From assembly GCF_009914755.1 (NCBI RefSeq), contig NC_060931.1: a DNA stretch of 64,000 nucleotides; one strand, 5' to 3'. The translations under genes were made by a program, and so were the position numbers. This document shows, piece by piece, positions 1 through 64,000 of this stretch. Position 1 is the first letter of the stretch, and every line of letters begins with the position of its first letter. The notes below the pieces were generated by a model. The model did not search any database. It was given only the letters and a program-made list of their open reading frames with translations, and had not been told where the DNA came from. The stretch comes from the human T2T-CHM13v2.0 reference genome, Homo sapiens.

Positions 1-19
1 ACAGAGTGAGACTCTGTGT

Positions 20-56
<37 letters not shown>
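1..56 (+). mobile_element. Alu 3' end with long A-tail (truncated by window edge)
   Basis: ACAGAGTGAGACTCTGTGTC followed by about 36 A. Confidence 0.85.
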
Positions 57-59
<3 letters not shown>

Positions 60-963
60 GTCCAGAGGGTTTCAAAGCTCTTGTAGCTGTGGCATACTTT
101 GTTCAAGGAACCTTTAACATGAAACCTCAAAGAGAAAACAAAAGCCCCAGGATCCTCTCAGGCCTCCTCTCCTTCTCCAGCCCTCCACAGGGGCCCTCCC
201 AGCCTGTTGTCACTGCTCTATTCTTGTGGAATGAAGATCCACAAGGTGAGGCCATTGTTAGACTCCCAAAACCTTCAGTGAGCTTCATGAAGCAGATGGG
301 ATCTGAACCAGGACTCTGTCGTGGGGGATGAGGGGGGACAACTTCGGTCACATCAAGAAGAAAGGAATGAAACACAGGGAATGAGGTTGCTACAAAGTCA
401 CTGGAGGGGCCGGAGGAATGAGTCATGGGGTCGCTAGGCTAGATGATTGGCTTCAAGGTCACACCACAGCAGCTATGATGACGAAGTCAGGAAACTACCA
501 GACACTGAACTGCCTCCACTCTGGCTGCTGCCACAGTCACCCTATACCCAAGAAATTGTTAGAGACCAGCTGCTGCCAATAGTGCTTGCTCGTCAGGCAG
601 CACTGCTGCAGGAAGATGGCCTCTGCTTCTCTCTTTCTAATCTTTATGCAAGGGCATATCTCACTGCAGAATCTAAATCACGTCCAGAACCATAGTCTAG
701 GAGTCTGAGAGTCTAGCTGTCAGCCTTCCAGCTCCATGAGAGGAGACAGAACTAGGCGGATCTCAGTGGATCTGGCACAGAACAACTGGGGAAGAGGCAA
801 TGCTTGTGAAGAGCCTGAGCGAAAGTGGTGTCAAAGTAAACTGGAGGTAAATTCTGGAAGTGGAGAGCTTTAGTCCTGCTGTGAATCAACAAAAAACACC
901 AGCAGCCTTCAATGGATAAGTGGAAGGCAAAGAATCTCCTTCCATAGAAAAGTTAAATAATGA

Positions 964-1282
964 GGCCAGGTACGGTGGCTCACACCTGTAATCCTAGCAC
1001 TTTGGGAGGCCAAAATGGGAAGATCACTTGAGGCCATGAGTTCGAGACTAGCCTGGGAAACATAGCAAAACCTTGTTTCTACACTGAGAAAAATATTACC
1101 AGGCATAGTGGCAGGCACCTGTAATCTCAGCTACTTGAGAGGTTGAGGCAGGAAGATTCCTTGAGCCAGGAGTTTGAGGCTGCAGTGAGCTATGATCACG
1201 CCACTGCACTCCAGCCTGGGCGATGGAGCAAGACCGTGTCTCAAAAAAAAAAAAAAAAAAAAAAAAGGAAAGAAAAGAAAAA
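964..1282 (+). mobile_element. Alu, AluJ-like, full length
   Basis: GGCCAGGTACGGTGGCTCACACCTGTAATCC start, dimeric body, J-type GAGTTTGAGGCTGCAGTGAGCTATGATC, A-tail. Confidence 0.9.
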
Positions 1283-2115
1283 TTAAAGAATAGCTCAAGC
1301 CATCATTTTTAGGATCATTTAAGATGAAGTCTTTGATTTCTTTCCTATTTTTGTAACATAAGAAACTTATGTTCATTGTAAAAATACTAGAAAATGCATT
1401 CACTCAAAAAGAAAAATAAAAACCACCCATAATCCCACCATCCAGGGATAATCACAGTATTGGTGACTCTCTTTCCTTCCAGATATTCCAGGGTTATTTT
1501 ACTATGATATCATTGTTTTAAACTTTTTAAAAATTATGAACAATGTCATCCAGTGGCATTATCAATATTAACAGCCACATTGTTGACAGCATTCTGTTAT
1601 AGAGCTGTCTCATACTTTAATAAAATATTTGAAGTCCCCATTTTGTTGGAAATGCTAATATGTTAGATTAACAGTGATGGAATGGATAGAAAAGGCAATA
1701 TTGCAGAGGAGGTTTGAATTGGGAGGTGCTTAAAGCTAAAGTATTAATGACATGGGAGGATGCAGGAAAACTCACAATCCGTTGAAGCTAGAAGGAACTT
1801 AGAGGTCATCCTCGTCCACTTTCCTCATTGAAGGGATGAGGGTAACTGCAGCCACATCACACTCTCTTTATCCCAACCTCTCCAGTCCTCATTCTTCGTA
1901 TTTCTTTATTCTGTCCTCAGCCATGTGTGTGATTCTTATTAAAACTCCAATCTAAACAGCAACTCACAGAAAATATGACTTAAAGAATAAGAACAACAAA
2001 AAATCCAAGTTGTAATAATTCCATTCCATTCACTCCTTTCACCTAGCATTTATTGAGAGACCATTCTGTGGCTGATACAGTGTTATGAAGGAGGGGTTTA
2101 AAAATCCAACACAGA

Positions 2116-2415
2116 GCCTAGCACGGTGGCTCACGCCTGTAATCCCAGCACGTTGGGAGGCTGAGGCAGGCGGATCACAAGGTCAGGAGATCAAGATCAT
2201 CCTGGCTAACATGGTGAAACTCCGTCTCTACTAAAAAAAAAATACAAAAAATTAACTGGGCATGGTCCGGGCACCTGTGGTCCCAGCTACTCGGGAGGCT
2301 GAGGCAGGAGAATGGCGTGAATCCGGAGGTGGAGCTTGCAGTGAGCCGAGATTGCACCACTGCACTCCAGCCTGGGCGACAGAGCAAGACTCCGTCTCAA
2401 AAAAAAAAAAAAAGA
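2116..2415 (+). mobile_element. AluY-like element
   Basis: Y-type GGCGTGAA..GGAGCTTGCAGTGAGCCGAG; TSD AAAAATCCAACACAGA at 2100-2115 and 2416-2431. Confidence 0.9.
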
Positions 2416-2700
2416 AAAAATCCAACACAGATCCAACCCTCCACACACTCACTATCTTACAAAGGAGATGAGAAGAAGTCTTTCAGTCACATTGAGGCAC
2501 ATGCTTTTCCTATATGTGGGAATGGCCCTGGGACCCAGACAATTTCTTCCACAATTTTTTCCTTCTTGGGTTTTGGTTGTAAAAAAGCAGGAAAGTGAGA
2601 AAGGAGGGTGTATGTGGTTTTATGTCTTCCAGTACAAGAACATTTAAGACATGATCTCTAATATTTTTCTTGTCTAGACATCCCCATCTTTTTATTTTTT

Positions 2701-5285
<2,585 letters not shown>

Positions 5286-6725
5286 TCATTATCAGAGGAA
5301 TGCTTGGCTTTTAAATGGTGTTAACACTGAAATCCTCTTCTCTTCTCTTTTCCTAGTTAGGATTTCCTCATCTTGATCCTCTCTCCTCACATATTGATCA
5401 CACATTGCATGCTTCAAAGTGTTCACTGAATCATTCTACTTTTTCCAAGAGAATAGCTAACTCTTGACATGCTGCAGGTTTCCAATTACACTTCCTTTGC
5501 CTTAAAAAATGTCTTGAAAGAGTAAATCTGTCCATAAAGAAACCACTCGGACCAAAAAGCCTTTGTACACATTCTCCCAAATGGAGCTGGACTGTAAGCA
5601 GGGAAGATGTAGCAATAGCATCCACACACTGTCTGGGGTTCCTGGACCCATTTATCAACTGGTCCCATTTGAATGGAAACAAAGCCTCCACCCGTCACTC
5701 CCTCTCACTTGACTTGCACTTTCTGAGGTCTCAGCCACATGCATCTGAAGCTGTCTGGGGATTATCCATTCTACAAATGGTTTCAGATCTGGTCATTTTA
5801 CTCTGTTGTTCTTGTATTCCTTCTGTTTGACAATCTGTAGCTTTTAATTTGGGGGACAGAGTAATAGCTCTTAAGCAGATGGTTGTCATTGGTCCCCAGG
5901 GGTGTACTTGGGGAGGAAGATTGGATGGGATTCTCACCAAGGTTCTAGGATTCTGTGACTCACTCGGCTTGATTCCAGGCCAGAAGTGAGGTTGCTGATT
6001 GCTTCTAACCTGTTCTTCGGCAAGTAGTAAATGTCAATTGATCTTTCTTCATGTGGTGGGGATGATATCCATATAAGAGAACATGAAAAACTGTACATGT
6101 TAAAATGCATTCACAGCAGCCAAACCCATGCGTGCTTAGAATTAAGTTGTTGCATCCAGTCCATTTGTCATTCTTTTTATGTCCAAGTTTTAGTAACAGA
6201 ATGTTTTCAAATAGTTTACATTTCTCTTGGGACATCTTCCCTAACCAAATGTCATACTAGTGTTAGGCTGGCGTTATTTGGATTGCTCAATTCTTATTGT
6301 TTCCAACAACATTTAGGCCATTTCTGCAAGCAGAATTCTGCATTGAAGATAATGGGCTTTTTCATGCATGTCCATAAGGAGAAAAATTATTAGATCAGTG
6401 GGAATTTTAGAGTACATTATTGAATTCTTGGACATTAAAAATTTCAGTTACTTGGAACACACACATGACAGAAACAAACTGCAACTGACACTCAAAAGCA
6501 CATCTGATGAAAATATTAAGGTTGATGTTTTTCTTAATATTATCTTATGTAATATCTAGTGTTCTCTAAGGAAATTATATTTATTAGGCCTTTCTTTTTT
6601 CTTCTAAACTCTTTTACTGTACTCCAAAATATCTTTATTTTCTGGTTATGAAGTAGTAGATCTTCACTGTAGAAAATTTGAAAACATATGGAAAAGTATA
6701 AAGACAATTTTTAAAGTACCTATGA

Positions 6726-7038
<313 letters not shown>

Positions 7039-7906
7039 AGGGTCTTTATTTTTAAAAAGATAGTCAACAGTGAACATTATTTGAAATCTTATTAAATGTT
7101 AAATACTTTTTTCTGAATTAAAGATTTCCTGATTTAAACCCTGATTCATTCTTCTGCTAAGGATCTTGCTCTAGTGTCAAAGCTCCCTGATGCCACACTT
7201 CAAATGAAGCTTAGTTCTAGAATGACTCCTTTTTTAGATAAGTGGACAATAAGTTATGGGCAAAGGTTTAGCCTGGTTCATCTCACTGGGGTCTTGGTGA
7301 AACCACTATTTCCTTTTTAATGTAATATTCTGTGAATAAAATCAAGATTAGAACAATGCTTGCAATTAAAGGGATTACTCAGTACTAATAAGATAATTAG
7401 AAAATGAAGTATCAGCCCCAGCTGCAAGGAAGTATGGGGATGTGAGTATTTTGAGTAGGACACATTGCTGCTCTAGGTAAAATGATGTTTCTGAAATGGA
7501 AGGTGAAAAGAGAGTAATAACTAGTAGGCTGCTAGCTGTGCCTGCCACAGAGATACTCACAGAGCCACTCAGAACAATTCTGGGACACTAACCTAAGACT
7601 TCTAGCCACACATCCCATGAGTTTTGAGCTACAGAGAAGTTATTATGCCCACCTTTCCAGATAAGCCTGAAACCAAGTCAATAAGACAGTTCTGTTTTAG
7701 AATTGTTCAACACAGGTAGTGAAAGATAAAGTAATAGCTTCACAGAGCACATGGAATTTTACTGAACCAAATCATGTGGATGTATTTCTGGCTGAATTTA
7801 CCTTCTATCTTCAGTAGGCTTTTAAAAGCCAAGTCTCTGGAAGCAAATTCTTTCCAGATACAACTATCCTAAGATAGTTGCATCCATGTCAAGAAATGTT
7901 TGTTCT

Positions 7907-8027
7907 GTGACGGGTGTGATGGCTCACACCTGTAATCCCAGCACTTTGGCAAAAGGATCGCTTGAGCCCAGGAGTTCAAAACTAGCCCAGGCAACGTAGC
8001 AAGACCTCATCTGTACAAAAAAAAATT
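7907..8027 (+). mobile_element. Alu left monomer (FLAM/AluJ-like)
   Basis: CGGGTGTGATGGCTCACACCTGTAATCCCAGCACTTTGG...CTGTAC plus A-tail; TSD AGAAATGTTTGTTCT at 7892-7906 recurs only at 9579-9593. Confidence 0.8.
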
Positions 8028-8037
8028 TAAAAACTAG

Positions 8038-9570
8038 GCAGCTTGAGTGGCCAAGGCAAGATGGGTCAAAGTCAAGAGTGGTGGTCATGGTCTTGGAGCT
8101 GGAAAGAAGGATGATAGGACAAGAAAAAGAAATATGAACCTCCTATACCAGCTAGAGTGAGGAAGAAGAAGAAAACAAAGGGACCAGATGCTGCCAGCAA
8201 ACTGCCACTGATGACACCTCACACTCTGTGCCAGTTAAAATTATTGAAAGTTAGAGATAATTAAATACTGTCTTCTCATGAAGGAAGAATTCATTAGAAA
8301 TCAGGAACAAATGAAACTATTAGAAGGAAAGCAAGAGGAGGAAAGATCAAAAGTGGATGATCTGAGGGGACCCTGATGTCAGTAGTAACCTTGGAAGAGA
8401 TTATTGATGACAATCATGCCATCATGTCTACATCTGCGGGCTCAGAGCATTCTTGTAGACAAGGATCTGCTGGAACCTGGCTGCTCGGTCCTGCTCAACC
8501 ACAAGGTTCGTGCTGTGATATGGGTGCTGATGGATGACACGGATACCCTAGTCACAATGATGAAGGTGGAAAAGACCCCCCAGGAGACCTGTGTTGATAC
8601 TGGGGGGTTGGACAGCCAAATTCAGGAAATTAAGGAAATCATTCTGAATATTATGAAGAGATGGGTATAAAGCCCCCTAAGGGAGTCATTCACTATGGTC
8701 CACCTGGCACAGGTAAAACCTTGTTAGCCAAAGCAGTAGCAAACCACATCTTAGCCACTTTCTTGCAAGTGATCAGCTCTGAATTTATTCAGAAATACCT
8801 ACATGATGGGCCCAAACTCATATGGGAATTGTTTCTAGTTGCTGAAGAACATGCACCTTCCATCCTGTTTATTGATGAAATTGATGCTATTAGGACAAAA
8901 AGATGTGACTCAAATTCTGATAGTGAGAGAGAAATTCAGCAAATAATGCTGGAAATGTTGAACCAGTTGGATGGATTTGATTCAAGGGGAGATGTGAAAG
9001 TTATCATATCCACAAGCCGAATAGAAACTTTGGATCTAGCACTTATCAGACCAGGCTACACTGACAGGAAGCTCAAGTTCCCCCTGCCTGATGAAAAGAC
9101 TAAGAAGCACATCTTTCAGATGCACACAAGCAGCATGACACTGGCCAATGATGTAACCCTGGAACGACTTGACACTTGACATCAAGGCAATCTGCACAGA
9201 AGCTAGTCTGATGGCCTTAAAAGAACATGGAATGAAAGTAACAAATGAAAACTTCAAAAAATCTCAAGAAAATGTTCTTTATAAAGAACAGGAAGACACC
9301 CCCAAGGGGCTCTGTCTCTAGTGAACCACAGTTGCCATCAGGAAAATGGCTGGGAGATTTCCCAAGCCCTCAAAGGGATGAGGTTGGGGGAGTTGCCCAG
9401 AGGAATTCGTGTTCCAGTTTATTTTTATTAGCAACACTTCCTGTGAGTCTTTTGGAGTATGATGTGTAAGACATCCATTGGGCCGCCTTCGCCTGTCGGT
9501 CACTGTGCAACACTCTGCTTCCCAATAAAGTGTGCTTTTTCTTTCTCTCTCTCTACACACACACACGAAC
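8038..9570 (+). pseudogene. PSMC1P2: PSMC1 (26S proteasome AAA-ATPase Rpt2) processed pseudogene, disrupted
   Basis: ATG at 8061 (MGQSQ..); Walker A GPPGTGKT and Walker B FIDEID inside ORF 8661-9179; parental stop TAG 9319-9321; AATAAA 9524-9529; intronless, with frameshifts and deletions. The P2 number is from memory. Confidence 0.92.
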
Positions 9571-11180
9571 TAAAAACCAGAAATGTTTGTTCTAGAACCA
9601 GTAGTTTTTCATATAATCAATTGCTAAGCTGAAAAATATGCCCTGCCTAACAAACATCAGGTAGGAAAAAATAAACCTATTTATTTAATTCAACAGATTT
9701 TTGTTTTGATGTGACTTAGTACCGTAGGTTTGTGTATAGCAATGACTTTAATCTTCTAAGACATCATTGATGTAATGCACTTCAAATATGTGTTGATGCC
9801 AAAATTATCTATAAATCTAAATTTCTATGAGTTTTTCTTAGGCTTTTATCTTCCCATTCCAATTTGAAAGTAAAGGCATTCTCTGGCTAATATTCACAAC
9901 CTTAACCCAACTCTAGGTTGAAGAACTTGTTAATTCTTCATAACTTTCCCATTCTTCACCTTCTGTCTCCATTTATCACAGCCATCCACTCACACTAGCC
10001 TATGGATTGGGTGAAGTTTAGAAGCATAAAGGAGATATTATTTGGAACAAGGTGTTGTTTTATTGCAGTCCTACCCTTTCCTGCTCTTTTCTTCAAGTGA
10101 GTGACTAATTCCTCGGAATTTCTAAGATTTGGGTTTAAAACTACACTGTCTCTAGGCTGTACCTATTATTGAATGAGATAACTACCCTTGCAGAGGTGCA
10201 TAGATATGTTTTGATGGTAAAGCACATTCATTTGCAACCACTGCTGCACAGAATGAAGGAAATGCAACTGCTATCCTCCTGGGAGAAGCCACTTAGGCAA
10301 GAAAATAAAGAAGAGGATTTTGATTATATTTGGAACTCTTAAGCTTGTGCTCAGGGAGGCTCCGTCTTTAAACTCTTGTCGTTTCATGTTTACACAAAAA
10401 TTATAATGGAAAAAGTAGGCTCATAGTTCTCTGTGCAAGCATGGCACGTTTTAAAAATGTATCCATGTTTTATTGGGATAATACCAGCCACAATTTGCAC
10501 ATGTTATTGCATCTTATTGTATGAGACAACAAATGAAAAGGGCTCAGCATGGTCTCTGGCACGGTGTGGACCAGGAGAAGTGTCCTTTTTCTTCCATTCT
10601 CCCTCTTTTGCATGTATCTTATTGTCCCTACTTCTTGTTAAAGTTATTCTGAAGAGAATGCAGAATTCCAGGTATCTGAGCCAGATACAGCTGTCAGAGC
10701 CAACGAACGTAGTACTCTGCCATTGGACAAATTCTCCTACTTCTCACTATTTTCTGTGCACATCATGTCTCTTCATTGGTGAGTGCAAAGAATCCATGTT
10801 CACACTGCCTGCCTCTTCCCCTACCTGCCACAATTAATTCAGCAAACAGAGTATCAGTCTAGTTGGGGGAGAGATGTGCACATGGATAATAACAATATGA
10901 TTATTACTAAATAACATTATTTAATAATAATACTGTGTACCAGACACCAGGTGCAAATACTATAGTAACTGTTACTACTATATTTATTGAGCACTTATAT
11001 GCCAAACATTGTGCTAAATGTTTTTACACATGGCAGAGAATTATTCACTAAATGGGCCCAAAGAAGTAGGCTTTAATCTAGAAACTTCTTAATTTATCTC
11101 CTTTAAACACAGTCTATCAGAAATTGGACAATATTAGTTGCCTATCTCTCCCGGTCACTTTCAGTTATTAAAACAGTCCT

Positions 11181-11340
11181 GGCCAGGCTTTGTGGCTCAT
11201 GCCTGTAATCCCAGCACTTTGGGAGGCTGAGGCATGAGGATTACTTGAACCCAGGAGTTTGAGGCTGCAGTGAGCTAAGATCATGCTACTGCACTCCAGC
11301 CTGGATGACAGAATGATACCCAGCCTCTACAAATAAAAAT
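11181..11340 (+). mobile_element. Alu monomer (FRAM-like or internally deleted AluJ)
   Basis: Single ~150-bp arm; TSD AAAACAGTCCT at 11170-11180 and 11341-11351. Confidence 0.8.
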
Positions 11341-11740
11341 AAAACAGTCCTAATCACAGACATGTTAAGGTCCAATTCATCCTAAAACAAAACTTCAGAC
11401 TCGTATCCAGTTTAGTTCTGCCTGAGTCCCTGACGGCTTCCTAGTTGCCATCTGTAATCCCCATGAAGACCAGCTGCACCTGACTTCCATGAGCCACTCC
11501 TATACCTGTTTAATAGTCTCCTGTCTTTATTTGAGCAAGCTGGCAACCTTACAACCCACTAGTCAATCCCTGACTAGAAGAAGATGGACAGTACATTCTC
11601 AGCAGAGATTTTGAAAAAAAGACACTTTGGCTATTGCCACCTCCACCCTGGCCACCACCCTGTAATTCTGTCAGGAATCAGCTGCCTTTCTCTGCCTTTC
11701 CACCTTGATCAGTTCATGTGTTGTGGTTTCGTGATTTTTA

Positions 11741-12052
<312 letters not shown>

Positions 12053-12479
12053 TTAATATGTAATCCCTATGAAGGGCGGTGAAGCTCTAGCCTCCTCTTG
12101 GAAAGTCTACTAGGGCCATGCTTGCTGAATCCCTTTGTGAATCCGGAGGGATGTTTCTTGTTCCACTCTTTCAAATACAGAGTTCCTTTCCCCCCATGTC
12201 TCCATTTGGAAGTTCAGTCAAAACCTAAGACAACAGGATATGTCCCCCTGTACATTGTGTTACGTAAACATCGGATATAATCCTCACAACAGCCTTCTGA
12301 GGCAGAGAATAAGATCCTTGCTTTATAAATGAGGAAGTGTAGGGAGACTAAATATCTTGTTCTAGATCACATATTTAGTGATGCTAATACAGGATTAAAA
12401 CCCAGGAGGCCGGTCTGATTCTGAAGCCTATCCTTTCCACCACATCCTGGCGGAGAAGAAGGCAAAAAAAAGTTGCAAA

Positions 12480-12564
12480 AGGTTGGTGCAAAAGTAATTG
12501 TGGTTTTTGCAATTACTTTTTTAAAAAAATGACCAAAACTGTCATTACTTTTACACCTACTTAA
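12480..12564. mobile_element. MADE1 (Hsmar1-derived palindromic MITE)
   Basis: AGGTTGGTGCAAAAGTAATTG...CATTACTTTTACACCTACTTAA matches the recalled MADE1 inverted repeats. Confidence 0.85.
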
Positions 12565-12942
12565 TAGCTTAGTGTGAGCAGGGTCCTCGGGGGCAACCGG
12601 CAATGTCTGTGCTCTGTGGACAGGGTGCTCCTGGCCAGCTGGCATGGAGGGAGTCCATGGGGGATGGTAGGAGACGGTTCTGCAGAGGTAAGGTCTGGCC
12701 AGACCATGGAGGGCCTTGGATGTGGGAGGTGCATGTAAAAATGGGGGGGAAGTTGGACTCTGCCACGGGTAACTGGGGGTCATTCAAGTTTTGAGCAAGT
12801 AAAGGACTCCTTCATCTCTGCTTCAGAGATTGTCCAGGTGGCCAGGGGGAAGCAAGTAGGAGGGGAGCAAGGTTGCAAGTGGAAGCGGATTGCAGATCCT
12901 GAGTGGATGCAGTAAGAGTCCAAGCAGGCAGTGAGGCAGTGC

Positions 12943-13074
12943 AGGGATAGGGATAGGGATGGGGATGGGGATGGGGATGGGGATGGGGATGGGGATGGGG
13001 ATGGGGATGGGGATGGGGATGGGGATGGGGATGGGGATGGGGATGGGGATGGGGATGGGGATGGGGATAGGGAT
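12943..13074 (+). repeat. Hexanucleotide microsatellite (AGGGAT)3(GGGGAT)18(AGGGAT)
   Basis: Read directly; perfect GGGGAT units at 12961-13068. Confidence 0.97.
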
Positions 13075-14859
13075 GGAAGGACTGGGCTAGGAGAAAAACC
13101 AGTGGCCTGCAGTGACCACTAGTTCTTCCCAGACACAGACAAAATTGAGGCAGGAACAGGAAATGAGTGTGGGTGCTAATAGTGCGGGTGCCCCAGATAA
13201 AACAGTCCTAAGGGCATCTTCAGCGAACCCAGCCCAGCTGGCACACAGGACGACAGAGAGGTTCTGAGGTCTGCAAAGGTGAGTTCAGTACTCAGCCAAA
13301 TGCATTCCTGCAGCATTAGATGGCCACAGCCCCCGACATGTGTTTTTAATGGATTCCCAGGCTGCTAACAGTTAACATTGTTAATGACCTGCGGAGAGTT
13401 CAGATCCCTGGATAAGGACTACCTGCAAATCTTGGTTATTACTTTTAAAGTATGCAAAGTGAACCTGAGCTGGTTCTTTTCTTCTTCCTTTAAAAAATGT
13501 AGATTCTAGAGTCTTAAGGGTGTGGGGTGGTGTGTGTGTGTAGTCATGTCTATATCATCTCTCGCATTGACAGACCACTTTCTCTGCCTGAGTCAGGTCA
13601 CCTTGCTTAGGCTGAGAAACTTCATGTCAAGCATGAAGCTTTTCACTCTAAATCAGTTTTTACTTCTAAATTAGTTCCACAAAACAGCATCCATTAATCA
13701 ATACCCTGTTCAATCATGAAGCCTTTTAAGCTGGAAGAGGTTGAGTGCAAGGGTGTGACGTGGGCTTCCAGATCTGCACCCCTAATCCCTGGAGGCCCTT
13801 CATCCTCTGCCCTTTCTTGCCCTTGTAGCCTCATCTCTTCCCTCTCAAGGGCTCCCTGTTTCTCAGCCTTTTACCCAACATGCTTCTTCACACTCTAGGG
13901 CCATGGCACGTTTTGTTCTTTCTGCCTGTGCCCTTCAAGTGCAGCACCATGTGCTCCATCCTTTCCTCACCCAGCCCCAGCTCACCTTTAATGCTTGGTG
14001 CGGGTGACACTTCTTCCAGGAAGCTCTCCCTCACCTGCTGCTCTGTGTTTTCATCTTCTGTGTTCACACAGTTTTGTCGCAACACTTTCACACTATATTT
14101 AAAAAGTATATTTCCCTTGATTATAAAAGTCACTCACACTTGTAGAAAATGTGGGAAATAAAAAAACTTAAAGAAAAAAATGCATATAAATTGACTACTT
14201 GGGGGTTATAAGCACTGTTAACATTTTGATGAATTTCTTTCCAGTATTTTTTCCATCTATATATTTGTAAAACTTTCATACTCAGAAAAGAAAAAAAATA
14301 AGTGCTGTAAAAAGACAAGGGGAACTTTGACTGAGAAAAAGTTCAGTGCATTTATTGTTTCTAGGTGACTGGCAACTTAAAAAATTGCTTAGTTTAAAAA
14401 TCAAATTACAAGGGATTTTTTGGCACCAGCATAACAAAAGTGTGTGCTGGAAGATGAGTGCTTACACAAACAGTTGGTGTCCTCTTTTTTTATTTAGCAT
14501 TTGTCATGCCCTAAGACTTCTTTGAAAATGTGTTTTTACTCCATAACCCTCTGTTTTCTGATTCTCATTATATTGCCCCGTTTGTTTACCTTTTGGTAGC
14601 CACTATTGGACTATAAGCTTCTTTCTTTCAGGCAGGGCCTGTGATCTTACTGTTTTTTAATTCAATCCCTAACCCATTCTGATGGAGTGGGAGTAGGCAT
14701 GTAACAAACAGAACGCATTACCTGAGATTACCAAAAGATTACCTGAGTCTTCCTGAATTGCTTACTTACTCAACCCCTATTTGTTCTCTACGCTGAGGTG
14801 TGTCGAGACTGTACCAGCATCCACAGGTCTGGTGGGTGCCACAGGCCTGCACCACCCAC

Positions 14860-15268
14860 ATGCCCCTTAAGGGATGAAGGGCCACTCTACAGCTGCAGGG
14901 ACTGCTGCCAGCAGGAAGCCCTCAGAGATTGCCTTGCCCAATGAGGAGCCGCTTCATCCAAGGTCACCCCCTTTCCCGGGGTGGCCTGCTGCATCCAATG
15001 ACTGGTCCATGGAGGTATAACGTCCTGGCCCGTGTTCCCCAACTGGGACAACTCTGAAAAGTTCTGCTTCAGAACTCTCCTTAGCATCTACCAAGGTTGC
15101 CATTGAGACCACACCACAGCTGGACTCCTCCCACTGCCCGATCCTGCTTCCCTCTCCTCCCTTCCCTTGGGTGTCATCCCAAGAGCACCGCCCCCCCCCC
15201 CGACAAAGCTCCTGCAAATTCATCTTTGCCTCAGAGCCTGCTTCCTGGGTAGCCCAGCCTGCAACAGT
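14860..15268 (+). mobile_element. Old ERVL-class solo LTR (LTR16-like)
   Basis: Motifs CCCTCAGAGATTGCC, CATCCAATGACTG and CAACTGGGACAACTCTGA; similar to 41570-42010. Confidence 0.55.
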
Positions 15269-15889
15269 AGGCATCTAAACAATGCCCAGACACACCCCTA
15301 ACTTGAAGTGACTTACAAGCCAGCCGTGTCATGTGCTTCCAGGTTGTAGATTGTTAGTTCCTTGAACAGTGACCATGTCTTATCCCTTTCACAGTGCTGG
15401 GCCTCACTACAGTCCCTGGAGCACAGAACATGGCCAAGCACGTCCCATGTCGAGAGGGTAACATCGAATGGGGAGGGAATAAGAGAAGAGTTCCCAGGGA
15501 GCATCAGCTGGGTGCTAATGGCTGTTGGGATACAAGGCGAGAATGACGAACAGGTGGTTTCTGAGTCTCAAGCCTGAGAGACTGAGAGAAGAGTGACTGC
15601 TGGAGTGAGAAGTTAATATTGTGGAAAATTGGTTTGATATTAGATTGGTGTGAAAGTGTTACACTTGAAGCACCAAAATCTTCTAGGGGAACTGTCCTGT
15701 AGGTGGTAGTTGAGGCAGAACCAGGTCTTGTGTACAGAACGATTTAGAAATAACGTTGAGGCACTATGGATTCCCACAGGGGTAGTATTAGAAGCTGTGA
15801 GAATAAGGACAGGTTCAGAGGGTTTCTGTTTGTTTTTCTTTTCTTTTCTTTTTAAGTTTAGACATAGCAGAGAAGAAAATCCACCGAAT

Positions 15890-16146
15890 GATAGCTGGAC
15901 TTGAAGTGCAACATCAGCTCTTCCCTGGATCTCCAGCCTGCTGGGCTACTCTGCAGGTTTTGGACTTGCCAGCCTTCGTGAGCCAATTCCTTATAATCTC
16001 TCTCACTCTCTCCATAGGCATATACATAACAAGAATGACAAATAGATGGTTTCCAAGTTTCATACATATGTGGAGAGAGAGAGAGATAACCAATAGAGTG
16101 TGTGTGTGTGTGTATGTGTGTGTTTCTCCAGAGAGTCCTGACCAAT
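15890..16146 (+). mobile_element. MLT2-like LTR 3' part with internal (GA)n/(TG)n
   Basis: TTTTGGACTTGCCAGCCTTCGTGAGCCAATTCCTTATAATCTCTC...TTTCTCCAGAGAGTCCTGACCAATA. Confidence 0.6.
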
Positions 16147-16399
16147 AAAAATTTTGACTAAAATCTCACTAAGCCACTTGATTAAGGAAAAAGCAGCAGC
16201 ACTGAAAGGAAGGAGAAGTCAAATGTTTTACAAAGAGATTCACTATGGTGCAGTGTCTTCAGGGGCTAAAAGAACCAGGTTTTAATCTTGATTTCCTTCT
16301 GTTTCTTTGGCTCAAGCTGCACATTGAGTTAGCTATCCTATGATGCAGCCTTTGTAGAGGACACAGAAACAATGCAAGGAGCAGGGGGAAGCTTCTGGA

Positions 16400-17790
<1,391 letters not shown>

Positions 17791-18878
17791 TTAAATAGGC
17801 AAAAGTCTATTAATATGCCAAAAATAATTTGTAAATTGTGAGCAAATATAGACCCCTTGCCCACACTACTAGAAGTGGTCTTTCAGGGGAGAAAGCACGA
17901 CCCTCTGATTTGTCTTTCTTCCTCTGCAAATGGTTTTTAAGCAAATTCTTGGGAACCCATCAATCTGCCAATTAGAAGAAAATGCAAGAGTAACAGCAGG
18001 AATCATGACTGCAAGGAAACAGTTACCATCCCATAAAATTATTGCCTTTACCAAATTAGAATAAACCTGTCAAGACAACGTTTAACTATCTTTATGTAAA
18101 AATCAAAACGGTCTGACTTCAACTGTCAAACAGAGTCTTCGAACTTGTCTGTAACAAAGTGCTCCCTTAGTAAGTCGTATAGTTCAAGTTGCATTTGCAA
18201 TTTGGGGAAATGGAGCTGCCTGGCCCATGAATCCAGCAAGCTCGACTTTTCTATGGCTGCTGTTCCTGTAGAACGACTGGCTCATTTAGTTGGCTGGGCA
18301 GTTGCAGCAGGCTGGGTGGGTGTTGCTCCTGCAGGAAAACTATGAAATAAAATATCATTGCACCTACCTCACTGATCAATAACATAAAAGGAAAAAAATC
18401 TAGCTCCTCTATTTGGACAAAAGGCAATTTTCTGTGGCTTCTCACATTTGCTAGAACTTTACAAATATGTATCACAAACTACCAGATGAGACAAATCGGT
18501 ACAATACTAGTTATTTTTATGTGCTGCCTCATCCTTTATACAAAGTATCTCAGATCACTTTAAAGTGAGAGGTCAGAATGGAAAGTGTGATTTATAGAGC
18601 CTAAGGGACCAAGGCGAAGGCTGCAGAATAGGCAAACGGCCCACTAAGGATTCTGGGAAAGGAAGGCAGGCTAGGAGTCAGATGCAGACCTCACTGCAGC
18701 CCCTTCCAGAGACCAGGGAGACAAGTGTAGCGGGTGTCACAGCTTCAGTTTTGCAGTTGTGGAGCTCATTATGAAAGGATGATCAAACTAGAAGATAAAT
18801 GAACATTAACAAAAGTTGAACTGCTTCTAAAATTATCTGCTTGATCAGTTCTTTTTAAAAAACAACTGCTTTTTAAAA

Positions 18879-19112
18879 ACCTCCTGGATTCAAGCAATCC
18901 TCTTACCTTACCCACCCACCCCCCCCGCCATCCCCCAGGGAGTAGCTGGGACCACAGGTCCATGCCCCAACACCTGGCTAAGTGTTTGATTTTTAGTAAA
19001 GATGAAGTCTCGCTATGTTGTCCAGGCTGGTCTTGAACTTCTGAGCTCAAGGGCTCTCCCACTTCGGCCTCCCAAAGCGTTGGGATTACAGGTGTGAGCC
19101 ACCGCACCTGGC
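18879..19112 (-). mobile_element. AluJ-like, partial
   Basis: Reverse-complement Alu ending GAGCCACCGCACCTGGC; 3' portion missing. Confidence 0.8.
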
Positions 19113-19232
19113 TTGATATTTTTTAGTATATTTACAGGGTTGTGCAATCACTACAATTTTAGAACATTTTTATCCCCCAACCCCATACCCCTTAGTAGTC
19201 ACCCTCCTTTCTCTTTCTACACCACCATTCCC

Positions 19233-19284
<52 letters not shown>

Positions 19285-19830
19285 GTACATGTCCATGCAG
19301 TTCCAGGAAACCACTATTTCTGTCTCTGAACATTTCATATCAACAAAATCATACCATATATATTCTTCTGTGATGTTTCTTTCACACTGCGCTGTGTTTT
19401 CAAGGTCCATCATGGTGCAGCATTATCAGCCTCTACTCCTCTTTCTGGTGGAATAACCTTCCATTGTATGTACGTACCACATTTTGTTTACCCATTTCTC
19501 CATCCATGGACATTTGGGTTGTTCCCACCTTTGAGTTGTATCAATAATGATGCCACGAACATTTGTGTACAAGTTTCTGTACACACACTTGCTTTCAATT
19601 CTCTCTGTTATAGACCTAGAAGAGGAATTGCTGGGTCGTATGATATATCTATTCTTAACATTTTGAGGAACTGCCAAATTATTTTCCAAAGTGGCTGCAC
19701 CACTTTACATTTTCATCACTGGTGTATGAGGGTTCTGATTTTTCCACATCTCCATGTGGAAATTGTTGTTATCCATCTTTTTTTTATAGCCGCCCTGACT
19801 GGTGTGAGGTGGTGTCTCACTGTCCCAATA
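19113..19830 (-). mobile_element. L1MB-type 3' fragment containing (CA)n at ~19235-19280
   Basis: Minus-strand ORF2 C-terminal-like peptide (WEQPKCPWMEKWVNKMWYVHTME). Confidence 0.75.
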
Positions 19831-21119
19831 ATTTCTCATCTTTAATGATGCTACTATGCTCTCATGTTATGCAGATTTTAATATCCAACAACCGTTTTGT
19901 TAAAATCCCAAAATGGAAAGAAAAGATCAGTAAAGAACTCTTGAACTTTGGTGCACCATTCAGAGTTGTCCATGGATCCCAATGCTTGGGAAAAATGTTT
20001 ATTTGAAGGTATAATCGTGGATACTGAATAAACCACATATTATTACTATTCAGCAGCAGCTATTGAGAACATATTGGCCACCAAATGGCTATTCTAAGTG
20101 TCTTAGAGGAAATTAAAAACACACAGGCTCCTTACTGCCAAGCACTTGTAGAATTCTGGTACTCATAATGATGGCAATAATACTGTTTACATGCACCTTT
20201 ACAGATTATATAGGGCTTTGAAATTTTAATTCTGATTTCTGTTCCTGGGGCCGAGAGTTTCAGCAGCCACGTCATTCAGACCCTAACATTGTTGTATTAT
20301 AGGGGACTGGGAGAGTTTGGCAGGCTGAAAAACAGTGACCCTCCCAGGTAATTGCCTCTGACTGCCCTGACCTGCCCACAGAATCTGGTCTTCAGCTTTG
20401 TTAGTTTTCAAAGAGGTGCCAGGATTCAGGGGGCCCCCATCCTTGTTAAACCTCCCAGAGACTAACTAGTAAGCCAGGCTGGCTATATACGAGCACACTC
20501 TGCCCAGAGAATCAGGAGAGCTGGCTGACATTCTGTGCATTCTATCTTCAGAGGGAAAGTCTCCTGGGAGGCCCCAAGAATTAAAGAAAAGTGGGTTGGA
20601 TGGTTTGCAGAGCCAAGTGACTGAGCTAAGAGCCCCTGATAGACACAGGTCCGCTCCAAGGCTGTAACCACCAAACAGACATGAGGATCAATATCGACAG
20701 CTGGGAACCCCCCTCCCCACAAAACAGTGCTGAAATTCTCTCACAAACTCATCTTTACACTCTTCCAAAATGCTGAATCGGTCACCAGAGCTTCCACTAT
20801 TACTTCACCTAATGACCGGCTTAGAAGCCCAACACCTGGTAGGTACTCAACAAGTAAATGGATGAGTTGGTGAATTAAGTTTTAAAATTACCTTCATTTG
20901 CTACACATTTAGATAAGATTCTGGAGCCATTCTCCTCTTAGGAGTCAGTCGCACATTATTTCTCGGGATGAGTTATCTCCTGGGAAGATTTCCAAAGAAT
21001 CATTCATTAGATCACTTTTCACTTATTTACTCACTATTCATCTAACAAACATTTCCTGAGGGCCTACTACATACAAGGCTCAACAGCACATGTAATGGGG
21101 CTTTTAAAAAATTACATAT

Positions 21120-21421
<302 letters not shown>

Positions 21422-22190
21422 TCAAAATAAAGAACAAAAGATATACCAAAATGTTAACAGTGGTGGGATCATTCATCATTTTTCTTCCTTCTTTTTGCTT
21501 ATTTGCATTTTGTACAGTGCCCATGTCTTGTTTATTTAAAGTGTTCTAAAGCATTCAAGATGCATCTTGCCCTCAAAAAACATGGATAGAGTGAGTGGGC
21601 AGGAAATGGGACAAGACAAGCTGAAAAATGACAACTCTGACACAAGTGCAGACCGTGATCATTTCCCTAAGAGGCTTAAATGCTGTCAGGGTTAAGAGGA
21701 AATTGCGATGACCTTGACAGATGAGAGACCAGGTCACAGAGGTACCATCCTTGAAGCACAGGAGGGTTTCTCCAGGGAGCAGGACCTCAGAGAGTGGGAA
21801 GCATAAAGGTGGGGAGACAACAAGAAGTCTTCACATTTTCTATTTTCTCTTCATTGAGACCATTTCAGTGACTTTGCTTGCTATTCACAGGGCTCTGGCT
21901 CTCTAACCTCCTACCCCAACAAGGCAAAGGATCAGGGCTTACCAGGAGGTGGGGATGCTGGGGGAGGGCAGAGTGGCAGAGGGAACATCTCTGATGAGAC
22001 ATGCTGGGGGAGCCCCACGATGCTGGAGCACAATAATGGGAGCCAAGAAGGATGGGAAGTCTGAGAAGGAAGTCCAGTCACATCATGATTCCATGGGCAG
22101 GAGAAGTAGCTGGGTACAAAGAGGTAAACTGGAGGGCCCAGTGCGCAGATAGGCCCCAACAGAGTGGGACCAACCTGGGGGCATTTATTA

Positions 22191-22524
<334 letters not shown>

Positions 22525-22894
22525 AAAAGCCTTTGCCATCTCATCACCACTTATAAGAAGGTGGCCAAAGTGCGGCAATCAATGCTGTTCTCAATGTAGC
22601 CTCACCCTGCGCCGCCCACTCCTCTGCTACCCTTCTCCTGGCATGGGTCACTCTTCCATACACTCTGCAAAGCCTTCCCTGATGCCCCTGAGCAGAATTG
22701 ACTCCCTTTTGCATGTGTTTCCTCACCCCTTGCTTTATACCATCATTGCCCTCATCATTGTCTAGCATGCTGTATATAAAGTTGTGCACATTTTAGTTTC
22801 TCAGATTGTGAGGTCATTGAAGGCAGGGTCTCTGTCTCATTCATCTTTCTATCAACAGTGCCAAAGTGGGCAATCCAAGTCAAAGCATTCAAAA

Positions 22895-22958
22895 GGGAGG
22901 GAGGGAGGAAGGGAGGGAGGGAGGAAAGGAGGGAGGGAGGGAAGGAAGGAAGGAAGGA
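22895..22958 (+). repeat. (GGGA/GGAA)n purine microsatellite
   Basis: Read directly. Confidence 0.9.
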
Positions 22959-23467
22959 GTAAATGAATTTAAAGGAAATACCAGATTTGTTTAGAAAAAT
23001 ACTTGTTTAGAAAAATATTATCTTGGATAAATGTCGTGACTAAGTTTATCTCAACATGAGATCAGAATAATTAGCAAATTGTGCTTACGTTTACACTTTT
23101 GTTCTCAAGAGAGACTATTTACATATGCTCTCCTGCTTTGATTAGAGCTCTTTTTGATTAGTTCATACAGGATATAGAAGTATTATTTCAACCAAGATTG
23201 CAATAAAAACAAAAGAGAAATTAAAAAATGAAATGCTTTGATTTACCAATGGTCATCAATAGCAATGAGCTAGAAGTGCAAAGAAATTCACAGTTCCTGA
23301 ACCTAATTACTTTCCATAATAGTAAGATACATTAAAAAAGGGAGAAGGGCTGGGTCTTTAGTGATTTTCTAAGAAATGTAATGCACTAGTACATTTGCAG
23401 AACAATCGGGCAACATCAGAGATACCCTTTGTGGTACTTTATGTCCTCAGAAGGGAATTGATCTGCC

Positions 23468-23979
23468 TGTAATGAATTAAAGATGGCTGCACATTCTCTA
23501 GCACTGCTCTCATGGAGAGGCGGAGTCTATGCTCTTTCACCTTGTATCTGGGCTGGCCCTTGACTTGTTTCATCCAGTGAAAAGTAGCAGAAGTCACACT
23601 GCATAACTTCTGAGGCTGAGCCTTGAGAGATCTGCAGTCTCTGCTTTTGTGTGCTGGAAATGTTCCCTCTTAGAATCCAGACACCATGCTGTGAGAGGCT
23701 GCATGGAGGGGTCCTCCTAAGGTGGTCTGGTCAACAGCACTGAGCTTACAGCCAATAGCCAGTGCCCACCGTCAGCCATGTCAGTGATCCAGCTTTGACA
23801 TTCCAGCCCAGTGAAGCCTCCAAATGACTACAGACCCAGCCAACACCAACATGAAGCCAAAGAACCACCTAGTGGAGCACAGTCAACCCACAGAATTGTG
23901 AAATATAGCAAATGGCTGCTGTTATTTTAAACCACGATGTTTCAGGTTGTTTGTTACGCAGCAATAGATAACTGAAACA
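23468..23979 (+). mobile_element. MaLR solo LTR (MLT1F/G/H-like)
   Basis: TGTAATGAATTAAAGATGGCTGC start; typical MLT1 end TTGTTACGCAGCAATAGATAACTGAAACA. Confidence 0.75.
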
Positions 23980-25417
23980 ACCCCTGATTTGTATTTACTG
24001 GAAAGTAAGAACAATTTGAAATTCTACTCATCTCTAGGAATAGCAAAGTAGGACAGAAATAAGGCTTTCTGTCTCCCAGGCAATTCCTAGGAGAAATAGC
24101 TTAGTTGGCTGTAGAAGAATTAATAAGAACAATGCAGTAAAGTAAGTAAGACAAACTATGCTAAGTCAGCAGTGTCACTGGCAAAGTGTGCAAAAACTTA
24201 TCGCGCCATTAAGGCACGCAATCCAATTACTACAATACGTACAAAGTGAAATGATAAAGTTGATGGGAAGAGTATATAAAATCAGTGGCTGTAAAGAGCA
24301 TGGTAGAATCATTAAAGTTTATGAAAATGGAATTAGTTGTGCATGAACGTGGGCAACAAACGCACAACATGTTCTATATTTAGGAAATAAGGACAGAGCC
24401 CTATGTGGTCTGAGGCTACATTCAGAATAAAGGGTTAACAAATACTCGTCTACTCCCTGATTTATTTTGATCACATCTAAGACTATTGGGTTTATTCTAA
24501 TTTTTTAGGCTTTCCTTTTGCCTGTGTAGCTTCTGCCTCCAACCCAGTGGACTCCTACTTTTCAAGGTCCAGTGAACACTACCTCTGTGAAGCCTTCTTT
24601 ATTTCTCCTGCCAGTAATTAGTCATGTCCCTCACTGTGTTCCAGTGACACTTTTTACGAGTTGTTGTAATAGCACTTATCAGCTCTGTTTCAAATTCTGC
24701 TTACATGAGCTCATTGGGGATGGGACCAAGCCTTATTGAGTTTGGTGTCCCCTCTCATGAGTAAGACATGGTTCCAGGCAAGTAGAAAAGGCTACACTGT
24801 GAGTGCTTAGCATTCAAATAGATAGATGAATGGATACATGGATAGATGGATACAAAGAAGATTAAATGGATGAGTGTGTGAATCCCCACTAAACTGTGAT
24901 TTATGAAGTATCCTAAGAGCTGGAAAGATAGGAAAGAAAAGTTATGTGGTATCTTGAGTATTCTCTATAAGATTAGAACCATTCATTGTTCTAATAGCTT
25001 AAATTCTGATCCAGGTACAATGGCAAGGACCACACTGTGTACAGGACACTCTGGCAACAGAATAAAAACATTGTCTGCAGATGAAGAGAGCCATATTGTA
25101 TATACATTAATTCAGATGACATTTACTGAGTGTCTATGATGTGCCAGGTCTGTCCCAGGAGCTGGGATACAAGGATATGCAGCTCTTGTAGAGTTTATGT
25201 AAGTCTAGTTAGAGTATTAGACATTAAATAATAAACACACTCATAATTACAAATTATGATAAGTGCTATGGAAGAAAGGACAAGATGATGTGATACAGAA
25301 AAATCCAGCTTAGATGGGGTGGAGACAGAAGAGGAAGGCAGGAAGCAAGTACCAGTGAGATTGAGAGCTAAGAGTATAATTCAATTATATATATATATAT
25401 GGAGTTGGAAGTTACTG

Positions 25418-25496
25418 TTAGGTTGAAACACATGCAATTACTGATACTTAACTATTTATGACCTACAAAATGGCAATTTCATGTGGTTCAAGCTAA
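25418..25496. mobile_element. MADE2 (Hsmar2-derived MITE)
   Basis: TTAGGTTGAAAC...GACCTACAAAATGGCAATTTCATGTGGTTCAAGCTAA inverted ends. Confidence 0.75.
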
Positions 25497-25809
25497 CTTA
25501 TGTGTGTATTCCAGGCAGGGTCAGAGACAAAAGGGTATTCTATAATACTTTCATCAGAGCAGGCACAGATGGCTGCAAGATTAGAGGGAACTGTAGCAAT
25601 GGAAAGAAAACTCGCAACCCCACATTATAAAAGTAGCACCAGAATTTTAGCAGTATGAATTGAGGTTTATAGTATTCTTTTGATTTTAAATACTCATGCT
25701 TGTTCTCAAAACACTGAATGGATGATTGGAGAAAAATCTGAACTTCTATGATCTCACCTCCTTCTGAAATAAAGGTGGAGGCGGGATGTTGTTTAAGTTT
25801 AGGCCTTGG

Positions 25810-26800
25810 ACAGCAAAAGAAACTATCATCAGAGTGAACAGGCAACCTACAGAATGGGAGAAAAATTTTGCAATCTACCCATCTGACGAAGGTCTAATAT
25901 CCAGAATCTACAAGGAACTTAAACAAATTTACAAAACAAAAAAAACCCATTCAAAAGTGGGCAAAGGATATGAACAGATACTTCTCAAAAGAAGACATTT
26001 ATGCAGCCAACGAACATATGAAAAACGCCCAACATCACTGACCACTAGAGAAATGCAAATCAAAACCACAATGAGATACCAACTCACGCCAGTCAGCATG
26101 GTGATTATTAAAAAGTCAGGAAACAATAGATGCTGGTGAGGCTGTGGAGAAATAGCAACACTTTTACACTGTTGGTGGGAATGTAAATAGTTCAACCACC
26201 GTGGAATACAGTGTGGCGATTCCTCAAGGATCTAGAACCAGAAATACCATTTGACCCAGCAATCCCATTCCTGGGTATATACCCAAAGGAATATAAATCA
26301 TTTTACTCTAAAGACACATGCACATGTATGTTTATTGCAGCACTATTCACAATAGCAAAGACTTGGAACCAGCCCAAATGCCCATCAATGATAGACTGGA
26401 TAAAGAAAATGTGTCACATATACACCATGGAATACTATGCAGCCATAAAAAGGAATGAGATCATGTTTTTTGCAGGGACGTGGATGAAGCTGGAAGCCAT
26501 CATCCTCAGCAAACTAACACAGGAATGGAAAACCAAACACTGCATGTTCTCACTTATAAGAGGGAGTCGAGCAATGAAAACACATGGACACAGGGAGGAG
26601 AACAACACACACCGGGGCCTGTTAGGGGGTGGGGGGCAAGGGGAGAGAGCATTAGGACAAATAGCCAATGCATGCAGGGCTTAAAACCTAGATGATGGGT
26701 TCATAGGTGCAGCAAACCACCATGGCACACATATACCTATGTAACAAACCTATACGTTCTGCACTTGTATCTGGGAACTTAAAGTAAAATAAAAATAAAA
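25810..26800 (+). mobile_element. 5'-truncated L1PA (mid-age, roughly PA7-PA10): ORF2 C-terminus plus 3'UTR
   Basis: Peptides [18 protein letters not shown] and EIPFDPAIP...WMKLEAIILSKL; G-rich 3'UTR; A-tail; imperfect TSD AGTTT(A/G)GGCCTTGG. Confidence 0.88.
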
Positions 26801-26937
26801 ACAGTTTGGGCCTTGGGAATTGTGTATTTCTAAATGAATCAGCCAGTACTGTCACCGTGTACTGTTATGCAGTCACCATGTACTGTTTTGCAGTCACAGT
26901 GACAGGAACATGAGCACACAGCATTAGGTATGCTCAT

Positions 26938-27980
26938 GTCCCTATTACTGTGACCACATAACAAGCCACCCCAAACTTACTGGTGTAAAACTACAGCCAT
27001 GTATTATGCTCACAGGTTCCAAGGGTCAAGTACTAGGAAGGGCACAGTAAGGATGGTTCTTCTCTGTTCTATGATGCCTCTGGCCTCAGCTGGGAGGATA
27101 CGAACTGTGAGAGGCTGGAATACAGATACTTCTTGACTTACAATAGGGTTTCATCCCCATAAACCTATCGTAAGTTTAAAATATTGCTAAGTAGAAAATG
27201 CATTTAATTCTCCTAACCTACCAAACACTTAGCCTAGCCTGCCTTAAGCATGTTCAGAACATTTACATTAGCCTAGACACAGATGGGTGTTTCATAGACA
27301 TGATGGGATGTGAAAACACAAAACACAATATTTAAGAAATGCTGGCAACGCAGTACACGGTTGGGTATGGGTTGTTTACCCTTGTGATCGCGTGGCTGGC
27401 TGGGAGCATGGGAGAGTATCATAGGGCATGTCGCTAGCCTTGGAAAAGATCAAAATTCAAAGTACAGTTTCTGTTGAATGTGTATGACTTTCACACCATC
27501 TTAAAGTTGAAAACTCCTAAGTTGAGCCATCCTAAGTTGGGGCCGTATGTAGTATGGTATGTGGTGGGAACTGGAGGATCCACTTCCCGCATGGGTTCTT
27601 CACTCATTGTCTGGTGCCTGAGCTGATATGTAGGTGGCTGGCTCCACCAGGACTGTGGTACACAGCATCCCACGCAGTGTGGGCGTCTCGCAGCCTGGAG
27701 GCTCAGTTTTGAAAGGAAGGGTTCTGATAGGGGGCCTCTGGAAAGGGAGAATTCTAAAAGACTAGGCCAAAGCTCCATGGCCCTTTCTTCACAGCCCATT
27801 CCTTCTAGTGTACTTTACTGGTAGAAACAATCACAAACTCACTCAGACCCAAGGTGGCGGGGGTGGCGGGGGGGAGGCTGCAAAAAACCCACCTCTCAAT
27901 AGGAGGAGCGTCAAGGTCACAGTGTAGAAAGCACCTGGGATAGGAGATATTGCCGCATCTATCTTTGAAAATATAATCTG
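26938..27980 (-). mobile_element. MLT1-type LTR split by a MER47/Tigger5 insertion
   Basis: ACCCCAAACTTACTGGTGTAAAAC..ATTATGCTCACAGGTTC motif, continuing after 27550; boundaries approximate. Confidence 0.55.
27123..27549. mobile_element. MER47/Tigger5-type DNA transposon remnant
   Basis: TA-flanked CAGATACTTCTTGACTTACAATAGGG...CCTAAGTTGGGGCCGTATG inverted termini. Confidence 0.7.
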
Positions 27981-27983
27981 CCA

Positions 27984-28279
27984 GACAGGTGCGGTGGCTC
28001 GTGCCTGTAATCCTAGCACTTTGGGAGGCCACGGCAGGCAAATCGCTTGAGTTTGAGACCGGCTTGGGCAATGTGGTGAGACCCTGTCTCTACAAAAAAT
28101 GCAAAAATTAGCCTAGTGTGGTGATGCATGCCTGTGGTCCCAGCTACTTGGGAGGCTGAGGTGGGAGGATTGCTTGAGCCTTAGCAGGAGTCAAGGCTGC
28201 AGTGAGCCTTGATCGCACCACTGCACTCCAGCCTTGGCAACAGAGTGAGACCCTGTCTCAATAAAAAAGAAAATAAAAG
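27984..28279 (+). mobile_element. AluJ element
   Basis: Dimeric Alu; TSD AAATATAATCTGCCA on both sides. Confidence 0.88.
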
Positions 28280-29099
28280 AAATATAATCTGCCATGCAGT
28301 GATTAAAGAGAGAGTAACACCCAAAGAAACTTTTATTGGAGGGCCAGGTAATAGCTTTGCACAGGATTGTTGCGTATCTGTACAAAGTGAAGGCGAAGGT
28401 GGAAGTATCCCCTATCACAAGAAGGGAGTGGCCCCACCAACAGAAGTTTTCCAAAAACAGTCCTTCTCTTGTCATAGCATGCAGAAAACTATTGGCTGTT
28501 TCTGAGAAGATGGAAACACACACACTCTGTCTAGAGAGACAGGTGACTTCTGCCAGCAGCGTTAGCATTTTGGAGAGCATAGTAGGGGAAACAGAGTACC
28601 CCAAAGCGATCAAAGGTTCAGGTTGGAAAGGCTGCTCTTTGAGCAAATCACATAAGCAATATCTGAGAGTTAGTGGTCTGAGGCAAGAATCAGATGTCAA
28701 GACTTAGATATTGCAGACTTCAGCCCAGAAGAGAGGGAAGGAGTTGACCTTTCTCAACTCCTCCCATTCCATCTCCTTCCACTTCCTACCATTGGCCAAA
28801 CCAAACCAAGCCAGAGGGCAGAAAGCCTGAGTGACACTGTCCTTAGAAGCCAGCATCCAGAGACACAGGGCAGGGTGCAGATGGGTGGAGGATGAACCTG
28901 GAGCACAGCCCTAAATGAAAGAACCCAGAACCTATTTATTAAATTCAAGATCCAGTGGCAGAGAATAAGCAACGATAATTTTGTGTTATTAAGGCTTCTG
29001 TCTCTATGCTAATGGTACAGTACTTTTCTGAAAAAAAAATCTTAATGTGAATACATCTAGAAATCAGGATTTCTGTGTTCTGTCTGAATTACTGTAAGG

Positions 29100-29345
29100 T
29101 GGGCAGCATGGTGGTTGAGCTTGAGGCTCTGGAATCACACAGTCTGGGTTCAAGTCCTGACCCTGCCACATATTAGCTATGTAGCCTTAGGTGAGTTACT
29201 TAACATCTCTGTGCTTTTATTTCTGTCATTCAGAAGTTAGGCATGATGATTGCACCTCATGGAGTGTTCTAACAACAAGGTGAGATTGTGTGTAGCAAGC
29301 AGAGTGCCTGATGGGTAGTTAAGGGGTTGATAAATGCTACTATTG
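29100..29345 (+). mobile_element. MIR
   Basis: CTGGGTTCAAGTCCTGACCCTGCCAC..TAGCTATGTAGCCTTAGGTGAGTTACTTAACATCTCTGTGC core. Confidence 0.75.
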
Positions 29346-29582
29346 TTTTTGTGCCATAGAAGCTTTCAGAGGTTAGTTTATATGTGAACAGCTCTGTATT
29401 TTTTCAATACAGCATAAAGTTGTTTAAAACATACTTTTTAATGCAATTTTAATAACTTGCCTCTTAGTTATTCTTTAACCTTCATCCCTCTGACAATTTT
29501 CAGGTGGACAAAAACATTACCAGTCAAAATTTAAAATCCATATGCCTTTTGGCCCAGCAATGCTAATACTAGGATTTATTTA

Positions 29583-29906
<324 letters not shown>

Positions 29907-30535
29907 TTAGAGTTGTTTTAGATTTACAGTGAAGTTGAGCAGAGGCATGAAGAGTTCCCATATAGCCTCTGCCCTACACATGCATATGGTTTCGCCCATT
30001 ATCAACCACCTCTACCACAGTGGTACATTTATTACAATTGATGAGCCTACTCTGACACATTGTTTTCACCCAAAGTCCGTAGTTTACATTAGGGATCACT
30101 CTTGGTGTTGTACATTCTATGGGTTTTAACAAATATATAATGACATGTCCCTAGTATTATAGCCCCATACAGCATCAATTCATTGCCCTTAAAATCCTCT
30201 GTGCTCTGCCATTTTACCCTTCCCTTTCTTACCCACCCCCAATCCCTGGCAACCACTGATCTTTTACTTTCTGCACAGTTTTGCCTTTTCCAGCATGTCA
30301 TATGCTTGGAATCCTACACTAGGTAGCCTTTTCAGATTGTTTTCTTTCACTCAGTAATACACATTTAAGGTTCCTCCATTCTCCCATGTCTTTTCATGGC
30401 TTGATAACTCATTTCTTTTTAGTGTGGAATCACATTCCATTGTCTGGATGTACTGTGGTTTATTTATCAATTCACCTTCTGAAGGACACCTTAGTTGCTT
30501 CCAAGTTTTGGCAGTTATGAACGAAGCTGCTATAA

Positions 30536-30837
<302 letters not shown>

Positions 30838-31352
30838 CCCATGTGCTGTTTTTTTGTGTGAACCTAAGTTTTCAACTCCACTGGGTAAAAACAAGGAGCA
30901 CAATTACTAGACTGTATAGTAAAATTATGTTTAGTTTTGTAAGAAGCTGACAAACTGCCTTCCAAAGTAGCTGTATCATTTTGCATTCCTACCAATAATG
31001 AATGCGAGTTCCCCTTGCTCCACATACCCACCAGCATTTGGTGTTGTGAGTGTTCTGGATTTTGGCTACTCTCCTGGGTACATAGTGGTATTTCATTGCT
31101 TTGATTTGCATTTCCCTGATGACATATGATGTGGAGCATCTTTTCATGTGCTTATTTGCCATCTGTATATCTGCTTTTGTGAAGTATCTGTTAAGGTCTT
31201 CGGTCCATTTTAAAATTAGGTTGTTTTCTTATGTTGAATTTTAAGAATTCTTTGTATATTTTGGATAACAGTGCTTTATAAGATATGTCTTTTATAAATA
31301 TAATATTTCCTCCAGATGGTAGCTTGTTATTTCATTCTTTCAAAAATGTCTT

Positions 31353-31672
<320 letters not shown>

Positions 31673-31699
31673 AAAATGTCTTTTGCAGAGTTGAAATTT

Positions 31700-32009
<310 letters not shown>

Positions 32010-35000
32010 TAATTTTTTAATTTTAATGAAGTGCATTAAAATTTTTTTGCATTGATTGTGCCTTTGGTATTGTATCTAAAAAGTCATTGTCATATCAAAG
32101 GTCATCTAGGTCTTGTCCTCTGTTACCTTCTAGGAGTTTTATAGTTTTGCATTTTATAATACTAGGATTTTTAACTCACAGATATGTGTGTTGCATCCAA
32201 ACAAGTATGCTTGAGGATGTTCTCTGCGGTTTGTTTATAATTTCAAAAAATTAGGAATAATACAATTGTCCATCAGTAGGGGACTGGTTAAATTATGGCA
32301 CAATCTATACATGGTGATGTTGAACAAACTTCAAGATATACTGTTGAATGGAAAAAAATCAATATACAAAGCAATGTTAACAATGTGCCACCTCTTGTAC
32401 TTTGAAAAGGATACCGTGTATACACACACACACAAGCAAACAAACATACAGACACACATACATACATGCTGGTATATATGTAGACTATCTCTGGAACGAC
32501 ACAGAAAAAACTAAAAACAATGGTTGCTCCATGTGCAGGGGAAACAAAGGCCTGGGGAGTGGGGCAGGGATGGGAGGAGAGGCACCTCATCCTCATTGTA
32601 TACTCTTTTGGACATTTTTAGCTTTGACATTGTGCATGTATTATTTAGTAAAATTAATGAAATAAAAATCCAAATACAATAAATGCACAGCAATGGACAC
32701 CTGTTCTATACAATTCAAGGACACATTTTAGGGTTGAAGAAATAATGCTAATACATTATTTAGAATTTAATATTTAGGTATATTTTTAATGATGGTAAAG
32801 CTGAGATTTCTGGGGATGTGGAGGAAACGGAGAGGGATAATCCACATACAGGTGGGCTTGCAGCACAGACATTACCTTGGGCTTTCCTCTGCTGGGAGAT
32901 GCAGCTCCATGGGGAAGTCTCTGGGGGCAAGGAGGGGTCTCTTGCTGGGTGTCTGCCAACCATCCACATCAAAGGTCATTCTCACTCCTGCCATCTGGCA
33001 AAAAGGGTGTGAATTTTAGGAGGCAAATTATTAGACTATGGCATTCTCCATTTCTTCTTTACCTGGGTGTCATTTACTAGCATATTTTAGCAAAGTAGGA
33101 TGGCGTTAAGGGTGCAGAGGTGAGGAAGCCTGGGAAATGCTTGGGAAGCGAAGGCCTTGACTGGACAGCAGCAGAGGTCTTTGAGGGATCCTCAGAAAGC
33201 ATGCCTTGCCCTTCTCCAGTTCTAAACAGAAAGGCTGCACAGCAGGGAGCTCCGTGTGCCCCACCATCTGATTGCCACCCAGTGCCATTGAAGCTTAGCC
33301 TGTGCCCCAGGAGCCAAGCAGAGATGGCCAGCCTCCAGCCTTCCGGGAGCCTCCATGGCCTCCAAGACCACACTTCATCTTCATTGGTGGCCCATCTGCA
33401 AATGGGCCAGGGATCTTAGTGACCCCCTTGAAGCCATATCCCTGGACCCCCTCCCACATCTACCTGCTCTGATGAACTGAGTCTGGCCTCCTTGGCACAG
33501 TGGCAGTTCCCTTGTTGGAGGCTGGCCACCTAGAGGACAGTGATTAGACCCTGAACCAGGCCAAGTTAAAGCACAGGTCTCTAAGTCCTATTGTGTAGAG
33601 GGTGGTGGAGTGCAGGGTTCCCCTGACTGAAACTGTGGATAAATAAAGAAATTCCATCTCATTGCCTATCAGTTTTTCCTGGTCTTCCCCAACAAGCAAA
33701 AATTACCAGAAAAGTACACACAGGTGAGCCAGCGAAACCAGGGAAATAAAGACCTGGGCCAGAGCAGCAGGGCACTGAATCTAAACAGGTGCTAGGATCC
33801 AGCCCCATGGATTTCTTCGGGGCCTGGTTTCATCTGGTGGACACTCACCTGGCTCGAATCCTACAGATGACTGCACGGGCTGTCCTGTCTGAATCTCACT
33901 TCATACTTGGATTCAGAGATGGCTTGTCTGGAAGGAACACTCTGCCCCACATGAAGACTTTTTCTAAAGAAAGATTTTTGTCTTTTAATGAGAAGCATCT
34001 TATCATTTTTACTTGACCCCTGGACTGCAGTGGAAGCCACGTCCCAGCTTGCACGTCCTCCCACTCTGGAGTGCAAACGAGCTCCCACTTGCACCACGCG
34101 TTCCCTGTGTGCTGGGCCCCGCTGGGCGGTCAAGGGCATTGTCTCACTTACTCCTCACAGCATCCTCTGAGGTGTGCACTATTTCTAGCCCTATTTTACA
34201 GAGAGGAGATGGGTTTGGAAAGGAAAAGCAAGTTACCCAAAGTCAACTGGGCAGCCTGACTCCATCCCTCCACCCCTCATTGCTCTTTTAGTAGTTTAAA
34301 CAACACATCCAAAAGTTAAAGATCTAAAATCCCATTTCTTGACCCCCTAAAGTCCGATGCTTGATTTCAGTGATGTGGTCCTGTAGCTCAAGCAATGCAG
34401 GGTAAAGGAGACGGGGTCAAAATCTGCTGACAGTGCCCAGTGCCTTTGCCCATGCAGGAGAGGGGACGGCTGCCCACTGTTGTCCTATGGCTGGCACCTT
34501 CTCCTTGTCCTTCCTCTGGAGAAGAGATGTGGTCACAGCTGATCTGCCACAGTGAGAAGCAGCTTCTCTTGGCAGACTGGCAGTGTGTATGGATAACCTC
34601 GGGGTTCATTGGACCTGCTCTTGCAGGTGGGGGTCTGCCCCACCAACCATCACCTTGTGTCCGCTCTGGCTCAGGACATCTGCTCCTGGGCACACGTGCA
34701 AAACATCTCCTCCCCAGGAATGGCCTTTGAGGGGATATCCTTGAGTGCAGCCTGGCTCACTCAGACTTCTCTCAATTGGGAGATCACCTGCTTTCATCAG
34801 TCTCTAATTTAGAGTTCTCTACCTGATTTAACAAGACACTAGTGCTGTCCTCGGGATTCCTGGAGTCTACAAGTCTTTGCTTGGAAATCCCTGGGGAGAA
34901 AGAAAGGTGCCCTAAACTTCTTTCTTCCTCACCTTTAAAGGGGTTCCCATTGAAAATCCTCCCTGCTCCCCTCCTTTCCTAAACAAAAGGCATTCTTTAC

Positions 35001-36479
35001 AGTCCCCCTAACTCACAGTTTGTTTTATTTTTCAATATTTGGTGGTTGCTTTAGTTTAAGGTCCTTGGGGGATTTAAACTACACGGATTAAAGAAGAGCA
35101 GCTGGAAGGTGGAGAACATTTCAGCAGAGTATCTTTTCTCTCTCTAATTGGTAGCAGCACAAACTGTAACAAGGTGAATCTAATTCCATTCTGCTGAGAG
35201 AGGAAGAGTTTTGTTTTTATTATCCTTCCAAGACTGGCAAATTGGCAGGGTTTTTTTTTTTCTAATATAATAAAAAGTAGAAAAGCCCCAGTTTCTTCCC
35301 ATTTCTGAGGAAACATCAAATGTGGGGGTCAAATGAGGACACAGACATGTCCCTTTCATCACACCATTGCCTTGTTCTAGAGCCTCCCTTGCCTGCCAGG
35401 ACCCATCTTATCTAGTTCAGCCTGGTTCAGTGTTGCTTGGAGACACTTGCCACCTTCTCTGGTCCTACCACTCTGCGCCCACACCTGCTGGGGCTGGTCT
35501 GAAGGGCACCTGCTTCACATCAGCAGCTTTCTCCACCTCTGGACCGGTCTGTTACCCACCTTCAAGACCTTCCTCAAGCCTCATCTCTCCACAAAGCTTC
35601 TCCAGACTCAACCAGACCCATAAGACTGCTCCCTTTCTGTGAATTCCTTTAGCCCTTATGCCCATTACTGCAACCATGCACTGCTTGGCATAGTTCTCTA
35701 GGTGTGACCACAGCAGCATGGAGGGAACCTTCAACTGTCATAGACATAAACCCTGTGCACACTGTGAAAACAATTACTATAACCCCCTCCATACTCTTAT
35801 ATTGGCCAATTAAAAAGCAGCTAAATACAGCCCTAACAGAGGGTAATTTGGTAATATGAATTTAAAAACTTAATATTTTGTAGACCCTTTTACCCAGCAA
35901 TTACACTTCTAGAAATATCTCCTCAGAAAAAAATCATGTTTGCAGGAATGTCCATTAGGAATATTTATTCTAAAAATTGGAAATAATTCAAATGTCCAAC
36001 AATAGGCAAATGGCTAAATTATAGAGCAGCTATGCAAAGGGCTATTCTATAGTCATTCAGATATTATAGAATAGTATTTAATGACAGGGTAAGATATTAA
36101 GGTTTTATTATTCAGTAAAACAAAACCAAACCAGACTTCAAATTAATGGCAAATTTTACTTTAAATTATCTATCTACAGCTCAGAAGAGCTAAAAAAGAA
36201 ATAGACGAGTCATAGAATTAGAAGGTAAAGCTCTTTCGATGGGTAGTGATTCATTTTCTATATGCTAGAAAAAAATTAAAATACACATAAGCAAAGGAAG
36301 AGAAAAATTGGCCAGCTGCCTCCACCCACATATAACCAAAATTAACATTTTGGTGGAGGCTTCCCATGACTTTTCTATGTGTGCATGCAAGTGCATGTGT
36401 GCTTGGGTATGAGTGCATGTATCAAGAGTGGTACTCTTTTAATAGTCCTTGGGTCATTAACATAGAGATGCAGTATACA

Positions 36480-37309
36480 TCCTGACTTATAAAAGCGTGA
36501 TGTTATTTTATACTTCTACCCTCTTCTGATAATGCCTTAAAATACTGATTTATTAATTTACCCCCTTCCATCCCACTCTGACCTTACATATTATTGTTGC
36601 CATGCATTTTAATTCCATAGGTATTATAAATTCCATGAGGCATTATGATAATCAATATTTATTTATATTTCCTACATACATTTTCCATTGCTCTTCGTTC
36701 CTTTCTACACCTCCAATTTCTGTCTTTAATCATTTTCCTTCTGTGTGAAGAATAACCTTTAGTATTCCTTCAGTACAGGTCTTCTGCTGACAAATTTATC
36801 CATGTTTGGTTGAAAATGTTTTTATTTCATCTTCATTCTTTAAGGGTATTTTTACTGAGTGTAGGATCCTCAGTTGGTTGATTTTCTGTCAACTCTTTGA
36901 AGATGTTTTGAACAGTTTTGCTGTGATGTGCCTAGGTCTGCTTTTGCTTTTATTCGTCCTGCTAGGAGCTGGTAGTACTTCCTGAGTCTGTGGCTCAATG
37001 TCTTTCATCATTTTTTGAAGATTCTCAGCTACTGTCTCTTCAGATATTGCTTCTACCCAATCTCTCTCCTCACTTTTGGGACTCCAATTACACATTATGT
37101 TAGATTCCTCACAGTATCCCCATGTCTCTTATTCTTTCCTCTGTCATCATTCATCATTCCAAATATTTTTTCATGGCCTATCTTGCAGATCATTAATTTT
37201 CTATTCAGGTGCATCTATTCTTCTATTAAACTCACTCAATGAATTATTAGTTTCAGTTACTGAATTTTTCAATTCTACAGATTCCATTTGATTTTTCTCT
37301 GTGAAAAAT
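36480..37309 (-). mobile_element. Old L1M (ORF1 region), left part of the element split by the CCDC86 retrocopy
   Basis: Minus ORF 36889-37095 is ORF1-like (EETVAENLQKMMKDIEPQTQE...SRPRHITAKL); degenerate L1-like sequence appears to resume after 39205. Confidence 0.65.
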
Positions 37310-37324
37310 CACAATGTTATTTAT

Positions 37325-39190
37325 TTTTGCATTTTGATTGTTTATTATGTTTTCTCTCCATCAGAATAAAAGCTCCTACTTTGGTCTACTGTCTGTATTG
37401 GTTGGTGCCTAGGATTGTGCCTGTATGCGACAGGCACGCAATAAATATAAATATTTTTGCTGTAGACTGGACGGACATGAGTTAGATTATCTGGGGCTTC
37501 TGCAGAGTTTGGTTTGGAAAGGGGGTGCTAGGGAAAAACCCTGCTCCCTGCAGCCTCCCATTTTAATCTTTCAGTGTTGAAAAGTAGGGAGGAGCTGGAT
37601 TCAGTTTGCTGGGGACAGAGCCAGTGGGGCGCCGAGGTGCCCAGAGCAGCCTTTGGGAAGGTGTGGGGGAAGTTGGATTCCCAACTGCCAGCCTCCAGGC
37701 CTGGGATGGACCTAGGACGCTGAGACAGGACATACATCGCTAGGGAAGTCACCCACCAGTCACCAGCTCACTGAGGAACCATAAAAATGTACTGTTCTTG
37801 GTTTGAAGGCACTTGGAGAAGGAGAGGAAGGAGGGATGGGGGCTGAATCTCTTCCCGCCCCATCTCTGCCAGGTCCCAGCCCCACCTCTGGGCTTCTGTC
37901 CCACAGAGACCTGCCTGCAAGTCTTCAAAGGCCAAGGAACCCCAGTTGGGGGTCCCTATTCTGGAGCCATGGGGTTGGAGTGCCGGCTCCAGCAGAGTTG
38001 TCTGAGCAGCGGCCTGAGGTGCTGGGTCTGACATGATTGTTGGCCGTGGAAGGCCTCGGGCCATCCTGAGCTCAGATCTTGGCTGCCGGCCGCTAGGGCG
38101 GCTGCTTCTGCAGCAGGGCTAGGGTGTCCCGCTTCTCAATGGAGCGCAGCTGCTGCTGCTTTGCCCGCTTGAGCTTGGCAGGGTTTCGGATCACTTGGAC
38201 GATCTCCACCTTCCGCTCGTTCTCCAGGCGGCATTTCAGGTTCTCCGCCCGACGCTGTTTCTTCTCCTGGCGGCGCCTCTCCTACTCCTCCTCCAGGTGA
38301 CGGGCAAAGTCCTTGGCCAGCTTCCTCTCCTGCTTCATCTTCCGCTGCCACGATATACGCAGGGGCTTGTCCTAAAGCATCTGAGAGAATCTTTTCTTGG
38401 AGCGGTCCTTCCACACTTGCCCCGACTTGGGCTTCCCCTTCGGGATTACAGGAAGCTCCTCCTCCTTCAGCTTCTTGGACGCTGGGGCCTGGGATGAAGA
38501 ACCCTTTGGCTTCTTTGCCCCGAAGCCGTCTGTCACCATCTCCCCAGCTGGAGGTGGTTTGCTCTGCTCGTGCTGACCCTGGGGGAAGCCAGGTGCCTCG
38601 AGTGTTAGCTGCAGTAGTGGCTGAGAGGGCTCCGGACCCGGAGCTTCCTGACTGGGGTTAAGGCTCTGGTGATCCTGGGCCCGGCAGTAGCTGATGCTGG
38701 GGGGCCCCCTGGGATCAGCTCCTCCTTACTTTGGGCCAACTCCGAGGCCAGGTACTCCCTGGCCCTGAGCACACTTGGGTGCCTCCTCACTTGGCTTCGG
38801 CTGACATCGTGGGGATTGAGGACTGGACTCCAGCTGTCTTTGAGGCGACTCCAGGTGTAGGCCTTGCTGACACTGGGGGGACCCTGGACCTGATTCTAGC
38901 CGCCCTTGGGGGGACTCCAAGCCTGCACCCTGCTGCAAAGACTGGGTGATCCTGGGCTTCTCTCCAGCGTCCTTTCGGGGGGCCCCAGGCCAGCTTGTTG
39001 CACACTCGGAGGAGACCCGGGCTCCCTCGTTTCTTCTGTGTCCAACTCGAACTCCACAAGGACCCATCTCCTACGTGAAACTGAGGTGAGGCTCTGGAGG
39101 GATTCAGGCCCTAGGCCTTCCAGCTGTCGGCTTCGCCTTGGCGGTGTATCCATCGTTCAGTCGGTAAGTTTCCAAACCCCTACACACATC
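37325..39190 (-). pseudogene. CCDC86: CCDC86 (Cyclon) processed pseudogene, full length, disrupted
   Basis: ATG at 39153 ([23 protein letters not shown]); [18 protein letters not shown]; C-terminus ..AAKI with stop at 38072-38074; in-frame TAGs at 38372-38374 and 38282-38284 plus frameshifts; AATAAA(-) 37341-37346; TSD CACAATGTTAT at 37310-37320 and 39191-39201. The symbol is that of the parent gene. Confidence 0.9.
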
Positions 39191-39520
39191 CACAATGTTA
39201 TCTTTAAACATATCAGGCATGGTTATTTTAAAGTCTATGTTAATACCTTCCTTGTTTGGATCCCCCGTGGATCTATTCTTTCTCTTGATTTTCATTTGTA
39301 CTTTTCTTTTTTCTCATATGCCTGGTTATTTTTGCATAAGTGCCTGAAATTGGTTATGAAAAATAGTAGAAAAAATTAAAAGTTAGAAGAATGTTACCAT
39401 GTCTTCAGAAAGGATTTATCTGTGCATCTGGATGATAGCTGGGGCATTAGCAACCTAGGATCCCATTAATCCAATTCAGTAATGAGAGGATTTTAAGCTG
39501 AGTTTCAGTCCTTTTGAAAG

Positions 39521-39568
39521 TTAGTTTACTTCTAGTTCATCTTTTTAGTTTACTTCTAGTTCATCTTT
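39521..39568. repeat. 24-bp perfect tandem duplication
   Basis: TTAGTTTACTTCTAGTTCATCTTT x2. Confidence 0.85.
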
Positions 39569-40737
39569 TCTTCCAGAGTATAGATAATTATGAGTATCAC
39601 CTCAAATTATAGAATCCAGTTTCTGTTCCCCTGTGTTCTGCAAAGCAATCAAAGCCCTGTTTATGTTTTTAACCTCTCAACCATCTCTTCTGGGATTGGC
39701 AGAGGTAGTCCTAAATGCCACTGGGTTTCCATTGCTCTGGGTTTCTGCCTTCCCCCAAATCTTAACCTGGTAACTCTTTTCTGCCTTATTTGTTCTCTAA
39801 TGCCTTCAAGCAGATTTTTACAAACTACTTTGTTCAGCTTTTCTGATTGTCTTCAACAGATAGGTAGGTTGGTCCAAATATACTATTCTGCCACTACTGA
39901 AAGCAGAAATCTGATATCTATTATGAAATTCATTTTTAAAGGGCTTCTATAGCTATTTTTTAACCCCTATTACTGAATAATTTGCCACTTTCTGTTTCTT
40001 ATTACTGTTGAATTGGTTGTCCTTTGTTCCTTTGAATCTCAAAAGAATTGCCAACCAAAACCATAGAAAATTACTTCTGCCTGGGACTGTTTAAGGATTC
40101 TTTCTCCTGTGGTTCATCTACTTATATCCCACTTTACTGCTCAGAAACTCAACCATGATATCGCCTGGCCAATTGGGACCCAAGACAAGAGTGCTCTTGA
40201 AGTCTCCCTGAGTGCAGACTACCCTGCCTCTTCCTCCCTGGGGTCTAATTCTTGCCAATGGATGAAAGCCTGTCGTGGCCCAGATCTACTATCCTAATTC
40301 TAATGCTTTGGGGCTCTATAGAAGAAAAATGCAGTCTACAATTCCACACACCAAAGCATCAACAAGATCATATTTTAATCTGCCTTTTGCCTGCCTCTCA
40401 TTTGTATTGGTGAGAGCTACAGCTACTGGCCCCTTTTCTGTCAGTGATTCACACAATTTTGTTGCTAGTGCTGAATTTCCCAGCTACTAGAAAGAGGATC
40501 TAATGTTTCTTTTTCAAAGGTCAAGTCTATCGCAGTTATTTTTTTGTTTGAGTTGATTTTAAGAACAGTCTTTGGAAGGATAGTGGGTGGTGTGGTATTC
40601 TATAACACAGCTTCCCTGTCCAGGGCTCCTAATGAACAGAGGTGGGACCTCAGAAGAGGTCATTGGAGCGGTATCCAAGACTTCAGTGTTGGGTTCCTTT
40701 TGTAACTCATCCATCCACCCACTCACCCCCTACTCTT

Positions 40738-41087
40738 TGTCTTGGTTTGGGCTGCTATAACTAAGTGCCACAGACTGGGTGGCTTTGAAACAACAGGAAT
40801 TTATTTCTCATGGTTCTGGAGACTGGAAGTCTGAGACAGAGTGGTAGGGTTCTGGTGAGGGCCTTCTTCTTGGTTGCAGATTGTCATCTTTTCATTGTGT
40901 CTTCACATGGATAAAAGAGTATGAGAGAGCTCTCTGGGGTCCTTTTTATAAGGACACCAATCCCATTCATGAGGCTTCTGCCTTCATGACCTAATTACCC
41001 TTCAAAGACCCCCACCTCCTAATACCATCACACTAGAAATTAGTTAACGTACGAATCTGAGAGTGACCCAAACATTTAGTCCATAAA
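40738..41087 (-). mobile_element. MaLR LTR (MLT1A-like)
   Basis: TGTCTTGGTTTGGGCTGCTATAAC..CACAGACTGGGTGGCTT..TTTATTTCTCATGGTTCTGGAG. Confidence 0.8.
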
Positions 41088-41187
41088 ACTCATTCACCTC
41101 CTCATTGAATATATACTTATTAGACCTTACCACTTGCAGGACTTTATGCTAAGTATAGTATTTCAGGGGATCAAAAAGGTTAGAAAG

Positions 41188-41555
<368 letters not shown>

Positions 41556-41569
41556 CTATCATGGCCCTA

Positions 41570-42010
41570 AAATGTTTGCGCCATGTGATGAACAGTGAGA
41601 TGCTCCTCTGAGATTTTCCCTTCAATGAAAGACCAGTTGTCCCAGCTACTGGGAGGCATGGGCAGACAGCTTTCAGTTGTCAGACCCTTCAGGGATTGCC
41701 TCAGCTCCCGAGAGCCATCTGGCCTGGTCTTCACAGGTGGCCTACATCCAATGAGTGACTGATGCATGAATATAAAGTCCTGGGCATCTCAGCCCAACTT
41801 GGGAACAGTCTGAGAGGCTATTCTAGGTTCAGAGCTCCTTGTGTGACTGGCTGAGTCTATTGCTGGGCCTGAATCACAGCCCAGCTTCTCTATCCAGTCC
41901 AACTTCCTTGCCTATGTTCCACAGGTGTCAATACCAAAGGTGCTCCTTAATAAATATCTGCACATTAAACTCCATCTCAGAGTCTGCCACCTAAGAAATG
42001 CAATCTGCCA
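41570..42010 (+). mobile_element. LTR16-like ERVL solo LTR
   Basis: CCTTCAGGGATTGCCTCAGCT..CATCCAATGA..AATAAATATCTGCAC..CTCAGAGTCTGC. Confidence 0.6.
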
Positions 42011-42114
42011 TACACCTGTCCCAGAATATCTAATGGTTACAGAAACTGCTAGAATAAGTCAGGTTCATTTAGACTCTTGGCATAAGTCTAGCCAGGGCTA
42101 CAGAAGCAGTACTG

Positions 42115-42209
42115 CATGGGGAAACGGTTGGCAATTTTTTTTTTCCTTAAAGGGACAGTAGTAAATATTTTAGGCTTTGCAGGCCACGTAAGATTCTTGT
42201 TGTATATTC

Positions 42210-42262
<53 letters not shown>

Positions 42263-42350
42263 TAGTCCATTAATGTAAAAAACATTCTTAGCTCATTGGC
42301 AGTAGGAAAACAGGCTGCAGGCTGGTGGGCTGTAGTTACTAACTCCAGTG
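42115..42350. mobile_element. MER58-like hAT element with internal (TG)24 at ~42213-42260
   Basis: AAAGGGACAGTAGTAAATATTTTAGGCTTTGCAGGCCA motif. Confidence 0.65.
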
Positions 42351-42372
42351 TAAGGTATTAAGAGCATAGACT

Positions 42373-43231
42373 TGTTGGGAGGCAATTATCCATGGGTCTT
42401 TCATGTTTCTACACACCTAGCAAAGCACAGATACCAAATAACATTGTTCTAAACTACTTTTTTGCGTTAGGCCATTCTTTCACATTGCTATAAAGAAATA
42501 CCTGAGGCTGGGTAATTTATAAAGAAAGGAAGTTTAAGCGGCTCAGGTTCTGCAGGCTGTGCAGAAAGCACGGGACCAGCATTTCTGGGGAGGCCTCAGG
42601 GAGCTTTTACTCATGGCAGAAGGCAGAACAAGAATAGGGGCATCACAAGGCCTACTCCCACTGTGGGAGCAAGAGAGAGAGTTGGGGAGAGATGCCGCAC
42701 ACTTTTAAACAACCAGACATCGCAAGAACTCAGTCACTACCCTGAGGACAGCACCAAGCCATGAGGGATCCATGACTCAAACACCTCCCACCAGGCCCCA
42801 CCTCCAACACTGGGGACTACATCTCTACATGAGATTTGGAGGGGACATCCAAAGTATATCACTTTTGAAAAATTTTGTAGAGTGGTCAGCCTTCAAAGAT
42901 ACAGTGTCTCTTACCAGAGAAGAGATTGGGCATACTCTCTGTCCATTATAAAAGACTCAGGTTCCCTCATCTTAGTGTTCCTCTCCTACAACTCAATCTA
43001 CCACATGTAAAGGAATCAACTGGCCCTCTTTGTATTGCCCTGTGGCAATGAGGCTCATGAAACCAGCAAAAGAAAATGCTGATACTCTACCTACTGCTAT
43101 TGCTATGAGCAATAAATTGCTCTTTGTCTCTGATCCAGGAGTTTTGTGTCTATGGCCAATCCATGAAACTGTAGCAGGCTAATTTGTTAGATTACAAGTA
43201 GAGTAAAACCTCAGACCCTTCATAGTTCTTA
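42373..43231 (+). mobile_element. ERVL-class solo LTR (LTR40-like) with nested MST
   Basis: TGTTGGGAGGCAATTATCCATGGGTC start; AATAAA..CTTTGTCTCTGATCCAGGAG; subfamily from memory. Confidence 0.55.
42463..42861 (-). mobile_element. MST/THE1-family MaLR LTR
   Basis: TTGCTATAAAGAAATACCTGAGGCTGGGTAATTTATAAAG...CCCACCAGGCCCCACCTCCAACAC..CATGAGATTTGG. Confidence 0.85.
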
Positions 43232-43459
43232 ATTTCCTAGGTTCAAATTCTGGCTCCTTCACTATTTATAGGTTGGTTAGATGGCCTAATGCCCAGGAAG
43301 GCCCAGAGACAGGGACAGGTAGGAACCATACACAGGGACTGCCCACAGACCTCACCAGCTGACTGCATGTTGGGCTTGCCCCATCCCTGGAGTACAGAAC
43401 TCTGCAGCTGCTCCCAACTGAGCTTGCCCAGACTCTGTATTTCCTTCCCTCTTCAGGTT

Positions 43460-43630
43460 AGAGCAGTGGTTCTCAACGTGTGGCCACCAGGCCTGTAGTA
43501 TGAGTGCCCCGTAAGAATTAGTTAGACATGTCCATTTTCAGACCAAGCTCTCAACTCAGATGTACTGAACTGGAAATTCTAGGGGCAGAACCCAGCACTC
43601 TGTTTTACCAAGCCCTCCAGTGATGCCCAT
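43460..43630. mobile_element. MER5A-like hAT element
   Basis: CAGTGGTTCTCAAC...TTTTACCAAGCCCTCCAG. Confidence 0.65.
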
Positions 43631-44044
43631 GAGTGTCTTGCTCTGGCTTTTCATCCCAAGAAGAAAAAAGCTCTGTTTCAAAGCCCGAACTCATTCTCAC
43701 CTATCAGAACCCCAAAGGCACCAGGGTTTCCAGTGAGCAACTACACCTTTTAAGTAAATTAAATTCTTTCTATGAAACTTTGACCCCCATCCAAGGACGT
43801 GTTCTAAGCACAAAATTAAAGGATCAAGAAACATGCCTCAAAGTCAAGGGCTCCTGTGAGAAGACAACAAATTCAAGCTTGAGAGTTTTGCAGATCTCTC
43901 TAGGTACACATTTTTTCCCCACCTAAAAGCCCACTGCAAAACTTTTCCTACTTGTTATCATGAGAAATAGCCCATACCCTTTTGGTAAATATTAAAATCT
44001 CAAAATACTTCTTTAAACATTTGAATTATCAATATCCTGACTTA

Positions 44045-44455
<411 letters not shown>

Positions 44456-44765
44456 TTAGGTAAAACATGGAGGCTGGATCCAATCCAAGTCTGTTAGCAT
44501 CAAGCTCAGTTCATGATGTGTGCAAAGTGTACTGTGCCCGCGCCTTCCACCCCTTTCCTTTGTTCCTCCTTAAGGGAGCATGCTTCCTTTCCTCTCAGTT
44601 GAGAACCTCTGATTTAATATCAGTAGAATCACAACAGGGTGAAAAAGTATAGACCAGCACCCTAGAGTGTCACCTCCAATTGTGTCTGGTTTTTATTAGA
44701 CTATATTAATTTTATATACTGCTATTTGTAAGATATAGAGGCACAAATACAGAAAAAAGGAATGA

Positions 44766-45657
<892 letters not shown>

Positions 45658-47107
45658 TATTTACTAAGTGCCAAGTATTGAATACGCATTACCTCGATTC
45701 AGTACACAGCAACCTTCCAAGGTGGCAGCAGCATTGCCGCCCCGGGTGGTTCTCATGTGCAGCCAGACTTGAGAGCCACTGATGGGTGAAGTTTGTTGGC
45801 AGATGTCGTGGTTAGTGAATGCTGGGGCTCACCAGCCTGCTCCTTCAAGGCCTCAGGTTCTCCCTGGAGCCCTGGAGCCCTGAAGCTGACACCGCAGATG
45901 GTAAGGGAAGACTCACAGGAGGCCACATCTATTCATGGATGTCTGGGAAGCGGCCAGTCCCGTGCCTGCCCCTCCTGGACCTGCCTGCTCTGGCCGTGGG
46001 TCTGGAATGGAAGACTTGAGACCCTCCACTGCTGATGGCACTCTTAGGTTGCCACTCGTCAAGAACATTCTGTGGCTCAATATTTGTCAAGAAGGTGGTC
46101 AGTTAAAATGGAACCTGCTTAAGAGAAAGAGCAATTATTAAAGCACCACTGTGCCCACTGTGGAGGCTGGAGACTCCAAGTTTATATGGCCAGAGAGAGA
46201 GGGGCCTGATGTGGGTTTTTTCCCAAAGCTTCACCGGAACAAAAACCACATCTCTGGCCCTTGCATGGTTATTCTCCCCTTGGTGCCAAGAGGGGCCTTG
46301 TGCTGGGCTCTGGGATGCCTGTTAGGCCTAGCTTCAAGAGCTGGGTAGCTAGCAGAGGGCTGTCCAAGCTCCTTGGCTGTTTCCTTCTCTGCCTCCCTTA
46401 CTGCCCACATTTTGGTCATTTTGCTGCTCATTAGCACCTCCTCCAGAAGGTGACCTGGTTAAGGGGAGGAGGTGAAACTCAAATCCTGCAATTTTCCTGC
46501 CTGTTAGCAGCTCTTATAAAAGTCTTGACGGACAAGCAGGTTAATGCTGTTGGCTAACCCTGGAGCCTCCAGCATCCCCGTCCAGGGGCTGCATGGGGGC
46601 TTGCATTTACTGAGCACCTACTGGCATCACTAGAGCAGCAAGTGATGTTCTGTGAGGTGCTGATGAGTTCACGGAGCACTTTGGAATGTATGGCTCAGGT
46701 GATCCTCACAGCAAGCCTATGGGGTCACTATAATTCTTGTCTTATTTTACAGATACAGAAGCTGAGACTGTGAGAGGCAAGTGACTTGTTCAACATCCCA
46801 CAAACCACAGCAAATAAGTCCACCAGGAATGTGAATTCTGATAGGAAATTGGGAGTCCAGATCCTACTCGCATTACTATACCACTCTGTTTTTCTACCAC
46901 GTCACATTTGGTGTGAGGATTTCAAGTTCCCATTCTTGATATACTTCTGACCTAACGGGGGAGGGATGGCATCTTCAAGGTGAAAACCTAAAAAACAAAA
47001 GGGAAAGGGGCATGTGAGATCACAGCTGCTATGAGGAAGATGAGACATCAACAAACCAGGGAGAAGGAGGAGGGGTATCTCGAAAGCGGTATCATAAATG
47101 CACTTGA

Positions 47108-47386
<279 letters not shown>

Positions 47387-47905
47387 GGTGGAGGGCATTT
47401 TGAAAGACAGAGCCCAGAGGAGGTGCTAGGCAGGGATAGGAAAGCTGGGGGCAGTGAGCAGGGACGGGGGACTGGGCCAGCACTCCTGAGGAAGGAGACC
47501 TTGCAGGATGACAAGAGTGTATGGTACAGATAAGAGTGTCGTGGGAGGTGTGGCCACTGTGCAGAGTGTTAAGGCAGGTGCCAGACTGGGGAGGCTGCGC
47601 TTCCTTCACGACTTCTGCCGGTGTCTGAGCAGATCAGGTCTGTGGTTGGAGCTGTGCCTCCAGGAAGGCCAAGTGGCAACTGTGTGTGGATTAGGCCAGA
47701 GGGGACAGAGTGGAGGCAGGGGAATGAGTCTCACTGGCCAGGAGGGAGAAACAAAGGAAAGGAGGGGCCTGACCAGCAGAAAGACATTGTGCAAACCGAA
47801 TCACCTCTATTTATGACTGCAGTGAGCTCTCAGCAGTGCCTGTTGAACTAGGCTGCAGGGCTTCCATAATGTTATCTTGTTGTAGCATCAAAAGGCTTAG
47901 TTTTT

Positions 47906-48570
47906 TGTTTTTTTTTTTAAGTTTTTAAAATGGTTTAATTTCTTTGAATATCATCGGACTAGAGTTTGCCCAGGTGGCAGAATTTAGTTAGGGCCTTTAG
48001 CTGAAAATTGTTAGTGCAGTGAAGGTTTACCCTGAGTGGGCAAAATATTAAGGATCCCTTTCAAGTTTATTTTCAATTGATAAAATGCTTATTCTCCTAA
48101 CCAATTCTTCTTTTTTTTTCTTTTTCAACTTTTATTTTAGAATCCAGGGGTACACGTGCAGGATTGTTACAGAGGCCTATTGCATGACTCTGAGGTTTGG
48201 GGTATGACTGAACCCATCCCCCTGGTAATGAGCACAATCCCTAATAGGTAGATTCTCAGCCCTTTTCCTTGTCCCTCTCTCCCGCCTCTAGCAGTCCCCA
48301 GTGTCTACTGTTCTCCTCCTTATGTCCATGAGTACCCATTGTTAAGCTCCCACTTATAAGAACATGCAATGTTTGGTTTTATTTCTGCATTAGTTCACTT
48401 AGGATAATGGCCTCCAGGTGCATCAATGTTGCTGCAAAGGGCATCATTTCATTCTTTTTTATGGCTGCATAGTATTCCATGGTTCATACCACGTTTTCTT
48501 TTTTTTTTTTTTTTTCATTAAAGTAGGCCTTTAATGGTGGAATTACAGTCATCTTAGTTGAAGAGATTTG
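47906..48570 (-). other. L1-mediated 3' transduction block (three segments separated by A-tails)
   Basis: Lies between the L1 tail and the distal TSD copy at 47889-47905; T-tracts on + at 48499-48515, 48105-48125 and 47906-47918. Confidence 0.82.
48126..48498 (-). mobile_element. Older L1PA (PA13-16-like) 3' end fragment inside the transduction
   Basis: ATGGAATACTATGCAGCCATAAAAAAGAATG..GGAGCTTAAC..CCCCTGGATTCTAAAATAAAAGTTG on the - strand. Confidence 0.8.
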
Positions 48571-48783
48571 TTTTTCTTTGTTTTTTTTAAGTTTTAGGGT
48601 ACATGTGCACAATGTGCAGGTTAGTTACATATGTATACATGTGCCATGCTGATGCGCTGCACCCACTAACTCGTCATGTAGCATTAGGTATATCTCCCAA
48701 TGCTATCCCTCCCCCCTCACCCCACCCCACAACAGTCCCCAGAGTGTGATGTTCCCCTTCCTGTGTCCATGTGTTCTCATTGT

Positions 48784-52593
<3,810 letters not shown>

Positions 52594-52656
52594 TATGATG
52601 TTAGCTGGTTATTTTGCTCGTTAGTTGATGCAGTTTCTTCCTAGTCTCGATGGTCT

Positions 52657-53671
52657 TTACATTTTGGCATGATTTTGCAGTGGCTGGTATCGGTTGTTCC
52701 TTTCCATGTTTAGCACTTCCTTCGGGAGCTCTTTTAGGGCAGGCCTGGTGGTGACAAAATCTCTCAGCATTTGCTTGTCTGTAAAGTATTTTATTTCTCC
52801 TTCACTTATGAAGCTTAGTTTGGCTGCATATGAAATTCTGGGTTGAAAATTCTTTTCTTTAAGAATGTTGAATATTGGCCCCCATTCTCTTCTGGCTTGT
52901 AGAGTTTCTGCTGAGAGATCCGCTGTTAGTCTGATGGGCTTCCCTTTGTGGGTAACCCGACCTTTCTCTCTGGCTGCCCTTAATATTTTTTCCTTCATTT
53001 TGACTTTGGTGAATCTGACAATTATGTGTCTTGGAGTTTCTCTTCTTGAGGAGTATCTTTGTGGTGTTCTCTGTATTTCCTGAATCTGAATGTTGGCCTG
53101 CCTTGCTAGATTGGGGAAGTTCTCCTGGATAATATCCTGACGAGTGTTTTCCAACTTGGTTCCATTCTCCCCGTCACTTTCAGGTACACCAATCAGACGT
53201 AGATTTGGTCTCTTCACATAGTCCCATATTTCTTGGAGGCTTTGCTCGTTTCTTTTTATTCTTTTTTCTCTAAACTTCCCTTCTCACTTCATTTCATTCA
53301 CTTCATCTTCCATCGCTGATACCCTTTCTTCCAGTTGATCGCATCGGCTCCTGAGGCTTCTGCATTCTTCATGTAGTTCTCGAGCCTTGGTTTTCAGCTC
53401 CATCAGCTCCTTTAAGCACTTCTCTGTATTGGTTATTCTAGTTATACATTCTTCTAAACTTTTTTCAAAGTTTTCAACTTCTTTGCCTTTGGTTTGAATT
53501 TCCTCCTGTTGCTCGGGGTAATTTGATCGTCTGAAGCCTTCTTCTCTCAGCTCGTCAAAGTCTCTCCATCCAGCTTTGTTCCGTTGCTGGTGAGGAACTG
53601 CATTCCTTTAGAGGAGGAGAGGCGCCCTGCTTTTTAGAGTTTCCAGTTTTTCTGCTCTGTTTTTTCCCCAT
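52657..53671 (-). pseudogene. L1 ORF1, frameshifted
   Basis: ATG at 53671, ends ..PLQNHAKM*; span is 1015 nt against 1017 expected, with a 2-nt loss near 53562. Confidence 0.9.
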
Positions 53672-54575
53672 CTTTGTGGTTTTATCTACTTTTGGTCTTT
53701 GATGATGGTGATGTACAGATGGGTTTTTGGTGTGGATGTCCTTTCTGTTTGTTAGTTTTCCTTCTAACAGACAGGACCCTCAGCTGCAGGTCTGTTGGAG
53801 TACCCTGCCGTGTGAGGTGTCAGTGTGCCCCTGCTGGGGGGTGCCTCCCAGTTAGGCTGCTCGGGGGTCAGGGGTCAGGGACCCACTTGAGGAGGCAGTC
53901 TACCTGTTCTCAGATCTCCAGCTGCGTGCTGGGAGAACCACTACTCTCTTCAAAGCTGTCAGACAGGGACATGTAAGTCTGCAGAGGTTACTGCTGTCTT
54001 TTTGTTTGTCTGTGCCCTGCCCCCAGAGGTGGAGCCTACAGAGGCAGGCAGGCCTCCTTGAGCTGTGGTGGGCTTCACCCAGTTCGAGCTTCCAGGCTGC
54101 TTTGTTTACCTAATCAAGCCTGGGCAATGGCGGGCTCCCCTCCCCCAGCCTCGCTGCTGCCTTGCAGTTTGATCTCAGACTGCTGTGCTAGCAATCAGCG
54201 AGACTCCGTTGGGTAGGACCCTCCAAGCCAGGTGCAGGTTATAATCTCCTGGTGCGCCGTTTTTTAAGCCTGTCGGAAAAGCGCAGTATTCGGGTGGGAG
54301 TGACCTGATTTTCCAGGTGCCGTCTGTCACCCCTTTCTTTGACTAGGAAAGGGAACTCCCTGACCCCTTGTGCTTCCCGAGTGAGGCAGTGCCTCACCCT
54401 GCTTCGGCTCGCACACGGTGCACGCACCCACTGACCTGCGCCCACTGTCTGGCGCTCCCTAGTGAGATGAACCCGGTACCTCAGATGGAAATGCAGAAAT
54501 CACCGTCTTCTGCGTCGCTCACGCTGGGAGCTGTAGACCGGAGCTGTTCCTATTCGGCCATCTTCTCTCCTAACC
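53672..54575. promoter_or_regulatory. L1 5'UTR internal sense promoter (-) and antisense promoter (+)
   Basis: YY1 core AAGATGGCC near the 5' end; CpG-rich; a known property of L1PA 5'UTRs, but activity here is unknown. Confidence 0.6.
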
Positions 54576-55060
54576 CAAAAGGCTTAGTTTTTGATCCCCA
54601 GATGGCTGACATATCTGCCCTGAGATTTGTAATTTTTGTAGGAAAACTAAGATTCCTGATAAAGATTCAGATCTTTCTTCAGTAATAATTTTAAAACTCT
54701 CAAACTTTCTCTAACAACTTCTTCCAGGCTTCATAAATGCAGCTATGTTATTAGGCTCTTTGAAGAGAGGTAAGGGGGGTACCTGTCTTCTACATAATAT
54801 ATCAGAAAATTTCAATTCTTTAGACTTACTCTCACCAGCCTCCCAGGTATGTAGTTTTTTGTCTTACTATAAGTCCCTAAAATTAACTGGCCCACAAAAC
54901 GTCTTTAAAATCAATGTTTAGTTCCCCATACTCATCTTTCCTTCTTTCTCTCCCTAGAATAGGTCTGGCAGTAAATAAATTTAGAAACTTTTTTTATTTC
55001 CTGACTTAAACTGACATTTGCATTGGGGAGCAGGTAAGAGTTTTGTTGTGTATGTGTGTG

Positions 55061-55359
55061 TTTTTTTTGTTTTGTTTTGTTTTTGACAGAGTCTTGCTGT
55101 GTTGCCAGGCTGGAGTGCGGTGGTGTGATCTCAGCTCGCTGCAGCCTCCACCTCTGAGGTTCAAGTGATTCTCCTGCCTCAGCCTCCCGAGTAGCTGGGA
55201 CTACAGGCGCGTGCCACCACGCCCAGCTAATTTTTGTATTTTTAGTAGAGATGGTTTCACCATGTTGGCTAGGACGGTCTCAATCTCCTGACCTCGTAAT
55301 CCACCCACCTCGGCCTCCCAAAGTGTTGGGATTACAGGCGTGAGCCACCACGCCCAGCT
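55061..55359 (-). mobile_element. AluS (Sc-like)
   Basis: Reverse-complement Alu ending GAGCCACCACGCCCAGC. Confidence 0.9.
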
Positions 55360-56962
55360 GAGAGTTTTTTCCCAAGTTCCATTCAGATTTTTTATTGTGC
55401 AGTTCCTACAAGCTGTGATAAATTTCAGGTGGCCAGGGTCCCACCTCTCAGGCCTCTTGAACTGCCTGCCAGTCCTTGGCCTCCTCCCCTGCTGAGGTCA
55501 GCCTTCACGCAGATCATTTGTACCCCCAGCCCCTCGAGCTGATCCAGAGTCCAATTCTAGGCTAGCCAGTGACCTGTGGAAAGTTGGGAGCAAAACGTTT
55601 TATTGGACCCATCAGATTCTAGCTCTTGAGAATTTAGATGGAGGAAATCAGGCATCCGTATGAGCTGAAGCTGAAAGGAGGTGCTGATGGAGAAAGGGAT
55701 TGGAGGGGCCATCATGGACCATGTCAAAGCCTAAGTTGTGTAGCAGCAGAAGCCATGAGGAAGCTCTGAAATGTGGTCCGTGAAGGGAGGAGAGTGGAGC
55801 AGACACAGGAGCTAGGGGCAGAGGACAGCCTGTCCCTGGAGCTGCCTCCAGATCTTGCTTTCAGACTCCAGTTCAGGTGCATGTATATCCCATGAGTAAG
55901 CCCTCTGCTTCTTGGAGTGCTCTGGGTCTAGGATTCTTTCCTCGTATAGGACATCCCTTCAAACTAAAAACCTGCCAACAACCCTAAACACCAGCATCCC
56001 CTGGCACAGTGCAATCTGAGGGATACTCAGCAGCTCTTCTCACGACAGGTCTGGCTGGCAGCCGAGGCTCTGCATGTCTATCACAGCCCTAGGTGCTGCC
56101 ACTCCTGCGGGCCCCCAGTTCACAAGGGCAAGAGAATGGGTGACTTGCACGAGCAACCCTGTTACTCAATTAGAAAGAAAGAAATCCGGATCTAAAACAA
56201 AACCAACAAAAACTAGGTTTCCAGCCAATCTAAAAGAAAGAATAAGTGATATTTCCTCACTTTTTTTTTCCCTTTCTGTGGCATTTAGGAAAAGAGTAGA
56301 GGAAGATGCTCAAATCTGGCATGACCAAGAGCCTCTGAGGCCTCAGGATCCTTAGTATCTTGAGGAAAGCTTTTTTCTTTCTTTTTTATTTTTTAGAAGA
56401 ATTCTTGGGTTTATAAATAAATCTGTTCTCTGATATCAATAAATTCACCCAGAGAGGAGGAATTTTTTTTTTTTTTTGGCTAAATGGATTGGTCTTGAAT
56501 AGTTTCTAAGACTCTAACAAGAAACTGCTAGATTTCACTAGAAGGCAGTATGATGGAATCTGGTAATCATTCTAAACTCAGCAGTAGGTCTCCTGATGTG
56601 CAATTTCCAAACATGCTGCTTTCCATTGCTGCTGAAGTCTGTTGAAGTTTTTGATGCATATTTTGCTTTTAAAATGAGAGGGTTGACTCTTGACCAAATG
56701 ACTGAGTGCAAATGGTAACATCATTTTCCTCGCACATATTTTCCTGTTCTAACTTCAGGCTAGATCAATGTTTGCCCTCTTCAAACACTGGAAAGGCTCC
56801 ACTGGGATAGAGGTAACAGTGAGATGGGAAATAAAGGGAAAACAAAGAGAACATTACTGCAAATACCAGTCAAACTTGGATCTGGTTCAAAAAAACCAAA
56901 AGGTATAATATAAAAATGTAAGCTTGAAAAATATCCAGTAGACTAAACATTCACTCATCCTG

Positions 56963-56996
<34 letters not shown>

Positions 56997-57805
56997 TTTG
57001 CCTTGGTGTCTTCTGGGCTAAACTCTTGGGCAATGGCTTTTAGTACAGTATAATTTGTTAGCATTTACTGCCGGTGATAAATTAGGAGGCCCCACCATGA
57101 GATTTTACTGCTTCAGGTAGGGTGATCACAGCTTTCCAAATTGTAAATTACTTTAGCAACTACTTGGGACAGAAGGAAGTGAAACAGAACACTTAAGCTT
57201 AGAAGACCACTTCTTATTCTTCCTCTACCCTGGTGCTTATCTGCATGGAATGCTTGGGTAAAAGCAGGCTTTAAAACATCCCGCCATCCCTTGCCTGACC
57301 AGCCTTTTTAATTGTCTTTTGAGTAAACTTCAAAGCCATCTGTTAGTTATGCAAAAGATATCAGTACAACTCACCTGATGTTAAACATAGTGCTTACTGG
57401 AAGCACCACATTTTAGGTAATCATATTTTTTAAATGCTACTCTTGGACTTAATAATCCATACTTTGTTATTTAACCAACTTCTTAAGAGAGTCTTTAATC
57501 AAAAAGGTCACTACAAGGCTAAATTCCTTAAAACCCCACTAAGATAGTGGAAACTACATATACGATAATAAATCAGACTGTTCATCTGGGACATAACAGA
57601 GTTTTAGAGATGTCACATTGATCATGCTTTTTGAATCTGAAATCACACATTATGTAATAAAGGTTTCTTAAGGAGACAACAGGACAAAGTATTTGAAAAC
57701 GAAACTCATTTTTATTGAGTACCTTCCCTGGGTCAGATGCTTTGTATATGCTCTTTCATTTAATTCTCCCAATAGCTCTACAAATTGCTTTTCCTATTTT
57801 GTTTT

Positions 57806-58105
57806 AATTATTTTTTTTTTTAGAGACAGGATCTTGCTCTGTTGCCCAGGCTGGAGTACAGTGGTGTGATCATAGCTCACTATAGCCTCAAACTCCTGGG
57901 CTCAAGTGATCCTCCTGTCTCAGCCTCTCAGTAGCTGGGACTATAGGCGTGTGCCACCACACCCAGCTAATTTTTATTTTTATTTAGTAGAGATAGGGTC
58001 TCACTATGTTGTCCAGGCTGATCTCTAACTCCTGGGCTCAAGTGATCCTCCTGCTTCAGATTCCCAAAGTGCTGGGATTGTTAACATGAACCACAGCACC
58101 AGCCT
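57806..58105 (-). mobile_element. AluJ inserted in a MIR
   Basis: Reverse-complement AluJ; MIR-like flanks (CCATTTTATAGATAAGGAAACCAAG). Confidence 0.85.
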
Positions 58106-58485
58106 GCTTCTCCATTTTATAGATAAGGAAACCAAGCTTCAGAAGTGTTAAGTAGTTTGCTATTTATCGGTAATTCAGGTACTCAAATATAAGTCTGCTA
58201 TATTCCAAAGCCCCTGTTCTATTCTCTATGTCCTAAGATACTATCCTAAACAATGGCAGCTCACTCTCTAATCCTCTTTCCTTCCCCCTACTATCTTCCT
58301 GTCTTCCTGTAGCTCTATTTTACTATGAGCTCTATTTACATTCTATGGCTCTATTATGCTGGAAGCATGTTTGGCTGGCTATATGCAGTTATTTGTAATC
58401 CCTGCCTAGGGCATTTATTAAGCATCTACTACAGGTCAGTAACTAGGAGAGCTGTGGATGGCTGCAAGTAAGGAGGGATAGATAA

Positions 58486-58853
<368 letters not shown>

Positions 58854-58950
58854 GGTTCCTATAGTTTTGTGGTGGCTCTTCCTACTTCACTGCCATCTCC
58901 AAAGCCAAACCTCTTCACCAGCTGCACTGGGCCTGGCAAAGCTTGGCTAG

Positions 58951-59041
58951 AAAGGGCCCAATAAGGAGACCAGGGCATGGAAAAGGATCTGAATCACTTG
59001 TCAATACTATTATATAAAACAAGCTAAGATGAATGAATACA
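58951..59041 (+). repeat. 91-bp dispersed direct repeat, copy 1 (copy 2 at 60919-61009)
   Basis: GCCCAATAAGGAGACCAGGGCATGGAAAAGGAT..TAAGATGAATGAATACA, about 92% identical by eye. Confidence 0.9.
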
Positions 59042-60615
59042 TTTGTAAATATTTCAGTGTTTAATTATAAATCAGTGTTTTTAAAATCTATTGGCAACTG
59101 ATCCTCCAGCAAGATTTTTATCAGTCTACACTCCCATCAGCTGTGCACCAGCTGAGTCCCTGGGTTTGCAGACATTTAGCTAGCAATCTCCAGTTTGGTT
59201 TAGAGTGATGTCTGCTTGTCTGGCGGCTTCAGAATTTCTAAACGGGAAAGACTCAGGGACAGGGAGGTGGGAAAGTGCTTTGAAACCGCATCTGCATAGC
59301 ACTTTACATGAGATTGACAAAGTGTCCATTTTCCACATCAAAGAATGGGGTAGGGGAGGATTGCACAGGAGAGAGGACTTAAAGCCACCATTTGCCCCAC
59401 TGGGCTGAGCACTAACAGCCATGGGCTGCGCCAAAGCCCCAGCTCTGAGTGGAATTCATTCAGCAAGATCTGTCTCCCAGAATATGACCTTGCAGACCAC
59501 TGCTTTTGTCTTAGCAGATACAGCCAGTGAGTCCGCACATGTCTGACTTATCTTCTGCCAAGTTTGAGAGAGCCAGGCTTTTCGTATTCGCTATCTCTAC
59601 TGGGTCCTACAGCACTAGAGAAGAAAAATCTCCCACAAGCAGATTCGAATACCCTCTTGCTAACTAACCAGAAACCATTTGAGGTAGAAGATGGCTGATG
59701 GCAGTCTTGTATTTATCAAGTTTGCTCTTCACCAACTGGCTTCTTGGTTACCAGTAGCTCATAATAAGAGCTCGTAAGTTTTAGTGAGCATTAACTATGT
59801 GGCAGACACCATGCCATGCCCTGTACCTACACTGTCTTATTTAAGCCTTTCAATTATCCCCTGGGACAGTTACTGTTATCCGTATGTTACGATGAGAAAA
59901 CTGGCACTGAGAAAGGCTAAGTTACCTGCTGAAGCCCACACTAGAAAATGGTGTTGCTGGGTTTAGAACTCAGGCCTGACCTCTCCGTGGCCCAACTTTT
60001 AATACAGTGTTGAAGGATATGGGAGGTGAGTAGGGCAGCAAAGGATGGCTTTCATCATTTTCAAAAGTTGATTATAAATTTGTAAAATAAAGCAGAGTGT
60101 TTAGATTATCTCACTTAAGATATATTAAGTGAAATGAGATTAAGCAGTTTCTGGTCTCCTGCTATGGTGGGCTTCTGTGTTCTCTAAGCTTGAGTAGCAC
60201 AGCAGCATTTCAATGTAACAGGCTCGTGACTCCAATCAAAGATCCTACCTGCCAGTATTCAGATGCAGTCACTCTGAGAGCAAGGGCATTTATTAAGCAT
60301 CTACTACAGGTTAGAAACTCTGCTAGTGATTTATGTGTGTAAAGGGATGTTTAGAGGGCCTATTCCTGATGCCTTGGAATCGGCCCTGGGCCCATAATAA
60401 CACAGGTTATGTGTTCATGTTTCTAACTCAGGGAAAGCTTCCAAATATTGGGGCTGGGCTTCCTAAGACTTGGCAAACCTGCCTCACTACAATCAATCCC
60501 TCATTTCCTCCAATCCTTCCTGCTTTAGAGCTCATGGAATCAGGACCCTGGGAGCTTTGGCTTTGCCTGTGTTCCTGGACAGCTAAAGGAAGGGGAATTA
60601 CTAGTTCCTTAGTAA

Positions 60616-60649
60616 TTTTATTAGTAATTCAAGAGAATTACTAATAAAA
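60616..60649. repeat. Perfect 15-bp inverted repeat with 4-nt loop
   Basis: TTTTATTAGTAATTC-AAGA-GAATTACTAATAAAA. Confidence 0.9.
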
Positions 60650-60918
60650 ACTGGGGTTATCTCATTCATTTGTTCATTCACTCATGCACCAAACAAATGC
60701 TGTGTGTGGGATCCATCCAGTGTGCCAGGTGCTTGTGATACCTCAGTCACAAAACCACAGTCCCTGCCCTCATGGAGCTCATGTTTGAATGTCTACTCAG
60801 GCAGTGGACATGCTCATTTGCCTGGTGCCAGCCTGTGGTAGAAATGCAGGTGCTGCCACGCATCAAGAGGCCTCCTCAGTAGGTAGGTGGGTTGGAGCCT
60901 TCTTGTCAGTGCCCATCT

Positions 60919-61009
60919 AAAGAGCCCAATAAGGAGACCAGGGCATGGAAAAGGATGTGAATCACTTTTCAATACTATTACATAAAACAGCTTAAGATGA
61001 ATGAATACA
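60919..61009 (+). repeat. 91-bp dispersed direct repeat, copy 2
   Basis: See 58951-59041. Confidence 0.9.
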
Positions 61010-61927
61010 GGAGGTCCCTGCCTATAAGACGCAGGTCTGTGCCCATATGGAAGTTGAGAGAGATGTGGACAAAGGCAAGCTGGAAGAGATCTTCCCATCA
61101 GAAAATAGTGGGGTTGGGGAAAGGTGACAGCAAGAGGGACTGCAAGGCCCTCTGAGGCCTCACACATGGTGCCTTGAGAGATATAGAATACCCCCAGTTT
61201 TCTTAGGGAGGGTTGCAGCTGTTTTACCTGGTCTCAAGTAGATTTTACTAGAATGCTCTCCCTAGCCATCTTCACAAGCAGACTAACAAGGCCTCCTCTT
61301 CCTCCTTAGCCTAATCAAATCCATCTGGAGAGACAGAGGGCATGGCCTCCCTTTACACCCGCTATCCATCTGAATTACCTGGACAGGACCCGGAGTCTTG
61401 CTCACGCCAGTATGAAATTGTCCCTAGGCTCTCCTGACACTTCCCAGAGCTGCACTGTGTCTTCCTGAGTGCAATGGATCCAAGGTGACATTTACAGGAG
61501 AGTGCTGATTTGATCTTGCTTCTAGGAAGCAGGGTAAGGCTGAGGTCCTTGGCCTTGACAAGGCAGGACCCAAAGGCCAAAGGTTGCTATTTAAACACAC
61601 GTTTCTAGCTGAGCAAGTTAATGTTGCCAACGTTGACAATATTTAAAAAACGTCTCCCATAAGCAGGATGCTGCTGCTGCAAGCCAGACAAAGAAGCACC
61701 CACTGTCCCCCGGCAGCTCACTGCATGCTTGGAAGTCAGTTGAAAACTTCGGAGATCACTTTGTTTTACTCAGAAACTGCTTATTTTTCAAAGTTAAAAT
61801 TTTTCAAAGTTAATATTTTTCAAAGTCACAATTAAGCAGTTTCTGATTTTTTGTTTCTACTGAGCTGCTCCATTTGTTATCTGTTAAGTGATCAAAATAG
61901 GCAAAGGCTTTCTTTTGACATTTTTCT

Positions 61928-62248
61928 TTTTTTCTTTTTTCTTTTCATTTTTTTTTTTTTTTTTTTGAGATGGGAGTCTTGCTCTGTTGCCCAGGCTAGA
62001 GTGCAGTGGCGCAATCCCGGCTCACTGCAACCTCTGCTGGTAGGGTTCAAGTGATTCCCATGCCTCAGCCTCCTTAGTAGCTGGGATTACAGGCACGCAC
62101 CACCACGCCTGGCTAATTTTTGTATTTTTAGTAGAGATGGGGTTTTGCCATGCTGGCCAGCTGGTCTTGAACTCCTGACCTCAAGTGATCCGCCCACCTC
62201 AGTCTCCCAAAGTGCTGGAATTACAGGTGTGAGACACCACGCCCTGCC
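61928..62248 (-). mobile_element. AluSx-like element
   Basis: Reverse-complement Alu; TSD TTT(T/G)GACATTTTTCT. Confidence 0.9.
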
Positions 62249-64000
62249 TCTTTGGACATTTTTCTCACTCCAACAATTTAAGGAGAAGAGAGGTTCTTAG
62301 TTACTGACAGGAAGGTGATTGCCCATTATTCTGAAACTCAAAAATAAAAGTGCAGAAAGATTGATCAGAGGATTTGCTCTCTCTGGAAATACCGGTCTTG
62401 CCATCTTTCAAGCAAATAGCGGCTCACTGGTAGGAATTTCAAAACCTGTGCTTAAACTGCCAAATTCCTTTCCTCTGCTGTTCCCATTTCTCTGTAATGA
62501 TGGCCCCAGAAGGGAGGCTTGGTGCAGGCTGACGCTTTCTCTGCCTTGGGCAGCATGGAATGTCTCGCCTTTGACACACAGCCAGGCTCCAAGGAGGTCC
62601 TCCATAAACACTTGTGGATACATGTTTGTGGTCTGTGTCTGCAGTGCATTTACCTTCTCTACCTTCTCTATTATAATTCACATTAGTCCTCCTTTGTCTC
62701 TCTAACAATAGAGAAGGGTAGGAAAACCTTTTTTGTAACCTAATTTCAAACTCATCACCTATTTCTTTCATTACAACCTTCATCATTTACAGCAAGCAAA
62801 GCAAGCCTTAGGTCATCATTTTCCCATTAGTAGAGGACAGCAAGGGTTCACTTTATATGAATATTCTTTCCCTTTCCCACAAAGTAATGATCTAAGACTT
62901 CTAGCTAGGGGGAAAAAAAATGGTGTTCTTCCCAACCTGGAAATGGCATTGCTCATTAAGTGACTGAGGCTTGCTGAATCCTATGCAAATCAGTCCTGAT
63001 GAGCCTTTAACTAATCTGTTTACAAACCAGACCTGCTAGACAGGCCTCAGTGATTTTCTATCAAAGCAAAAAGCACTGCTCTTTATGGGCATCTGGCTGT
63101 CCCTGAATGGGTAGTTTAAACATAGACTCTTTCCTTCAAAGTAAGATCAAAGGCTTTATGACTCCTAAATGAGTGCATTATTTCCACTTACTACCTTCTT
63201 GTTTGCAATTTGTGTTTATTAACAGCACTGTCTCAGGTTTACTTTGTGAATTACTAGTTTCTGAAAACAGTATGGCAGTTTTATGGACCACAGTATACAT
63301 TTGTGGAGATTATGTAGCATATAATATATAGAATGGCCCATCAGACAGGACATTAGGCAAAGACAGTTCTCTGCAAAGATGACAATGCCTGACCATGCAG
63401 AATACATTCATGATTTTTTTAAGGAAACCATCTGGCATAACAGGGCTAACACAAGAAAAGATTCCCCAGCTCTCCAGATTTGATAACTCTTTGACTACCT
63501 TAGAAGAATTTTCTTTGAAATTTTATTTCTTTTGAAGAGAGTAAGTACCTAAAGCTGTATCGTAGGTGAGGGAATGCCACTGGTACTTTTCAAGGAGAAG
63601 CACAAACAGGTTCTTTTAGAGAACAAGCAGATTGTTTTAAAAACCACAACAAAGATTCCAGCATGTAACTAACCACTTAAGAAACCCTTCTTTTAGTCCT
63701 TCAGCTAGCAGCTTCCCAGTGCGAAGACAGAGGTCTCTATCGTCCCTGGTCCTAACACAGAGATTAGAACCCTGTCCTTCACTCCCACCATCCAATTCAT
63801 CTTAGGAGGATAAAGCTGCCAAGAAAATTGCATCTTTTAAGATTTGTGGTGACTCAGGTATACAAGCTTCAAGGTGTCACTGACCTATAAAAGGGACTAG
63901 ACTAAACTGCAATGAGTACAGTGCAATGCAGGGAACATCCACCTTTGGAAGGGGCAGCTTTTAATGTCACTAGATGGTCCAGCCAGAAATTAAATGGGAT

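What the first reader, a model, noticed from the sequence alone, without database searches (positions are those of the whole stretch)
47889..54592. Full-length L1 carrying serial, stacked 3' transductions: a multi-generation jump record
Seen in sequence: the 17-bp TSD (47889-47905 and 54576-54592) brackets the L1 plus about 680 bp beyond its tail. On the - strand the order is: L1, tail 1 (48571-48588), ~55-bp unique segment with ATTAAA (48530-48535) 14 nt before tail 2 (17 A, 48499-48515), old L1PA 3' fragment with AATAAA, tail 3 (48105-48125), ~185-bp unique segment with ATTAAA (47934-47939) 15 nt before tail 4 (47906-47918), then the TSD. Established knowledge: L1 read-through carries flanking DNA, and each round adds a new poly(A). 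Inference: this copy descends through at least two, possibly three, earlier loci, each tagged by one transduced segment, so the lineage repeatedly produced active full-length offspring.
Basis: partly seen in the sequence, partly recalled or inferred. Interest (0 to 1): 0.85.

Follow-up and report, generated by a model that had tools for sequence, protein, structure and literature searches.

The report
L1 with three stacked 3' transductions
A dead full-length L1 jumping gene on human chromosome 7 drags behind it three short pieces copied from chromosomes 6, 13 and 12, a record of three earlier stops of its ancestors; it is a clean example of a process that is already described.

Summary
An exact 17-bp target-site duplication (54592-54576 and 47905-47889) brackets one 6,670-bp insertion: a 5,990-bp full-length L1 with broken ORFs, plus about 680 bp of 3' extension. 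Searches of the window's own assembly map the three segments of the extension to three chromosomes. Segment 1 maps to chr6 (61/61 identical), segment 2 to chr13 (373/385) and segment 3 to chr12 (181/190). In each source the match starts at an A-rich site preceded by T, as an L1 endonuclease target would. It stops 13-20 nt after an ATTAAA or AATAAA, where the chr7 copy switches to A's or to the next segment. A single donor is therefore excluded, and the count is three hops rather than "two or three". All three source sites are empty in this assembly and no sibling carries any tag, so the intermediate elements were lost. Tails 1 and 3 are mostly templated or very short, not clean poly(A). The L1 also lacks the usual terminal block that carries its own AATAAA (19 copies like it against 14,374 standard ends), which may explain the repeated read-through. 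Serial 3' transductions are already in print, so this is a new example of a known kind.

The parts
54576..54592 (-). 5' target-site duplication (17 bp)
   Evidence: Exact repeat of 47889-47905. The empty site would read ...GGGGATC|AAAAACTAAGCCTTTTG|ATGC...; on the bottom strand the nick is TTTTT/GA.
48586..54575 (-). Full-length L1 body, 5,990 bp, with ORF1 and ORF2 both interrupted. It ends at ...CCCTAAAACTTAAA and lacks the usual GTATAAT...AATAAA terminal block.
   Evidence: 5' start matches the relatives. Only ORF pieces of 113, 567, 260 and 181 aa remain, with Pfam hits to Tnp_22_dsRBD, Transposase_22, Exo_endo_phos and RVT_1. The 3' end was compared with 29 relatives and genome-wide.
48576..48585 (-). 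Remnant called 'tail 1' (AAAAACAAAG): either a short degenerate poly(A) or a local duplication of the start of segment 1
   Evidence: Not templated by chr6. It is 9/10 identical to 48575-48566.
48515..48575 (-). Transduced segment 1, copied from chr6 (G000:C6:125905760-125905820, +)
   Evidence: 61/61 identical, and the only other copy in the genome. In the source it starts at TGTATT|AAAAAACAAATC and ends 14 nt after ATTAAA, where chr6 continues AGTGAATTGTGTGTTCTG.
48530..48535 (-). ATTAAA poly(A) signal used at the chr6 stop
   Evidence: 14 nt lie between the hexamer and the A-run.
48502..48514 (-). Untemplated core of tail 2 (13 A's of the 17-A run 48499-48515)
   Evidence: Absent from both the chr6 and the chr13 source.
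48117..48501 (-). Transduced segment 2: the 3' end of an old, diverged L1, copied from chr13 (G000:C13, about 42443489-42443873, +)
   Evidence: 373/385 identical, while the next best genomic copy is 81%. At chr13 the old L1 continues 59 bp further upstream, so the junction ...TTGCAT|AAAGAAAAC lies inside it.
48131..48136 (-). AATAAA of the old L1, the signal nearest the end of segment 2
   Evidence: The chr13 match fades 13-20 nt downstream, inside the old L1's A-rich tail.
48110..48116 (-). Ambiguous 7 nt (AAAAAAG): either a remnant of tail 3 or still the chr13 tail with one substitution and one extra A
   Evidence: Compare chr13 GTTGAAAAAGAAACAAAAGAAAAGTTG with chr7 GTTGAAAAAGAAAAAAAAAGAAGAATTGG.
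47920..48109 (-). Transduced segment 3, copied from chr12 (G000:C12, about 15596828-15597017, -)
   Evidence: 181/190 identical, and the only other copy in the genome. In the source it starts at AAAGATT|AAGACTTGG and ends after AAAAACT, where chr12 continues GATATGTCC.
47934..47939 (-). ATTAAA poly(A) signal used at the chr12 stop
   Evidence: 14 nt from the hexamer to the last templated base.
47906..47919 (-). Terminal tail 4 (T, 11 A, C, A)
   Evidence: not present at chr12.
47889..47905 (-). 3' target-site duplication (17 bp)

Best explanation
One L1 retrotransposition event placed a 6,670-nt composite RNA copy at this chr7 site. The RNA was an L1 followed by three successive 3' transductions, built up over three earlier generations. 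An ancestor sat at chr6. Its transcript ran past the L1 end and was cut 14 nt after an ATTAAA 40-odd nt into the flank (segment 1). That copy landed inside an old L1 fragment on chr13. Its transcript ran on to the old L1's own AATAAA and A-rich tail (segment 2). That copy landed on chr12, and its transcript ran 190 nt further to another ATTAAA (segment 3). This last RNA inserted at chr7. Each intermediate must have been full-length and competent, and all three have since been lost, because their sites are empty in this assembly. What is shown: the single TSD, the three separate sources, the exact end-points at poly(A) signals, the empty sites and the absence of siblings. What is inferred: that each source once carried the L1, the order of the hops (taken from the order of the tags), an age of roughly 10-17 Myr, and that loss of the L1's own terminal AATAAA block drove the repeated read-through.
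For: A single exact 17-bp TSD encloses the L1 plus the extension, so everything arrived in one event. Segment 3 has exactly one other genomic copy, on chr12 (2 of 2 candidates scored). Segment 1 has one, on chr6 (2 of 2). Segment 2 has one near-identical copy, on chr13 at 97%; the other 38 scored hits are at most 81% (40 scored of 7,757 candidates). Exact boundaries and identities are 61/61, 373/385 and 181/190. All 3 of 3 segment ends lie 13-20 nt after ATTAAA or AATAAA, whereas only 2.3-8% of background positions do; the chance for all three is about 3e-5 to 5e-4. All 3 of 3 segment starts in the sources are A-runs preceded by T, and 2 of 3 are preceded by TT. The background for A-run starts is 33% T and 10.8% TT, giving p about 0.036 and 0.032. 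The sources run on into unrelated unique sequence on both sides, so they are the originals and not further copies. The young L1 has no similarity within 1.5 kb of any source except to the old L1 fragment itself, at 72%. Divergence from the sources is 21/636 = 3.3% with no significant gradient (Fisher p = 0.35; P of 0/61 = 0.13), so the hops were close together in time. Serial 3' transductions with this same layout are reported in print (PMC4859970, Fig. 2 legend passage, citing Szak 2003; PMC5932605 passage).
Against: No donor L1 is present at any of the 3 source sites (0 of 3). No other L1 in the assembly carries any of the tags. Every intermediate is therefore inferred, not seen. The segment 2/segment 3 junction has at most 7 untemplated bases and 'tail 1' has at most 10, so two of the four expected poly(A) tails are vestigial. 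Both hexamers were bypassed, so a hexamer alone does not determine cleavage. Only one human haplotype could be searched, and no other primate.
Confidence: 0.88

Rival explanations
1. Chimeric retrocopy made in one event by reverse-transcriptase template switching. ORF2p started on a polyadenylated chr12 transcript, then jumped to a chr13 transcript, then to a chr6 transcript, and finally to the poly(A) tail of an ordinary L1 RNA.
For: One TSD encloses everything, as this model also expects. Each segment begins with an A-run, where nascent T-rich cDNA could pair with the next RNA's poly(A). The near-absent tail between segments 2 and 3 fits a microhomology jump.
Against: It needs three consecutive switches. 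It also needs three unrelated, non-repetitive, apparently non-genic stretches to be transcribed, polyadenylated and at hand in the same particle. It does not predict the T or TT before each A-run in the sources (3 of 3 T, 2 of 3 TT). Tail 2 is a clean run of about 13 untemplated A's at a canonical cleavage distance, as expected of a real earlier insertion. Whether the sources are transcribed could not be tested here.
Confidence: 0.06
2. Single 3' transduction from one donor locus, absent from this assembly, whose downstream flank already held the three pieces, for example as stacked orphan insertions.
For: A donor absent from one haplotype cannot be excluded by a search of that haplotype.
Against: No locus in the assembly has the pieces contiguous. 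The pieces come from three chromosomes and each ends at a poly(A) site of its source. A composite flank would therefore itself have to be built by retrotransposition from L1s at those same three sites, all in the same orientation and directly abutting. That adds events rather than removing them.
Confidence: 0.04
3. Independent, stepwise insertions at chr7, with the pieces and the L1 arriving separately into each other's A-tails.
For: L1 endonuclease favours A/T-rich tails, so nested insertions are common (general knowledge).
Against: The 5' copy of the TSD abuts the L1's first base and the 3' copy follows the last tail. No internal TSD pairs flank the individual pieces: one search lists no other exact repeat of 14 nt or more.
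Confidence: 0.01

Closest known systems
Serial (stacked) L1 3' transductions, as reported by Szak et al. 2003 (cited in Hancks & Kazazian 2016, PMC4859970) and in a mouse tumour L1 TF insertion (Schauer et al. 2018, PMC5932605)
   Same: The layout is L1, A-tract, unique piece, A-tract, unique piece, terminal poly(A), all inside one TSD, and the tags are used to trace ancestry (passages seen).
   Different: There are three tags here rather than the two in the passage I could read. The event is old and fixed-looking rather than somatic. All donors are gone, two of the internal tails are vestigial, and the L1 lacks its own terminal signal block. Szak 2003 itself could not be read, so I cannot say whether this very element is in its tables.
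Human L1 transduction families / lineages (AC002980, LRE3, RP; the chr11 'lineage progenitor' family)
   Same: A 3' tag marks descent from a particular source locus (passages in PMC4866827; PMC6425141).
   Different: Those are young L1HS families with many living members and identifiable donors (14 members in PMC6425141). This lineage is represented by a single dead copy with no extant donor or sibling.
Chimeric retrocopies from L1 RT template switching (U6-L1 type; recalled, not read here)
   Same: Several unrelated RNA-derived pieces, same orientation, inside one TSD.
   Different: Known chimeras, as I recall them, join abundant small or messenger RNAs. Here the pieces are short flanks that begin at endonuclease-type sites and end at poly(A) sites.

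Membership tests
L1 3' transduction (serial) | One target-site duplication encloses the L1 plus all extra 3' sequence | tested here: met
   17/17 exact repeat at 54576-54592 and 47889-47905, the only exact direct repeat of 14 nt or more in the region.
L1 3' transduction (serial) | Each extra piece is a copy of single-copy DNA from elsewhere, in the L1's orientation, and the pieces come from different loci | tested here: met
   chr6 61/61, chr13 373/385, chr12 181/190. Each source is the only close copy in the assembly.
L1 3' transduction (serial) | Each piece ends at a polyadenylation site of its source (hexamer 10-30 nt upstream; the source continues where the copy turns to A's) | tested here: met
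   3 of 3: ATTAAA +14 nt (chr6), AATAAA +13-20 nt (chr13), ATTAAA +14 nt (chr12). Background is 2.3-8% of positions.
L1 3' transduction (serial) | Each piece starts with the donor's 3' TSD, that is, at an L1 endonuclease-type site (T-rich | A-rich) in the source | tested here: met
   TT|AAAAAA (chr6), AT|AAAG (chr13), TT|AAGA (chr12). T at -1 in 3 of 3 and TT in 2 of 3, against a background of 33% and 10.8%. The statistical support is modest.
L1 3' transduction (serial) | A poly(A) tract separates successive pieces | tested here: inconclusive
   Tail 2 (about 13 untemplated A's) and tail 4 (11 A's) are clear. 'Tail 1' is at most 10 nt and may be a duplication, and tail 3 is at most 7 nt.
L1 3' transduction (serial) | Corroborating, not defining: a donor L1 stands directly upstream of the piece at its source, or siblings share the tag | tested here: not met
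   0 of 3 sources carry an L1 of this type within 1.5 kb. No other copy of any tag exists. Lost or unfixed donors are compatible with the family.
Full-length LINE-1 (primate L1PA-type) | 5' UTR start, ORF1 and ORF2 (EN, RT) domains, 3' UTR | tested here: met
   The start coincides with 7 of 7 other copies that hold the anchor (7 of the 11 other top hits). Pfam hits: Tnp_22_dsRBD 1e-45, Exo_endo_phos 2.5e-11, RVT_1 7e-23. The 3' UTR is 97-98% identical to its nearest copies. No subfamily was assigned, because no labelled consensus was available.
Full-length LINE-1 (primate L1PA-type) | Own terminal AATAAA block before the tail | tested here: not met
   0 of 29 nearest relatives lack it. Genome-wide there are 19 copies with this element's end against 14,374 with the standard end. 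This is a private defect of the copy or its lineage and does not argue against its being an L1.

The most novel reading that the evidence does not exclude
The lineage had lost the L1's own polyadenylation block: the body ends at CTTAAA, a state seen in 19 copies against 14,374 standard ends. It therefore became an obligate read-through element. Every transcript had to borrow a signal from the flank, which would explain three transductions in three successive generations. If so, an L1 can stay competent and propagate for several generations with no 3' processing signal of its own, and the whole relay ran through unfixed, now vanished source loci.
Probability: 0.4. Interest if true: 0.5.

Novelty: new member of a known kind. 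Interest (0 to 1): 0.3.

Why it matters
This is a fully resolved case of a triple-tagged L1. Each tag is pinned to the base at its source, so it can serve as a worked example of how transduction tags record ancestry. It also shows directly that successive source elements of a successful lineage can all fail to fix. The co-occurrence of a rare missing terminal signal with three consecutive read-throughs suggests a testable cause for transduction-prone lineages. It does not change what is known about L1 biology.

Tried and rejected
Single-donor transduction is rejected, because the three pieces lie on chr6, chr13 and chr12 and each source continues into unrelated sequence.

Stepwise insertions at chr7 are rejected on the single TSD.

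I tested whether the 18 other L1 copies that share the truncated CTTAAA+A end are siblings. They are not. The 17 that gave a hit are 90-95.6% identical to this element over up to 1.5 kb, apart from one trivial 59-nt match. They are less similar than the 3'-UTR-nearest set (94-97.8%), so the truncated end arose independently in them. One of the 18 (L063) gave no hit at the threshold used.

I did not test whether those copies carry transductions more often than usual, because their 5' ends and TSDs were not in hand.

The 29-nt similarity between the L1 end with 'tail 1' and the segment 3 end with tail 4 (family D2, 86%) is low-complexity AAAACTT+A-run. Part of it is templated by chr12, so I treat it as chance.

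A divergence gradient that would order the hops was looked for and not found.

Literature: three searches returned nothing useful on stacked transductions. Szak 2003, Macfarlane 2013, Beck 2010, Tubio 2014, Khan 2006 and Pickeral 2000 are not held.
Full report
**1. What is in the sequence**

Read on the minus strand, the region is: flank; the 17-mer AAAAACTAAGCCTTTTG (54592-54576); an L1 starting at 54575; about 680 bp of extra sequence; the same 17-mer (47905-47889); flank. The repeat finder on 47600-54900 lists 7 direct-repeat families of 14 nt or more. This pair is the only one with 100% identity (D5, spacing 6687).

The L1 is full length. Its first bases sit at the same distance from a shared 5' anchor as in the 7 other copies that hold that anchor, which are 7 of the 11 other top hits. 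The body from 54575 to 48586 is 5,990 bp.

It is dead. Only ATG-ORFs of 113, 567, 260 and 181 aa remain. They hit the L1 ORF1 C-terminal domains, the endonuclease and two halves of RVT_1.

**2. Where the three extra pieces come from**

The window's own assembly could be searched.

- Segment 3 (47919-48104) has exactly one other copy, at chr12:15.60 Mb.
- A 76-nt query across segment 1 has exactly one other copy, at chr6:125.91 Mb.
- Segment 2 is the 3' end of an old L1. It has one near-identical copy at chr13:42.44 Mb (97%). The other 38 scored hits are 77-81% identical (40 scored of 7,757 candidates).

Pairwise BLAST gave the exact limits and identities:

| Segment | Window coordinates | Source | Identity |
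|---|---|---|---|
| 1 | 48575-48515 | chr6 | 61/61 |
| 2 | 48501-48117 | chr13 | 373/385 |
| 3 | 48109-47920 | chr12 | 181/190 |

All three sources run on into unrelated unique DNA on both sides. They are therefore the originals, not further retrocopies. They are not adjacent to each other anywhere in the assembly.

**3. The junctions carry the marks of retrotransposition**

- *chr6:* the match begins at TGTATT|AAAAAACAAATC. It ends 14 nt after ATTAAA, where chr6 continues with a GT-rich stretch and chr7 has A's.
- *chr13:* the match begins at TTGCAT|AAAGAAAAC, 59 bp inside the old L1 fragment, which continues upstream there. It fades 13-20 nt after that L1's AATAAA, inside its A-rich tail.
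- *chr12:* the match begins at AAAGATT|AAGACTTGG. It ends 14 nt after ATTAAA, where chr12 continues GATATG and chr7 has T plus 11 A's.

As background, only 2.3-8% of positions in the window and the three loci have such a hexamer 10-30 nt upstream. The chance that all three ends do is about 3e-5 to 5e-4. Among A-run starts in the window, T precedes in 33% and TT in 10.8%. Seeing T in 3 of 3 and TT in 2 of 3 gives p of about 0.036 and 0.032. That is modest but real support for endonuclease target sites, that is, for the 3' TSDs of former donor elements carried along. This is how the review describes a transduction (PMC4859970, Fig. 2 legend).

**4. Interpretation**

One TSD means one insertion of one composite template. 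Three sources, each ending at a poly(A) site and each starting at an endonuclease-type site, mean the template was built by three successive read-throughs. The order is chr6, then chr13, then chr12, then chr7, taken from the order of the tags.

Every intermediate had to be full length and competent. None survives: the three sites are clean empty sites, and the young L1 has no match within 1.5 kb of them other than the old fragment itself, at 72%. No other L1 in the assembly carries any tag. The lineage therefore ran through source loci that never fixed.

**5. Corrections to the anatomy**

- 'Tail 1' is at most AAAAACAAAG (48585-48576). It is 9/10 identical to the following 10 nt, which are chr6-templated, so it may be a local duplication rather than a poly(A) remnant.
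- Tail 2 has about 13 untemplated A's.
- 'Tail 3' is mostly the old L1's own tail copied from chr13. At most 7 nt are untemplated. Priming inside that A-rich stretch is as likely as a shrunken tail.
- The fragment is not L1PA-like. It is 72-77% identical to the young L1.

**6. Age**

Divergence from the sources is 0/61, 12/385 and 9/190, pooled 21/636 = 3.3%, with 5 mismatches at CpG. There is no significant gradient (Fisher p = 0.35; P of 0/61 = 0.13), so the hops were close in time compared with the time since.

With a recalled neutral rate of 1.0-1.2e-9 per site per year, this gives about 10-17 Myr. That is rough, and the rate comes from memory. The L1 body agrees. Over the last 1.5 kb its nearest relatives are 94-97.8% identical. 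Its 3' UTR is 97-98% identical to the nearest copies and its 5' UTR 96-97%. I did not assign a subfamily.

**7. An extra observation**

The L1 body runs ...CCCTAAAACTTAAA straight into the A-rich remnant. All 29 of the 29 copies most similar to its last 312 nt continue with the GTATAA/TTATAA...(AAT)n block that holds the element's own AATAAA. Genome-wide, an exact 25-mer for this element's end occurs 19 times (including this copy), against 14,374 occurrences of a 27-mer for the standard end, which is 0.13%.

The other 18 are not close kin. The 17 that gave a hit are 90-95.6% identical apart from one trivial 59-nt match, and one gave no hit. The state is therefore private to this copy or its lineage.

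If the block was already missing in the ancestors, every transcript had to use a flanking signal, and three transductions in a row follow naturally. Read-through is otherwise the minority outcome: about 15% (PMC10883270 passage) or about 25% (PMC13009371 abstract). With no sibling, the timing of the loss cannot be fixed here, and it could have happened at chr7 after insertion. I put this reading at about 0.4.

**8. Rivals**

- *Template switching* by the reverse transcriptase across four RNAs would also give one TSD and A-rich junctions. However, it needs three switches and three unrelated non-repetitive transcripts at hand. It does not predict the T's before the A-runs or the clean tail 2. 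I give it 0.06.
- *A single composite donor* absent from this haplotype would itself need L1s at the same three sites. I give it 0.04.
- *Stepwise insertion* at chr7 is excluded by the TSD geometry. I give it 0.01.

**9. Novelty**

Serial 3' transductions are stated to have been reported and to be usable for tracing an element's history (PMC4859970, Fig. 2 legend passage and reference list, citing Szak et al. 2003). A two-step example is described in a mouse tumour (PMC5932605 passage). Transduction families and lineages are well studied (PMC6425141 and PMC4866827 passages).

My searches were about the phenomenon, not this locus. Szak 2003 could not be read. I therefore cannot say whether this very element is already listed, and supplements that I could not see may bear on that.

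Verdict: a real and correctly interpreted finding, but a new example of a known kind. Interest 0.3.

Noticed in passing
G000 loci L047-L065: Eighteen other L1 copies genome-wide end at ...CCCTAAAACTTAAA followed directly by a poly(A) tail, with no terminal GTATAAT...AATAAA block. They are scattered and older-looking (90-95.6% identical to this element). They may reflect premature 3' end formation or internal priming at insertion.
   Followed up: partly
L028 (chr21:8.70 Mb), L030 (chr14:7.71 Mb), L032 (chr13:11.64 Mb): Three L1 3' ends share essentially the same tail and downstream flank (…AAATAAAAGAAATTCAGCAC). They are presumably copies within acrocentric short-arm segmental duplications rather than separate insertions.
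   Followed up: no
L006:1439-1885 (chr13:42.443 Mb): The source of segment 2 is a 5'-truncated fragment of about 450 bp from an old L1 3' end. The vanished donor had inserted 59 bp inside it, in the same orientation.
   Followed up: yes
window 48576-48585 vs 48566-48575: The 10 nt called 'tail 1' (AAAAACAAAG) nearly repeat the first 10 nt of the chr6-derived segment (AAAAACAAAT). This suggests a small tandem duplication at the L1/flank junction.
   Followed up: partly
window 47907 and 47919: The terminal tail is interrupted by a C just before the 3' TSD, and it begins with a T where chr12 has G. The TSD could be read as 18-19 bp with a 1-nt difference in A-run length if the C is included.
   Followed up: no
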